From positions 4,000,001 to 4,064,000 of the forward strand of contig CBDETY010000003.1 of assembly GCA_965243025.1 (NCBI GenBank): 64,000 nt of DNA, in the 5' to 3' direction. The translations under genes were made by a program, and so were the position numbers. The DNA is from Candidatus Latescibacterota bacterium (GTDB lineage Bacteria; Latescibacterota; UBA2968; UBA8231). Below, piece after piece: positions 1 to 64,000 of this stretch (its first letter is position 1; every line of letters begins with the position of its first letter). Below the pieces are notes generated by a model. The model was given only the letters and a program-made list of their open reading frames with translations. It was not told where the DNA came from and made no database searches.

Positions 1-220
1 CGTGCATGACGCAGTAGACGACGTCGAGGTCGACGGTGGCCAGCATCTCGCGGTGGTCGCTGAAGGTCCTTTCGAAGCCGTACTCGTCGACGACCAGCTT
101 CATGCGCTCCGGGTCGAGCTCGCATACGGCGACGATGTCGACGCCGTCGAGGCGGGCGAGGGCGGGGTAGTGGGCGCTGCGGGCGCGGCCGCCGGCGCCG
201 ATGAATCCTGCTTTCAGCAT
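1..220 (-). CDS. Gfo/Idh/MocA family oxidoreductase (5' part; runs off the window start)
   Basis: Manual translation of the minus strand from ATG at 220 gives MLKAGFIGAGGRARSAHYPALARLDGVDIVAVCELDPER...DLDVVYCVMH, a Rossmann GxGxxA start typical of the family. Not in the ORF track. Confidence 0.85.
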   Translation of the reverse strand, partial: MLKAGFIGAGGRARSAHYPALARLDGVDIVAVCELDPERMKLVVDEYGFERTFSDHREMLATVDLDVVYCVMH

Positions 221-477
221 GGGCGGGTCCTCTGAGGCGGGTTCGGCGGCAAAAGAACGCCAAGCCCCGGAGTGGTGGCAACGCGCGGGAGCCTGTGTAT
301 TTTCGCCCCTGTGAACGGCTTCGCCTTCCGCCGCGATTCTCGCGCGACCAGTGGAACCACCGGGTGCCCGACGCCCTGACCGGCGACGAGGCGACGCCGC
401 CCTGCCTCAGCAACAACCACCACTCGGCGAGCCGATCCCGAGGTTCAGGCCCCGCCCCCGCGAAGAAAGGAGATCCC

Positions 478-1377
478 GTGGACAACCCGACCGGCAGATG
501 GAGATGCGTCCTCGAGCTCGACGCCGCCCGCAACCTCTCCGGCGGCAGCGAGAAGGCCCTCGCCGAAGCGGTCGGCGCCGGCCAGGACCTGCGCATCTAC
601 ACCGAGTTCCGCCACAACGAGCACATCGACGTCACCTCCGACAGCGACGAACTCGTCCAGGAAGTCGCCGAATTCCGCGTCACCTACCTCGTCGACGGCC
701 GCTGGGCCGCCGGGATCATGAGCCTGCGGCAGCCGGTGGAGCTTCCTGTGGGCTTCGGGCCGCGCCCGTCGATGTCCTTCTTCCTCTACAACCAGGACGG
801 CGGCCAGGCGATAGCCCGGCCCCATCTCGACGGAGAAATCGCGCGCGGCGGACCCGGACCCTCCGAGCCTCAGTCGCCGGGTGGCATGCCGAAGTACCAC
901 GCGCAGGACAGCTGGGACACCGGCACCAACGCCCCGAGCTACAACTTCGTCTACGACTTCGACCGCTTCCGTTTCAACGTCAGCGACCGCTGGCGGCAGG
1001 TGCTCGCCCACGAGGCCGGCGGCCGCGTCACCGGGGGCTCGGTCACCGAGCTCGCCGACGCGTTCGCGCGGGGCAGCGCCGTCAAGGTCGGCATCGAGGG
1101 CGTGTGCGCCGACCTCGGCGGCGGCATGCGGCACGAGCTCTTCGTCGAAACCCACTCCTGCTACTACTACACGGACCGGCGGCTGTTCATCGCCGGCACC
1201 CAGCCGGTGATCCGGGTGCGGCCCGCTGTCCCGATGCGCTACGAGTCCGGCAACTGGGACTTCGGCTGGCTCGTCGTGCGCACCGACGGCGCCGTCGCCT
1301 TCCGTCGCTGCGACCCGTACAGCCTGGGCTTCGAGGACCGCGAGCTCAGGTGCGGGATGCGCTGGTTCGTAGCCTGA
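478..1377 (+). CDS. Hypothetical protein with an internal two-fold repeat
   Basis: GTG at 478 follows an AAGGAG RBS and the codon usage is strongly GC3-biased. WRCVLELDAARNLSGGSEKALAEAVGAG resembles the later WRQVLAHEAGGRVTGGSVTELADAFARG. Confidence 0.75.
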   Translation: MDNPTGRWRCVLELDAARNLSGGSEKALAEAVGAGQDLRIYTEFRHNEHIDVTSDSDELVQEVAEFRVTYLVDGRWAAGIMSLRQPVELPVGFGPRPSMSFFLYNQDGGQAIARPHLDGEIARGGPGPSEPQSPGGMPKYHAQDSWDTGTNAPSYNFVYDFDRFRFNVSDRWRQVLAHEAGGRVTGGSVTELADAFARGSAVKVGIEGVCADLGGGMRHELFVETHSCYYYTDRRLFIAGTQPVIRVRPAVPMRYESGNWDFGWLVVRTDGAVAFRRCDPYSLGFEDRELRCGMRWFVA

Positions 1378-1549
1378 GCTTCGACTGCTGCCTTTTGCGT
1401 TCTGCTGCCTGTGATGGCCCCCCGGGTACCCCAAAATGCCAGCCTTTCGAGCCGCTGTTTGGCGGCCCACCTGCGCAACCGCCATGCAGCACACTTCCGT
1501 CCGGGACTCGGAGGAACTTCATGACCCTGAGCGTTTCCGGGTTTCAACC

Positions 1550-1583
1550 AAAAAAGCCGCCGGGAATCGCCACCCGGCGGCTT
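1550..1583 (-). terminator. Rho-independent terminator
   Basis: Stem AAGCCGCCGGG/CCCGGCGGCTT with an A-tract on the + strand (U-tract on the minus strand), downstream of the Rpn-like gene. Confidence 0.75.
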
Positions 1584-1674
1584 ACCAACGACTGCTGCTC
1601 GAGCAGCAGGATTTCTGACTTGTCCCCTACCGCCATCAGGCGGCAATGACGCAATAGCAATTCAGTTCCCCCCC

Positions 1675-2355
1675 TTAACCGCCCTCCTGCTCCGCAGCCT
1701 CCACCAGTTTCCGGAATTCCTCCAGGCTGGCCACTTGGATCGCCGTCCGGAGCAACCGCTTGAGGCGTTGCACGTCATTGATAGCCGCAACGAGGGGGGC
1801 TGAAGTGTCCGCCGCGCCGAGACCGAACCGAATCTCCAGCACGTCGCGGATACTTTCCCGGAGCCCTTGCTCAATGCCTTCCTCTCTGGCCTGTTGGGTG
1901 AGGTATTGAGCAAAAGACGATTCGCGCAGGATATCCATGACGCCCTCCCTGGAGATAAGATCAGTAATGGTTCCCGACCCGTAAACCAACCCGCTCAGAC
2001 CGGAATCCCTTCTGCCGGCATTGGGGCGCAGGTAGAGGACGCTGGAAAAAACCGGCAGGCCATGGCGTTCAATGGCGCGCCCGATATAGCCGGCCATGCG
2101 TCTCGGCATAGGGACCAGGGTGCTGTCGGTGGTTTGAAATTCCGTGTGGACCAAAACCTCCTCCCCGTCAATACGTACGCGAAGGGTGCTATCGGTTCGA
2201 GAGGTTTGCGGAGTGGGCTGCTCGTTGTCGAGCAGTTCCAGGACTTCGACGTCGTCTCGACCGAGAGTGAAACGAGCGAAATCTCCGGGATAGGTCTGAA
2301 CCAGGTATTTGGAGATGGTGTCGAAGTCTGCCATCCGGTCCTTCGGCTTTGGCAT
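1675..2355 (-). CDS. Rpn/YhgA-like PD-(D/E)XK nuclease (putative transposase family), probably internally deleted
   Basis: Motifs FDTISKYLVQTYP, RTDSTL...LVHTEFQT...MPRRMAGY and VLYLRP, plus the C-terminal RESSFAQYL..AREEGIEQG...LEIRFG...LKRLLRTAIQVASLEEF tail. Confidence 0.75.
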   Translation of the reverse strand: MPKPKDRMADFDTISKYLVQTYPGDFARFTLGRDDVEVLELLDNEQPTPQTSRTDSTLRVRIDGEEVLVHTEFQTTDSTLVPMPRRMAGYIGRAIERHGLPVFSSVLYLRPNAGRRDSGLSGLVYGSGTITDLISREGVMDILRESSFAQYLTQQAREEGIEQGLRESIRDVLEIRFGLGAADTSAPLVAAINDVQRLKRLLRTAIQVASLEEFRKLVEAAEQEGG

Positions 2356-2601
2356 GACCTGATACATGCGGCCAACATGTTGGCCAGGGTGGCGGGTTTC
2401 GTGATGCTTCCACAATCAAACCCCCTGAATACATGACGGGGCAGGAAGGTGAATGGATAACAGTCCTGCCCGATACACGCCTCGCCCTGCGGTCCCGACC
2501 GGGTTCTGTCCCATGGCATTCGCAGCCGCCGGAGGACTTCCCGAAATTCCCGAAAGGGATCGCTCCCCTCTTCCACCTCATCGCACCTCACCACGGACTC
2601 C

Positions 2602-3540
2602 ATGGCTGAACAACGATCGCATACCGACGACTCCTTCCCGGCGATGACCCCGGCGCAGCGGCTGTACTTCGAGGTCAACGGCTACGTCGTCATCGAGAAC
2701 ACCCTTTCGGCGGCCGAGTGCGAGGAGCTGCTGGACGCCCTGGAGGAGCTGCGCGCCCGCTTCGGGGCCGAGGAGAACCCCGCCGAAGCGGTGATCGACG
2801 GCGCCCTCGCCGAGACCTGGAAACCGCCGCACTACTTCTGCTGGGGCCACCTCCTCCAGGCGCACCCGGCGTTCTGCCGCTACCTCACCCACCCCCGGCT
2901 CGTCGCCCTCGTCGAGGAGGTGATCGGCGGCAAGGTGCGGCTCGACGAGTCCGCGGCCATCGTCAACCGCCGCCTCCCGGACTTCGACCCCCGGGTCCGG
3001 TTCCGCTACCAGTGGCATCGCGGCGGCCAGCCCGGCTTCGACAGCTACACCTACGGCGGTCTCTACCACTGCACCTTCGTCAAGACCCTGACCAACCTCA
3101 GGGACCTCGGCCCGGAGGACGGGGGCACCGCCGTCATCGCCGGCAGCCACAAGCTCAACTGCAGCGAGGACGACATGGTCGGAGCCGCGTACGACGATCC
3201 CGCCCTCGTCCACCAGGTGGCGGCCCCGGCCGGGTCGACCCTCGTGATGTGCGAAACCCTGATCCACGCCACCGGGCAGAACCGGGGGGAGAAGGAGCGC
3301 GCCATCATCATCGGCGGGTACTCGCATCCCAAGGACATGGCGATGGCCGGGTGGGAGCCGACCCCGGAGTTCCTCGATGCCCAGCCCGAAGAGGTCAGGG
3401 AGCTGCTTGCCGGCCGCCCGTTCTGGACCTGGCCGGAACGCCACCGCAGGCTCGGCACCCCTGCCGGCGCCGGCGGCGCCTACAAACCGCGCATGTGGTC
3501 GGTCTCCCACAGCGACAGCCGCTGGAACGAACCCTCCTGA
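2602..3540 (+). CDS. Phytanoyl-CoA dioxygenase (PhyH) family Fe(II)/2OG enzyme with an HxG motif
   Basis: YFEVNGYVVIEN, WHRGG, GGTAVIAGSHK, APAGS..MCETLIHATG, ERA. Confidence 0.85.
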   Translation: MAEQRSHTDDSFPAMTPAQRLYFEVNGYVVIENTLSAAECEELLDALEELRARFGAEENPAEAVIDGALAETWKPPHYFCWGHLLQAHPAFCRYLTHPRLVALVEEVIGGKVRLDESAAIVNRRLPDFDPRVRFRYQWHRGGQPGFDSYTYGGLYHCTFVKTLTNLRDLGPEDGGTAVIAGSHKLNCSEDDMVGAAYDDPALVHQVAAPAGSTLVMCETLIHATGQNRGEKERAIIIGGYSHPKDMAMAGWEPTPEFLDAQPEEVRELLAGRPFWTWPERHRRLGTPAGAGGAYKPRMWSVSHSDSRWNEPS

Positions 3541-3576
3541 AGCGGTCGACAGCGCTGCCCACCGCCTGGACGGTGC

Positions 3577-6243
3577 TCAGGGAGCCAGGTACAGACTGCC
3601 GACCCCGTCGACGTCGTAGCTCTGTCCCTTGGTCGGCCTCCACATGATCCACCACTGGCCGCTTATCCGCCTCACCGTGAGGTTGAAGCGGATGCGTTCG
3701 CCGGGCGAGATCCCGAGGTTGGCCAGGGGCACCACCCACTCGGCGCTCCACCGGCCGTCTCCGACGCGCGCCCCGTACCTCACCCCGCTGGCCAGCCGTT
3801 GCCTCGCCTCCTCGCCCGCCCCCGTCTCGTCCGTGGTCTCCCAGGTCCCTTCGGTGTAGCCGCGCAGCACCTGCGTTTCGGCGAAGAGGTCGTCGGCAGC
3901 CTTGAAGGCGAGCTCGACCCCGTCGCTGCCCCCCCAGACAGTCCCGAGATCGCGGGTCTCGGGGAGCCCGGTGACCAGGCCCACTCTGAGGGCGCTGCCG
4001 TCATGGGTCAGCCACGCCCGCGCCGCCGGCTCGACGAGCGCTCCCGAAACGTGCGCTTCGAGGACCATGGCGGCCTCCGGCGAAAGGCCGGCCCACTCCT
4101 CCGGCTGCAGCTCGCCGTCCACGGTTATCCCGGCGGATGAGCGCGACACGGTGAACACCGGGTCCGGTGGCAGGTCGGCCTGCGGGACCGGCTCGGGAAA
4201 CTGCACCGGCCTCACCTCGTGGACCACCGGCCAGCTGGCGCGGCGCTCGTCCTCGTACAGCCCCATCCGCGCCAGCGGCAGGGGCTCGAAGCCTATCTCC
4301 GAGACCGCCTCGGGGTCCCGGAACTCCAGCCTGACCGGGCGGCCCCGGTCGTCCTTGACGAGGCGGACCCATTCCGGGTCGCCGTCGAAGGCGAGGTTGT
4401 CCTGGATGGTCTGGAACTTCCTGGTGGCGTTGTTGATGTCGTCCCAGATGCCGCCGGCGCTGATGTTGCGGCGGATCAGGTTGCGCTGCGGCACCCCCAG
4501 CATGTCGTCGAGAATCCCCGGCAGGGTCGGGTAGCGCCGCGCCCAGACATCGCTCTTGTACGGCACCGCTCGCAGCCCCTTGTGGAAGGTCCAGGAGGTG
4601 TCCTGGACCATCCCCTTCTGCCAGCCCATGCCGCGGTTGTCGAGATGGACCGCCGTCCAGCAGTCGATGAAGACGTTGTTGGTCACCGAATTGTCGACGC
4701 CGCCGCCGATGAAGACGGCGTTGGTCACGCTCTCGAAGAGGTTGCCGTGGATGTGGTGGCCGCTTTGCTGGTCGTCGAGGTAGATCGTCATGCCCCCGTG
4801 CCCGTCGGCCCCGAGAATCTGGTGCCAGTAGTTGTAGCTCAGCACCGTGCCGCGCTGGGTGAAGTCGCGGCCGACGTAGAAGGCGCCGGCATCGCGGCTT
4901 TCGTACACGACGTTGTGTATCTCGTTGTACTCGACGACGTGGTCGTTGCCCGCCGCCGCCAGCGCCATGTGGGGGCCGTCGTGAATCAGGTTGTGGGAGA
5001 TGCGCGCGCCCACCCCCCAGGTGCTGATGGCGGACTGGTAGGTGCGCTTCCGCCGCGCGTAGTGGTGGACGTGGTTGTTCTCGGCGCGGTGGCCGGACGG
5101 GGTCAGGGTGGCGCGGTCCCCGCCGTTCAGGAAGATGCCGCCGGTGCCGGTGAAGTAGACGTCGCAGCCGTAGACCTCGTGGTTCGAGCCGCCGTCCACC
5201 TGCACCGCCCGCCCCCCGACGTTGCGGATCGTGCAGCCCACCACCTTGCAGCCGGCTCCGCCCTCGATGGCGATCGCCGTTCCCCGCGAGGCTTCGAAGG
5301 CGATGCCCCGGAAGGTCACGTGCCGCAGATCCACCGCCCGCACCAGTCCGTCGGAACGGGACAGGACCGCCTCTCCCGACGGGGAGGGCGGCCAGAAGTA
5401 GAGCAGGCCGCTGCCGCGGTCGATGTAGTACTCCCCCGGGCGGTCGATCTCCCCGAGCAGGTTGAACGCGTACCACCGCGCCTTTCCCGGGGCGATGCCG
5501 TAGCTCGGCGTGATATCGGTTGAACGCAGCAGCACCCGGTGCGCCGGCTCCAGGCCGGCGATCGGCTCGTACAGCTCGGCCCAGTCGTAGCGCCAGTAGG
5601 CGAGGATCCACGGCTCCGCCTCCCCGACCCAGCGCCCGAGCCGGTCGCTGTCGACGGTGACGCGCTCCTCCCCCTCGACCTCGTGAATGCCGCGGAACCC
5701 CTCGTTCGGCCAGCGCGCCAGGGTCATCGGCTCGTCGTTCCAGAACAGCTCCGCCTCGGCCCAGCCGTACTCCTCCCGGGGGATGCCCGAGGCGGATCCC
5801 CTCCGGCCGAGGCGGCCGTAGTCGTCGATCCCCCGGGCGCGCAGGTCGGCCACGAGCACGTGGGGGCGCGCCTCTTCGGGCAGACGGGCGAGGACGTCCT
5901 CGTCCGTGACCGGGCGCCATCCGCCGACCGGCTGCCCCCCGCTGAAGCGCACCCCGGCCCCGGGAAGCGCCCGGTAGGTCACGGGAGCCGCTTCGGTTCC
6001 CGAGTCTTCGGCGGAGAAAACGGCCGGCTCCGCGAACCGGTAGGTCCCCCCGGCGAACCAGACGGTCAGCGGTGTCTCCGGGGTTTTGTGCCGGCGCACG
6101 CGGTCCCGGGCACCTTCGAGGGTCGCCAGCGGTTGCGCCCGCGTCCCGGGGGCGCCGTCGTCCCCCTGCGGGGATACATGGAAATCGGTCTCGGCGAAGC
6201 CGAGGGAGGCGGTTGCGGCGGCGGCCATGGCGATTCTCCTCAT
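3577..6243 (-). CDS. Secreted right-handed beta-helix protein (GH141/pectate-lyase-like) with a C-terminal CBM9-like domain
   Basis: Signal peptide, FHVSPQGDD..GT...PLATLEGARD, LARWPN, repeated NHVHH/HNLIHD/YNEIHN, IYLDD; C-terminal ITVDGEL..EW...WSAEWVVPL. Confidence 0.8.
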   Translation of the reverse strand: MRRIAMAAAATASLGFAETDFHVSPQGDDGAPGTRAQPLATLEGARDRVRRHKTPETPLTVWFAGGTYRFAEPAVFSAEDSGTEAAPVTYRALPGAGVRFSGGQPVGGWRPVTDEDVLARLPEEARPHVLVADLRARGIDDYGRLGRRGSASGIPREEYGWAEAELFWNDEPMTLARWPNEGFRGIHEVEGEERVTVDSDRLGRWVGEAEPWILAYWRYDWAELYEPIAGLEPAHRVLLRSTDITPSYGIAPGKARWYAFNLLGEIDRPGEYYIDRGSGLLYFWPPSPSGEAVLSRSDGLVRAVDLRHVTFRGIAFEASRGTAIAIEGGAGCKVVGCTIRNVGGRAVQVDGGSNHEVYGCDVYFTGTGGIFLNGGDRATLTPSGHRAENNHVHHYARRKRTYQSAISTWGVGARISHNLIHDGPHMALAAAGNDHVVEYNEIHNVVYESRDAGAFYVGRDFTQRGTVLSYNYWHQILGADGHGGMTIYLDDQQSGHHIHGNLFESVTNAVFIGGGVDNSVTNNVFIDCWTAVHLDNRGMGWQKGMVQDTSWTFHKGLRAVPYKSDVWARRYPTLPGILDDMLGVPQRNLIRRNISAGGIWDDINNATRKFQTIQDNLAFDGDPEWVRLVKDDRGRPVRLEFRDPEAVSEIGFEPLPLARMGLYEDERRASWPVVHEVRPVQFPEPVPQADLPPDPVFTVSRSSAGITVDGELQPEEWAGLSPEAAMVLEAHVSGALVEPAARAWLTHDGSALRVGLVTGLPETRDLGTVWGGSDGVELAFKAADDLFAETQVLRGYTEGTWETTDETGAGEEARQRLASGVRYGARVGDGRWSAEWVVPLANLGISPGERIRFNLTVRRISGQWWIMWRPTKGQSYDVDGVGSLYLAP

Positions 6244-6304
6244 GTCCGAACGGTTCTTTCTGCCGGGGCGGTTTCTGTTGCCTGCCCCGGCCGGTAGCGC
6301 GGCT

Positions 6305-7288
6305 TCAGGCGTTGACGTCGACGACGACCCGGCCCCGGACCTTGCCGTCGAGGATCTCCCGTCCCAGCCGCGGCAGGTCGTCGAGACCCGCCAGGGTGCA
6401 GATCGAGTCGATGCCCTCCGCCGGCAGCACGTCGGCCAGCCGCTGCCACGCGGCATAGCGGCGCTCCCCGGGATAGGTCACCGAGTCGATGCCGAGGAGG
6501 TTGACTCCGCGCAGCAGGAAGGGGATCACCGTGGTTTCGAGCTTGCTGCCGCCGGCCAGGCCGACCGCGGCAACCGAGCCGCCGTGATCCATCTGCGCCA
6601 GCACCCGGGCCAGGGTGGTCCCCCCCACCGAGTCGATGCAGCCGGCCCAGCGGGCGCTTTCGAGAGGTTTGCCGGTGGTCTCTGACAGTTCCGACCGCGG
6701 CACGACCTTCGCCGCCCCGAGACCTTCGAGATATTCCGCCAGCTCGGCACGGCCGGTCGAGGCGGCCACCTCGTACCCGAGGGCGGACAGCAGCAGCACC
6801 GAGAAGGAACCGACCCCACCGGCGGCCCCGGTTACCAGCACCTCCCCCTGTCCCGGCGCCAGGCCGTGGGCCTCCAGCGCCTCAAGCGAGATGGCCGCGG
6901 TGAGCCCGGCCGAACCGAGGCCCATCGCGGCGCGCGCCGACAGGCCCGGCGGCAGCTTCACCGGCCATGCGGCCCGCAGCCGCGCCCGCTGCGCGTACCC
7001 TCCCCAGTACAGCTCGCCGACGCGGTACCCGGTCGAGACCACGGCGTCCCCGGGCGCGAAGCCGGGGTCGGAGCTGGCCCTCACCGTGCCGGCCAGGTCG
7101 ATGCCGGGCACGTGCGGGTACTCCTTGACCAGGCCGCCGAGCCCGTTGAGGACGAGGCCGTCCTTGTAGTTGAGGGAGGAGTATTCGACCGCGACCTCGA
7201 CTTCCCCCTCGGGGAGCTGGTCTTCTCCGACTTCTTCGACCGACGCGGAGATCTCGCCGTCTTTCCGGCGCAGCAGGAGTGCTTTCAT
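6305..7288 (-). CDS. acuI: Acryloyl-CoA reductase, YhdH/YhfP-type MDR oxidoreductase
   Basis: YSSLNYKD, PHVPGID, GGYAQRAR, VLVTGAAGGVGS, TTVIPFLLRGVNLLGIDS. Confidence 0.85.
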   Translation of the reverse strand: MKALLLRRKDGEISASVEEVGEDQLPEGEVEVAVEYSSLNYKDGLVLNGLGGLVKEYPHVPGIDLAGTVRASSDPGFAPGDAVVSTGYRVGELYWGGYAQRARLRAAWPVKLPPGLSARAAMGLGSAGLTAAISLEALEAHGLAPGQGEVLVTGAAGGVGSFSVLLLSALGYEVAASTGRAELAEYLEGLGAAKVVPRSELSETTGKPLESARWAGCIDSVGGTTLARVLAQMDHGGSVAAVGLAGGSKLETTVIPFLLRGVNLLGIDSVTYPGERRYAAWQRLADVLPAEGIDSICTLAGLDDLPRLGREILDGKVRGRVVVDVNA

Positions 7289-7376
7289 GAGTCTCGATTC
7301 CGGTTTGCAGCGGCCGCCGGCAACTCCCGGGAGGGGCGCCGGGCACGCTGGCATGGGGCTGTCACGGACATGGGGG

Positions 7377-8174
7377 TCAGCAGATCCGGACGGTGCTTCC
7401 AGCCCCCTTGACCCTGGATATGCTTGACTGGATGGAGCTGAGGACCACCTGCGAGCTGACCCCCGTCATCGGGCTGGAGCGCCTCAGGCTCATCTCGACG
7501 TCCCGGCCGCGCGCCTGCAGGTGGATGGACGACTTTTCGAGGTCGGGGTCGGCGATGAACAGGGAGCGGGTGCGGTCGAAGCCGATGCCGGCCAGGGCCA
7601 CGGCCGCGTGCGAGTTGACGTTGCGGGGGAACAGCGGGCAGATGCCGCGGGTCGGGCCGTCGTAGAGCACGGTTGCTCCCTCCTTCTGCCCCCGGGCGGA
7701 CTCCGGCAGGGAGCCGCGGTCGACGCTGCCGGCCGGCTTCTTCATCGTGAACGTCACCTCCTCCCAGGAGTCGCGCCCCTCCTCCAGCGCCTCGAGGCCG
7801 ACGGCGGTTCCGTGCGGGATGTAGAGGGAAGTCCCGTTCCTGCCTGCAGTGCAGACCAGCTTCTCCTCGAGACCGGGGTCGGCCAGGGCGGTGAGCGACA
7901 GCGGCATGTAGTCGGTGGCCTCGAGGATGGCGGCGCCGTGATCGCGGGACACCGAAGGGTGGGCCACCTCGACCACCAGGTCCGCCCGGAAGCGGGCGAA
8001 GCCGGCGAGGTCGGCGAGCCTGAGGTGCGGGGGGATCTCCGCCAGCCTGGCGGGGTCGATGTCGTTGACGAACGCCACCTCCAGGCCGAGCCCGGGATTG
8101 CCGGCCACGTGGCGGTACACGGCGCTGCCGATGTAGCCGCACCCGACGATCCCGATCCGCGCGCTGCCGTTCAC
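7377..8174 (-). CDS. Aspartate dehydrogenase (NadX/DUF108) family protein
   Basis: IGIVGCGYIG, DLVVEVAHP, LYIPHG, LYDGPTRGICPLFPRNVNSHA. The GTG start overlaps the upstream TGA. Confidence 0.8.
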   Translation of the reverse strand: MNGSARIGIVGCGYIGSAVYRHVAGNPGLGLEVAFVNDIDPARLAEIPPHLRLADLAGFARFRADLVVEVAHPSVSRDHGAAILEATDYMPLSLTALADPGLEEKLVCTAGRNGTSLYIPHGTAVGLEALEEGRDSWEEVTFTMKKPAGSVDRGSLPESARGQKEGATVLYDGPTRGICPLFPRNVNSHAAVALAGIGFDRTRSLFIADPDLEKSSIHLQARGRDVEMSLRRSSPMTGVSSQVVLSSIQSSISRVKGAGSTVRIC

Positions 8175-8767
8175 CGGTCCTGCTGCGGCCGGTCGCACGC
8201 CTCGCACAGGAAAGCGGGCCTCGCCTCGCCCCCGAACGAGAGCGGGTTTTCGAAATCCCTGCGCACCGGCAGGTCCGGTTCGCCGCAGAAGTCGCACCTG
8301 CCGCGCTCGCTGTACCGCGGTCCGGCCATGGCCCGGTCCTGCACCTTTTCGAGGAACTGCTCGCGCTCGCGCAGGGGGCGCGCGAACTCCTCGATCAAAA
8401 CCCGCACCCCCTTGTCGGTTTCGCTCTCGACGGCGCGCTTCAGGATGGCGTCCAGGCGCGCATCCCCCCTGGGATAGCCGCCGTCCTCGAGCGTATGCCA
8501 CGCCGCCCTGCGAACCCTGGCGTCACGATCCTCCATGAGGCGGTAGAGGGCATCCTGGACCTCCTCGATACGGGTGCGCACGTGGCAGGGACAGAGGTTG
8601 TCGGCGGCGACGAACCGCTCCTCGGGGTCGCGGCTGCGGGACATCACCAGCAGCTCCTCGATCTCCTCCCGGCCGGCGCGGTGTTCCCCCCGGCGCAGCG
8701 CTTCCTTCCGGGAGCGGAAATACCGGCCCCTGTCGGTGCGCCTGTTCCCGATCTTCTGTTTCCTCAT
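8171..8767 (-). CDS. HEAT-repeat protein with a C-terminal CxxC..CxxC zinc ribbon
   Basis: DPEERFVAADNLCPCH, DRDARVRRAAWHTL; RCDFCG...LCEAC. Confidence 0.7.
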   Translation of the reverse strand: MRKQKIGNRRTDRGRYFRSRKEALRRGEHRAGREEIEELLVMSRSRDPEERFVAADNLCPCHVRTRIEEVQDALYRLMEDRDARVRRAAWHTLEDGGYPRGDARLDAILKRAVESETDKGVRVLIEEFARPLREREQFLEKVQDRAMAGPRYSERGRCDFCGEPDLPVRRDFENPLSFGGEARPAFLCEACDRPQQDR

Positions 8768-8965
8768 GCCGGTTCCCCCCATGCAAGTCGGGTTTGATTC
8801 CGCCGGTGCCCTGACCCAGGTTTTCCGGGCCGGCCGCGCCCGGCCGCCGATCTCTCGCCGATCTCTCCAAGTAAGGAAAAGGTACGTGTCAACCCTGCCA
8901 ATTCCCTTTCAAAAAACCGGATCGCCGCCGCTCGAAGCCGGCGACCGCAACCGGACGAAGCGACC

Positions 8966-10447
8966 ATGACCCGCCGCGTAGGCATCATCTCCCTGATCCA
9001 CGAGTCCAACACCTTCGCCGACACCCCGACGACGATCGCCTCTTTCCGGCGCGACGGCCTGCTCACCGGAGAGGAGGTTCGTCAGGAGTTCGCAGGGGGC
9101 CTGCACCAGGGCAGCGGCTTCCTCGAGGGCCTGGCCGGGGCCGGCATCGAGGCGGTGCCGGTCTTCCACGCCTCGACCACCCCCTCCGGCACGATCACGA
9201 GGGAGACCTGCGACGAGCTGATGCGCCTGATGTTCTCCGCCCTCGACGAGGCCGGACCCCTCGACGGCTACCTGGTGTCGCCGCACGGCGCCAATGCCGG
9301 CGAAGGGGATGAGTACCGCGATCTCGACGGCCACTGGCTCACCCGTCTGCGCGCCCGCGCCGGCGCCGGATGCCCCATCATCTGCGTCATCGACCCGCAC
9401 GCCAACCTCTCCCCCCGCATGGTCGAGGCGTGCGACGCGACCATCGCCTACCGCTCGAACCCCCACCTCGACCAGAAGGAGCGCGGCCTCGAGGCCGCCT
9501 CGCTGATGGCGCGCACCCTCGCCGGTGAGATCCGGCCCGTGCAGCGAGGGGCCTTTCCGCCCTTCGGCATCAACATCGAGCGCCAGCACACCACCTCCCC
9601 TCCCTGCCTGCCGCTCTACGAGCTGGCCAACGCTCAGCTCGGGAAGGAGCCGGTTCTCTCCAACTCGATCGTGCTCGGTTTTCCCTACGCCGACGTCGAG
9701 GAGATGGGCTCTTCCGCGGTCGTCGTTACCGACGGCGACGAGGAGAAGGCGCAGCGGCTCGCAGACGAGCTCGCCGCCTACATGGTCGAGCACCGCGCCG
9801 AGTTCGTCGGGGAGTACCTGACCGTCGAGGAGACGGTCGGTATGGCGGCCGGCAGGGAAGCGCCGGTCTGCCTGCTCGACATGGGGGACAACGTCGGCGG
9901 CGGCTCGGCGGCGGACGGAACGCAGATTGCGCACGAAATCCACGCGCGCGGGGACCTGCCCGCCTTCGTGTGTATCTACGACCCGGAGTCCCAGGAACGG
10001 GCGCGCGCCGCCGGCCCCGGGGCGCGCCTGACGCTGTCGATCGGGGGCAAGGTCGACGGCCGCCACGGCGACCCGCTGACCGCGGAGGTCACGGTGAAGA
10101 GCCTGCACGATGGGAAGTTCGAGGAGAGCGAGATCCGCCACGGAGGCTACACCCGCTTCGACATGGGGCCTACCGCGGTGGTGACCACCGCCACCGGGCT
10201 GACGATCAGCCTGACCAGCATGCGCACGGTGCCGGTCAGCCTCGGGGTGGTCACCAGCCTCGGACTCGACCCGGCCGACTTCCACATCATCGTCGCCAAG
10301 GGGGTGCACGCCCCCGTCGCCGCGTTCGGGCCGGTCTGCAGCGAGCTGATCCGCGTCGATACTATCGGGGCCACCGCGGCCGACATGCGCACCTTCGAGT
10401 ACAGCTACCGGCGCCAGCCGATGTACCCGTTCGAAGAAATCGCCTGA
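8966..10447 (+). CDS. M81 family metallopeptidase (MlrC-like)
   Basis: HESNTF, SPHGA, DPHANLS, YRSNPHLD, DMGDNVGGG, IIVAKG. Confidence 0.9.
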   Translation: MTRRVGIISLIHESNTFADTPTTIASFRRDGLLTGEEVRQEFAGGLHQGSGFLEGLAGAGIEAVPVFHASTTPSGTITRETCDELMRLMFSALDEAGPLDGYLVSPHGANAGEGDEYRDLDGHWLTRLRARAGAGCPIICVIDPHANLSPRMVEACDATIAYRSNPHLDQKERGLEAASLMARTLAGEIRPVQRGAFPPFGINIERQHTTSPPCLPLYELANAQLGKEPVLSNSIVLGFPYADVEEMGSSAVVVTDGDEEKAQRLADELAAYMVEHRAEFVGEYLTVEETVGMAAGREAPVCLLDMGDNVGGGSAADGTQIAHEIHARGDLPAFVCIYDPESQERARAAGPGARLTLSIGGKVDGRHGDPLTAEVTVKSLHDGKFEESEIRHGGYTRFDMGPTAVVTTATGLTISLTSMRTVPVSLGVVTSLGLDPADFHIIVAKGVHAPVAAFGPVCSELIRVDTIGATAADMRTFEYSYRRQPMYPFEEIA

Positions 10448-10668
10448 CCCGAGTTCTTCAGGTTCGCTGTCGGACTGACGGCCGTCAGCTTGCCGGAGCG
10501 AAGACCCGTCACTGCCGCGTCCGCTGCGGCCGGGTACCGGGCTCGACGACCCACCGTGCCCGGCGTTTTCCTTGCCACTGTTGCACAACGGCCTGTTGGT
10601 TTTTTCCGCGAGATCCCAGTGCAACTGAACCGGTTCCCTACCCTTGCCCAGTGAGGAGCAACCGCCCC

Positions 10669-13600
10669 GTGACCTTCGTCTCCTGTCGCAACCCACGCCT
10701 GCACTTCGCAGCCGCCCTGAGTGTCGGCGTTGCGCCGGGCTGCACCACCCCTCACCGGTTCCCCCTGCGGTCCGTTTCCCGGCTCGCCGCAGCAGTCGGG
10801 GTCGCGCTGTTCGCCTGCCTGACGCCGAGCTGCGCAACCAGTCAGCACTCCCTGATCGAATGGAGGTACAACTCCGCCGATGCCGGCAGCAGCCGCTTCG
10901 CCCCGATCGGGGAGATCGACAGCACCAATGTCGCCGACCTGCGGATGGTCTGGCGCTGGCGCGCCCCCGATCTGGAACTCCACCGCACCCGGGTTCTCGA
11001 GAACGACGGCGGCGACAATCAGTGCACGCCGCTGATGGTCGGTGGAACTCTCTACGTCTCCACCCCGCTCAACACCGTCGTCGCGCTCGACCCGGAAACC
11101 GGTGAGGAGATCTGGCGCTTCGAGAACCCCGATGTCTGGCACATATCCGACTACATGGGTACCCACCGCGGCGTCGCCTACTGGAGCGACGGCGCGCGGG
11201 AACGCATCCTCTTCGGCACAGGCACCGCCTACCTCTACTCCCTCGACGCGAAGACCGGGCTGCCCGACCCGGAGTTCGGCGACGGCGGCCGCATCGATCT
11301 GCTCGACCATTTCGACCGGCCTGTCTGGCGCGGCGCCCTCTCCGTCACTTCGCCGCCGATCGTCTGCCGCGACGTCCTCGTCACCGGCTGGTTCGCCAGC
11401 GATTGGTACTGGGATGGCGCGCCGCCCGAGAAAACGCCTCCCGGGGCCGTGTTCGGGTTCGACGTGCGCACGGGGAAACGACTCTGGACCTTCCATTCCA
11501 TTCCCCGGGAAGGGGAATTCGGCGTCGATACCTGGGAAAACGATTCCTGGAAAACAGCGGCCCGCGTCAACGTCTGGACCATTCTGAGCGCCGACGAAGA
11601 GCTCGGCTACATCTACCTGCCGTTCGGCAACCCCGACAACGAGTACTACGGCGGCGCCCGGCATGGAGACAACCTGTACACATCCAGCCTGGTCTGCCTG
11701 GAGGCGCGCACCGGCAAGCGCGTATGGCACTACCAGACCATGCGCCACGGCCTCTGGAATCTCGACCTGCCGCACGCCGCCATGCTCGTCGATGTCGAGG
11801 TGGACGGCAAGCCGGTCAAAGCCGTCGCTCAGCTGACGAAGCAGGCCTTCTGCTTTGTGCTCGACCGGGTCACCGGTGAGCCCCTGTGGCCGGTCGAACA
11901 GCGGCGGGTACCCGCTTCGACCGTGCCCGGAGAGCGGATGCCGGACACGCAGCCGTTCCCGACCAGGCCTGCGCCCTACGATCGCCAGGGCCTGACGGAA
12001 GAAGACATCATAGACTTCACGCCGGAGATACGGCGGGAAACAATCGAGTTCATCTCCGAGTACGACTACGGTCCTCTCTACACGCCTCCCTCGACTCGGG
12101 GAACGATCATGGTGCCGGGGCTCATCGGTGGCGCCACCTGGTGGAACGGGGCCGTCCATCCGGAAAAGGGGTGGATATACGTCTCTTCCCAGACCAAGCC
12201 CGGGCTCGTGGAACTAGAAGAGAACGACGAGCATCCGCACGGGTTCACCGGCGACAGCCGGGACGTGCGCGGGCCGCGGGGACTGCCGCTGACCAAACCC
12301 CCGTACGGCCGCATCGTCGCCATCGACCTGAACACCGGGGACCACCGCTGGATGAGGCCCATCGGCAAAGGGCCGGTCGACCATCCCGAGCTCCGCGAAC
12401 TCGACCTGCCTCCCCTCGGGTCGGCGACTCGCATCATGCCGATGGCGACCAGGACCCTCCTGTTCGCCGTTACCGACCAGCCGTTCGATCCGCGCCGGTG
12501 GCGCTACCGCGGCCAACATTACATCGACCCCGAGCCGTACCTGTGGGCCTTCGATCTCGACGACGGACGGCTGATCCATCGCCTGGAGCTTCCCGCCAAC
12601 GGCAGCGGCCCACCCATGTCGTACGCCATCGGCGGCCGACAGTATATCGTCGTGCCCCTGGGCGACGAAGACACCCCCGCGGAGTTCGCCGCCTACGCAA
12701 TCCCGCGCAAAGGTGAGAAGCTGCCGATGCAGCCGACCCGCCGCACGGATGCCGGGCACCCGCTTTTCTACGAGGCGGTTCGGGCCGTCGATTCAGGCGA
12801 CACGACGGCCCTTTCCGACCTGCTCCTGAAACATCCCGGCCTCGCCCGCGCACGGGGATACCTCGATCCCCACTACAAATACCCCGGTTTCCGCGGCGCG
12901 TCGCTGCTTCACCTCCTCGCCGGGGAGCCGCTGCATCGAGGTGAGCTGAAGGGGGACGCGGGGCGCATGGCGCAGCAACTGCTCGATGCGGGCGCCGATC
13001 CCAACGCCGTCACCGTCGACTCTTTCGCTACGCTTTCACTGGTCTATGACAGCCGCCAGACCGGGTGGTTGGGCATCAGGGAGGAACTGTTGCGCCTGCT
13101 TCTCGACGCCGGAGCCGATCCCGACGAGCGCAGGGGATATCTCCTGTGGGCGGCTGTGCGGAATCAGGAACACGACCTGGCGGAGCTGTTGCTCTCGCAT
13201 GGGGCCACGTTCGATCTGCGCACGGCCGCGGGCATGGGCCGGATGGATGTCCTGGCCAAGTTCTTTCGAGAGGACGGCAGTCTCACTCCCGATGCCCACA
13301 GTGGTTATGTCCCCCACTTCCCGGCCGCGGTCGACATTCCGGTCGAGGAGGAGGATGTGCTGACAGAGGCGGTTACCCTCGCTGCCCGCGGCGGGCACGC
13401 CGAAGCCCTCGAGTTCCTGCTGGACCGGGGGGTAGACGTCCACTCCCTGTCCGTGCGATTCTGGTGGCGGGGCGACAAAGGAGCGACTCCCCTGCATCAC
13501 GCCGCGGGCAACGCTCGACTCGGGGCGGTCCGGCTCCTGCTCGGCAGGGGGGCGGACCCGAACATGCCGAACCAGTGGGGATCGACGCCGCTCGATTGGG

Positions 13601-13680
13601 CTCGTTGGGCGGACGACGATGCCGAAGACAAGCAGGAAGTGATTCGCCTTCTGGAGGAAGCCGCGGCTGAACGCGAATAG
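10669..13680 (+). CDS. PQQ-dependent dehydrogenase-type beta-propeller fused to C-terminal ankyrin repeats (start uncertain)
   Basis: TPLMVGGTLY, HRGVAYW, LDAKTGLPDPEFG, TSPP, ADEELGYIYLP, HGLWNLDLP, KPPYG, PMSY..GRQY; then ankyrin repeats such as GATPLHHAA...GADPN...GSTPLDWA. A GAGGAG RBS lies upstream of GTG 10669. Confidence 0.85.
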   Translation: MTFVSCRNPRLHFAAALSVGVAPGCTTPHRFPLRSVSRLAAAVGVALFACLTPSCATSQHSLIEWRYNSADAGSSRFAPIGEIDSTNVADLRMVWRWRAPDLELHRTRVLENDGGDNQCTPLMVGGTLYVSTPLNTVVALDPETGEEIWRFENPDVWHISDYMGTHRGVAYWSDGARERILFGTGTAYLYSLDAKTGLPDPEFGDGGRIDLLDHFDRPVWRGALSVTSPPIVCRDVLVTGWFASDWYWDGAPPEKTPPGAVFGFDVRTGKRLWTFHSIPREGEFGVDTWENDSWKTAARVNVWTILSADEELGYIYLPFGNPDNEYYGGARHGDNLYTSSLVCLEARTGKRVWHYQTMRHGLWNLDLPHAAMLVDVEVDGKPVKAVAQLTKQAFCFVLDRVTGEPLWPVEQRRVPASTVPGERMPDTQPFPTRPAPYDRQGLTEEDIIDFTPEIRRETIEFISEYDYGPLYTPPSTRGTIMVPGLIGGATWWNGAVHPEKGWIYVSSQTKPGLVELEENDEHPHGFTGDSRDVRGPRGLPLTKPPYGRIVAIDLNTGDHRWMRPIGKGPVDHPELRELDLPPLGSATRIMPMATRTLLFAVTDQPFDPRRWRYRGQHYIDPEPYLWAFDLDDGRLIHRLELPANGSGPPMSYAIGGRQYIVVPLGDEDTPAEFAAYAIPRKGEKLPMQPTRRTDAGHPLFYEAVRAVDSGDTTALSDLLLKHPGLARARGYLDPHYKYPGFRGASLLHLLAGEPLHRGELKGDAGRMAQQLLDAGADPNAVTVDSFATLSLVYDSRQTGWLGIREELLRLLLDAGADPDERRGYLLWAAVRNQEHDLAELLLSHGATFDLRTAAGMGRMDVLAKFFREDGSLTPDAHSGYVPHFPAAVDIPVEEEDVLTEAVTLAARGGHAEALEFLLDRGVDVHSLSVRFWWRGDKGATPLHHAAGNARLGAVRLLLGRGADPNMPNQWGSTPLDWARWADDDAEDKQEVIRLLEEAAAERE

Positions 13681-13831
13681 GTTCGCGTTTGCGGGGTAGC
13701 CCTGTGGTGTTTCAGGTCAACCTGCAACAGGGCGCGCATTGACAGGGCTGCGCATTGATACAAGGCTCCGGGGTGGTCTGCAGGTGGACGCTTCGGCGGG
13801 CAGTCCTATCCCTCCTGAATCCGTTCCGGCG

Positions 13832-15019
13832 TCACACCCCCAGCTCCCGCTTGGCCTCCGCGAACTTCTCCAGTGCGAAATCGAGGTCGTCGCGGGTGTG
13901 GGCGGCCGACATCTGGGTGCGGATGCGCGCCGCTCCGTGGGGAACGACCGGGTAGAAGAAGCCGATGACGTACACCCCCTTGGCGAGCATCAGCGCCGCC
14001 ATCTCCTGCGCCAGGCCGGCGTCGCCGAGCATGATCGGAACGATCGCGTGGGAGCCCGGGCGGAGCTCGAAACCGAGGCTTTCCAGGCCCTGGCGGAAAT
14101 GGCGCGTGTTCGCCTGCAGCTGCCGCCTGAGCTCCGGTGAGCGGCCGATAATTTCCAGAGCCTTCAGCGAAGCCGCGACGATGCTCGGGGCAAGGGTGTT
14201 GGAGAACAGGTAGGGACGCGAGCGCTGGCGCAGCAGGGCGACGATCTCCCTGCGGCCGCTGGTGTAGCCGCCGCTGGCCCCGCCGAGGGCCTTGCCGAGG
14301 GTGCCGGTGATGACGTCGACGCGGCCTTCGACCCCGCAGTGCTCGTGCGTGCCGCGGCCGTTCTCGCCGACGAACCCGACCGCGTGCGAGTCGTCGATCA
14401 TCACCAGGGCGTCGTGCTCGTCGGCGAGGTCGCAGATCTCCGGAAGCTTCGCGTAGTATCCGTCCATCGAGAAGACGCCGTCGGTGGCGATCAGCCGGAA
14501 GCGGGCGGAGGCCGCTTCCTTGAGGCAGCTCTCCAGCTCCCCCATGTCGCTGTTCCCGTAACGCAGGCGCCGCGCCTTGCACAGGCGGATGCCGTCGATG
14601 ATGCTGGCGTGGTTGAGCTCGTCGCTGATCACCGCGTCCTCCGCGGCCAGCAGGGTTTCGAACAGCCCGCCGTTGGCGTCGAAGCAGGAGGAGTACAGGA
14701 TCGTGTCCTCGGTCCCGAGGAACCCGGAGATGCGCGCTTCGAGGGCCTTGTGGATCTGCTGCGTCCCGCAGATGAAGCGCACCGACGACAGCCCGAACCC
14801 CCACTCGTCGTAGCTGCGGCGCGCCGCCTCGATGATCTCCGGGTTGTCGGCGAGGCCGAGGTAGTTGTTGGCGCACATGTTGAGCACTTCCCCGCCCCCA
14901 TCGGCGATGCCGACGCGGGAACCCTGCGGGGTGGTGATGGTGCGCTCCTCCTTGAACAGGCTGGCGGCCTTTATGTCCGCTATCTGGGCGTCGAGATGCT
15001 CCTTGAGGGCTTCGTTCAT
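13832..15019 (-). CDS. kbl: Glycine C-acetyltransferase (2-amino-3-ketobutyrate CoA ligase)
   Basis: [57 protein letters not shown]. Confidence 0.95.
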
Positions 15020-15170
15020 CGATTGGCCTCCTGTGGACTTCCTCCGTCTCAAGATCCCCCCAATCCCGGGGCGGCGCCAGAGCCCGGCTCACTGCCGGGT
15101 GGGGCTCTTGTTACCGATAACCCGGCGTTGTACAGTGGTAACGATTTCGGGTGCCCCCGTTACACTGGGA

Positions 15171-16361
15171 ATGCGAATGACTGGTTCGGCTGCATCCACC
15201 CGGTTTGCTTCGCCCGTCGCCTCGTTCGACCCCGGCCTGCTGCTGCGTCCGCTTCGGCGCACCTTCTCGCTCAGCCTCGGGGCGGCGGCGCTGCTGCACG
15301 GGACCATCGCCTTGATGAGCCCCTTTGACGGGGCGGTGACGAAAACACCCCGGCCCCTGACCCACAGGTTCGTCAAACGCGAACCCCGCCTGACCAAGCC
15401 CCTCGAGCTTCGCAAGATACCCCGGCCCAAACGGGTGGCGGTCCGCCGCTACTTCAAGCCCCTGCCCGCGGCGCGCATGGACCGGGTACAGGCGACCGCG
15501 GCCTTTGACGCCGCTCTCGTGGTCAGCCGGACCGCCGTGCCGCGCATCAGCGTTTCCCCCGCGTCTACCGCTCCCATCAGGCTGGAACCCGCAACCGACC
15601 CCGCCTTCGTCCTCACCAACAGCCGGGTGCCCGAAAACCGCATCGACATGGCCCTCGAGATGCTCGACCTGAAAACCATGGACACCGGCCGCTACAAGGC
15701 CATGGTGGTAGAAGACGAAACGGACCGTCAGGCGGTCCGGGGATTCGTGAAATTCGCGCAGGTGACGTCGGCGTCGGCCAATCAAATGGGTTGGGTCCAG
15801 CGAGAGATGCTGGGGTTCGACCTTCTTCGCGATGCCCTCAACGAATACACCGGCATTCACGCCGAGTTGGAGGGACAGATTACCTACGACGACAGCCGTC
15901 TGCTCGAAGTGCCCATCGTCATTCCCTGGGGTGAGCCGAACGAAAGCGAGATGGAGCACCTGACCCGCTATCTGCTCGCCGGCGGGTTCCTGTTCGGACC
16001 GGTGACCGAGCGCATGCAGGAGGGCCTGATCAAGTACGGCGGCCTCGTGCGAGGTCAGGACTTCTGGAGCGAACGCCTGCCCGAATCGCACCCGGTTTTT
16101 CACTCGTTCTTCGATCTCGACGTCGTTCCGTCCGGGTACTGGTCCGGGATTTCGGCGAAGTGGCAGGGTTGGCTGCACACGACAGGCTATTTCATCGACG
16201 GCCGTCTCGCCGCCATCGAGACGAGCAACTACTGGGGCTGGTTCAACCACCTGTACAGCGGCGACTCGACGCGGCAGCTGCAGATGGCCGTCAACGTCGT
16301 CGTCTTCGCGCTGACCCAGGAGGGCTCGATGACCCAGCGCCTGATGCAGATGCTGAACTGA
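15171..16361 (+). CDS. DUF4159-like domain protein with an N-terminal membrane anchor
   Basis: N-terminal hydrophobic helix (SLGAAALLHG), then LNEYTGI, LTRYLLAGGFL, LPESHPVFHSFFD, AVNVVVFALTQ. Confidence 0.7.
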   Translation: MRMTGSAASTRFASPVASFDPGLLLRPLRRTFSLSLGAAALLHGTIALMSPFDGAVTKTPRPLTHRFVKREPRLTKPLELRKIPRPKRVAVRRYFKPLPAARMDRVQATAAFDAALVVSRTAVPRISVSPASTAPIRLEPATDPAFVLTNSRVPENRIDMALEMLDLKTMDTGRYKAMVVEDETDRQAVRGFVKFAQVTSASANQMGWVQREMLGFDLLRDALNEYTGIHAELEGQITYDDSRLLEVPIVIPWGEPNESEMEHLTRYLLAGGFLFGPVTERMQEGLIKYGGLVRGQDFWSERLPESHPVFHSFFDLDVVPSGYWSGISAKWQGWLHTTGYFIDGRLAAIETSNYWGWFNHLYSGDSTRQLQMAVNVVVFALTQEGSMTQRLMQMLN

Positions 16362-17119
16362 TGAAGCCGGACGCGCAAAAACACAGGCAGTGGAAGAGGT
16401 TCTTCGACGCTTTCGGCTTCCTGTTTCTGCCGGGCGCAATGGGCGATGACATCGAGTGGATCGACGCCGAGTTCGAAGCGGCCCTGGCCGGCAGCGGCCG
16501 CGCGCACGACGGCAGCGAGCGCACCAGCTTCAGCGACGAGATCCTTCGCAGCGAACCCATCTGCGCCCTCGTCGAGAACCCGGTTATCAACCGGATCCTG
16601 TCCGCACTGCTCGGCGATGACTTCATCTACCTGGGGACTGGCGCGGACATCTACGTCGGCGACAGTCAGTGGCATCCCGACATGCACGCGGCGGCCGTCC
16701 CCCACCTCAAGCTGGCGCTCTACCTCGACCCCCTCACCAGTGAGACGGGAGCGCTAAGAGTCGTGCCGGGGTCGCACCTTCAGGGGTTCAAAGGCAACCT
16801 TTCCACGGAGGAGCTCTGGGGGCTGAGCCCTCGCGACGTGCCCTGCTGGTCGCCGGACAACAGACCCGGAGACGTAGCGGTGTTCAATCTCCACACGCTG
16901 CACAACGCCCTCGGCGGGGATTCCCGCCGCCGCATGCTCAACATCGTCGCCTGCGCCGACTGCCGGACGCCCGAACAGCTCGCCTACCTCGACGAGCGCA
17001 TCGGCTACCATCGGGGGCCGGTCTACCCGGACGTGATGGTTTCCACCGCGACACCGGAACGCATGCGCCACCTCGAGCGGATTCTCGACCGGGAGCGCGC
17101 TCTTGGCAGAAGGCCCTGA
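16361..17119 (+). CDS. PhyH family dioxygenase
   Basis: FFDAFGFL, WHPD, GALRVVPGSH, PGDVAVFN..TLH, RRM. The ATG overlaps the upstream stop codon. Confidence 0.85.
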   Translation: MKPDAQKHRQWKRFFDAFGFLFLPGAMGDDIEWIDAEFEAALAGSGRAHDGSERTSFSDEILRSEPICALVENPVINRILSALLGDDFIYLGTGADIYVGDSQWHPDMHAAAVPHLKLALYLDPLTSETGALRVVPGSHLQGFKGNLSTEELWGLSPRDVPCWSPDNRPGDVAVFNLHTLHNALGGDSRRRMLNIVACADCRTPEQLAYLDERIGYHRGPVYPDVMVSTATPERMRHLERILDRERALGRRP

Positions 17120-17147
17120 GCGGGCTCCGTCCCGGCGGGCGTCGTCG

Positions 17148-19550
17148 ATGACCCGGTCGAGCCCGTTGGCGCGCGTGCCCCGGCTCACCCGCGTACCCCC
17201 TGCTCCCTGCGCGACCGTTCTCCTGGTCGTATTGACCGCGCTCTCAGCTGCCGAAGGCCGCGAAAAGCTCCTGGTCTGGGGATTGAGCACCCAGAGCGAG
17301 TGGGACCGCGGCATCCAGGTAATCACCGAAATCTTCGAGGACCGCCACGGCGTGGAGATCGTCACCTTCAGTCCTGGCAGTTCGACCCCCGAAAAGGTGA
17401 TGAGCGCCATTGTCGGCGGCACCGCCCCGGACCTGCTTCCGCTCGGGTCCTTCACGAAGGACTGGGTGGCCCGCGGAGTCGTGCGCCCGCTCGACGACCT
17501 GATCGCCCGGGACCGCGATTCTCCCTACGCGATCCGCCTCGACGATTTCTACCCCGCCAGCCTCGAGCACGTCTCGTTCGAGGGGCGTCTGTACGCGGTT
17601 CCCGACTGGGCCATCGGCATGGCCCTGTATTACAACCGCGATCTCTTCATCGCCGCCGGTCTGGTGGACCCCCTCGGCAATCCGCTCCCGCCGCGCACAT
17701 GGGACGACTGGCTGCAGTACAACGAAGCCCTGACGCGCCGGGATGAAGACGGAAACCTGGTGCGCATCGGCGCAAACCCCCGGGGGTACGTCCCGTCCCT
17801 GTTCACGCTGGCCACCCAGCTCGGAGGGCGTTTCGTCAGCGATGACGGCCGCCGCTGCACCATGGACGACCCGAAGATCGGCGAAGCGATGCGCTGGTTG
17901 CTGCGGCTGACCGTCCAGTTCGGGGGACGCCGCAATCTGAACGCCTTCGTCAGCAGCGGCCGGTTTTCCGGAATCGACCCGCTGTTTGTCGGGGGCGAAG
18001 CGATGCGCATCGAAGGGCAGTGGTACATCACCAATTTTGCCCGTTTCGGTCCCGACGTCGACTACGACGTGGCGCCGATTCCCCACTTCGAGGGTCGACC
18101 ACGGGTCGACTTTCAGATTACGACTGCCTGGGGCATCCCCCACGGCGCCAACAATCCCGAGCTCGCGTGGGAGCTGATCAAGTGGTACCTCAGCCCCGAG
18201 GCCCAGGAGATAAAGGTTCGCGAGACCATCGAGTTCACGAAGAACCGCGGTCACCCCTTCACTCCCTTCACGACCGCCAACCGGCGCATCAACCGGCTTG
18301 TCGAAGAGAAGTACGTCCGTGACAACCCGGTGTTTCCCGAGAAGACGCGGCGCGCCTACGCCGGCTTCGTTCGCCGACTCGACACGGCGACCTGGCTGCG
18401 GCCGGTGATGACCCCGGCGGGACAGCTGATGGATCAGGAACTGGGGCGCGCTTTCGAAGCGGCCGCCCTGGGCAAGCTGAGCGGCGACGAGGCACTGGAA
18501 GAAGCGAGGGGGAGAATCCAGCGGGCTCTCGATCTCTACTGGGAGGAGGAGGAACTGCCGCTGGTTTCGTGGAAACGGGTGTGGATGGGGGCGCTGGCCC
18601 TGGCCCTGGGAGCGGCCGGTCTGCTCGCGGGCCGCGCTCGACGCGCCGCCCGTTCTCTCGGCCGTCAGCGCCGCGGCGAAGCGCTCGCGGGTATTCTGTG
18701 CGTCTCCCCCTGGGCGGTCGGTTTCGCGGTTTTCATGGCCGGCCCGGTGATCTTCTCCGTCGTCCTCAGCTTTTGCCGGTACAGCGTCCTCAAGCCCGCA
18801 AGGTGGGTGGGCGCGGCCAATTACGTCGAGCTCTTCGGCGACGATCCCCTGTTCTGGAAGTCTCTGCTCAACACGGTGTACATGATGATCGGCATTCCAG
18901 CCGGCCTCGTCGTCGGCCTGGGCCTGGCGATGTTGTTGAACCGGGCCGTGCGCGGCATGTCGGCCTACCGCACCGTCTACTTCCTGCCCTCCATCGTGCC
19001 CGCGGTGGCGTCGGCGATTCTGTGGTTGTGGATCTTTCACCCCACCAGCGGTCTGATGAATCAGTTCCTCGCCTGGTTCGGCATCGCCGGACCGATGTGG
19101 CTGCAGTCCGAATCCTGGGCAAAGCCGGCGATCATCATCAACGGCCTCTGGGGAGCCGGCGGCGGCATGATCATCTGGCTCGCAGGCCTGAAGGGGATTC
19201 CCGTGCACCTCTACGAAGCTGCCGACATCGATGGCGCCAACTGGTGGGCGCGCTTCCGCTATGTCACCCTGCCGATGCTGACGCCCTACGTCTTCTTCAA
19301 CCTCGTCATGGGTACCATCGGCACCCTGCAGATCTTCACGCAGGCGGTGGTGATGACCCGGGGCGGCCCGCTCGATTCCACCCTCTTCTACGTCTATTAC
19401 CTGTTCAACAACGCCTTCGCCTACTTCCGCATGGGGTACGCCTCGGCGATGGCCTGGATCCTGTTCCTGGTCATTCTCGCGTTGACACTGGTCCAGCTCA
19501 AGGTGGCCCCGCGCTGGGTCCACTACGAGGGGCAGACCGGGAATTCCTGA
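17148..19550 (+). CDS. Sugar ABC transporter: solute-binding domain fused to a permease
   Basis: SBP motifs (GTAPD, GRLYAVP, LYYNRDLF, PRTWDD) followed by a CUT1 permease with the EAA loop LYEAADIDGA and YFRMGYASAMAW. Confidence 0.9.
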   Translation: MTRSSPLARVPRLTRVPPAPCATVLLVVLTALSAAEGREKLLVWGLSTQSEWDRGIQVITEIFEDRHGVEIVTFSPGSSTPEKVMSAIVGGTAPDLLPLGSFTKDWVARGVVRPLDDLIARDRDSPYAIRLDDFYPASLEHVSFEGRLYAVPDWAIGMALYYNRDLFIAAGLVDPLGNPLPPRTWDDWLQYNEALTRRDEDGNLVRIGANPRGYVPSLFTLATQLGGRFVSDDGRRCTMDDPKIGEAMRWLLRLTVQFGGRRNLNAFVSSGRFSGIDPLFVGGEAMRIEGQWYITNFARFGPDVDYDVAPIPHFEGRPRVDFQITTAWGIPHGANNPELAWELIKWYLSPEAQEIKVRETIEFTKNRGHPFTPFTTANRRINRLVEEKYVRDNPVFPEKTRRAYAGFVRRLDTATWLRPVMTPAGQLMDQELGRAFEAAALGKLSGDEALEEARGRIQRALDLYWEEEELPLVSWKRVWMGALALALGAAGLLAGRARRAARSLGRQRRGEALAGILCVSPWAVGFAVFMAGPVIFSVVLSFCRYSVLKPARWVGAANYVELFGDDPLFWKSLLNTVYMMIGIPAGLVVGLGLAMLLNRAVRGMSAYRTVYFLPSIVPAVASAILWLWIFHPTSGLMNQFLAWFGIAGPMWLQSESWAKPAIIINGLWGAGGGMIIWLAGLKGIPVHLYEAADIDGANWWARFRYVTLPMLTPYVFFNLVMGTIGTLQIFTQAVVMTRGGPLDSTLFYVYYLFNNAFAYFRMGYASAMAWILFLVILALTLVQLKVAPRWVHYEGQTGNS

Positions 19551-19553
19551 TCG

Positions 19554-21263
19554 ATGGCCACAGGCTTGAAATCCGCGTTGTCCCAGTCCCTTTACCACAC
19601 CGTTCTCGCCGCGGGGGGGTTGCTGTTCGCGGCGCCGTTCCTGTGGCTTCTCAGCGGCAGCCTCAAGGAGCACGAGGAGTTCTACGCCCCCCGGCCGGTC
19701 TGGTTTCCCGCCATGCCGCAGAAGGTGGCTTCGTCGCCTTACGTCGAGCCTGGGGACGAAGGAGGCAGACCCGCCGGAATCCCGGCGGTCCGCTGGGCGG
19801 ACCTCGAACCGCGGCTTCTCGATGTCTTCGAAGAGCGCATACGCGAAACGGCTTCAGCGCACGTTCTCGAGACCCTCGACCTGCTGCCCGGATTGGGAAA
19901 GGTCGTGGCCCGCGGGGCCGTCAACAGTGTCGCGGCTCGTTTCGGCGCCGACCTCGGCCGCGACCGCGGCGTTCCCCGCAGCGACGACGAGGTCGTTGCT
20001 TTTGCGACCGGACAGATCGATGAGGAGCTCGTCGACCGCGCCTGGAGCCGGTCCTTCAGGGGCGTCCTCGTCGGAGAGCTGGTCGCCTACTACCGCGATG
20101 GCACCACCGAGACGGTGCTGGGATTCAGCCATTATCGAGGGGCTGATGCAGCGGCCGGCGTTTCCGCGGGTCCCCGGCTGGCGTACCAGGAGCGCCCCGG
20201 AACGCTTCTGGCCTATGATTTCGGCGGCGGCGGGCCCGCCGCCCTCGAACTGCCGCTCGCAGCACCGCTGCGGACCCGGGACATCGTTCGCCTGGTGCTG
20301 CCCGTACGCGGGGACCGGTCGTATCACGACCTCGTCGCAACCCTTCAGACCGGCGGGGCGACCTACCGGATCGGCGACCCCTTCGTGCTCGAAAACGACC
20401 GCTGGATGGATGCGATCTGGACTTTCGAGGATCCCACCCTGCGCGAGCGACGCACCGTGTACCATTCCGCCGACCTCACTCCCTTCGAGCAGCTCGACGG
20501 CTCCCGCGCCGGCGAGCACGGCCCCAGCCTGACCCTTGCGTTCGAGCGCGTGTCGTACCCCCGGGTGCTGTACAGGCGCCTGATTCGCAACTACGCCGGG
20601 GCCACTCTGGCCATCCCGTTCGCCAGATACTTCTACAACACAGTGGTTCTCACGGTCCTCAACATCGGTGCGACGCTGCTCTCCTGTTCGCTCATCGCCT
20701 ACGGTTTCGCGCGCCTGCGCTGGCCGGGCAGGGAGTTTCTGTTCGCCGTGGTATTGGCCACCATGATGCTTCCGCCTCAGGTGACGATGATCCCGCAGTT
20801 CCTCATCTGGCGAGGACTCGGCCAGTACGACACCTATCAGCCGCTCTGGCTGCCCGCCTTGTTCGGGTCGGGGTTTTTCATTTTTCTGATGCGCCAGTTC
20901 ATGCTGTCCATACCCAAGGATCTGGAGGATGCGGCGCGCATCGACGGCGCCGGGTACCTGGCGACCTTCCGGTATGTGATTCTGCCGCTGTTGAAACCGG
21001 CCCTGGCCGCGGTCTGCATCTTTCAGTTCATGGGTACCTGGAACGATTTCCTCGGGCCGCTGATCTATCTCAGTTCCCAGGACAAGGCGCCGCTGTCTCT
21101 CGGTCTGTTCCACTTCAGAGGCAGCCACTTCGTCAACGCCGTGGGTGAGGTGGGTCTGCTGATGGCGGCGAGCATGATCATGGTGCTGCCGGTAATCATC
21201 CTGTTCTTTTCCGCGCAGCGGTACTTCATCCAGGGCATCACCTTCACCGGGATGCGCAACTGA
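19554..21263 (+). CDS. Carbohydrate ABC permease with a large inserted extracytoplasmic domain
   Basis: APFLWLLSGSLK, then about 300 aa of insert, then AYGFARL, LEDAARIDGA, WNDFLGPLIYL, QRYFIQG. Confidence 0.9.
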   Translation: MATGLKSALSQSLYHTVLAAGGLLFAAPFLWLLSGSLKEHEEFYAPRPVWFPAMPQKVASSPYVEPGDEGGRPAGIPAVRWADLEPRLLDVFEERIRETASAHVLETLDLLPGLGKVVARGAVNSVAARFGADLGRDRGVPRSDDEVVAFATGQIDEELVDRAWSRSFRGVLVGELVAYYRDGTTETVLGFSHYRGADAAAGVSAGPRLAYQERPGTLLAYDFGGGGPAALELPLAAPLRTRDIVRLVLPVRGDRSYHDLVATLQTGGATYRIGDPFVLENDRWMDAIWTFEDPTLRERRTVYHSADLTPFEQLDGSRAGEHGPSLTLAFERVSYPRVLYRRLIRNYAGATLAIPFARYFYNTVVLTVLNIGATLLSCSLIAYGFARLRWPGREFLFAVVLATMMLPPQVTMIPQFLIWRGLGQYDTYQPLWLPALFGSGFFIFLMRQFMLSIPKDLEDAARIDGAGYLATFRYVILPLLKPALAAVCIFQFMGTWNDFLGPLIYLSSQDKAPLSLGLFHFRGSHFVNAVGEVGLLMAASMIMVLPVIILFFSAQRYFIQGITFTGMRN

Positions 21264-21278
21264 ACAGCGGGGCGAGAT

Positions 21279-22457
21279 ATGGACGAACGCGCGATGAGCG
21301 AACGGGGCCGCGTGCGCATCACCGGCCTCAAGGCGATGGAGCTCAGGAACGCGGCCGGGCAGAGCCTGGTTCGCGTCGAGACGGACGCCGGACTGACCGG
21401 CATCGGCGAGGCGGGAGTCGCAGGACCGGCGGCGCGCGCCAACCTGCTGTGGCTCGAGCCCGTTCTCATCGGCGCCGACCCGCTCAACATCGACAAGCTC
21501 TATCACGAGATGATGGGCCTCCAGCATACCTTCCAGGCGCACGTGCCGACAGTCAGCGGCGTCGACATCGCCCTGTGGGACCTCGCCGGCAAGATCCTCG
21601 GTCTCCCGGTCAGCGACATGCTCACCGGCCGCTTCCGCGACCGCGTCGAGATCTACTACGGCGGGGCGCCGGCCGACTGGAGCGACCGGGCCGCGGTCGA
21701 CGACTGGGTCAGCGAGTTCCGCGCCCACCCCCACGGCTACCGCACCCTGAAGTTCGGCTTCGACCAACTGCTCGACAGCGGCCGGCTGTCGCGGCCCTAC
21801 AGGGCGGCCAGACCGGGTCAGACCCTGAACGGCAGCCACCTCAAGCGCATTCGCGACGGGTACGAGACCATGCGCGACGCTTTCGGCTGGGACCTCGACT
21901 TCATCGTCCACTGCCACAACGAGTGGGACGTGCCGTCGGCGATCGGCATTTCGCAGGCGGTGGAAGAGGTGCGGCCTCTGTGGATCGAAGACCCGCTGCA
22001 GGTCTGGTTTTCCGATGGGTACAAACAGCTCAGGGCGGCTTCCCGGGTGCCGGTCTGCACCGGCGAGAAGATCGAGGGGTTCCGCGACTTCTTCCCCTTC
22101 ATCGTCGAGGGCGGGATCGACGTGCTGCACCCCGACCTCTGCTGGTGCGGCGGCATCAGCGGCGGCCGCAAGATCGCCGAGCTCGCCGAACACTTCGGCC
22201 TGCCCGTGGCCCTGCACAACTGCGGCAGTCTCGTCCACAACATGGCCAACGTGCACTTCGGAGCGATGGTGAGAAACTTCAGCATGAGCGAGACGCGGCT
22301 GTACAGCCACGATTTCGTCGCCGAAATGGGAGGGCTCGACGGGTACGATTTCGTCGACGGCATGCTGGCGGTGCCCGACGGCCCGGGGCTGGGCATCGAC
22401 CTCGTGCCCGAGGTGCTGCGCGCCGAACTCAAGGAAGGGGAGCCGTTCTGGGATTGA
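21279..22457 (+). CDS. Mandelate racemase/muconate lactonizing enzyme family (acid-sugar dehydratase-like)
   Basis: ETDAGLTGIGE, SGVDIALWDLAGK, WIEDP, TGEK, HPD, ALHN, PDGPGLGI. Confidence 0.9.
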   Translation: MDERAMSERGRVRITGLKAMELRNAAGQSLVRVETDAGLTGIGEAGVAGPAARANLLWLEPVLIGADPLNIDKLYHEMMGLQHTFQAHVPTVSGVDIALWDLAGKILGLPVSDMLTGRFRDRVEIYYGGAPADWSDRAAVDDWVSEFRAHPHGYRTLKFGFDQLLDSGRLSRPYRAARPGQTLNGSHLKRIRDGYETMRDAFGWDLDFIVHCHNEWDVPSAIGISQAVEEVRPLWIEDPLQVWFSDGYKQLRAASRVPVCTGEKIEGFRDFFPFIVEGGIDVLHPDLCWCGGISGGRKIAELAEHFGLPVALHNCGSLVHNMANVHFGAMVRNFSMSETRLYSHDFVAEMGGLDGYDFVDGMLAVPDGPGLGIDLVPEVLRAELKEGEPFWD

Positions 22458-22459
22458 CC

Positions 22460-24184
22460 ATGGGCAAAGCCGACCCGGGAATCGCCATCCACATGCCGGG
22501 CCGGCTCGGGGAAGAACGCCCGGTCGGGGGCTGGCCCAACCTCGTGGAGGTCGCCGATCTCGCCATCGGCCACTTCAACGAAATCGCCGACCCGAACTTC
22601 AACTACATGGCCTACGTCGGCGGCTCGCTGGGGCTTTCCACCCCCTGCTTCACCCGCTCCCTGTGGGACTGGACCGAGGCCGCCTCATACGCGCTTCCGG
22701 GGCGCATCGCGGCACGGCGCCTCACCGGCAACCTGAGCGGCCAGGAGGTGGAGATCGGCCAGAGGCAGCTCACGCTGGCTTCCTTCTTCGATCTCGACGG
22801 GTTTGCCCACCGCGGATTCGCCACCGGGTGGAGCGAAGACACGAGCGTGGTCCTGTGGGAGCAGGGGCGCGTGCTGTTCACGCTGATGGCGTGGTTCCTC
22901 GAAAGCGAAGACGAGCGCCTCCTGCACTACGTGCGCGGCTTGCTGAAAGCGCTGAGGGGCGCCAGCGGTCTCGAGGGTTCCCGGCGGCTCTTCGACGCGC
23001 GCTTCAGCGTCGGGCAGCCGTTCACCGACGTGGCCCCGATGGTCCTGGTGGAGCCATTGATGAAGTACTGGGAGCTGACGGGCGACTCCGGCGCCCTCGA
23101 GTTCTGCGAGGGGATCGTCGACTGGGCCGTCCACCCGGAAACTCATTTCGTCGATGACGAGTACCGCTTCAGCGGCTGGCTGCGCTCGCTGGCCGCCGGA
23201 CTGGCCGGCATCGTGCGGTTCGCCGCGGCGACCGGCGACGACGCGCTGCTGGAAAAAACCGAGCGCATGTTCCGATCCGCCTCCGGCCTGACGGCGCGCT
23301 CAGGCGCCACGCCGGACACGGAGCCGTGCTGCACCAACATGGAGCTGACGACGTCGGCGGTTGCCCTGGCCCGGAGCGGACGCAGCGAATGGTGGGACCT
23401 GGTCGACCGCCACTTCAGGAACCACACCCTCGAATGCCAGTTCACCGATCCCGGCGGCGTGGAGCCCGGGTATGTCGGCGAAGACCCCGCGCCGGCCGAC
23501 GACACCCGCGACATCCTCCGCCGGTCGATTGGCGGCTTCACCTGGTCCTCGGCGCGGGAGCATTTCTTCCACCGCTCCAAACTGATGCTCTGCTGCGGCG
23601 GCAACGCCATGTGGACGCTCGGCAAGATCGCCGCCAACGCCGCCACCGAGGAAGGGGGAGAGCTGCGCGTCAACCTGCACTTCAGCCTCGACACGCCGCT
23701 GGCGTCGATCACCAACCGGGAGCCGTTCGAGGGAAAACTGGAAGTGATCCCGCGGCGCGAGGGCGCGGTCTGGGTTCGCAAGCCCGCGTACGCCGCATCG
23801 GTAGAAGCCACCGTCGACGGGGTTCCTGCCTCGCCGAAAACAACCGGCGATTACCTGCGCTTCGACAGCGTGCGCGAGGGCGCGCGCATCGTCCTGCAGT
23901 ACCCACTCCCGGAGAAGACCACGAGCGAAAAGACCATGGAGTCGCCGTTCGAGGCCGAAGACAAGGGGCGCGGCAGCTTTGCACCGGTGAAGTCCGACCC
24001 CGCGGTTTTCGAGGAGATCCAGACGACCTGGCGCGGTAACACGGTGCTGGCCATCGACTACGACAGCGATTCGCCGCACCCGAAACACCGGCTCTACCTC
24101 GACCGCATGGAGCGCTTTCGCAGCGGCGCCGGCCGCGAGGCTGCGGCGCGGTTCTTTCTCCCGGAACGGCCGTTCGAGTGGTAG
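22460..24184 (+). CDS. GH127/GH146-like (alpha/alpha)6 barrel protein
   Basis: TEPCCT and LCCGGN resemble the Glu/Cys Zn-site of beta-L-arabinofuranosidases. C-terminal LRVNLHFS...PFEG...VWVRKP. Confidence 0.6.
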   Translation: MGKADPGIAIHMPGRLGEERPVGGWPNLVEVADLAIGHFNEIADPNFNYMAYVGGSLGLSTPCFTRSLWDWTEAASYALPGRIAARRLTGNLSGQEVEIGQRQLTLASFFDLDGFAHRGFATGWSEDTSVVLWEQGRVLFTLMAWFLESEDERLLHYVRGLLKALRGASGLEGSRRLFDARFSVGQPFTDVAPMVLVEPLMKYWELTGDSGALEFCEGIVDWAVHPETHFVDDEYRFSGWLRSLAAGLAGIVRFAAATGDDALLEKTERMFRSASGLTARSGATPDTEPCCTNMELTTSAVALARSGRSEWWDLVDRHFRNHTLECQFTDPGGVEPGYVGEDPAPADDTRDILRRSIGGFTWSSAREHFFHRSKLMLCCGGNAMWTLGKIAANAATEEGGELRVNLHFSLDTPLASITNREPFEGKLEVIPRREGAVWVRKPAYAASVEATVDGVPASPKTTGDYLRFDSVREGARIVLQYPLPEKTTSEKTMESPFEAEDKGRGSFAPVKSDPAVFEEIQTTWRGNTVLAIDYDSDSPHPKHRLYLDRMERFRSGAGREAAARFFLPERPFEW

Positions 24185-24294
24185 GGGATGTCCCCCTTTA
24201 AAGAGAGAGCATCCGAGTCTCTGGCCCCGGAGCAGGCAACTGCCCTTCCCTGAAAACCCTCGCAGCTGCACCGAGCCAGGAAAGGACCCTTCGT

Positions 24295-27200
24295 TCAACC
24301 CGGTCGACTCACGTCGATTACACAGACCGATATTTTGCGCGCCTCTTCGGGAGACAGGGTAGCTTTCAGCTGCTCCTTCAGCTCCTTGGCGTTCATCGGA
24401 GAAGTGCCTGAGGGAGGCGGTACCTGTGTGTGTTCTTTTCCAAACCAGAACACAAGGTAAATACCGTACCCGTCTGTCTCCGGATCGGTGGTGTACTTTG
24501 GGATCAATTGGTTTCGCGGAGCACTCCAGAGATCCGGATGTGAATTCTTCTTGATTTCCAGCGGAACCTGAAAATCCCCGTATGCAACTCGTATGTCCGC
24601 CCGCTTGTTGTTGACGTATTGAATCTCGGGTTCGGCATTGGAGAAGTACCGCCTTAGATCTTGCAGCAGCGCATCTCGGCAAGAGTTCTCGTGCTTCGGG
24701 GTTGTCGGTCTCTGGCTTTCGTCCTCGTTCCAGTACGGACGCCAATAGTTGGCATTGTTCGTACTAACTCGTTCTGCGATTTCATCGAAGCGGTCCACCA
24801 TAAGGGCGGCAAGGTCAGCTGCGTTGGCCGGCGTTCCGCCGTTCAGCGTTTGACAGACCTGCTTGATGCTCAGGTGACGGTAACCGGCGTCACGGCAGAT
24901 CACCCGTTGGGCATCCTGCGCCCGAGAAAGCTCCTCGTGCCAGTTGGTCAGCTCCGGGTCGGCGACCAGCCTGCAAAGAGCATGGCTCGACTCCTTTGTG
25001 GGAGAAGCGGCGAGGCGTTGGATCTGACCGTAGACAAGCCATGCAGCTTCCATTTCCGGCCCTACGAACCCGCCCTCATCATCATCCGCATTACCAACTC
25101 GCCTCTGATCCGGTCCGACGCAGGTTCCAACAAGGCGTATGAGAAGCTCCAATACCGGAATCCCCAGATCGTCAAAGGAAAACCGAATGGGATCTTGAAA
25201 GGAAAAGAACTCAGCCAGATTCGAAATTCGGCGCTCGTTGCCCTCTGCGAAGTCAGACAACAGGGCCTTGTACCTCGCGGGCGAGACGATGACCCCCAAA
25301 GCCAACCAACGCACGCGCTGGGCGTCGTTCATGCTCTTCCGGGATAACTTCATTCCGATCAGTTCCTGAAGCGCAGATCTGTCTGCATGCTGCAGTGCCG
25401 CCCAAAGCAGATGTTTCAGGTTTTCGATCTGGTGCAGCTTGCAGCGAGTCGGAAATGCGCGGAGCAGGGGCATGCTCGCATGTCTGGCGACTTGCGCGTG
25501 ATTCTCTCTATGGGCGAGCGCAAAGAGTCCGGTAAGCTTCCTACCGCCACGGAGTTCGACCTTGCCGGACAGTATCATTACATGGGCTACGATACCGGGC
25601 TCTGAATCGAGGAGGCGTTGGTACCAATTAGGCTCGATGGAACTGGACAAAGAAAAATGGAATGCCAGTGCTTTGCGCATCTGACCTTCATCGAGGCGAC
25701 ACAGCTCCTCTGGTGAGGATCTTTCGAATTCCGACAGGGCGGCAAGAAACGGAAAGCCGAGATAGTGCCTGCGATCCGTTGCTCTGAGCGCCAGAATCTC
25801 CTCATCCCCCGGAACGTCTTTCCGGTCGACAACCCCACGGATACCCATGATTGCTGCATCGATCAAGTTGGGATCTTCCAGCTCCTGCTCTATATCCTTC
25901 GGTCCTCCTTGACGGTGAACATTGATGGAATTTCCGAAGTACCTGATCGCAATCTGTTCAAGTAAGGCGGGGGCTGCTCGGTTCTCACGCAGCGCGACTT
26001 CGTTGGAGCGGATAAGTTCGAGCCATTGCTCTTCTCGCAGCCGTCGTTCCTCGGTGAATGTCCTCGCCCGTTCCCGCAATCTCTGTTGCCGCGGCGTAAT
26101 AGACCGAGGAGCAAGCAGTTGATCCAGTTTGGGCTTCAGCCATTCTCTTTTCTCTGCGTGATCCTGCAGTACCTCGAGGGACAGTCCCTCGTTTCCGTTT
26201 TGAGAAGCGTGCGCGCTGACCGCCAACTCAAACAGGTGTTCTGCAATCTCCCGCTTAGAGCCTTCCATGGAGACGGCCTGCTTCAGGCACCAGAGACCAA
26301 AGTCGGACGGCAGGCTTGAACCGTACCATCGTTCCGAGATCTCTATTACGTGTGGGCTGAATCCGTCAGACTCGAGACAGCGCTCCAAACCCTTGATTAC
26401 GAGGACCTTCTGAACCTTTGGACGCTGCTCCAGCCAGGAGCGTATCTCCTGGATGTCCTCCATGTCGCCGACTTGGATTTCGTCCAGATCCTCCGTGAAA
26501 CCCAGATTTAGCCAATCATACAGACGCTCTGTCGCCAGTCGATCCCCGTGCACTTGCAGGCCTCGGGCGAGCAGCTTCACGGGAAGGTTCTCAAGAGTGC
26601 TACTGCCCTTCAGAGTTGGGTGCGTGTCCGCAGGACGCTCGCCCAAAGTGTCGAGGAGCTCCGCGATCTGATCGTCTGAGGACTTCTCAAGAAGGGCGAA
26701 CCAGAAAAACCACTTGTACATGCCGAAAAATGACTCTCGGTGACGTGTCTCGAAATAGATGTCACACACCTGCGACGGTGAAAGGTGCTTGGGATAAAGT
26801 TCGTTTAGCAGGATTCCCAGGAGTTCGTTGTCCGGATCGGAGACGCGTCTGTTGCGGATATCAGCAAGCAGCGATTTAAAATTGTCGGCCTTACCCTGGC
26901 TTTCCGGGCAGTTGTGGATGAAGGCATTGAGAGCGGATGCGTTGACGCGAGGCCAGCGTGTATCGTCCCGGGCAGTTGCGATCAGGAGCACGCCAAGGTC
27001 TGACAAGGGCTTACCTTCGGTCAGTACGCGCAAGACGAAATCGGTGAACATCTGGTGGTCCGGGCTGCGATCGCTGTCCCGAAGCGCCTCGCTGAGATCG
27101 ACTTCCATCTCAGACGTAGCGAGGGCGCCAAAGGCCTCCGCAGACCTCCGTACTGTACCAAGCCGGGCCCCCTCTCGCTTCAGGGATTTCAGCAGCGCCC

Positions 27201-28374
27201 GTTTCTCGTCGACAGAAAACTCTCCGATTTCTCCGTACAGTCCGACACCGATCGGGTCGCGTTCGATGAGATCAGGCCTGGCTTCCCTGGAATTGGCCGC
27301 CAGCCAGGCGGACAGGCCCCGCATCTCGGTGACCACGGTGCCGTCCTCGCCCGTTATCAGGGAAATAACCCGACGGGCGGGGAGGCCGTTCTGGACGACC
27401 CTGGCGAGGTGCCGGGCACCGAGGAATTCAGCGACATGGCGATGAACGGGGATAAAGCGGTTGCTGGAGGCGCCCTTGAACAGCTTCGTGGCGAGTGCGG
27501 AACGGAGCACTTGGGGGTCGTAATCGCACTTGTCCAGAGCGGGGTACTCCTCGTCCGGCTGGCCGCGCAGGGTGTAGCCCGCCCCGCCCGAAATCAGTTG
27601 AAGTGCGCAGAGACGTCCGGCGGCGTCGAGGAGCTGGTCGTGGGGGGGTGAACTTCCCGACTCTTGCGACGCTTGATGCTCCTCGTTGTGCTCGAGGACC
27701 ATCTGGCCGCTGGCCATCTCGAAAGTCTCTTTTCGGCTCTCCGGCCACCCCCCACCCCCGCCAACGACATCCGCCAGCATCTCCAGGGTTTGCGGGTTCT
27801 CCAACAGGCCCTCGACGCCCCGCTTCCGCGCTTCCTCGATGAAGGCCCCGGCATCTCCGATTTCCGCCCGAGCATCCAGGATCGAGGTGACATCCGTATC
27901 CGTCAGGGGATAAAGCCGCAGGACCCTCAACGGGGAATCCGGTGAAACGGATTCCAAATGCTTCTGGTCATTTTCTCCCAGCCAGTCCGCTTCCCGGCAG
28001 GACAGCCGGAAGCGCGGCTTGCCCAAGGCGTCCAGCTTCCGCCGGACCTGGTCGAAGGGCGTGCCCACGTTCGACGTGCCGGCTCGGATCTCATCGAGTC
28101 CGTCGATGAAGAGGATCTTGCCGCGCCACTCGGGGTGGTGCTGCGGATCAAAGGCCAGAAAGTCGCGGGCGGGTATCTTCAACGCCTGCTCCCCAAGCGC
28201 CTCGCACTCGGCCTCAAACGCAGTCGTCTTGCCGGCCCCAGGGTCCCCGAGCAGCACGTAGGCCGGCGCGTCGCGGAACTCCTCCAGGGGCCGGGACCGC
28301 TCGTCCCCAGGCTGATTCCGCTGCTCCTTCCTTGGGGGGATTTCCGTACAGGTGCGGGGTACGATCACCTTCAT
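24295..28374 (-). CDS. NACHT/STAND NTPase with a C-terminal PD-(D/E)XK-like nuclease domain (candidate anti-phage NLR-like protein)
   Basis: Walker A LLGDPGAGKTT, Walker B LFIDGLDE, LSCR, NPQTL, HRHVAEFLGA; C-terminal ENSCRD...RADI...PLEIK...QL..KY...GIYLVFWFG. The ATG at 28374 overlaps the upstream TGA. Confidence 0.85.
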   Translation of the reverse strand: MKVIVPRTCTEIPPRKEQRNQPGDERSRPLEEFRDAPAYVLLGDPGAGKTTAFEAECEALGEQALKIPARDFLAFDPQHHPEWRGKILFIDGLDEIRAGTSNVGTPFDQVRRKLDALGKPRFRLSCREADWLGENDQKHLESVSPDSPLRVLRLYPLTDTDVTSILDARAEIGDAGAFIEEARKRGVEGLLENPQTLEMLADVVGGGGGWPESRKETFEMASGQMVLEHNEEHQASQESGSSPPHDQLLDAAGRLCALQLISGGAGYTLRGQPDEEYPALDKCDYDPQVLRSALATKLFKGASSNRFIPVHRHVAEFLGARHLARVVQNGLPARRVISLITGEDGTVVTEMRGLSAWLAANSREARPDLIERDPIGVGLYGEIGEFSVDEKRALLKSLKREGARLGTVRRSAEAFGALATSEMEVDLSEALRDSDRSPDHQMFTDFVLRVLTEGKPLSDLGVLLIATARDDTRWPRVNASALNAFIHNCPESQGKADNFKSLLADIRNRRVSDPDNELLGILLNELYPKHLSPSQVCDIYFETRHRESFFGMYKWFFWFALLEKSSDDQIAELLDTLGERPADTHPTLKGSSTLENLPVKLLARGLQVHGDRLATERLYDWLNLGFTEDLDEIQVGDMEDIQEIRSWLEQRPKVQKVLVIKGLERCLESDGFSPHVIEISERWYGSSLPSDFGLWCLKQAVSMEGSKREIAEHLFELAVSAHASQNGNEGLSLEVLQDHAEKREWLKPKLDQLLAPRSITPRQQRLRERARTFTEERRLREEQWLELIRSNEVALRENRAAPALLEQIAIRYFGNSINVHRQGGPKDIEQELEDPNLIDAAIMGIRGVVDRKDVPGDEEILALRATDRRHYLGFPFLAALSEFERSSPEELCRLDEGQMRKALAFHFSLSSSIEPNWYQRLLDSEPGIVAHVMILSGKVELRGGRKLTGLFALAHRENHAQVARHASMPLLRAFPTRCKLHQIENLKHLLWAALQHADRSALQELIGMKLSRKSMNDAQRVRWLALGVIVSPARYKALLSDFAEGNERRISNLAEFFSFQDPIRFSFDDLGIPVLELLIRLVGTCVGPDQRRVGNADDDEGGFVGPEMEAAWLVYGQIQRLAASPTKESSHALCRLVADPELTNWHEELSRAQDAQRVICRDAGYRHLSIKQVCQTLNGGTPANAADLAALMVDRFDEIAERVSTNNANYWRPYWNEDESQRPTTPKHENSCRDALLQDLRRYFSNAEPEIQYVNNKRADIRVAYGDFQVPLEIKKNSHPDLWSAPRNQLIPKYTTDPETDGYGIYLVFWFGKEHTQVPPPSGTSPMNAKELKEQLKATLSPEEARKISVCVIDVSRPG

Positions 28375-29624
28375 GCTTCCTCGAACCAGTGATGGGCGGG
28401 AACCGTGAGAAACTCGTTGAGGGGTATCCCACCCTCCCCGACCCGCAACGAGCGGTGGGGGCTGAAGCGTTTTTCGAACTCGTCCATTCCTGGCAATTGG
28501 GTTTTCATCGCGCCGCTCTTCACCTCGATGGCGACAAGCCGGGAACCCCGCTTCAGGACGAAGTCGACCTCCTGGGATCCGTCCCGCCAGTAACCAAGAC
28601 GGACATCCGGCGCGGCGGTGTTGAACAGGTGCGCCCCTGCCGCGCTCTCCACGATGCGGCCCCAGAAGGTGCGGTCCGCCTGAGCCTCCTCGAAGGAATA
28701 CCCGGAACCGGCCGTCATCAGCGCCGTGTTGAGCACATTGAGCTTGGGACTGGAAGCGCGCCGGGAAGCGCGGCTGCCGGTGTATTTCTGCAGGCCCGCG
28801 AGCAGTCCGGCGCTCGCCAGCAGGTCGAGGTAGCGCGCCAGAGTAGTCGTGTTCCCTGCGTCCTGAAGCTGCCCCAGCATATTGGTGTACGACAGGATCT
28901 GCCCGGAACAGGAGGCCCCAAGCTCGAAGAGCCCCTTCAGCAGTGCCGGTTTGTCCACCCGGGTCAAATCGAGGAGGTCGCGCTCGATGTTCGGCTCCAC
29001 GAGAGCCCCGAGGATGTAGCTGCGCCACCGGTCAGGCTCCCGGACGAGCCGGTCGGCCCCCGGGTAGCCTCCGAAATAGAGGTATTTCGGCAGGTCGACC
29101 CCGAAGGCCCTGGACATCTCCGCAAATGACCAGTGGGTGACGCGGATCGGTTCGAATCGGCCTGCAAGGCTCTCGCTCAATCCCGACTGCATGAGCAGGG
29201 GAGCCGAGCCGAGGATGACCACGTGCAAGGGACAGTCTCTGGCGCGGTCGGCGTCCCACAGCCCCTTCACGGTGTCGGACCACCCCTCGATCTTCTGGAT
29301 CTCGTCCAAGACCAGCACAGACCCACGCGGCGCACCTTCAGCCTCGAGCCGGGCTTCTTCCCACTGGCGCACCAGCCATTCCCTGTCCCGCTCCACCGGC
29401 GTACGGAACGTGGCCTCGGCCTCACCGTACGGGTCCCGGAACTCAGGAGAGTCGGGCTCATCGACGGCCAGGTAGCGGCTCCCCAAATCAGTGCGTCGCA
29501 GAGCCTGGCGCACGATGGTGGTCTTGCCGGTCTGACGCGGGCCGAACAGGGCGATGAGGAGATGGGGCGGCTCCGCGAGCCGCTCGACGAGTGTGTTTAC
29601 CTGTGAACGTTCGAAAGGCTGCAT
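28371..29624 (-). CDS. AAA_14 ATPase with a DUF4143 domain
   Basis: GPRQTGKTT, LVLDEIQ, ILGS, ESLAGR, GGYP, YWRD..QEVDFV...AIEVKSG. Confidence 0.9.
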   Translation of the reverse strand: MQPFERSQVNTLVERLAEPPHLLIALFGPRQTGKTTIVRQALRRTDLGSRYLAVDEPDSPEFRDPYGEAEATFRTPVERDREWLVRQWEEARLEAEGAPRGSVLVLDEIQKIEGWSDTVKGLWDADRARDCPLHVVILGSAPLLMQSGLSESLAGRFEPIRVTHWSFAEMSRAFGVDLPKYLYFGGYPGADRLVREPDRWRSYILGALVEPNIERDLLDLTRVDKPALLKGLFELGASCSGQILSYTNMLGQLQDAGNTTTLARYLDLLASAGLLAGLQKYTGSRASRRASSPKLNVLNTALMTAGSGYSFEEAQADRTFWGRIVESAAGAHLFNTAAPDVRLGYWRDGSQEVDFVLKRGSRLVAIEVKSGAMKTQLPGMDEFEKRFSPHRSLRVGEGGIPLNEFLTVPAHHWFEEA

Positions 29625-29638
29625 GTGCCCGAATTTAC

Positions 29639-29669
29639 GTTACTGAGTAATTTTACTCAATAGAGTAAC
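29639..29669. promoter_or_regulatory. AT-rich nested inverted-repeat operator upstream of the AAA/DUF4143 gene
   Basis: GTTACTGAGTAATTTTACTCAATAGAGTAAC contains TGAGTAA-N2-TTACTCA, TTACTC-N4-GAGTAA and the outer pair GTTACT/AGTAAC. Confidence 0.6.
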
Positions 29670-29765
29670 CTCCAAAACTTGCCGCTCCTTTGGGGAAAAG
29701 GATAGGTCAAGTCAGTCGGGGTTCGGGAGGGGAAGACGTGGTGGAGCTATGGGAGTGTCTTCTGG

Positions 29766-29990
29766 CTATTTCACCTTGAGGAGCTCTTCAACTCTGAGCC
29801 CGATATCACTTGCGATTTGACGAAGCAGAATGGGCGAAATGTCTCGCCCCTTGTGGAATGGAACGGTCGTTCCTCTTCCATCCGCATGGCGATACTGTTT
29901 GTGTGAACCTCGCTGACGCACTTCGCGAAAGCCGAGCATCTCGAGCAACCGGATCACTTCTCGAGGTTTGAGTGCCGGTATATCGGGCAT
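29766..29990 (-). CDS. hicA: HicA family toxin
   Basis: MPDIPALKPREVIRLLEMLGFREVRQRGSHKQYRHADGRGTTVPFHKGRDI. Confidence 0.92.
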   Translation of the reverse strand: MPDIPALKPREVIRLLEMLGFREVRQRGSHKQYRHADGRGTTVPFHKGRDISPILLRQIASDIGLRVEELLKVK

Positions 29991-30196
29991 CAGGTAGTGA
30001 CTATCTGTTGTATACCGACAAACTCGGAATCCAGATCCGGCGCGCCGTCCTCGAGAAGCATTTCGACCACTTCCTTCAGGTTTTCGTTCAGTTCGTCCAA
30101 CGTCTCCCCCTGCGAATGGGCACCTGCAAAACCAGGCACGTACCCGACATACAGCCGGGTATCCCTGCACCATTCCACAACAGCAGTAAATCGCAT
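29990..30196 (-). CDS. hicB: HicB family antitoxin (short, no DNA-binding domain)
   Basis: MRFTAVVEW...YVGYVPGFAGAHSQGETLDELNENLKEVVEMLLE. Its stop overlaps the hicA ATG. Confidence 0.9.
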   Translation of the reverse strand: MRFTAVVEWCRDTRLYVGYVPGFAGAHSQGETLDELNENLKEVVEMLLEDGAPDLDSEFVGIQQIVTT

Positions 30197-30319
30197 TTCG
30201 GTCTCTCTTGTCTTTGAGGCAGGTGAGATGATTTGGCAGCGGGGCCAGCTCCACCAGTCCTTGTGGTAACTTTGCCCGTACGGCTGCCCGCTATCTTCCA
30301 CCTCGACACAGGGGATGTC

Positions 30320-30475
30320 AACCAATTGGCCGAGAGCCACTGGCACGGCCAAAACTTCTGCCAGGGCACGGTCTGCGAGATGCTGGAGAATCCGGGGGAG
30401 GAGATCTTCGACGTCATCCGCCTGTTCGGAGAGCGCGGCAAGATCTTCAACGTCCACTTCCGCAACATCCGCGGC
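30320..30475 (+). pseudogene. Mannonate dehydratase (UxuA-like) internal fragment
   Basis: [44 protein letters not shown]. Both the N- and C-terminal parts are missing. Confidence 0.7.
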
Positions 30476-30547
30476 GCCGGTGTTCGAGGTACCGCCCGCC
30501 CCCTATATTGCCCGCGGCACCTGACCCGGAAAATCGGCCGCTCCCCA

Positions 30548-31690
30548 ATGACCGAAACTCCACCCGAAGAAAAACGCCCCGACCGCAAGACGGTCGCCCT
30601 GTGGCGCGAGCACTGGCAGGACGAAAGCGACGCCGCCTTCCTCTACCGCCGGCTCGCCGCCTCCTCCACCGACGAGGAGAAGCGGGATCTCTACCTCAAG
30701 CTCGCCGCGGTCGAGGAGAAGCACACCGGGGTCTGGGAGAAGATCTTCGTCGACCACGGGATCCCGGTGCCCCCCCGGAAGCCCTCCGCGCGGGCCCGCC
30801 TGATGGCCTGGGTCGCCGGCAGGTTCGGCCCCGACATGCTGCAGAACCTGCTGCTGCGGGAAGAGGGGCTCGAGGTCAGGGGGTACATCTCGCTCTACCG
30901 GGAGAGCGATCCCGGCTCGACGGCTGACGCCGCCCTGCTCCTGGCCAGGGAATCCGCCCACCATGCCGAGACCCTGTCGAAGCTGGCCTCCAGCGAAGGG
31001 GAGCCCTGGCACTACACGAGGTCGGGCGGCTTCCTGCGCAACGTGGTGTACGGGTTCAACGACGGCCTGACAGCGAACTTCGGACTCGTCGCCGGCGTCG
31101 TCGGCGCCCAGGTCGAGGCTGCCTTCATCATGCTTACCGGCGTCGCCGGAATGATCGCCGACGCCCTCTCCATGGGCGCCTCCGGCTACCTGGCGGCCAA
31201 GAGCGAGCGCGAGGTCTACGACCACGAGATCAAGGTGGAGCGGGAAGAGCTGCGCTTCATGCCGGAGATCGAGGAGGAGGAGCTCGCTCTCCTTTACCAG
31301 ACCAAGGGGGTGCAGGAGGAGAGCGCCCGCGAGATCGCGCGGGAGATCATGAAGTCCCCGGAGAAGGCCCTCGACGTGATGGTGCAGGAGGAGCTCGGCA
31401 TCGGGGAGCAGCGCGTCACCCCCTTCCGCGAGGGCTGGATCACCGGCATCGCCACCGCGGTGGGCGCCTCCATCCCGGTGGCTCCGTTCCTGTTGCTGAG
31501 CGGTCCGGCCGCCATCTGGACCTCCTTCGGCGTCTCGATGTTCTCCCACTTCGCGGTCGGCGCCGCGCGCAGTGTCTTCACCGGCCGCAGCCTGTTCCGC
31601 AGCGGCGTCGACATGCTCATGGTCGGCTTCGGCGTGGCCGCCATCGGCTACCTGGTCGGCGAGCTCGCCGTCAAGTACTGGCTCGGTTAG
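30548..31690 (+). CDS. VIT1/CCC1 iron/manganese transporter with an N-terminal ferritin/rubrerythrin-like domain
   Basis: E..AAFLY..LA, EEKH, ESAHH; [27 protein letters not shown]. Confidence 0.9.
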
Positions 31691-31820
31691 CAGCCCCTCT
31701 CAAGCGGAGATACGGCCCGGCACCTGCCCCGGCGGCCCCCGGGCATGTCCCCGTCGCCAGCCTTACCTTTTCCGGGCCCTCGCCCCGGAAGCCCAACTTC
31801 ATACCCTCGGGAAGTCACCC

Positions 31821-32873
31821 ATGGAAAACCGCGGCTGGAACGACAGCGCCAAAGCCAAACCCGCCGCCGACATCGACATCCGCTGCGGCTCCGGCCTGCT
31901 GCGCCGCGAGAGCCGGAACTGGCCCCCGTACGGAGTCGTGACCACCCCGAGCGCCTGGAAGGCGGCGCGTCCCCACCTCGCCCGCGAGCCTGACGGAATC
32001 GTCCACGCCGAGTGGCTCGACCAGCGCCACCAGCAGGAACTGAGCCGCCGGCTCCCCGACGGCATCGAGCTCGTCGTCGGGCTCGGGGGCGGCACTGCGC
32101 TCGACGACTCCAAGTTCTGCGCCCTCGACAAGGACCTGCCCCTCGTCCTCGTGCCGACCATCGTCTCCACCGGGGCGATCATCCACGGCATCTTCGCCCG
32201 CTGGGAGGGCCACCGCACCGTCGGCGAAGCCGCCGACTGGCCCTGGGTCGACTGCGAGCACGTGCTCGTCGACAGCGACGTGGTGCTGGCCGCTCCCCCC
32301 TGGCTCAACACCGCCGGCATCGGCGACATCCTCTGCGGGTACGCCGGCATCGCCGAGTGGCGGTGGCGCGCCGCCCGGGGCATCGGACCGGCCGTCGACG
32401 AGTCCTGGGCAGAAAGCCTGCACGCCTACCAGGAGAAACTGGCCGCCGACTTCGAGGCCACCCTGGACCCGCAGGGCCGGCTGACCGGGGAAAGCGTGCG
32501 CCTCATAACCCTGGCCCTGCAGGAGCGGGACGGCATGCTCGCCGGGGCCGGCGGCGGCAGCGGCGACCACCCCTTCTGGCTGGCCCTGGAGGATATCAAC
32601 CGCCGCACCTGGATCCACGGCGAGATCGTCGCCCTCGCCGCCCTGGCGATCGCCTGGCACGCCGGCGAGTCCCCGGAGCTGCTGGCCCAACGCCTGCGCC
32701 GCTGCCAGGTGCGCTGCGCCCCCGAAGCGGTCGGAGTCTCGCGCCGCGAGTTCGACAGGGGCCTGGAGTACGTTCCCCGCTACATGGAGGAGCGCGGCAT
32801 CGACTCGATCCTGCGCCGCGAGCCGATCGCCGGAGAGCGCGCCTCCGAGCTGTGGGACTTCCTGCACTCCTGA
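31821..32873 (+). CDS. Glycerol-1-phosphate dehydrogenase-like (Fe-ADH_2/DHQS fold) oxidoreductase
   Basis: VVGLGGGTALDDSK, VPTIVSTGA, TAGIGDIL, GDH...IHGEIVA. Confidence 0.75.
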   Translation: MENRGWNDSAKAKPAADIDIRCGSGLLRRESRNWPPYGVVTTPSAWKAARPHLAREPDGIVHAEWLDQRHQQELSRRLPDGIELVVGLGGGTALDDSKFCALDKDLPLVLVPTIVSTGAIIHGIFARWEGHRTVGEAADWPWVDCEHVLVDSDVVLAAPPWLNTAGIGDILCGYAGIAEWRWRAARGIGPAVDESWAESLHAYQEKLAADFEATLDPQGRLTGESVRLITLALQERDGMLAGAGGGSGDHPFWLALEDINRRTWIHGEIVALAALAIAWHAGESPELLAQRLRRCQVRCAPEAVGVSRREFDRGLEYVPRYMEERGIDSILRREPIAGERASELWDFLHS

Positions 32874-33078
32874 CTTTCGCGGCGTTTCGGCGGGAGGGCC
32901 CTCCCCTGCATCGGCTGGCCGCCCTTCGTTTCTGAATTCGATTGTACCGGCCCTGGCAGTGGTCCCGGCGCTTCAGCGGCTGCCGCCGGACTCGTCCCGG
33001 GATCCCGGTTGCCTTTGAAGCGGCGGCCGCAGGAATCGCCCGGGGCTCCCCTACGTCCCCACAGGGTGGTCCGGTACG

Positions 33079-33113
33079 AAAAAATCCCCCGCCAGCCAGC
33101 GCCGGCGGGGGAT
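33079..33113 (-). terminator. Rho-independent terminator
   Basis: Stem ATCCCCCGCC/GGCGGGGGAT followed by a U-tract on the minus strand, just downstream of the DUF5069 gene. Confidence 0.75.
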
Positions 33114-33145
33114 CGGATCTTGTCGACTGAACCAGGTTCGGAGGC

Positions 33146-33574
33146 TCAGCCGAGCGAGCTGTGGAGCTCGGTCCAGTCGTCGAGGTTGTTGAGGTTGACG
33201 GCGTCCTTGATCGAGCCGTCGTCGCCGATGCCGGCCGCCGACAGGATCCCGCCCCGCGTGTCGTCGTCGTGGTCGTACCCGGCGATGGCGGCGTTGGATG
33301 CCTCGATCTCGCTGGCGGGAATGCTGCCGCCGCGCTGGTCGACGACCCACTGCTCGAACTGCGGGTAGGTGGCGTTGTTGTCCTTGATGAAGGCGACCGC
33401 GGCGTCGCGGTCGACCTTGAGCCCGTCCAGAACCATCTGGTCGAAACCCATGCCGCACTCGTCGTACCCCTCCTCGAGCTGCCCGTGGGCGCTCAGCAGC
33501 ACCTTCGACCAGAGCCTGGGGAGGTGGATGGCGCCGAGAGGTCCTGCGACGCCGGAACTGATGGTGGGGATCAT
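33146..33574 (-). CDS. DUF5069 domain protein
   Basis: GPLGAIHLPRLWSK...GYDECGMGFDQMVL...NLDDW, with a strong AAGGAG RBS. Confidence 0.8.
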   Translation of the reverse strand: MIPTISSGVAGPLGAIHLPRLWSKVLLSAHGQLEEGYDECGMGFDQMVLDGLKVDRDAAVAFIKDNNATYPQFEQWVVDQRGGSIPASEIEASNAAIAGYDHDDDTRGGILSAAGIGDDGSIKDAVNLNNLDDWTELHSSLG

Positions 33575-33726
33575 GGTTGGTCTCCTTGGTTTTTCAGGCC
33601 TCTCTCGAGGCCTTGGGGAAAGCCCCGGCCGGTTGCAACCGCCGGGACGGGGAGAAACGGCTTCGGAACGCCGGTATCAATATCGCCCATGCCGGGGAAG
33701 CATCCAAGAACCGGCCTTTGGGCGCT

Positions 33727-34605
33727 TCAGCTCCTTTCGCCCGGCTTCCGCAGGCCCGGATCGGAGACCGAGTAGGGCCAGCCCGACCCCCCGGCCTGCC
33801 GGAACTCCTCGCCCCTGCCGCACATCCAGGTGAACATCTCCGCCACCCGCGGCACCGACTGCCACTTCCGCGTGCTGCCGCGGAAGTAGCCGTTCTCGTA
33901 CGAATAGTCCGCCCGCGCCGGATCGAACCCGGGCTCGGGCAGCCAGTCCCGCCGCGGCGGCTGCGTCCGCCAGTACACCCACTTCAGGAGGTTGCGGACC
34001 CCTGGGGCGATCTTCTCCGACTGCCGGTGCCAGATCGAGTAGGCGGTGAAGAAGACCGAGCCCGCCGGCGCCGCGGTCGACACCTGCCCGGCGAGGTGGC
34101 CGTAGTGCTCCAGCTCCTCGCGCGCTATCGGCACGAGGTGCGAACCGGGCAGGAAGAGGGTCGGCCCCATCTCCGGGGTCACCGTCTGCGGCAGGTAGAA
34201 GACCTGCAGCAGCTCGCAGGTGCGCTCGAACCGCGAGCCGCCGTCGATGTGCCAGCGGCCGATCGGCCTGGGGCCCTCGAGCCGGTGGTTGGCCATCCAG
34301 TCCGGTAGCTGAAAGCCGGCGCCGAGCAGCGCCCTGCTGACCCCGGCGACCTCCGGATGCAGCAGAACCTCGGCGGCGAAGCGGTCCTCCCGGACCAGCT
34401 CCCCGGCGTTGGCCACCGAGTCGTCGGAGCCGGCCTCGAGATAGTTTCGGACCCACTGGTTGGTCGACTCGGGAATCACCGCCTCCAGGGTGAGCAGCCC
34501 TGTCTTGCAGAACTGCAGGACCTCGGAGTCGCCGATGGTCGCGGCGACCGGACCGGCGCGTCCGCCCCTCTCCACAGAAGTCATGATCCCGGCCCTGGCG
34601 GTCAT
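33727..34605 (-). CDS. PhyH family dioxygenase
   Basis: WHIDG, YLPQTVTPEMGPTLFLPGSH, APAGS...IWHR, RNLLK. The ATG overlaps the upstream TGA. Confidence 0.85.
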   Translation of the reverse strand: MTARAGIMTSVERGGRAGPVAATIGDSEVLQFCKTGLLTLEAVIPESTNQWVRNYLEAGSDDSVANAGELVREDRFAAEVLLHPEVAGVSRALLGAGFQLPDWMANHRLEGPRPIGRWHIDGGSRFERTCELLQVFYLPQTVTPEMGPTLFLPGSHLVPIAREELEHYGHLAGQVSTAAPAGSVFFTAYSIWHRQSEKIAPGVRNLLKWVYWRTQPPRRDWLPEPGFDPARADYSYENGYFRGSTRKWQSVPRVAEMFTWMCGRGEEFRQAGGSGWPYSVSDPGLRKPGERS

Positions 34606-34967
34606 GGTCGCCACCTTTCGAGCACGAATTCGCAGGTGATGTGGGCGTCCTGGGTGTGTCCGGCGGGCAGCTGCACCGGGAAGCGGACGACGCGCCAGCC
34701 GTCCTCCATGGCCTCGAGGACGGCCTGGTACGGCCACGCGGCGGCATCCATGGCGCCGTCGGAGACCTTACCCCCGGCCACCAAGGACATGCCGATAACC
34801 TCGCTGGTCACAGAGGTCGTCGCCGTCTGCAGGTAGAGGAGCTCCTGCCGCTGCCCGGTGGAGGAAGAGGAGGCCGCGGCGAGATCCCGCAGGTCCGCCT
34901 CGGTGAGGGATCCCCGCTCCAGCAGGGCTATGCAGTGTTCGAGTTTCTTCCGCGATGTCTCGTTCAT
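34602..34967 (-). CDS. Hypothetical protein coupled to the PhyH gene
   Basis: 121 aa with coding-like composition (WPYQAVLEAMEDGWRVVRFP...CEFVLERW) and an ATGA overlap with the downstream gene. Confidence 0.7.
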   Translation of the reverse strand: MNETSRKKLEHCIALLERGSLTEADLRDLAAASSSSTGQRQELLYLQTATTSVTSEVIGMSLVAGGKVSDGAMDAAAWPYQAVLEAMEDGWRVVRFPVQLPAGHTQDAHITCEFVLERWRP

Positions 34968-35140
34968 GGCGTGGCCGCGCGAGGGCGGCGTGTTTGGGAC
35001 GGCCGGAAGATAACCGCGGCGGCCTTCCCATCAATTGCCGGCAGTGGATCGACGAGGTGGCTTGAAAAAATGCGTTGCCATTGTCCACAACCGCGGTTGA
35101 CCTTGAACCCTGGGACATATCTACCGCAGGGGGATCATCC

Positions 35141-35397
35141 ATGGGTCGGATTCCGCACGCGTTCCCGATAAGCTTGTCAAGGCACTGGACTCCGCCGCTT
35201 CGGAGCTGAAGCGAAGCCGCGCCGACATCATTCGCTCGGCGTTGGAACAATATCTTGAAGATTTCGACGACCACACCGTTGCCCTTAAGCGGCTTCACGA
35301 CACTTCCGACCCAGCCCTGAACTGGGACCTTGTCAGGGACGAGCTGCCCGTTCCGGTTAGAGTCTCAGGAACCCGATGGAAATGCCCATCAGATTGA
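35141..35397 (+). pseudogene. Ribbon-helix-helix (CopG/RelB-like) antitoxin, frameshifted
   Basis: ATG GGT CGG ATT is followed by a frame change near 35152 to SARVPDKLVKALDSAASELKRSRADIIRSALEQYLEDFDD...DPALNWDLVRDEL. No toxin follows. Not in the ORF track. Confidence 0.7.
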
Positions 35398-35519
35398 AAC
35401 TGTGTCTGATTGGTTTGTATCTGGCTGTAATGCTGTTTGTGGCGGCTGGTTTTTCCTCGGGTGCCTTCTGCTGATCCTGAGACACAAGACGGCAGACCGG
35501 CGCATGACGAAAGCCTTCC

Positions 35520-37481
35520 GTGCCGAGGACTGATCTCGAGTTCTGGAACCGCCGCGCGAGCGCCGGCAGCATAGCCGCCAACCTGCTCTGGACCTGGGGC
35601 CACATCCGGGCCCACGGGAAACTGGCGGCGTTCGGCGTGGTCGCCGTCCAGCTCCTGCTGGGCCTCCAGCCCGCCCTGCTCATCCACGTCACCCGGAACC
35701 TCGTCGACACCGTGGTCACCGCCGCGGGGGGCGGCTCCGCCGGCTTCGGCGACGCCCTCCCCTGGCTGATCGCCTTCGGTCTGATCCTGCTGCTGACCAA
35801 CGAAGTGATGTGGAATGTCCGCGACCTCCTGAACCTGCGGCTGGAGCAGAACCTCTCCCACGTTCTGGGCCGCCGCCTTCTGGCGAGATCCTCGCGGCTG
35901 CCCCTGCTGTTCTTCGAGGCGAGCGAGACCTACGACCGCCTCGAGCGGGCGCTGGACCCGGGGCGCAAGGTCCACCGGCTGTTCTTCGCCGCCATGGAGT
36001 TTTCCCGGGCCGTTGTCACGGCGGTTTCCGTGGCCGCCATGTTCGCCCCGGTCTCTCCGTGGATCTCCCTGGCCCTGCTGGCGGTGCTGGTCCCGCAGAT
36101 CTACCTCGAGGTCGAGCACAACCGCATGTTCATGGCATTCACCTACGGCGAGACGCCGGAGGAACGCCGGGCCGGGTACGTCGACCGCATCCTCACCGGC
36201 CGGGGAGAGCAGAAGGAGATGCGCCTCTTCGGCCTGCACCCGCTGCTGACCGAACGCTGGCGGGGGATGCGCCGGGTGCTGCGGGAACGGCTGTTCGAGC
36301 AGCGCCGCCGCCAGTTCGCCGGGATGGTCCCGGTCACCGGGCTGCGCATCGCCGTGGGGGTCGGGGTAGCCGGCGCCCTGGCGTACCTGCTCGGCGACCG
36401 GGTCCTGACCCCGGGACGTTTCGTCGCGCTCTTTCAGGGGGTCGACGACATGATCAGCGCCGGCGGCAGTCTCGCCTACAACTCCAGGGAGCTGCAGACG
36501 CGGTCCGCCGAGGTCGGGTACGTGCGGGAGTTCCTCGACCTGCCGGAGGAGAGCGGCGCCCTGACCGAAGCGCCGGCTGCCACCCGAGGGCTCGGCACTG
36601 TAACTGAAGCCCCGGCTGCGACAGGACCGCCCCGGAATGCTCCCTTTCCCCGGCCGCTGCGCCAGGGGCTCACCGTCGAGGACCTCCACTTCTCCTACCC
36701 TGCGGCAGGGTCCGATGAGGTGGATTCCGGCAGGGCTCCGGCGGTGCTGCAGGGGGTCAGTTTCCACCTCGCCCCGGGAGAGCGCGTCGCCCTCGTCGGC
36801 GAGAACGGATCCGGCAAGTCGACGCTTGCCAAGATCCTTCTCGGTCTCTACCCGCCCGGCGCAGGACGCGTAACGGCCGACGGGCTCGACTACGCCGGGA
36901 TCGATCCCGGCAGCCTGACCGCCTCCGTGAGCGCCGCCTTCCAGGACTTCTACCGGTTCGAGCTCACCCTCGGGCACTCGATCGGCATCGCCGCGTTGGC
37001 CCCGGAGGAAAAAGGGCCCTCCCCGGATCTGTGGCCCGGGTGGCTGCAGCCCGACCCGGCTGCGGTCGCCGATGCCGCGCGCCGCTCCGGAGCCGAGGAG
37101 CTCGCCCAACGCCTTTCCGGGGGCTACGACACCCCTGTCGGGCACGTCCTCGACGGCGGGCAGGGCCTCTCCGGGGGAGAGTGGCAGCGGGTCGCCATCG
37201 CCCGCGCCTTCACCCGCAACCCGGAGCTGCTCATCCTCGACGAACCGGCCGCGGCCCTCGACGCCGTGGCCGAGGCCGAGCTCTACCGGCAGTTCGCCGA
37301 GCTCCTCGGGGGGCGCACCGCCCTGCTGATCAGTCACCGCCTCGGCTCGGCGCGCATGGCCGACCGCATCCTCGTGCTCCAGGATGGCCGCATCGTCGAG
37401 CAGGGCCGGCACGACGAACTGCTGGCGGAGAACGGGGTGTACGCCGCCATGTGGGAGGAACAGGCGTCTTGGTACCGGTAG
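35520..37481 (+). CDS. ABC exporter half-transporter (TMD+NBD)
   Basis: TM helices, KEMRLFGL, GENGSGKS, FQDF, LSGGEWQR, ILDEP, ISHRL. Confidence 0.92.
   Translation: MPRTDLEFWNRRASAGSIAANLLWTWGHIRAHGKLAAFGVVAVQLLLGLQPALLIHVTRNLVDTVVTAAGGGSAGFGDALPWLIAFGLILLLTNEVMWNVRDLLNLRLEQNLSHVLGRRLLARSSRLPLLFFEASETYDRLERALDPGRKVHRLFFAAMEFSRAVVTAVSVAAMFAPVSPWISLALLAVLVPQIYLEVEHNRMFMAFTYGETPEERRAGYVDRILTGRGEQKEMRLFGLHPLLTERWRGMRRVLRERLFEQRRRQFAGMVPVTGLRIAVGVGVAGALAYLLGDRVLTPGRFVALFQGVDDMISAGGSLAYNSRELQTRSAEVGYVREFLDLPEESGALTEAPAATRGLGTVTEAPAATGPPRNAPFPRPLRQGLTVEDLHFSYPAAGSDEVDSGRAPAVLQGVSFHLAPGERVALVGENGSGKSTLAKILLGLYPPGAGRVTADGLDYAGIDPGSLTASVSAAFQDFYRFELTLGHSIGIAALAPEEKGPSPDLWPGWLQPDPAAVADAARRSGAEELAQRLSGGYDTPVGHVLDGGQGLSGGEWQRVAIARAFTRNPELLILDEPAAALDAVAEAELYRQFAELLGGRTALLISHRLGSARMADRILVLQDGRIVEQGRHDELLAENGVYAAMWEEQASWYR
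36564..36623 (+). repeat. Imperfect in-frame duplication (TEAPAAT twice, 39-bp period) in the ABC linker
   Basis: ACCGAAGCGCCGGCTGCCAC versus ACTGAAGCCCCGGCTGCGAC. Confidence 0.7.
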
Positions 37482-39286
37482 AGCCGGACCCGCTGCTGGA
37501 GCGGCCGCCCGGTCCGCGGACTTTCCTCCGCTTCCTGGGATGGATGATCCGCACCGACCCCTGGCGCGCCAGCGTCTCCCTGGGGCTGCAGTTCACCGGC
37601 GGCCTGCTGCCTGCCGCTGCGGTCCTGGCCGTCCGGGAGATCTTCGACCGCGGCATCGACCTGTACGAAGGCCGGCTTTCCGTGGAGGCCGTGCTTCCGT
37701 GGCTGGCCCTGTGGGCTGCCGTGACCCTGGCCGAGACCGGCATCCAGATGTGGTCCCGGACGATCCTGCTCGAGCGGCTGAAGCAGGAGATGGAGGACCG
37801 GCTCCTCGAGCAGCTCCAGGTCAAGTCCCGGTCCCTCCGCCTGGAGGTCTTCGAGCGGGCCGACTTCCACGATCTCCTGCGCCGCGCCCAGGAGGCGGCC
37901 ACCCCCGGATTCTTCCTCAACGTCCTCTTCGCGATCTACACCATCATCACGGGAACCCTGGCCGCGGTCTCGGTCGCCGTCGTCGTCGGGCTCTGGGACC
38001 CCCTCCTCCTCGTCGCCATCGTTCTCGTCACCCTGCCTCACCCGCTTGCCGCACTGGTCCACAACATCCACGAGTTCTACCTGCATCGCGGCCAGACCCA
38101 GTCACAGCGCCTGCGCGGGTACCTGGAGCGGACGCTGACCGGACGGGACGCGGCCAAGGAGGTGCGGGTGTTCGGCCTGGGCCCGGTCCTGACCGGGTGG
38201 TGGGAGCACCTGTACTGGAAGGTCGCCGACCTCGTCTACCGGCAGCGCCGCAGGCACTACGCCATCGGGGGTTTTCTGTCCGCCTTCAGCCTCCTGGGGC
38301 TGGCCGCCGGGGTGGGCTGGTCGGCGTGGGCGGTTCTCGAAGGCGGGCTGTCGGCAGGGCAGTTCGCCGCCATGATCGTCGCCCTGCGCCAGGTGCGGCT
38401 CGGCGTCTCCCACCTCGTCAACCGCATGAGCTTCCTTTCCCTCCGGCTTCTCAACATCGCCGACCTGTTCATCTACCTGGACCTGGGCCCGGAAGAGCCG
38501 CGGGAGGGGAAGGACATCGGCGCCCTCGCCCGGACGCCCATCTCCGCCCGCGGCCTCTCCTTCAGGTATCCGCAGGCGGACCGCCCCGCCCTCGAGGAGG
38601 TCGCCTTCACCATCCGGCCCGGGGAGCGCGTCGCCCTGGTCGGGGCCAACGGCTCCGGCAAGACCACCCTGGTCAAGGTCCTGCTGGGGATGTTCCGCCC
38701 CACCGCCGGCGAGCTGAGCTACGGCAGTCTCGAGGCCGAACAGGCAAACCGCGGCCAGCTCTGGGACCAGTCGGCCGCGGTCTTCCAGGACTACACCCGC
38801 TTCGCCTTCACCCTCGGCGAGAACATCGGCTTCGGCCGCTACGAGAGGATGGGGGAGTCGGGCGAAATCGAGCGCGCCGCGCGCCAGGGCGGGGCCGACA
38901 GCGTCGCCGGCCGGCTCCCGGAGAGGTACGGCACCCTGCTAACCCGGGAGTTCGAGGGGGGCACCGAGCTGTCCGGCGGCGAGTGGCAGCGCGTCGCCAT
39001 CTCCAGGGGGTTCATGCGCGATGCCGGTTTCGTCGTCCTCGACGAGCCGACCGCTTCCCTGGACCCGCAGGCCGAGGCGGAGGTGTTCCGCCGCTTTCTC
39101 GCCATGGCCGGGGGGCGCACCACCATCGTCGTCTCCCACCGCCTTGGCTCGGCGCGGCTGTGCGACCGCATCCTCGTCCTGAAAGAGGGGCGGCTGATCG
39201 AGAACGGGACCCACGACGAGCTGGTCTCCCGTGACGGGGAGTACGCCCGCATGTGGGCGCTGCAGGCGGGGTGGTACGACAGGTAG
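37469..39286 (+). CDS. ABC exporter half-transporter (TMD+NBD), partner of the upstream gene
   Basis: TTG start after GGGAGGA; AKEVRVFGL, GANGSGKT, LSGGEWQR, VLDEP, VSHRL. Confidence 0.9.
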   Translation: MVPVEPDPLLERPPGPRTFLRFLGWMIRTDPWRASVSLGLQFTGGLLPAAAVLAVREIFDRGIDLYEGRLSVEAVLPWLALWAAVTLAETGIQMWSRTILLERLKQEMEDRLLEQLQVKSRSLRLEVFERADFHDLLRRAQEAATPGFFLNVLFAIYTIITGTLAAVSVAVVVGLWDPLLLVAIVLVTLPHPLAALVHNIHEFYLHRGQTQSQRLRGYLERTLTGRDAAKEVRVFGLGPVLTGWWEHLYWKVADLVYRQRRRHYAIGGFLSAFSLLGLAAGVGWSAWAVLEGGLSAGQFAAMIVALRQVRLGVSHLVNRMSFLSLRLLNIADLFIYLDLGPEEPREGKDIGALARTPISARGLSFRYPQADRPALEEVAFTIRPGERVALVGANGSGKTTLVKVLLGMFRPTAGELSYGSLEAEQANRGQLWDQSAAVFQDYTRFAFTLGENIGFGRYERMGESGEIERAARQGGADSVAGRLPERYGTLLTREFEGGTELSGGEWQRVAISRGFMRDAGFVVLDEPTASLDPQAEAEVFRRFLAMAGGRTTIVVSHRLGSARLCDRILVLKEGRLIENGTHDELVSRDGEYARMWALQAGWYDR

Positions 39287-39407
39287 ACAGGGGGAATCGT
39301 GCGGGGGGTGCAGTCGGTCGGCATCCGCTCAGGACCGGCCCGAGCCGCTGAGCGGGGGCTCCGGCAGCGCCGGGGGAAGGGAAATTTCCGGCCCCGCCGG
39401 AGGATGC

Positions 39408-39516
39408 TGAAGCTGCCCGGGATCGATGGGGCCGGAGAGATCCGGCATCCGCTTGGAACCGGCCGGAGCCGAAGAAAGTTGAAGCCGCGGGGATCGATGG
39501 TGCCGGAAGATACGGG
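39408..39516. repeat. Two imperfect ~37-bp direct repeats with a 72-bp period in a convergent intergenic region
   Basis: TGAAGCTGCCCGGGATCGATGGGGCCGGAGAGATCCGG versus TGAAGCCGCGGGGATCGATGGTGCCGGAAGATACGG. Confidence 0.55.
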
Positions 39517-39595
39517 GCGACCTCCGCGGCCGCCGACGCGCCGAGGGAAGGGAGGGGCCGGCCGGAGCGGGATTCCGGCTTCCCGGCCGGCGTGC

Positions 39596-40216
39596 TCACC
39601 CTCCCGCCTGATCCGGGGCGGTGGCCTGGGCGACTCCGACCATGGAGTCGCGGCTCACCAGGGGAACCAGCTCTTCCTCGCTGAGGTCTCCGGTGCCGGC
39701 CGGCCTGAACGGAAGCACCATGTAGCGGATCTCCGCGGTGCTGTCCCACACCCGCACCTCCACCGACTCGTCCAGCTCCAGGCCGAACTCCTGCAACACC
39801 GAGCGGGGCTCGGAGACGGCGCGGGAGCGGTAGGCGAAGGACTTGTACCAATCCGGCGGGAGGCCCAGCAGCGGCCAGGGGTAGCAGGAGCACAGGGTGC
39901 ATACCACCATGTTGTGGATGCCGGGGGTGTTCTCCAGCACCACGATCTGCGCCCCTTCGCGGCCGACGAACCCCATCTCGGCGATGGCGGCGGTGCCGTC
40001 CTCCAGGAGCCTCTTTCTGTATTCCGGATCGCACCAGGCGCGGGCAACGACTTTCGCCCCGTTCATCGGACCGACATCCCGCTCGTAGGTTTCGACGACG
40101 GCGTCGACGGCGTCCGAAGCGATCAGCCCTTTTTCCACCAGCAACGACTCGATCGCTTTGGTGCGCAGCGCCCCCGGGGACTCCGGGGCCTCGTGGTGGC
40201 GGTGGTGGTCACTCAT
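39596..40216 (-). CDS. nthA: Nitrile hydratase subunit alpha (cobalt type)
   Basis: [56 protein letters not shown]. Confidence 0.96.
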
Positions 40217-40907
40217 CAGATACCTCCTGTGCGCGTGCGGGTTCGAGATAGCTGTCCCAGAGGTCGATGTACACGCCGCCCCTGCCCTCGGCCGATTCCC
40301 CCCAGAGCTCGGCCGCGTCGAATTTCACGCTGTAGAGCGCCTCGGGGTTGCGGTCCCCCCGGGCCATGTCGTCCGCGAGGTCGTGATAGCCGTGGTGCCT
40401 GGCGATGGTGCCGCGGCGCCCGCGCGCGTAGCGCGGCATCCGGTGGTGCCCCCCGGGGTGCCCGTTCCGGGTGCGGACCGCTTCCCCCACCCGGAACCTG
40501 GGAGGTCTGCCCGAGTCCCGCGGCGGCGGCAGGCGGTTGCGCATCCTCTCCATCACCTGGCCGGCGGCGGCAGGGTCTTCGCGGCGTGGAACTTCCGCGT
40601 CGGGATGCCGACGGTAGAATCGGATGCGGTCATCCAGCTCTTCCCGGGTCAGGATGCCCAGTTCCAACAGGCGTCTCTCCATGCGCGCCAGCCAGCGCTC
40701 GTAGTAAGGGCTGCTTACGTATTCGGCGGGATCGAGCAGCTCCAGGGCGTAGCGGGCGGCGTCGCCGGTGGGAAACAAGGGGACCATTCCCGACATCTGC
40801 ATGCCGAAGAGGCGGCCTTCCCACGGCTCGTGAAAGACAGGCTCGTTCTCTTCCCGCTTCACCGGGCCGAAGCCGTGCATGCCCCCCATGTCATGGATGC
40901 CGTTCAT
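40209..40907 (-). CDS. nthB: Nitrile hydratase subunit beta
   Basis: [59 protein letters not shown]. Confidence 0.95.
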
Positions 40908-41145
40908 GTCGCCACCTCTTCTCCGGGCTCAATATATCCGGATTATCCACGATCCCGGCAACGACCCCGGCGTTGAGAGGCTGCTACCCCGTTCGCCCGA
41001 TCATCGCCATGGATGTTTTTCAGGCCATTGATCAGCAGGGATTCGGCTGACGGGAATTCGCTGGAGCCGGCGGGAAACAAGCAGTTTTTCCCCCGAGACC
41101 GCATCTTACCTGCAACTCCACCAGCCCACCCATGCGCTGCAACCC

Positions 41146-43440
41146 TTGAACCTGTCCTCCATTCTCAAAAGCGGCCTCCTTCTCGCGTTGCTCGCCGCAC
41201 CTGTCCGGGCCGGGGAAGCCCCGGTCCTCCAGGCCGCCCGCGCGGCCGAGCCCCCGCGCATCGACGGCCGCCTCGACGATGCGGTCTGGAGCCAGGCCCC
41301 GGTCACGGACCGCTTCTTCCAGCGCGAGCCGGTCGAAGGAGCCCCGCCCACCGAGGGAACCGAGGTCCGCGTCCTTTTCGACGACGGCCACTTGTACTTC
41401 GCCGTGCGCTGCTTCGACAGCGAACCCGGCCGCCTGGTCGCCAACCAGATGCGGCGGGACGCCGACCTCGAGGAGAACGACAACGTCCAGATCATCCTCG
41501 ACCCCTACAACGACCGCCGCGGCGGCTTCTACTTCAGCACCAATCCCCTCGGGGCGCGCCAGGACCTGCTGCTCACCGACGAGGGCCGCACCCGCAACCA
41601 GGCCTGGGACAGCGTCTGGCGCAGCCGCGCCCGCGTCGACAGCCTCGGCTGGAGCGCCGAGGTCGCCATTCCCTTCGACCAGCTGCGCTACCCCGACAGC
41701 GAACAGGCGGTCTGGGGCATCAACATCGGGCGCGCCATACGCCGGAAGAACGAAGAGGTCTTCCTGGAGCCGCCGCCGCAGTCCTACGGCTTTTGGGGGC
41801 GCTACCGCACTTCGCGCCTGGCGGTGCTCAAGGGCCTGGGCAGGCTTCGCAGCCGGCCGCCGATGGCCGTCGTCCCCTACCTGCTGAGCGGCTCGCGGCG
41901 CGATTTCACCGGGGACGATTCCAATGAGTACGCCCTCGACCCCGGCCTCGACTTCAAGTACGGACTCACCCCCTCGCTGACCCTCGACCTGTCCTGGAAG
42001 ACCGACTTCGCCCAGGTGGAGACGGACCAGGAGCAGGTCAACCTCACCCGCTTCAGCCTGTTTTTCCCCGAGAAACGGGACTTCTTCCTCGAAGGGGCAG
42101 GGATTTTCGAGTTCGGTGAACGGGTCGAAAGGCAGGGTCTGGGAGGCCCGCCGCCCACCCTGCTGTTCTACAGCCGCCGCATCGGCATCGAGGAGGGGCA
42201 CAACCTTCCCGTGCTCGCCGGGGGAAAGCTCACCGGCCGCGCCGGACCGTACCAGATCGGCGCCCTGCGCATGACCACGCAGGCCATGACCTTCGTCGAC
42301 GAAGAGGAAAAAGACCGCTTCCTCACCGACGGCGGCGACCTCCTCGACGAGGAGCAGGCCGAACTGAGCGGGGAGGTTATCGTCGACACCTTGGAGGTCG
42401 ACGTCCTCGACACCCTCGACGTGGCCCGGACCGACTTCACCGTCCTGCGTCTCAAGCGGGACCTGCCGGGCAGCTCCAACGTCGGGCTGATCGCCATCGA
42501 CAAGCAGCCCGGCTCCGAAGCCGGCTACAACCGCACCGCCGGCATGGACTTCTCGCTGTCGCTGCTGCAGGCCGCCCTCAACCTGCGCGGCTTCGCCGCC
42601 GGAACCTGGAGCCCCGCGGCGGAGGACGGGGACGGCGCCGGCCTGCTGGAACTCGACTACCGCCGGGGCCGCTTCCGGACCAGCGTCAGCTACCTAGACG
42701 TCGAAGAGGACTTCTCGCCCGAAGTCGGCTTCGTCCCGCGCACCGGCATCCGCCGGATCAAGGGGGACGGGCGCTACCGCCCCCGGCCTGAGGTCGGCTG
42801 GATCCGGCAGTTCTCCCTCGGCCCCTGGTTCACCTACCTGACCGACCGGAACAACACCCTGCAGAGCGGGGAAGCCGGGATCCTGGCCTTCGTCAACCTC
42901 GAAGCCGGAGACTGGTTGGGTGGGCGCTACCGCCGCCGCTACGAGGTTCTGGAAGAGGCGTTCGAAATACGGGAGGGACAGGAAATCCCCCCGGACACCT
43001 ACGAGTTCGACAACTGGCATTTCAACTTCTTCCCCAGCTCGAACCGCCATTTTTCGGGTATCCTCTCCCTGGAGCGGGGCGGCTTCTTCAACGGCACGCG
43101 CAGCGGCGTTTCCGCGCGCACGGTCTGGCGCCACTTCGTTCGCCTGGAGCTGGAGGGGGATTACGCGTTCAACCGCATCGAACTGCCCGACGGCGCTTTC
43201 AACACCCACCTGTTCGGGCAGCGCTTCCTGTATTCCTTCTCCCCGGAAATGTTCGTGCGCGGTTTCCTGCAGTGGAATAGCGCCCGCGACCTGGTGGGGG
43301 GGAACTTCCTCTTCAACTACCGCTTCCTGCCCGGCAGCGATCTGTTCGTGGTCTACAACCAGGTCTGGGATACCGAGGGAGGGCTGCAGCAGGCGGACCG
43401 CTCGCTGCAGGTGAAGGTGTCCTGGTTCTGGAAGAGGTGA
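41146..43440 (+). CDS. DUF5916 / CBM9-like domain outer-membrane protein
   Basis: Signal peptide, PRIDGRLDD..W, WSAEVAIPF, TDFAQVETD, NLTRFSLFFPEKRDFFLEG, and a beta-barrel-like C-terminus. Confidence 0.85.
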   Translation: MNLSSILKSGLLLALLAAPVRAGEAPVLQAARAAEPPRIDGRLDDAVWSQAPVTDRFFQREPVEGAPPTEGTEVRVLFDDGHLYFAVRCFDSEPGRLVANQMRRDADLEENDNVQIILDPYNDRRGGFYFSTNPLGARQDLLLTDEGRTRNQAWDSVWRSRARVDSLGWSAEVAIPFDQLRYPDSEQAVWGINIGRAIRRKNEEVFLEPPPQSYGFWGRYRTSRLAVLKGLGRLRSRPPMAVVPYLLSGSRRDFTGDDSNEYALDPGLDFKYGLTPSLTLDLSWKTDFAQVETDQEQVNLTRFSLFFPEKRDFFLEGAGIFEFGERVERQGLGGPPPTLLFYSRRIGIEEGHNLPVLAGGKLTGRAGPYQIGALRMTTQAMTFVDEEEKDRFLTDGGDLLDEEQAELSGEVIVDTLEVDVLDTLDVARTDFTVLRLKRDLPGSSNVGLIAIDKQPGSEAGYNRTAGMDFSLSLLQAALNLRGFAAGTWSPAAEDGDGAGLLELDYRRGRFRTSVSYLDVEEDFSPEVGFVPRTGIRRIKGDGRYRPRPEVGWIRQFSLGPWFTYLTDRNNTLQSGEAGILAFVNLEAGDWLGGRYRRRYEVLEEAFEIREGQEIPPDTYEFDNWHFNFFPSSNRHFSGILSLERGGFFNGTRSGVSARTVWRHFVRLELEGDYAFNRIELPDGAFNTHLFGQRFLYSFSPEMFVRGFLQWNSARDLVGGNFLFNYRFLPGSDLFVVYNQVWDTEGGLQQADRSLQVKVSWFWKR

Positions 43441-43638
43441 GGGTCGCGTTCAGGGATGGCCGCGATTGCTGATGCCTACACATGCAAGTCACTTGCTACC
43501 CGGAAGCTGTGTGCGGGCAGCACTCAAAATCCTCCTGGAATGGTCTGGATATGTCCAGGAGCATATCCTTGAATAAGGCCAAGGACATAGGGGCAATCGA
43601 CAATTCTGTGGTGACCTCGGTTCGAAGGAATCAGCTCG

Positions 43639-45243
43639 ATGGCAACCGCACCAAAAAAACATAGAACCACCAAAGCCAAGACTAAACCGGACGACACCGT
43701 CGTTCCCGACTACAGGCCCGAGCTGTGGCGGATGGCCGACGCCCTGCGGGGCAGCATGGACGCCGCCGAGTACAAGCACGTCGTCCTCGGCCTGATCTTC
43801 CTCAAGTACATCTCCGACGCCTTCGAGGAAGCCCACGCCCAACTGGAGGCCGAGGCAGACCAGGGAGCGGACCCTGAAGACCCGGACGAGTACCGCGCCC
43901 AGAGCATCTTCTGGGTGCCGCCCGAGGCGCGCTGGACCAAGCTGCAAGCGCAGGCCCGCCAGCCCACCATTGGCCGTGCCGTGGACGACGCCATGACCGC
44001 CATCGAGCGGGACAACCCGGCGCTCAAGGACGTGCTGCCCAAGGATTACGCCCGCCCCGCCCTGGACAAGACCCGCCTGGGACAGGTGGTGGACATGGTG
44101 AGCAACATCAAGGTGGGCGGGGCCGAGGCCCGCGCCACGGACGTGCTGGGCAGCGTCTACGAGTATTTCCTGGAGCAGTTCGCGCTGGCCGAGGGCCGCA
44201 AGGGCGGCGAGTTCTACACTCCGCGCTCGGTTGTTCGCCTGCTCGTGGAAATGCTGGAGCCGTACCAAGGCCGGGTCTACGATCCTTGCTGCGGCTCTTC
44301 CGGCATGTTCGTCCAGTCGGTGGAGTTCATCCGCGCCCACGCCAGCGGCAACGGCAACGGCGGCAATGCCAGTGCGGACATCTCCATCTACGGCCAGGAG
44401 TCCAACTACACCACCTGGCGCATGGCCCGGATGAACCTGGCGATCCGGGGAATCGAGGGCCGGATCGAGCACGGCGACAGCTTCCACAACGACCGCCACC
44501 CCGACCTGCGGGCCGACTACATTCTGGCCAATCCCCCCTTCAACGTCTCTGACTGGGGCGGCGATCGGCTGCGCGACGACAAGCGCTGGGAGTACGGCGT
44601 GCCGCCCGTGGGCAACGCCAACTTCGCCTGGGTGCAGCACTTCCTCTACCACCTGTCGCCCCGGGGAACCGCCGGCTTCGTGCTGGCCAACGGCTCCATG
44701 TCCTCGAACCAGTCCGGCGAAGGTGAAATCCGCAAAAACCTGATCGAAGCCGACCTTGTGGACTGCATCGTTGCCCTTCCGGGTCAACTGTTCCGCTCCA
44801 CCCAGATACCGGCCTGCCTCTGGTTCCTGTCCCGGGGCCGCCGCAACGGAGAACACCGGGACCGGCGGGGCGCAACCCTGTTCGTCGACGCCCGCAAGCT
44901 GGGCCACATGGTGGACCGCACCCACCGCGACCTGTCCCCGGAGGACATCGCCCGCGTTGCCGACACCTATCACGCCTGGCGCGGCGGTGAGGGCACCGGC
45001 GAGTACGCCGACGTGCCCGGCTTCTGCAAGAGCGCCTCTCTGGAAGAGATCCGCAAGCACGGCCACGTCCTCACCCCCGGCCGCTACGTTGGAGCCGAGC
45101 CGCAAGAAGACGATGGGGAACCTTTCGAAGAGAAGATGGCCCGCCTCGCCAAACAATGGCGCGAGCAGCAGGCCGAGGCGAAAAAGCTGGACGCTGCAAT
45201 CGAGGCCAACCTGAAGGCACTCGGGTTCGGAGACAGTCAATGA
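43639..45243 (+). CDS. hsdM: Type I restriction-modification methyltransferase subunit M
   Basis: [32 protein letters not shown] (N6-adenine type), LTPGRYVG. Confidence 0.96.
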
Positions 45244-46979
45244 ACTACAGCGACCAGGAGATCGCTCGGCAACTTCGCCTGGGCGAGGACAGCCAATGGG
45301 AATTCAAGCAGACCGAGTTTTCCGGTAGCCGTCCAAGAAGCCCGAGCCGCAATGATTGGGCGGATGAGATCGCCGCTTTTGCCAACACGGAGGGAGGCGT
45401 TCTGCTCTGCGGAGTTACCGACGAAGGGGAGGTGCAGGGCATGTCGCGGGAGCGGATTGTCGGCCTGGACTCCCTTCTGGTCGAGGCCAGTACCGACTCC
45501 ATCAGGCCGGCGGTTCGCATCAGTACCCATCACAGAGAACTGGATGGCAAGCGGTTGCTCCTGGTCGAAGTACCTCGGAGCGAATCGCAGCATGACAGCC
45601 CGGGTGGAAGCTACGTCAGGGTAGGCGGGTCAAAGCGCCGAATGACAAGCGAGGAGCGGTTGCGGCTGGCACAGCGGCGCAGCCAGGCGCGGTTCCTGTG
45701 GTTCGACAAGCAGTCCGTGCCAAACACCGGATTGGGAACGCTGGACGAAGCGCTTTGGAGACCGTTGTTGAGCGCGGAAGGCAGGGCAGATCCGGAAACG
45801 GCGCTGGAAAAAATGGGCCTTCTCGGACGGGACGAACACGATACGATGCGAGCGACCGTCGCCGGCCTCCTCTTTTGCAGTCAGGCACCGGAGGAATGGC
45901 TGCCCAACGCCTGCATTACGGCCACCCATTACCGCGGTACGGATCGGGCCTCCGGCCAACTCGACACCCAGACGATCACCGGCCCCCTCAACCGGCAAAT
46001 TGCCGAAGCTGTCGCCTTTGCCGTGCGCAACATGCGCGTCGGGGCCTACAAAGATCCGGCCCGCATGGATTTGCCACAGTACAGTTCAGAGGCCCTGTTC
46101 GAGGCCATCGCCAATGCCGTTGCCCACCGGGATTATTCGATGCTCGGCAGCCGGATTCGCCTGTCCATGTTCGCCGACCGGTTGGAAATCCAGTCGCCCG
46201 GTTCCCTGGCCAACAGCCTGACAATAGATGAGCTGGAATTCCGGCAGGCGACGCGCAACGAGGTGCTTGCCTCGGTCTTCGGACGGATGCCGACCAGCGA
46301 TATCCAGGGAGCCGGTGGCCGGGTTTTCATCATGGAACGGCGCGGCGACGGCGTCCCCGTCATCCGGCGAGAGACCCGCGAACTCGCCGGGCGCCTGCCT
46401 CGCTTTGATCTGGTTGGGGGTGCGGACCTTCGCGTCACCCTTCCGGCGGCCTCCACCGAGCCGAGTCCTGCCCGTGTTGTCGTTTCCGTATGCGCTGGCA
46501 CCGAGCCGCTTGCCCATGCGGAAGTACTGGTGCTGTTCCCGAACAAGACCTGGAAACAGGCAACAACGGATGCGCTGGGCCAAGCCGTAATCGGCCTGTA
46601 TACGGTTGATCTGCCGATGACGGTGTTCGCGGCTGCCCGCGGTTTTGCCGCCCACTGCGAACGCGAATGGCGGCCTGCTGAAGGTGAGCTCACGATTGAA
46701 CTTGAGCCGCTTCCCGGCGGCGGTTCCGTCATTCTTTCGGAAGACAGCGGCCAAATTCCGGGGCTGAAAGGATCGCTGAATCCGATTCGAGACAACCTTG
46801 ACCGGACCTATCTCTACGCCTCGAACATCGCCATCAACCAAGGCCAGCAGCAGCCGGTACATATTGTGCTCGGCGAAGACCTGCGGCTCACCGATGTCAA
46901 TGGCGTCGAGATTACAGCGCGTATCGTGGAGATCCTGGGACGATCGGCACTGGTCGGGTACCGGCCGTTCAAGCCCTAA
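45240..46979 (+). CDS. Schlafen/AlbA_2 domain + HATPase_c_4 domain + C-terminal beta-sandwich domain protein
   Basis: [32 protein letters not shown]; [30 protein letters not shown]; all-beta tail VLFPNKTWK...LNPIRD. ATGA overlap with hsdM. Confidence 0.85.
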
Positions 46980-47046
46980 CCAGGAGGAGCGGGATTGGTA
47001 GGTTCAAACGGGCTCTTCGTCACAGTGACTAGACTTGTGGGGCGAG

Positions 47047-48465
47047 ATGCCTGATCAGATCAGAGGGGGAATTGCGGCCGATGATGTGGTGTTGCCAACA
47101 GAAAGCCTGTACCCGACAACCTTAGGATTCGAAGATGAAAAGGTAACACTGAAAGATCTCCTGATTTATACGCGTGATGGTGAGTGGGGAGCAGGAGATA
47201 TAAAACCAGATCTTATTCCCATGCGAGTTATTCGAGGTGCTGATTTTGACCCTGTAAGCCAAGGAAATTTTGAAACTGTTCCGACTCGATACATTGAACC
47301 CTCTGCGGCTGCCAGAAAGACACTACGTCCCTGGGATATACTTATTGAAACGGCAGGAGGTGGGAGAAATAGGCCGACGGGTCGCACACTGTTAATTCGC
47401 CCCCGGATCTTGCAGAGTACGAAAATCCCGGTAACGTGCGCAAGTTTTGCCCGGTTTCTACGGATCGATGACAAGCGGGCGAATCCGGAATACATCTATT
47501 GGTTCCTTCAGTACCTTTATTCCCTAGGTGAAATGGAACGGAATCAAGTTCAGCATACAGGTGTTGCTAGATTTCAATTCACTAGTTTTGCAGAGAGCAT
47601 AAAAGTCCCTCTACTTCCTTTTTCCGAACAAGACGCCATCGCCCGTATCCTCGGCACCTTTGACGACAAGATCGAACTCAACCGGCGAATAAACGAGACG
47701 CTGGAGACGATGGCGCGGGCACTGTTCAAATCGTGGTTCGTGGACTTCGATCCGGTCCACGCCAAGATGGAGGGCCGGTGGCGGCGAGGAGATTCGCTTC
47801 CCGGCCTGCCTGCCGATTTCTACGACCTCTTCCCGGATCGGCTGGTGCCCTCCGAGTCCGGGGAAATACCGAAGGGGTGGGAAATGAAAACGGTGGGAGA
47901 GGTCGTAGACGTAGTAGGGGGAACTACTCCGAGCACAAAAGTCGTCGAGTACTGGAGTGGTGGAATCCATTCTTGGGCGACCCCCAAAGACCTCTCGAAC
48001 CTCTTTTCACCAGTACTATTGGACACCGAGCGAAAGATCACAGAAGCTGGTCTGGAAAAGATTGGATCGGGTCTTCTCCCCACTGGTACCGTGCTTCTAT
48101 CGTCGAGGGCGCCAATTGGCTACGTTGCAGTCAGCGAGGTCCCTGTCGCTATCAACCAAGGTTTCATCGCCATGCCACCAAAGGATCGGATCTCCAACTT
48201 GTTCCTGCTGCACTGGTGTAACGTATTCCATGACGAAATAGTCAACCACGCAAATGGCTCCACATTTCTCGAAATCAGCAAGGGGAATTTTCGGCGTATC
48301 CCAATGCTAGTTTTCGGAGAGTCGGTAATGAAAGCATTTGACATGCAAGTCCGGTTCCTCCATTTACGCATCGCGACCAATGAACACCAGAACCGCACCT
48401 TGGTCGCCAAGAGGGACGCGCTGTTGGCGAAGCTGGTTTCCGGAGAACTTCGACTAACGGCTTAG
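47047..48465 (+). CDS. hsdS: Type I R-M specificity subunit S
   Basis: Two TRDs separated by [39 protein letters not shown] and GEIPKGW; GGTTPST, SSRAPIG; C-terminal [12 protein letters not shown]. Confidence 0.95.
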
Positions 48466-48488
48466 ACTTCACACTTAGAAGATTGCAA

Positions 48489-48899
48489 ATGAAACACTGC
48501 TGCAAAAACTTCCGTTTTCTCGCACAAACCCACGTTGGACAGTCATCGGTGATGAACATCGATTTTCATGGGATCCTCACGAACCATCCGAGTGCCATCT
48601 CGGTGGTCATTATGCGGCGGAATGCGCCAAGGGAATCTGGAGTACAAGAATTGACCCACACTTGAACTCACCCCTAAAGGATCTATTGTTTCAAGACAGA
48701 AGACATCGCTGCTTCTTTATTGAAACTCACAGAGGAATCCTTTGAAGCAGCCAGTGAGCTTCGTCGGCTCAGAAACGACAATCGTCAGCTAAAGCAAAGC
48801 TACCGATACACTCAGATCGGCTTATGGACTGCGGCCATTGGCGTTGTTGCAAGTGTAATCATGCGATTGCTCGAAAAGCTAGGATGGATTCCTCAATAA
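48489..48899 (+). pseudogene. Degraded Cys-containing protein with a C-terminal membrane helix (at least two frameshifts)
   Basis: Coding-like blocks in shifting frames: MKHCCKNFRFLAQTH / GDEHRFSWD...ECAKGIWSTRIDP...CFFIETHRG / SFEAASELRRLRNDNRQLKQSYRYTQIGLWTAAIGVVASVIM... Confidence 0.45.
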
Positions 48900-49009
48900 G
48901 TGTAGAACCAGGCAATGGCGTCACGACGATTGGACAGATGAATAACGGAGGATCCCAGCCCTGGCTGATGGCAAGGTCCTCGTCTACGAGGCACCGAGAC
49001 GTGGTGCGC

Positions 49010-50183
49010 CTAGTGTCCTGTCGTGTAAGTAACTGTACAAACAATTGAAGGTGCCGTAGGTTTCTCTTGATCCTCTTTCTGAAAGGAGAGACCTATGGTG
49101 ACGGGGCGTCCATTAACGCCGTTAGAGCTGAGTCCGTCGGACCGGGAACGATTGGAATCGATGGCCAAATCACGGAGCCTTTCCCACGGGTTGGTGCGGC
49201 GAGCCGAGATTATTCTGCTGGCCGCCGAAGGCTGGCCCAATGAAGCCGTCGCGGCCGCGGTGGGTGTGACGCGTGCTACGGTCGGCAAGTGGCGCCGGCG
49301 CTTTCTCGAAAACGGGCTCCAAGGCTTGTATGATGAGCTGCGCTCAGGGGCGCCGCGATCGATCACGGACGAGCAGGTAGCCGAGGTGGTATACAAGACC
49401 CTGAAGACCAAGCCCAAAGACCAAACCCAGTGGTCGCTGCGCTCCATGGGCGAGGAAACCGGCCTGACCAAGGATGCCGTTCATCGCATTTGGCGCACGT
49501 ATGGTTTGCAGCCCCACCGACACAAGCACTTCAAGCTTTCCACCGATCCTTTCTTTGTCGACAAAGTACGGGATATCGTCGGCTTATACCTGAATCCCCC
49601 CGAGCACGCCATGGTGCTGTGCGTGGACGAGAAGAGCCAGATCCAGGCGTTGGAACGAAGTCAGCCCATGCTGCCCCTGGGACTGGGATACGTGGAAGGG
49701 GTAACGCACGACTACAAGCGGCATGGCACCACCACCCTGTTCGCCGCACTGGACATCGCCACCGGCGCCGTGATGACCCAGTGCAAGTCTCGTCATCGTC
49801 ACCAGGAGTTCCTCCAGTTCCTGCGCCACATTGAGGCCAACGTCCCCGCTGACCTGGATATTCATCTTGTCGTCGACAACTACGCCACGCATAAGCATGC
49901 CAAGGTCAAGCGATGGCTGGCACGGCGGCCTCGATTTCACGTTCACTACACCCCCACCTATGCTTCGTGGCTCAACCAAGTGGAGATTTGGTTCAGCATC
50001 ATTACCCGCCAAGCTCTTCGCCGGGACTCGTTCCGTAAGGTGTCAGAGCTCATCGGGCGGATCGAACGCTACACGGCCAAATGGAACGCCAACGCACACC
50101 CGTTCGTCTGGACGGCTACGGCCGATTCCATCCTTGCGAAAATCAAGAGACTTTGCGAACGAATCTCTGCGACACAACACTAG
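49010..50183 (+). mobile_element. IS630 family insertion sequence
   Basis: Ends CTAGTGTCCTGTCG and CGACACAACACTAG form an imperfect inverted repeat and enclose the transposase. Confidence 0.9.
49095..50183 (+). CDS. IS630 family transposase
   Basis: HTH region, [42 protein letters not shown]. Confidence 0.96.
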
Positions 50184-51740
50184 CAGGCTGTTGAAAAAGT
50201 CCTATTTCCTAATAAAAACATAGCCTCAGACGATTGCCCGTCGTACCCGCCCTTTTCTAGATTTATGAAAGATCCAAGAAAAACGAGCCGATGCCCCAAG
50301 GAGGCCGGTGATGTCGATGAGCAAACGTCGGAAAAGTCAGCAGCAGGAGATCTGGGTGCCGACCCATACCCTCCCCGAGACCCCGAGCCATCCGTTTTAC
50401 ACCCAACTCAACCGGCTGCTGGAAGAGCATGGGTTTGATTCCTTTGTAGAAGAGCAGTGCGCCCCGTATTACGCCCAGAGGTTGGGCCGTCCCAGTATTG
50501 CTCCCGGGGTGTATTTCCGCATGCTCATGATCGGCTATTTCGAAGGCCTGGGATCGGAGCGGGCCATTGCCTGGCGGGTCGCCGATTCGTTGGCTCTGCG
50601 TCGCTTTCTCGGCTACGCCCTGACCGAGTCCACCCCGGATCATTCGAGCCTGTCGCGTATTCGTCAGCGCCTGCCCGAAGCGGTGCACGAAGCGGTCTTC
50701 GACTGGGTGCTGAAGGTGTTGTCCGACCGGGACCTGCTGCAGGGAAAGACGGTGGCGGTGGACGCCACCACGCTGGAGGCCAACGCGGCGATGCGCAGCA
50801 TCGTGCGCCGGGATACGGGCCAGGGCTACCGCGAGTATCTGGAAGGGTTGGCCCGGGCCGAAGGCATTCCGGAGCCGACCCGGCAGGAGGTGGCCCGGCT
50901 CGACCGCAAGCGGGCCAACAAGGCGTCCAACCGGGACTGGGCGCATCCCCATGATCGGGAGGCCCGCATAACCAGGATGAAAGACGGCCGCACGCATATG
51001 GCCCACAAGGCCGAACATACGGTCGATCTGGACACGCAGGCGCTGGTGGCCCTGCAGGTGTGCGGCGCCGATGAAGGGGATACCGCGTCGCTGCTGTGGA
51101 GTCTGGTGCAGGCGGACCGCAGCCTGAAAGAGGTCGGTGTCGATGAGCAGATCAGGCTGAGCGAAGTGGTGGCGGACCGGGGGTATCACAGCAATGACAC
51201 GATGAAGATGCTGAGGACGGCGGAGATCCGCAGCTACGTGGCCGAACCGGATCGCGGTCGGCGCAACTGGAAGAAGGATGCGCCGGCCAAGACGGCGGTG
51301 TATGCGAATCGTCGGCGTATACGGGGAGACCGCGGCAAGAGGCTGCAGCGGCTTCGCGCCGAGCACGTGGAGCGCAGTTTCGCTCATACCTACGAAACGG
51401 GAGGCATGCGCCGCACTCACCTGCGCGGCCACACCAACATCTACAAGCGTCTGTGTATTCATGGCGGCGCCTTCAATCTCGGGCTGGTGATGCGCAAGCT
51501 CACCGGAAAGGGAACGCCGAAAGGGTTGTATGGATTGGCATCGGTTTTCTCGACTTTTGCCGATCGCGCAAACGCTCTTTTGGGTCGAATTTTCGGTTAT
51601 TTGCGATTGTTGAGCTGTCCTTTTCGGGACCATTTCTATAAATGGGAATGTTTAGCCTGATAACCGATTTTCTTGGGAAAGGAAATCATACATCCGCGAC
51701 GTCCGGGGTTTCCGGAATAACCCGGATTTTCAACGGCCTG
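50184..51740 (+). mobile_element. IS1182/IS5-like insertion sequence with a CTAG target duplication
   Basis: Inverted repeats CAGGCTGTTGAAAA and TTTTCAACGGCCTG, flanked by CTAG at 50180-50183 and 51741-51744. Confidence 0.9.
50308..51660 (+). CDS. IS1182/IS5-like DDE transposase (DUF772 N-terminus)
   Basis: GRPSIAP, SER, TPDHSSLSR, VDATTLEANA, VADRGY, VERSFAH. Confidence 0.92.
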   Translation: MMSMSKRRKSQQQEIWVPTHTLPETPSHPFYTQLNRLLEEHGFDSFVEEQCAPYYAQRLGRPSIAPGVYFRMLMIGYFEGLGSERAIAWRVADSLALRRFLGYALTESTPDHSSLSRIRQRLPEAVHEAVFDWVLKVLSDRDLLQGKTVAVDATTLEANAAMRSIVRRDTGQGYREYLEGLARAEGIPEPTRQEVARLDRKRANKASNRDWAHPHDREARITRMKDGRTHMAHKAEHTVDLDTQALVALQVCGADEGDTASLLWSLVQADRSLKEVGVDEQIRLSEVVADRGYHSNDTMKMLRTAEIRSYVAEPDRGRRNWKKDAPAKTAVYANRRRIRGDRGKRLQRLRAEHVERSFAHTYETGGMRRTHLRGHTNIYKRLCIHGGAFNLGLVMRKLTGKGTPKGLYGLASVFSTFADRANALLGRIFGYLRLLSCPFRDHFYKWECLA

Positions 51741-51857
51741 CTAGATGTGCCTGTGGGCCGCGAGACATTTCGACTTGTCCGCCCCGACGCTTCAGAACCA
51801 AGCGCTGGTGGGCGACAGCGGGTTGGCCGCACTGGGCGTGCCGGCGGAGGCTGACGA

Positions 51858-55001
<3,144 letters not shown>

Positions 55002-55093
55002 GAGGGATGCCCGGTTCCTCTATTCAATGCTCCCCAACAGGGCCGTGGGGAATCCAAGCTGAGCCTGAATGAGTTCTGCGGGTAGAAGGCTGA

Positions 55094-55309
55094 ATGAAGT
55101 ATTCAGTGGTAGTCCATCAGGCTGAAGAAGGCGGTTTCTGGGTAGAGGTTCCGGCTCTGCCCGGCGGCTATTCCCAAGGCGAGTCGATAGGGGAAACTCT
55201 CGAAAACGTCAGGGAAGCCATCGAGCTGTACCTGGAAGTGCTCAGAGACGAAGGTCAGGACGCGCCCAGAGACACCGATGTAGTCTATCAAATAAGCGTG
55301 GCTGTGTAG
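55094..55309 (+). CDS. HicB family antitoxin (orphan)
   Basis: MKYSVVVHQAEEGGFWVEVPALPGGYSQGESIGETLENVREAIELYLE. Confidence 0.85.
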   Translation: MKYSVVVHQAEEGGFWVEVPALPGGYSQGESIGETLENVREAIELYLEVLRDEGQDAPRDTDVVYQISVAV

Positions 55310-55482
55310 CCGAACCAATGACGGCCATGCCTGTCAACACTGGTTTCCTCGTCCGGTGCATCAACACTCTTCAACCACCCCTCGAGACAAACGACAGCGC
55401 GGTGCGGGTGCTTGGGGACCGGGGATAAGCTGCACTCCGGCACCCTGCATCAGAGCATTGCTCTTTCCTCTGTTCAAAAATT

Positions 55483-55520
55483 TTGCACCTTTGCCGAGTA
55501 CTCCTTACTATATTTGGGAG
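55483..55520 (+). promoter_or_regulatory. sigma70-type promoter of higBA with a possible operator
   Basis: TTGCAC-N17-TACTAT, overlapped by the short inverted repeat CTCC...GGAG. Confidence 0.55.
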
Positions 55521-55562
55521 CAATTTACATTATATCATTTGTGGGAGGATCGTTGGGCGGTA

Positions 55563-55856
55563 GTGAGAATCCTTTCGAGACGGGTGCTCAGGGATTTCTG
55601 GGTGAGGCACCCCGATGCCGAGGAGCCCCTCAATACCTGGTTCAAGAGGGTCCGCAGCGAAGACTGGTCCACTCCCGCCATCCTGCAGGAACTCTGGCCA
55701 AGGGCCAGCATCGTTGGCCGAGATCGGGCTGTGTTTCGAATCAAGGGCAACCACTACCGCCTCGTCGTCAAGGTCTCCTACCCCGGACGTGTGGTGTATA
55801 TACGGTTCGTGGGCACTCACGCCGAGTACAACCGGATCAACGTTGAAGAGGTGTAA
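55563..55856 (+). CDS. higB: HigB family toxin (mRNA interferase)
   Basis: MRILSRRVLRDFW.RHPDAEEPL..W...VFRIKGNHYRLVV...YIRFVGTHAEY. Confidence 0.93.
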   Translation: MRILSRRVLRDFWVRHPDAEEPLNTWFKRVRSEDWSTPAILQELWPRASIVGRDRAVFRIKGNHYRLVVKVSYPGRVVYIRFVGTHAEYNRINVEEV

Positions 55857-55858
55857 AA

Positions 55859-57103
55859 ATGGCAGCCATCCGACCGATCCGCACCGAGGAAGACTACGAA
55901 GCGGCATTGGCCCGCATATCGGAGCTCATGGATGCTCTTTCCCCGCCGGAGGGGCAGATCGAGGACGAAGACGATCCTGGCAGACTCGAGCTCGATGTCC
56001 TCTCCGACCTGGTTGAGCGATACGAAGACAAGCACTATCCCATCGGGCTCCCCAGTGTAACCGCCGCCATCGAATTCCAGATGGACCAGATGGGCATGAC
56101 CCAGAGGGACCTCATACCGTTCCTCGGAAGCAGCGCCAAGGTGTCCGAAATCCTGTCCGGCAAGCGTTCCATCACCATGGCCATGGCCCGGGCGCTGCAT
56201 CGCCATCTCCGGATACCGGCGGACCTGCTGCTGCAAGAGCCCGGCGCAACGCTTCCCGAAGAACTGCCCGGTTTCGAGTGGACCCGGTTTCCGCTGAAGG
56301 CGATGGCCAGGGCGGGCTGGATTCCCGACATCCCCGACCTGAAGGACCGCGCCGAGGAACTGATCGGCGGCCTGATCGATCGGGCCGGGGGACGAGAGTT
56401 CGCCACCCAACCGATGTACCGCAGGAACGACCAGCGGCGAATCAACGCCAAGACCGACGACTACGCCCTGCAGGCGTGGTGCTGGCAGGTGATCGCAAGG
56501 GCCCGGGAGCCCGCAATGAAGCCCCGCCCACCCAGCGCGGTTACCCCCGAGTTCCTGCGGGAGGTTGCCCGTCTGAGCACGTCGGAGGACGGTCCGGTTC
56601 GGGCCCGCGACTTCCTGGCCGGGCACGGCATCGGCTTGGAGTACGTGCCCCATCTGCCCCGGACCCACCTGGACGGCGCGGCCCTCCGGCTCCCCGACGG
56701 CCGGCCGGTGGTCGGGCTGACCCTTCGCTACGACCGTATCGACAACTTCTGGTTTACCCTGTTACACGAACTGGGCCACGTCGGGCTACATCTGGGCGAC
56801 GGCAGCGACGAGACCGGGTTCGTGGACGACCTCAGCCTGCGAGGTGTTGAATCCGGCGGAACCCATCCAACGGAACACGAAGCGGACCAACTCGCACAGG
56901 ACGCCCTGGTTCCGGCGAAAGTCTGGGACGACGGAACCATCCTGGAAAACCCGGGGCCGATGGCGGTGCTGCAAATGTCGTGGGAAGCCCAGGTCCACCC
57001 GGCAGTCATCGCCGGCCGTGTCCGCCATGAGTCGGGAAACTACCGGCTATTGTCTCAATTCGTGGGGACGGGAGAGGTGCGCCGGCAGTTTGAGGGAGGT
57101 TAG
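55859..57103 (+). CDS. higA: HigA antitoxin (Xre HTH) fused to an ImmA/IrrE metallopeptidase
   Basis: IRPIRTEEDYEAAL, VSEILSGKRSIT, LDGAA, LTLRYDRIDNFWFTLLHELGH, EHEAD. Confidence 0.9.
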   Translation: MAAIRPIRTEEDYEAALARISELMDALSPPEGQIEDEDDPGRLELDVLSDLVERYEDKHYPIGLPSVTAAIEFQMDQMGMTQRDLIPFLGSSAKVSEILSGKRSITMAMARALHRHLRIPADLLLQEPGATLPEELPGFEWTRFPLKAMARAGWIPDIPDLKDRAEELIGGLIDRAGGREFATQPMYRRNDQRRINAKTDDYALQAWCWQVIARAREPAMKPRPPSAVTPEFLREVARLSTSEDGPVRARDFLAGHGIGLEYVPHLPRTHLDGAALRLPDGRPVVGLTLRYDRIDNFWFTLLHELGHVGLHLGDGSDETGFVDDLSLRGVESGGTHPTEHEADQLAQDALVPAKVWDDGTILENPGPMAVLQMSWEAQVHPAVIAGRVRHESGNYRLLSQFVGTGEVRRQFEGG

Positions 57104-57117
57104 AGGAGACGGTTCCA

Positions 57118-57260
57118 CCATTTCCATTAACCAAGCAGCAGCCGGAAAATTTGTTCTTGGGGAGGACCTGGGGCTCACCGATGTCAAAGGCATTCAACGT
57201 CCTAATTCCCCCCAAGGGCGTACTTGGGACGATGGCCTTGGGCTCTGCTCGGAGGCGCTT
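57118..57260 (+). pseudogene. Degenerate remnant homologous to the 3' end of the Schlafen-domain gene (about 46826-46979)
   Basis: ISINQ..GKFVLGEDLGLTDVKG versus [26 protein letters not shown]. Shared DNA blocks GCAGCAGCCGG, GGCTCACCGATGTCAA and TGGGACGAT. Confidence 0.75.
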
Positions 57261-57334
57261 TACATACATGCAGCGCACCGGCAAGTCTGCCGCCAATCTG
57301 GACGATCTATCCCTTTTTTGCCATCGAGAAAGAA

Positions 57335-58198
57335 ATGCCTTCAACAGCATCACGACTCCGTTCGGATTTTGATTATCTAATCGAAAGGTTGGATGACCTT
57401 ATTCGGGACCTGCCAGTCAAACGACGTAATCGAAATGGGGGAGGGTTGTTAATCATCGCTCCGGAGTTTTATTGGGGTGAGCCGTCTGCCGAACACCTTA
57501 ATCGTCAACTAGCGATAAAGCGAGATTATGAAGAATGGTTCGAGGTTTTTCAATCTATTTTTGTCACCGCCACTGACGACATTAACAAAAAAATCGAAAA
57601 GGCTGATAAACGCCTTCGGATGTGGATCGAACTAAGTTCGAACTGGTCGCTTAGGCAAGACTCCGCATCAAATGCAGAAAGCCTCCTCGCAGATGCAGAG
57701 CTCTTTCGGAGGATATTTTCAATAATTGAAGCCGGTGGAGGTGATTCTTCCCCAATTCTAATTCCTGATACAAACACGATAGCTGACTGGCAGGACCCGA
57801 CTCTTTATAGGGACATCATTGGGGATGACAGGTTCGTATTTTTTTTGTTACCGACCGTTCTTGCTGAGTTGGATTCACTGAAAAATTCTCACCGGAATGT
57901 CGAATTTCGCGAGAAGGTGAAAAAGGTAATCAGGAGAGTAAAGGGATGGCGGAATCAAGGCACTCTTCGCGATGGCGTCATAGTAGATGAAACCATCACC
58001 GTCAGGGCAGTCGCAAACGAACCGGATATGGAACACACTTTACCTTGGCTCGATAAAGACAATCGTGACGACCGGATCATCGCGTCTGTTTTAGAAGTCC
58101 AATCTGCTCATCCTACCACGAGTGTGATTCTCGTAACAGGAGATATCAACTTGCTGAACAAAGCTGATGTTGCTCGGATAGAAACTGCCGAACTTTAA
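57335..58198 (+). CDS. PIN domain (PIN_4-like) protein with a helical N-terminal domain
   Basis: LIPDTN, PTVLAELDSLK, DDRII, LVTGDINL..KA; low GC. Confidence 0.85.
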   Translation: MPSTASRLRSDFDYLIERLDDLIRDLPVKRRNRNGGGLLIIAPEFYWGEPSAEHLNRQLAIKRDYEEWFEVFQSIFVTATDDINKKIEKADKRLRMWIELSSNWSLRQDSASNAESLLADAELFRRIFSIIEAGGGDSSPILIPDTNTIADWQDPTLYRDIIGDDRFVFFLLPTVLAELDSLKNSHRNVEFREKVKKVIRRVKGWRNQGTLRDGVIVDETITVRAVANEPDMEHTLPWLDKDNRDDRIIASVLEVQSAHPTTSVILVTGDINLLNKADVARIETAEL

Positions 58199-58321
58199 AG
58201 GAAATGTAGAGGGATTTTTGGGCCGCATCGAAGGAGATTCCCCAATGGTTACCATAGGTCTTTCCCACCCAATGACCGCTGAATCCCTGCCATCCATGAT
58301 CCCAATCCCGGGAGGCATTCC

Positions 58322-59116
58322 ATGCCGATGAAGGAGCGCGTTCACCATCTCCTGGCCGTATCGACCGACGGAGACCCCCACAGCCGGGCCGTGGACCTCG
58401 GCATCCTCGGGCTGATCTTCCTCAACATCCTGGCGCTGACCCTGGAAACGGTGGAGCCGGTCTATTCCCTGAGTCCGGCCGCCTTTCACTGGTTCGAGCG
58501 GATCTCCCTGATCATCTTCAGCATCGAGTACTTCCTGCGCATGTGGTCCTGCACCGCTGACCCGAAGTACCCCCGCCCCATCCTCGGCCGGCTCCGGTTC
58601 TTCGCGACGCCGCTGGCCCTCATCGACCTGCTCGCCATCCTGCCGCTCTACCTGCCCCTGATGGGCATGGACATGCGGTTCATCCGCATCGTCCGCATGC
58701 TGCGCTTCTTCCGCCTGGCGAAGCTGTTCCGCTATTCGAGCGCGCTGAGGCTGCTCGGCCGGGTGATTCTCGGCAAACGGGGAGAGCTGACCAGCATCTT
58801 CTTCGTGCTGCTGACGATGCTGGTGATCTCCTCCTCGCTCATGTACTTCGCCGAGCACGACGATCAGCCGGACAAGTTCTCCAGCATCCCGCAGACCATG
58901 TGGTGGGGGGTGATCACCCTGACCACGGTGGGGTACGGCGACTACTACCCGGTCACGGCGATGGGGAAGGTCATCGCCGCCTGCATCGCCGTGCTGGGCA
59001 TCGGCATGTTCGCCCTGCCCGCAGGAATCCTCGGGGCCGGCTTCGTCGACGAGCTGCAGAGCCGGCACGAGCACGCGCGGCACTGCCCCAACTGCGGGCA
59101 CAAGCTGGAAGACTAG
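58322..59116 (+). CDS. Voltage-gated potassium channel (6TM) with a C-terminal CPNC motif
   Basis: S4 RIVRMLRFFRLAKLFR and the pore signature TTVGYGD. Confidence 0.93.
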   Translation: MPMKERVHHLLAVSTDGDPHSRAVDLGILGLIFLNILALTLETVEPVYSLSPAAFHWFERISLIIFSIEYFLRMWSCTADPKYPRPILGRLRFFATPLALIDLLAILPLYLPLMGMDMRFIRIVRMLRFFRLAKLFRYSSALRLLGRVILGKRGELTSIFFVLLTMLVISSSLMYFAEHDDQPDKFSSIPQTMWWGVITLTTVGYGDYYPVTAMGKVIAACIAVLGIGMFALPAGILGAGFVDELQSRHEHARHCPNCGHKLED

Positions 59117-59156
59117 GGGGCCATGCAAATCCCGCCACCCGGATTTTTCCGCAGGT

Positions 59157-59966
59157 ATGACTCACCCTGATGTGAACCACGCCGGGTCCCATTCGCAGGA
59201 GATCGAGCGCGCCGCCGGTTTCCTGCGCGGATGCCGGAGCCTGCTCTTCGTAACGGGGGCCGGCATCTCCGCGGATTCCGGCATTCCGACCTACCGGGGC
59301 GTGGGAGGGCTCTACGACGTCGATCCCACCGAGGACGGCATGCCTATCGAGAGGGTGCTGTCGGGGAATACCATGAGGCGGGACCCGGCGCTCACCTGGA
59401 AATACCTGGGACAGATCGAGTCCGCCTGCCGGGGGGCGCGGTTCAACCGGGCCCACGCGGTGGTGGCGGAGATGGAGAACCACTTCGAACGAGTCTGGAC
59501 CCTGACCCAGAACGTCGACGGGTTCCACCGCGCCGCCGGTTCGAGGAACGTGATCGACATACACGGAGACCTCCACCGGCTCATGTGCACGGCCTGTGCC
59601 TTCCGGGAGACGGTCGAGGACTTCCGCCACCTCGAGCTGCCGCCGCTCTGCCCCCGCTGCGAAGCCATGCTGCGGCCCGACGTCGTGCTGTTCGGGGAGA
59701 TGCTTCCCCTCGACAAGGTCCAACGGATGAAGGCAGAGCTGGCAATCGGGTTCGACTGCGTCTTCACCGTTGGCACCTCCAGCCTCTTTCCCTATATCTC
59801 GGGGCCGGTTGAGGCAGCCCGCCGGCAGGGCCGGCCCACCATAGAGATCAACCCGGGCTCCAGCGACGTGTCCCACCTGGTGGACGTGAAGGTTCCCCTC
59901 GGGGCCGCCCGGGGCCTGGACCTTGTCTGGAGCTGTTACCGCGAGCAGGAGAAGGTGCCCGCATGA
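59157..59966 (+). CDS. cobB: NAD-dependent protein deacylase (sirtuin)
   Basis: TGAGISADSGIPTYRG, TQNVDGFH, IHG, CxxC..CxxC, RPDVVLFGE, VGTS, EINP. Confidence 0.9.
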   Translation: MTHPDVNHAGSHSQEIERAAGFLRGCRSLLFVTGAGISADSGIPTYRGVGGLYDVDPTEDGMPIERVLSGNTMRRDPALTWKYLGQIESACRGARFNRAHAVVAEMENHFERVWTLTQNVDGFHRAAGSRNVIDIHGDLHRLMCTACAFRETVEDFRHLELPPLCPRCEAMLRPDVVLFGEMLPLDKVQRMKAELAIGFDCVFTVGTSSLFPYISGPVEAARRQGRPTIEINPGSSDVSHLVDVKVPLGAARGLDLVWSCYREQEKVPA

Positions 59967-62476
59967 GAAAGATTCGCCACTACTTGTCGATGGCCGCTTT
60001 CGCCCTGGCCCTGGCCTTCCCGGGGCCGGGGAATGCCGCCGACTCCGGCTCGCCGCCCGTGCTTTCGGCGCTCCTCGCCGACTTCGAGGACGCCGAAGGG
60101 ATGGCGCGCTGGGAACTGGCGCCCACCCTGACGCCGATGCGCTGGGAGCTCGACACCGACCGCGTCCGCCACGGCCGGGCATCCGCTCGGCTCGCGGTCC
60201 CGTCCGTCAGTGAGGGCGGAGTCTCCACGGACGAGACCTGGAAGGGCCGCGGCTGGCCGGCGGTCCACCTCACCGAAGAGAAGCTTCCGGTGCGGGACTG
60301 GTCCCCCTACCGGCACCTGGTCTTCGAGGCATTCAACCCCGCCCGACTCCAACCCGTGCACCTGTGGATCCGCCTCGGCAACCACCCCAAGCTCGAGCAG
60401 GCCGTCCTGCAGCCGGGCTGGCAGACCGTGCGCGTCGACGTCGACCATGTCTCGGCCATCGACGAGCTGCGCTTCTTCTTCGCCGATCCCCCGCGGAAAA
60501 TCGAGATCAACCTCGACCACGTCCGTCTCGAGACCGGGGACCTGGGGGACGTGCGCCGGCTCGCTGGCCGCGCCGCCGAGCTCATCGCCGGCATCGAGGA
60601 GGAACCGCGAACCCGCCACGTGCGCGCCAACCTGCGGGAGATCGAAGGGGAGCTCGACAGGATCGCCGGGCAGTGGACGCAGATCGCCGCGGACCGGGAC
60701 GAAGCCGCGGCCGGGCGCTGGGCGGGACAGGTGCGCGGGATCCGGAACAGGCTGGCGCGGGTGGTTGTCCGGGCAAAGGAGGACCGGTTCGCGGTGCAGG
60801 CCGGGGAGACCGGCTGGGGGTACGGCTGGACCCACGGCATGACGAAGGTCTTCCGCGATTCCCGGGAGCTGCCGTTCGCCGGCGAGATCGGCGGCACCGT
60901 GCGGGTCGAGCTGGCGGCCAACGAGAGCGAGGGGGTGCAGCTGGTTCTGCGCTACCCCGCGGTCCCCGCCACCTATCCCCTGCGGGACGTGCGCGTTGCC
61001 GTCAGCGACCTGGACGGACCTGACGGAAACCGCATCGAGTCGGGGCAGGTGGAGGTGCTGCCGGTCGGCTACGTCAACACCCGGCCGCCCCCCTACCACG
61101 TCGAGCACGAGGGCTGGTGGCCGGACCCGCTGCTCGACTTCCTCGACGGCTTCGAGCTCGACGCCAACGTCTGGCAGCCGGTCTGGCTCGACGTGCGCAC
61201 CGCGCCCGACCAGGCGCCGGGTCTGTACTCCGGCACGATCACCGTCACCGCCGGGAGCCGCCGCGGCGAGGAGGCGCTGCCGCGGCTCGAGGTGCCGTTC
61301 GAGGTCGAGGTGTGGGACTTCGCCGTTCCGGTGGAGCACCACTTCCCCCTCTCCCTCACCTACTGGCCGCAGTCGAGCGGCGCCTTCTACTTCGACGACT
61401 ACGCCGACCTGGAGAAGATGCTGAAGTACATCGGCGGCCGGCTCGACGAATCCGGGCTCACCCCCCGGGCCCGGCACGTGGCCGAGGTCCATCGCAAGAG
61501 CGTCGACCTCGTGCTCGCCCACCGGATGTTCCCGGACGACATCTTCCGCTACCGCAAGGCCCCGCCGACCGAGTGGGTGCGGCTCTGGCACGAGCACGGC
61601 GCCCGCAGGTTCGTGCTGCTCGCCGTCCAGGCCTACGGCAACCTCCCGCGCGAGGAACCCTACCCGGCCGGACGCCGCAAGGTCCTGTTCGAGGCGCTCG
61701 CCGAGGGGGTGCCGCGCTTCCGGGAAGCGGGCCTGCTCGACATGGGCTACATGTTCACTTTCGACGAGGTGTCTGAGAACCGCTTCGAATCCATCATGGA
61801 CATCCACGGCGAGATCAAACGGCTGTACCCGGAAATCCCGCTGATGACGACGGCGTACGACGACTCCTACGGCATCGACACCGGCCTCGATCCCTACGTC
61901 GACATCTGGGTGCCGGGAATCAACGCCTACAACCAGACGACGCCGGGGGTTGCCGCGGCGCGCGAGCGGGGCCGCGAGATCTGGTGGTACATCACCGCCG
62001 GGCCGGACGAACCGTACCCGAACGTCCGCATCGAGGACGGCGCGGTCGAGCACCGGCTGCTGATGGGGTTCATGCCCTACCGGGCGGAAAGCGACGGCTT
62101 CCTCTACTGGTGCCTCAACCAGTGGTCGGAGACGGTCAACCGCGGGCCGCTCACCAACGCCCGCGGCGCCGGCACCGGCAGGTACAACGGCGCCGGCGTC
62201 ATCTTCTACCCGGGCCCGGACGGGCCGGTCGCCTCGATCCGCATGAAGAACATGCGGGACGGGCTGGAGGATTTCGAGTACCTGTGGCTGCTGGAGCAGG
62301 CCGCCGCGAAGGTCCGCAGCGGCGAGCTCGAGGTTGGGGAGGGGTGGCTGGAGCGCGCCGGGGCGGCCCTGGCGATCGACGACCGCCTCGGCTCCCTCAC
62401 CGACTACAGCCGCGACCCGGTTGACCTGCTCGAAGCTCGGCGCGAGATCGCGGCGCTCCTGGCCGAAGCTAACTGA
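59963..62476 (+). CDS. Secreted GH123-like / DUF4091 domain glycoside hydrolase
   Basis: Signal peptide, ANESEGVQL, WPDPL, QPVWL, GLYSGTITV, EVEVWDF, FDE, WWY, GFLYW, SIRMKNMRDGLEDFEY. Confidence 0.8.
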   Translation: MRKIRHYLSMAAFALALAFPGPGNAADSGSPPVLSALLADFEDAEGMARWELAPTLTPMRWELDTDRVRHGRASARLAVPSVSEGGVSTDETWKGRGWPAVHLTEEKLPVRDWSPYRHLVFEAFNPARLQPVHLWIRLGNHPKLEQAVLQPGWQTVRVDVDHVSAIDELRFFFADPPRKIEINLDHVRLETGDLGDVRRLAGRAAELIAGIEEEPRTRHVRANLREIEGELDRIAGQWTQIAADRDEAAAGRWAGQVRGIRNRLARVVVRAKEDRFAVQAGETGWGYGWTHGMTKVFRDSRELPFAGEIGGTVRVELAANESEGVQLVLRYPAVPATYPLRDVRVAVSDLDGPDGNRIESGQVEVLPVGYVNTRPPPYHVEHEGWWPDPLLDFLDGFELDANVWQPVWLDVRTAPDQAPGLYSGTITVTAGSRRGEEALPRLEVPFEVEVWDFAVPVEHHFPLSLTYWPQSSGAFYFDDYADLEKMLKYIGGRLDESGLTPRARHVAEVHRKSVDLVLAHRMFPDDIFRYRKAPPTEWVRLWHEHGARRFVLLAVQAYGNLPREEPYPAGRRKVLFEALAEGVPRFREAGLLDMGYMFTFDEVSENRFESIMDIHGEIKRLYPEIPLMTTAYDDSYGIDTGLDPYVDIWVPGINAYNQTTPGVAAARERGREIWWYITAGPDEPYPNVRIEDGAVEHRLLMGFMPYRAESDGFLYWCLNQWSETVNRGPLTNARGAGTGRYNGAGVIFYPGPDGPVASIRMKNMRDGLEDFEYLWLLEQAAAKVRSGELEVGEGWLERAGAALAIDDRLGSLTDYSRDPVDLLEARREIAALLAEAN

Positions 62477-62477
62477 A

Positions 62478-64000
62478 CTAGCCCGAAATCCCGTCCCGGA
62501 TCAGGGCCAGAAACTCCGGATCGTCGCGAACCGGATCGAACACGGCCGCCTCGAACCACCGCTTCGCCCCCCCGAAGTAGATCCATTTCTTCATTGCCGG
62601 TTTCGGAGAGCGGTGCATACGGCGGATTGCTTCGAGGGCACCGGCTTTGTCCCTCTTCCCCATGTAGCCGCACGCCAGGGCCATATGCAGATTTCCGTTG
62701 TCCTCGGCTGTCAGCGCCTTTTCCGTGAACTCGATGGCTTCGTCGAAGAGCCCGATCCGGTGCAGCGGCCCGGCGAGGTTGCCGTTGGCGTATCCGTAGA
62801 ACTTCCGGTATTCGGCCTTCGCCGCATCATCGGGCGCCTCACGCCATTCCTTCTCGTACTCGTTCGCGTTCTCTCTGGCCGACTGGACCCCGGCATCAAC
62901 GGCCGATTCATCCCCGGATTCATGATGGCTTTTGATCGAGTACGCCAGAATATGGGCGATCCACCAGCGCCGCTGAACGGGATCCTCGACTTCCTCGCTC
63001 TCCAGTCGGCGCAGGAAGACCTGCCCGGTCTCGATCGCCTTCCGATGCTCACCCATCCTGCCGAGCAACGACATACGATCTCGATGGTAGATGTAGTGAT
63101 CGATTGAGAGAGGCAGGCCCAACTCCGGCGACAGGGCCTCGGTCTCGGACAGCCACAAGTCCCCCTGGCCGACGTTGAAGTAGATTTCCAGCCGAGCCGC
63201 GAAATAGGTCCTCAAACGGTCTTTCGGCTCCATACCGTCGATGGCGAGGGCCTTGCGGTGGAGATCGAATGCCAGGCGATCGTCGATTCCCCGGTAGCTC
63301 CAGGAGGCCTGCTCAAGGGCGCGGAACGCCTTCCCGGCGTCGTCTGTCGACTCCCCGAAAACCCGGAGCACCCGTCCTCTATCGCCACGCCGGTTGAGGC
63401 GGCTGTACAAACCGGCCAGGTTCCACGCCGTCTCCTCGTCCCGGGCGCCAAGGCGAAACGCCTCCTCGTGCGCAGCCAGCGCCTCCTGCAGGAGCTTGTT
63501 GTCGATATCCTCCACCTGACCGCGCATCATGGCGTGCACCTCCCCTTCCAGGGCCCGGGCAAGGCCCCGCTGGGCATCCGGATTCTCGCGGACCGTGGAA
63601 GTCACCTTGCGGAACTGGGCCTTGGCCTCGGTCCACCGCTGCTCTTCGAGAAGCGCCCGGCCGCGCTCGAGCGCGGTCCGGATCACCTCGTCGGTAAACC
63701 CATCGAGCAGCTTCCCGCCTCCCAGGGTTTCCTCGACCATGTTCAGCATCTCCTTTCTCAAATGATTGCGGGCCCGGTAGAGCCGCTGGTTCACCGCCTG
63801 CGGCGCCAGGTCCAGGAACGCGGCGATTTCCTTCTGGGACAGGCCCTCCAGGTAGAACAGGGTGATCAGCTGCTGCTGCTCCTCGCCGAGGGTTCCGAGA
63901 GCGGTGAGCACCGCGCGCCGGCCCTCGGCCGCGATCGCCGCCTCCTCCGGCGATTCTGCGGGCGATACCAAGGTTTTCTCGACCGACTCGGGCAGCGGCT
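62478..64000 (-). CDS. ECF sigma factor with a C-terminal TPR-like extension (5' end outside the window)
   Basis: Region 4 LFYLEGLSQKEIAAFLDL..QAVNQRLYRARNHL, followed by TPR-like helices. The frame stays open to the window end. Confidence 0.85.
   Translation of the reverse strand, partial: PLPESVEKTLVSPAESPEEAAIAAEGRRAVLTALGTLGEEQQQLITLFYLEGLSQKEIAAFLDLAPQAVNQRLYRARNHLRKEMLNMVEETLGGGKLLDGFTDEVIRTALERGRALLEEQRWTEAKAQFRKVTSTVRENPDAQRGLARALEGEVHAMMRGQVEDIDNKLLQEALAAHEEAFRLGARDEETAWNLAGLYSRLNRRGDRGRVLRVFGESTDDAGKAFRALEQASWSYRGIDDRLAFDLHRKALAIDGMEPKDRLRTYFAARLEIYFNVGQGDLWLSETEALSPELGLPLSIDHYIYHRDRMSLLGRMGEHRKAIETGQVFLRRLESEEVEDPVQRRWWIAHILAYSIKSHHESGDESAVDAGVQSARENANEYEKEWREAPDDAAKAEYRKFYGYANGNLAGPLHRIGLFDEAIEFTEKALTAEDNGNLHMALACGYMGKRDKAGALEAIRRMHRSPKPAMKKWIYFGGAKRWFEAAVFDPVRDDPEFLALIRDGISG

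Follow-up and report, generated by a model that had tools for sequence, protein, structure and literature searches.

Locus organization

The window, that is, the whole stretch of 64,000 nucleotides that was analysed (positions 4,000,001 to 4,064,000 of the forward strand of contig CBDETY010000003.1 from Candidatus Latescibacterota bacterium), carries two adjoining genes on its minus strand; all coordinates given here are those of the window, and all features described lie on the minus strand. Gene 1 (28371..29624) encodes a 417-aa AAA+ ATPase with AAA_14 and DUF4143 domains, which is of the PDC-S01 type (Pfam, PADLOC), and gene 2 (24295..28374) encodes a 1359-aa NACHT-type NTPase that resembles EruA of the Erebus system (NCBIfam) and has a C-terminal nuclease domain. 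A sequence-only reading had placed two open reading frames at these positions, with a stop/start overlap between them, and both frames were present at the stated coordinates. At 28371..28374 the two genes overlap in an ATGA that holds the stop codon of gene 1 and the ATG start of gene 2, and because a 4-nt start/stop overlap recurs in 69 of 78 related loci, it is more than a chance feature.

The GC content of gene 2 was 0.56-0.60, compared with 0.65-0.71 across most of the window, and a HicB/HicA pair adjoins this low-GC island. The other immediate neighbours are metabolic and transport genes, which tells against a defence role. The promoter scan (1 found, 1.0 expected) and the terminator scan (6 found, 5.9 expected) both stayed at chance level, and tRNA genes were absent from the window. 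Related loci have defence and mobile-element genes beside them, namely an OLD-type ATPase, a type I restriction R subunit, a resolvase, a relaxase, and SIR2; no transposase or recombinase was conserved alongside the pair, and the flanks varied between the loci examined.

Domain architecture of the NACHT-type protein

In a profile search, gene 2 matched the NCBIfam model NF058535 (antiphage_EruA) with 917.7 bits (E = 1.7e-275; 917.4 bits in the genome search), and residues 20-1356 were aligned end to end with model positions 8-1318 of 1318. For this equivalog model the curated cut-off is 1000 bits, which the score does not reach. The precomputed Pfam family of the protein is PF28130 (DUF8371). 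A motif, PRTCTE, is found at the N-terminus within the clade to which the window belongs and is absent from L101 and L102, which are matches to EruA.

The Walker A motif GDPGAGKT (residues 43-50; 28225..28248) and the Walker B motif LFIDGLDE (residues 88-95; 28090..28113) are both intact; G43, D44, P45, G46, G48, K49, and T50 of the former and D91, G92, L93, D94, and E95 of the latter were invariant among 25 sequences. The Walker B motif fits the D[GAS]hDE signature defined for NACHT proteins in the preprint of Kibby et al., and the assignment to the NLR-like P-loop NTPases, which had been proposed from the sequence, is upheld by these two motifs. A Pfam search with gene 2 returned no family at E <= 0.1, the NACHT model (PF05729) included, and alignment of the N-terminus with a Pfam-positive NACHT sequence (P0198) recovered the P-loop only, with a probability of 3.8%. 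Neighbouring Atlas clusters of gene 2 carry the automatic name 'NACHT domain-containing protein', and PF05729 is present on 12% of the members of one of them. A short stretch of gene 2 that resembled ribosome recycling factor in a search of PDB sequences (E = 0.0026 with the single sequence, 1.8e-4 with the profile) was taken as a chance match. With no more than some 40 residues ahead of the NTPase, the protein is without an N-terminal effector domain, as had been noted.

Conservation along gene 2 falls into three parts. When the share of the commonest residue was calculated in bins of 50 aa, it was 0.56-0.71 for residues 1-400 (the NTPase), 0.36-0.59 for the middle, and 0.62-0.70 for residues 1150-1359 (the C-terminus). 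The less conserved middle (residues ~400-1150; 24925..27177), which had been read as long and helical, is the presumed sensor. A module (residues 764-1157; 24904..26085) is found elsewhere too, joined straight onto DUF4143 ATPases that have no NACHT domain: P0136 (1099 aa) shares 36% identity with residues 764-1359 (E = 2e-106), and P0151 (866 aa) shares 28% identity with residues 770-1157 (E = 5e-31). The module may be a sensing part or a docking part. A search for short proteins with residues 764-1157 returned 66 matches, mostly with few members, which resemble fragments.

The C-terminal domain (residues ~1183-1359; 24298..24828) was assigned to the PD-(D/E)xK nucleases by its aligned motif and the position of that motif in a model. 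Its motif runs E1229 ... D1260 ... E1273-x-K1275 ... Q1289; among 41 aligned C-termini, which included those of the best-scoring EruA homologues, E1229 and E1273 were invariant and D1260, K1275, and Q1289 were each found in at least 90%. The D...ExK pattern recognized earlier (RADI...PLEIK) corresponds to D1260...E1273-I-K1275 and is therefore a conserved one. The model of this region (pLDDT 84.6) starts with helices and places E1229 at the start of a helix (90-101 in model numbering), D1260 just ahead of a strand (122-126), the ExK within the next strand (129-137), and Q1289 in the helix that follows. In a structure search, the first ten matches and most of the top 50 were PD-(D/E)xK-type nucleases, the best being OkrAI (Z 7.6), BstYI (7.5), Can2 (7.4), PaqCI (7.2), and BglII (7.2); the top match (Z 7.6, rmsd 4.0, 143 aligned residues) is under the caution line of the tool, which is 8. 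Foldseek returned nothing at E <= 0.001 (best E = 2.0e-3). With the motif on the canonical helix and strands, the earlier proposal of a C-terminal nuclease domain is supported, although the structure matches stay below Z 8.

The DUF4143 ATPase

Both Pfam domains of gene 1 scored above their cut-offs (AAA_14, 5.3e-21; DUF4143, 6.8e-27), and residues 4-414 matched positions 2-394 of 395 of the PADLOC model PDLC04791 (2.6e-159). A weak match to TniB (E = 0.0036) was below the TniB cut-off, and a search of PDB sequences with the ATPase returned P-loop stretches only. The Walker A motif GPRQTGKTT (residues 28-36; 29517..29543) and the Walker B motif ..LDE (residues 104-108; 29301..29315) are conserved, with G28, R30, Q31, G33, and K34 of the former invariant in 36 sequences and L104, D107, and E108 of the latter also invariant. 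The model of the protein (pLDDT 73.9) was used for a structure search that covered residues 1-310; its nearest folds were the archaeal AAA+ ATPases 2fna (Z 14.4) and 2qen (Z 14.3), over about 263 residues, followed by ORC/Cdc6, CED-4, and plant NLR resistosomes.

The ATPase carries a PD-(D/E)xK motif of its own at the C-terminus, E326 ... D354 ... E367-V-K369 (28518..28649), identified from conservation and from the secondary structure of the model, which consists in this region of a helix (318-336), three strands (342-368), a helix (379-387), and a strand (391-395). The D...EVK ending that had been read in this protein (EVDFVL...AIEVKSG) is thus D354...E367-V-K369; across 36 ATPase sequences E326, E367, and V368 were invariant, and D354 and K369 were present in at least 90%. 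DUF4143 is listed in the PD-(D/E)XK superfamily (PMC3424549). Profile comparison of the nuclease domains of genes 1 and 2 gave no significant similarity (E = 0.17), so a simple heterodimer of like nuclease domains is unsupported.

Linkage and co-inheritance of the two genes

The ATPase gene was found directly upstream and on the same strand in 78 of 80 loci seeded with the NACHT gene, which come from many phyla. The arrangement in these 78 was an ATGA overlap in 60, a GTGA overlap in 9, an in-frame fusion in 3, and otherwise in 6. Conversely, the NACHT gene lay downstream in all 29 loci seeded with the ATPase, which were the 29 best matches among 168 genomes of the same phylum. The pairwise identities of the two proteins were correlated (r = 0.851, 72 pairs), a value reached by 0 of 999 permutations; mean pairwise identity was 0.635 for the ATPase and 0.438 for the NACHT protein, the sensors of this family being quick to diverge. 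In the tree, the paired genes fall into a single clade. Among 81 long ATPase homologues, 16 proteins of 1789-1834 aa, all with AAA_14 and DUF4143, are listed as fusions; PF28130 is listed for 14 of them (the exceptions being P0130 and P0149), and in P0152, the one that was aligned, the NACHT part begins at residue 430. L073 is a single open reading frame of 1832 aa that likewise represents a fusion. Because of the linkage in both directions, the correlated identities, and the fusions, the pairing cannot be attributed to chance, and the coupled partner postulated from the sequence has its support in this co-occurrence analysis.

Each family also occurs alone. Two of the 80 NACHT-seeded loci keep an intact NACHT gene without the ATPase, and among the three EruA homologues over the cut-off, those with 1318 and 1055 bits are without an upstream ATPase and the one with 1051 bits has it. 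In two plasmid homologues that were inspected, the NACHT protein likewise stands without the ATPase. Since such solo loci exist, the ATPase is not strictly required for NACHT proteins of this kind. A sister lineage of the ATPase (51-57% identity) had no downstream NACHT gene in any of the 8 loci fetched, and none of 7 fetched distant DUF4143 ATPases of the same genome adjoined a NACHT gene. A complex prediction for the ATPase with residues 1-360 and the C-terminal 220 residues of the NACHT protein gave no answer (score 0.00, no controls) and speaks neither for nor against contact.

Comparison with known defence systems

Gene 2 is homologous over its full length to EruA of Erebus and has the same order of parts (NTPase, long middle, C-terminal E..D..ExK), and the C-terminal motif is common to gene 2 and the best EruA matches, L101 and L102. 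It differs from EruA in that its score is below the curated cut-off and in that an ATPase lies upstream, here and in nearly all relatives, which the two best EruA matches lack. In NCBIfam, ProA, HyoA, and EruA bear successive numbers and the number after them belongs to an unrelated family, which, together with the solo loci, suggests that Erebus is a one-gene system. In PMC13581612, the STAND family Avs10 is equated with Erebus/Hypnos/bNACHT64 and is described as sensing phage major capsid proteins, with cell death abolished by mutation or deletion of the effector domains. Single-chain Avs/bNACHT proteins whose nuclease effector is N-terminal likewise join a switch NTPase to a variable sensor and an effector nuclease; however, the effector is N-terminal in those proteins and C-terminal in gene 2, and the place upstream of the NTPase is here occupied by an entire further ATPase with a predicted nuclease domain, either in trans or by fusion. 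The inverted STAND architecture inferred from the sequence thus stands as regards the C-terminal nuclease and the missing N-terminal effector, but it is not new, being the layout of Erebus (EruA)/Avs10.

For the family of gene 1 (PDC-S01, DUF4143), a role as a defence ATPase with a fused PD-(D/E)xK domain had been predicted before. PMC12988326 describes PDC-S01 as an ATPase fused to a member of the PD-(D/E)xK group, ranks it fourth in frequency among defences across prokaryotes, and places it among putative candidates, for most of which experimental validation is pending. Gene 1 matches the corresponding PADLOC model (AAA_14 + DUF4143; COG1373) end to end; PDC-S01 is defined as a single-gene candidate, whereas here one lineage is tied to a NACHT gene and the sister lineage stands alone. 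The recurrence of residues 764-1157 on DUF4143 ATPases without a NACHT domain has a parallel in Avs7, the sensor of which, according to PMC13581612, is shared with Dsr1 and also occurs in systems without a STAND NTPase, although both sensor and chassis differ from those described here. This half-sensor module held in common suggests an exchange of receptor parts between NTPase chassis that are unrelated.

Gene 2 is without a model in PADLOC-DB 2.0.0, where the ATPase is entered as a candidate of one gene, NCBIfam lacks a model for gene 1, and no description of the pair was found in text searches of the literature, the original Erebus paper being outside their scope. Within these sources, the suggestion that the pair is undescribed has held.

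Proposed function and alternative explanations

The two genes are likely to make up an anti-phage system, a form of Erebus/Avs10 equipped with a partner. The sequences themselves show the domain content, the conserved motifs, the strict linkage, the co-inheritance, and the fusions, whereas we infer that the pair senses phage and cleaves DNA, that the two proteins make contact, and what the partner does. Briefly, the variable, presumably helical middle of gene 2 would sense a phage protein, most likely, by analogy with Avs10, the major capsid protein. Binding of the trigger would cause ATP-dependent oligomerization of the gene 2 protein, and the C-terminal PD-(D/E)xK nuclease would then become active and halt the infection by cutting DNA, probably with the loss of the cell. 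Gene 1 would supply an obligate subunit, kept at a fixed ratio through the ATGA overlap, in the form of an ORC/STAND-like AAA+ ATPase with a putative winged-helix region and its own predicted PD-(D/E)xK nuclease. The ATPase may dock on the NACHT protein, add to it a further nuclease or effector module gated by ATP, and in this way take the place of the N-terminal effector that is usual in single-chain Avs/bNACHT proteins.

Alternatively, the ATPase could be a brake that binds the NACHT protein and silences its nuclease, like an antitoxin or a guard, until a phage trigger, or the ATPase being lost, sets the nuclease free. Co-translation at a fixed ratio through the 4-nt overlap, the higher conservation of the ATPase (0.635 against 0.438), and the existence of full ATPase-NACHT fusions are all in keeping with a brake; however, a pure brake would not need a nuclease motif, and that of the ATPase is intact, with its positions invariant or at least 90% conserved. 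The two intact NACHT genes without an ATPase would, moreover, be toxic under this model unless otherwise silenced, and we regard it as unlikely. Less likely again is a reversed or dual arrangement in which the ATPase senses foreign DNA, the NACHT protein senses a phage protein, and both inputs are needed, as in sensor/helper NTPases. It would accommodate the resemblance of the ATPase fold to DNA-binding ORC/Cdc6 initiators and STAND proteins, the solo sister lineage (8 of 8 fetched loci), which fits a self-sufficient unit, and the fusions of some ATPases to the half-sensor module only, but the best-scoring EruA homologues are without such a partner, and DNA binding by the ATPase is hypothetical.

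It is very improbable that a solo PDC-S01 gene and a solo Erebus-like gene merely lie side by side in a defence island as two independent defence genes. Both families are indeed also found alone, as the distant DUF4143 ATPases (0 of 7 beside a NACHT gene) and the best-scoring EruA homologues illustrate, but the linkage data already contradict this explanation (78 of 80 and 29 of 29 loci across phyla, with the 4-nt overlap in 69 of 78), and the parallel divergence (r = 0.851), the single clade of the paired genes, and the in-frame fusions tell against it as well. A function outside defence, for example as a mobile-element or DNA-maintenance module, is scarcely credible, for although the ATPase has its sub-threshold TniB match and mobile-element genes lie beside some relatives, the pair has no transposase or recombinase as a constant companion, its flanks vary, and gene 2 aligns along its whole length with a curated anti-phage family.

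Significance

A more far-reaching version of the two-gene anti-phage system, which we consider doubtful but worth stating, is that the pair is a bacterial two-NTPase immune receptor, in which a NACHT sensor and an ORC/STAND-like AAA+ executing nuclease would form one hetero-oligomer, analogous to the sensor/helper NLRs of plants and animals. If this were true, the very common PDC-S01 ATPases would by extension be a portable 'helper/effector' chassis, plugging into sensor modules in trans, as in the operon described here, or in cis, as in the fusions of about 860, 1100, and 1800 aa. The sensors of Erebus/Avs10 have so far been treated as single proteins. The lineage locked to the NACHT gene by overlap, parallel divergence, and some fusions would give PDC-S01 its first concrete functional setting, and the pair offers a tractable test of what a second ATPase-nuclease contributes to bacterial NLR-type immunity.

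Gene Organization and Co-occurrence

The pair is encoded on the minus strand by the ORFs of the ATPase P0001 (417 aa, 28371-29624) and the large NACHT-type protein P0002 (1359 aa, 24295-28374), and these were found to share the ATGA overlap (28371-28374) described in the sequence-only reading. Co-occurrence, which that reading had proposed as a check, was borne out from both directions. When 8000 candidates were scored against P0002, 2716 proteins reached E <= 0.001, the best 120 being 1242-1377 aa in length with 58-70% identity. In species-representative genomes 255 relatives were detected, and the analysis was continued with the 80 best loci, which are spread over some twelve phyla or candidate phyla and include Gemmatimonadota, Latescibacterota, Nitrospinota, Rhodothermales, Acidobacteriota, Binatia, Opitutales, Chloroflexota, Spirochaetia, Alpha- and Gammaproteobacteria, Tectimicrobiota, and Nitrospira. 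A P0001 homologue (57-83% identity) was located directly upstream on the same strand in 78 of these 80 NACHT-seeded loci, with a junction consisting of an ATGA overlap (60 loci), a GTGA overlap (9), an in-frame stopless fusion (3), or a short gap or insert (6). In the two loci without the ATPase, L047 and L052, the NACHT gene is intact and follows a resolvase or AlpA-type gene, with an OLD-type ATPase and the R subunit of a type I restriction system nearby.

When 168 genomes from the phylum of the window were scanned with the ATPase as seed, 51 had a match at E <= 1e-60. The NACHT gene was downstream in each of the 29 loci fetched at 72% identity or above, and in none of the eight fetched loci of a sister ATPase lineage (51-57% identity). 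Besides its one pair, the window's genome gave eight weaker matches, to distant DUF4143 ATPases sharing 24-35% identity, and no NACHT gene was found beside the seven of these that were fetched. Pairwise identities of the two proteins were correlated across 72 pairs (r 0.851, a value reached by 0 of 999 permutations), and the ATPase was better conserved (mean pairwise identity 0.635 vs 0.438 for the NACHT protein). At L017:11746-14798, a second, divergent copy lies downstream of the first pair; its ATPase (54% identity) is followed by a short gene with only an EruA-like C-terminus, in which the motif lysine is replaced by R. At L144:2-538, a further EruA-like gene, 46% identical to P0002 residues 1185-1358, is followed after about 1.7 kb by a solo sister-lineage ATPase.

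The GC content is 0.56-0.60 at 24-28 kb vs 0.65-0.71 across most of the remaining window, and third-codon-position GC is 0.65 in the P0002 gene against 0.8-0.9 in neighboring genes, values that fit horizontal acquisition. Directly upstream of the P0001 gene, on the same strand, is a toxin-antitoxin pair (29766-30196) of a HicB-like antitoxin (UPF0150, 27.4 bits; cut-off 27.3) and a HicA toxin (2.9e-19), the genes of which seem to abut at about 29990. The remaining neighbors are metabolic and transport genes, and no tRNA genes were found within the 64-kb window. A second defence-type island on the plus strand (43639-55001) carries HsdM of a type I restriction system (43639-45243), a Schlafen AlbA_2/HATPase_c_4 protein (45156-46979), DDE_3 (49095-50183) and DUF772 (50308-51660) transposase genes, and HsdR (51858-55001), with a GC dip to 0.51 at 47-49 kb. 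It is adjoined by a plus-strand ORF of 414 aa (55859-57103) with weak HTH_3 and IrrE/Peptidase_M78 matches, both under their cut-offs.

Domain Architecture of the Two Proteins

P0001 consists of AAA_14 and DUF4143 domains (Pfam) and is matched end to end by PADLOC PDLC04791 (E 2.6e-159), the model for the single-gene defence candidate PDC-S01; in NCBIfam no family was found for it, only weak YraN-type matches over residues 315-374 at E of about 0.02. Its Walker A (G28..K34) and Walker B (D107, E108) residues are invariant in 36 sequences. In the AlphaFold model (pLDDT 73.9), residues 1-308 are closest to the archaeal AAA+ ATPases SSO1545 (Z 14.4) and PAB2304 (Z 14.3), with about 263 residues aligned, followed by ORC/Cdc6, clamp loaders, CED-4, and plant NLR resistosomes. 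The last 100 residues are modelled as a helix, three strands, a helix, and a strand, and contain E326, D354, and E367-V-K369, each invariant or at least 90% conserved, in agreement with the D...EVK motif claimed for this end of the protein. DUF4143 is listed among the PD-(D/E)XK families (PMC3424549), and PDC-S01 is described as a fusion of an ATPase and a PD-(D/E)xK member (PMC12988326).

No family was matched in a Pfam search of P0002, and its precomputed Pfam family is PF28130 (DUF8371). Residues 20-1356 cover positions 8-1318 of 1318 of NCBIfam antiphage_EruA ('NACHT domain-containing antiphage protein EruA') at 917.7 bits, below the cut-off of 1000; HyoA scores 169.7 bits. The Walker A sequence is GDPGAGKT (residues 43-50), and the Walker B sequence (D91-G-L-D94-E95) conforms to the NACHT signature D[GAS]hDE as quoted in the preprint of Kibby et al. 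The NTPase is preceded by only about 40 residues, consistent with the claimed absence of an N-terminal effector. Conservation among 75 relatives is three-part, at 0.56-0.71 (residues 1-400), 0.36-0.59 (400-1150), and 0.62-0.70 (1150-1359).

Motif and fold taken together make a predicted PD-(D/E)xK nuclease domain the sound reading of the P0002 C-terminus, for which a D...ExK motif had been claimed. In the model of the last 220 residues (pLDDT 84.6), a helix begins at E1229, D1260 sits just ahead of a strand, E1273-x-K1275 is in the next strand, and Q1289 is in the helix that follows; E1229 and E1273 are invariant, and D1260, K1275, and Q1289 at least 90% conserved, in 41 sequences including the best-scoring EruA homologues. 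When the fold was searched against 48,161 solved chains, PD-(D/E)xK-type nucleases made up most of the 50 matches listed and all of the first ten, including OkrAI (Z 7.6), BstYI (7.5), Can2 (7.4), PaqCI (7.2), BglII (7.2), BamHI, McrC, Card1, HamA, and SduA, with all Z values below 8. Foldseek with the same model gave no match at E <= 0.001.

Relation to Erebus and Avs10

Of 400 genomes sampled from the class of one gammaproteobacterial relative, 15 matched at E <= 1e-50 and three of these exceeded the EruA cut-off. The upstream ATPase is absent from the best homologue (L085/L101, 1318 bits) and the second (L086/L102, 1055 bits), and present in the third (L087/L103, 1051 bits). One of these two solo homologues has a deformylase and a transporter as neighbors, the other a relaxase along with PIN and IrrE-type genes. 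Plasmid homologues (26-35% identity; 23 records with a match) were solo in both loci inspected. NCBIfam numbers ProA, HyoA, and EruA in sequence and the following number is unrelated, which, together with the solo loci, suggests a definition of Erebus as a single protein.

In a FastTree phylogeny rooted on L101, a single clade holds all paired genes, with L103 basal and the unpaired L102 as sister. L047 and L052 are sisters nested within this clade. The tree reads as one probable gain of the partner ATPase and one later loss. The clade is marked by an N-terminal (V/I)PRTCTE motif (P0002 residues 5-10; 28345-28362, minus strand), in which R7 and T8 are invariant and C9 and T10 at least 90% conserved in 31 sequences. 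The motif is missing from the two best EruA matches, L101 and L102, and may be a docking or regulatory element.

Fusions and Other Architectures

Sixteen of 81 long ATPase homologues are 1789-1834 aa in length, all with AAA_14 and DUF4143; PF28130 is listed for 14 and absent from the listing for P0130 and P0149. In P0152, the one such fusion aligned, residue 430 is the first of the NACHT protein (FVQRSCTEI), and L073 is one continuous ORF of 1832 aa. P0136 (1099 aa) joins the ATPase to a homologue of P0002 residues 764-1359. In P0151 (866 aa) the joined part is homologous to residues 770-1157 and lacks the nuclease; P0151 is the one aligned representative of a possible group of about fifty listed proteins 740-900 aa in length. 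Both carry the EruA-like C-terminal half (window equivalent 24904-26085) without any NACHT domain, and because DUF4143 ATPases lacking NACHT are fused to it, this half-module is common to two NTPase chassis. P0198 has the arrangement DUF4062-NACHT-AAA_14-DUF4143, and P0194 joins a restriction-type N6 methylase and a type I specificity domain to AAA_14-DUF4143.

Novelty and Proposed Mechanism

The sequence-only reading held the pair to be possibly undescribed. The NACHT family with its architecture and the ATPase family as a defence candidate are already known; no account of an obligate pair of a DUF4143/PDC-S01 ATPase and a NACHT/STAND protein was found in full-text literature searches, a result that supplementary data could alter. 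PADLOC-DB 2.0.0 has no model for P0002 and NCBIfam release 20 none for P0001.

Avs10 is equated with Erebus/Hypnos/bNACHT64 in a Nature 2026 paper on STAND receptors (PMC13581612), which describes sensing of phage major capsid proteins by Avs10 via a TPR-like sensor and loss of cell death when effector domains are mutated or deleted. In the pair both NTPase sites and both PD-(D/E)xK motifs are intact, the middle region is variable, and the two genes are strictly linked, diverge in parallel, and occur fused. By analogy with the Avs10/Erebus family and general STAND biology, the middle region of P0002 would bind a phage protein, a capsid protein being the likeliest, and binding would trigger ATP-dependent assembly followed by nuclease activation. 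The ATPase would be a stoichiometric subunit supplying a second ATP-gated nuclease, and unlike single-chain Avs/bNACHT proteins, which bear an effector upstream of the NTPase, the pair would have a whole ATPase in that place. This partner role is the part of the proposal held with the lowest confidence; the ATPase could possibly act instead as a brake on the NACHT nuclease or as a second sensor, for DNA. NACHT genes persist alone in 2 of 80 loci, and homologues above the EruA cut-off are also found solo, so the NACHT protein is able to exist without its partner; the fusion forms suggest that the ATPase repeatedly works with the EruA-like C-terminal half, in cis or in trans.
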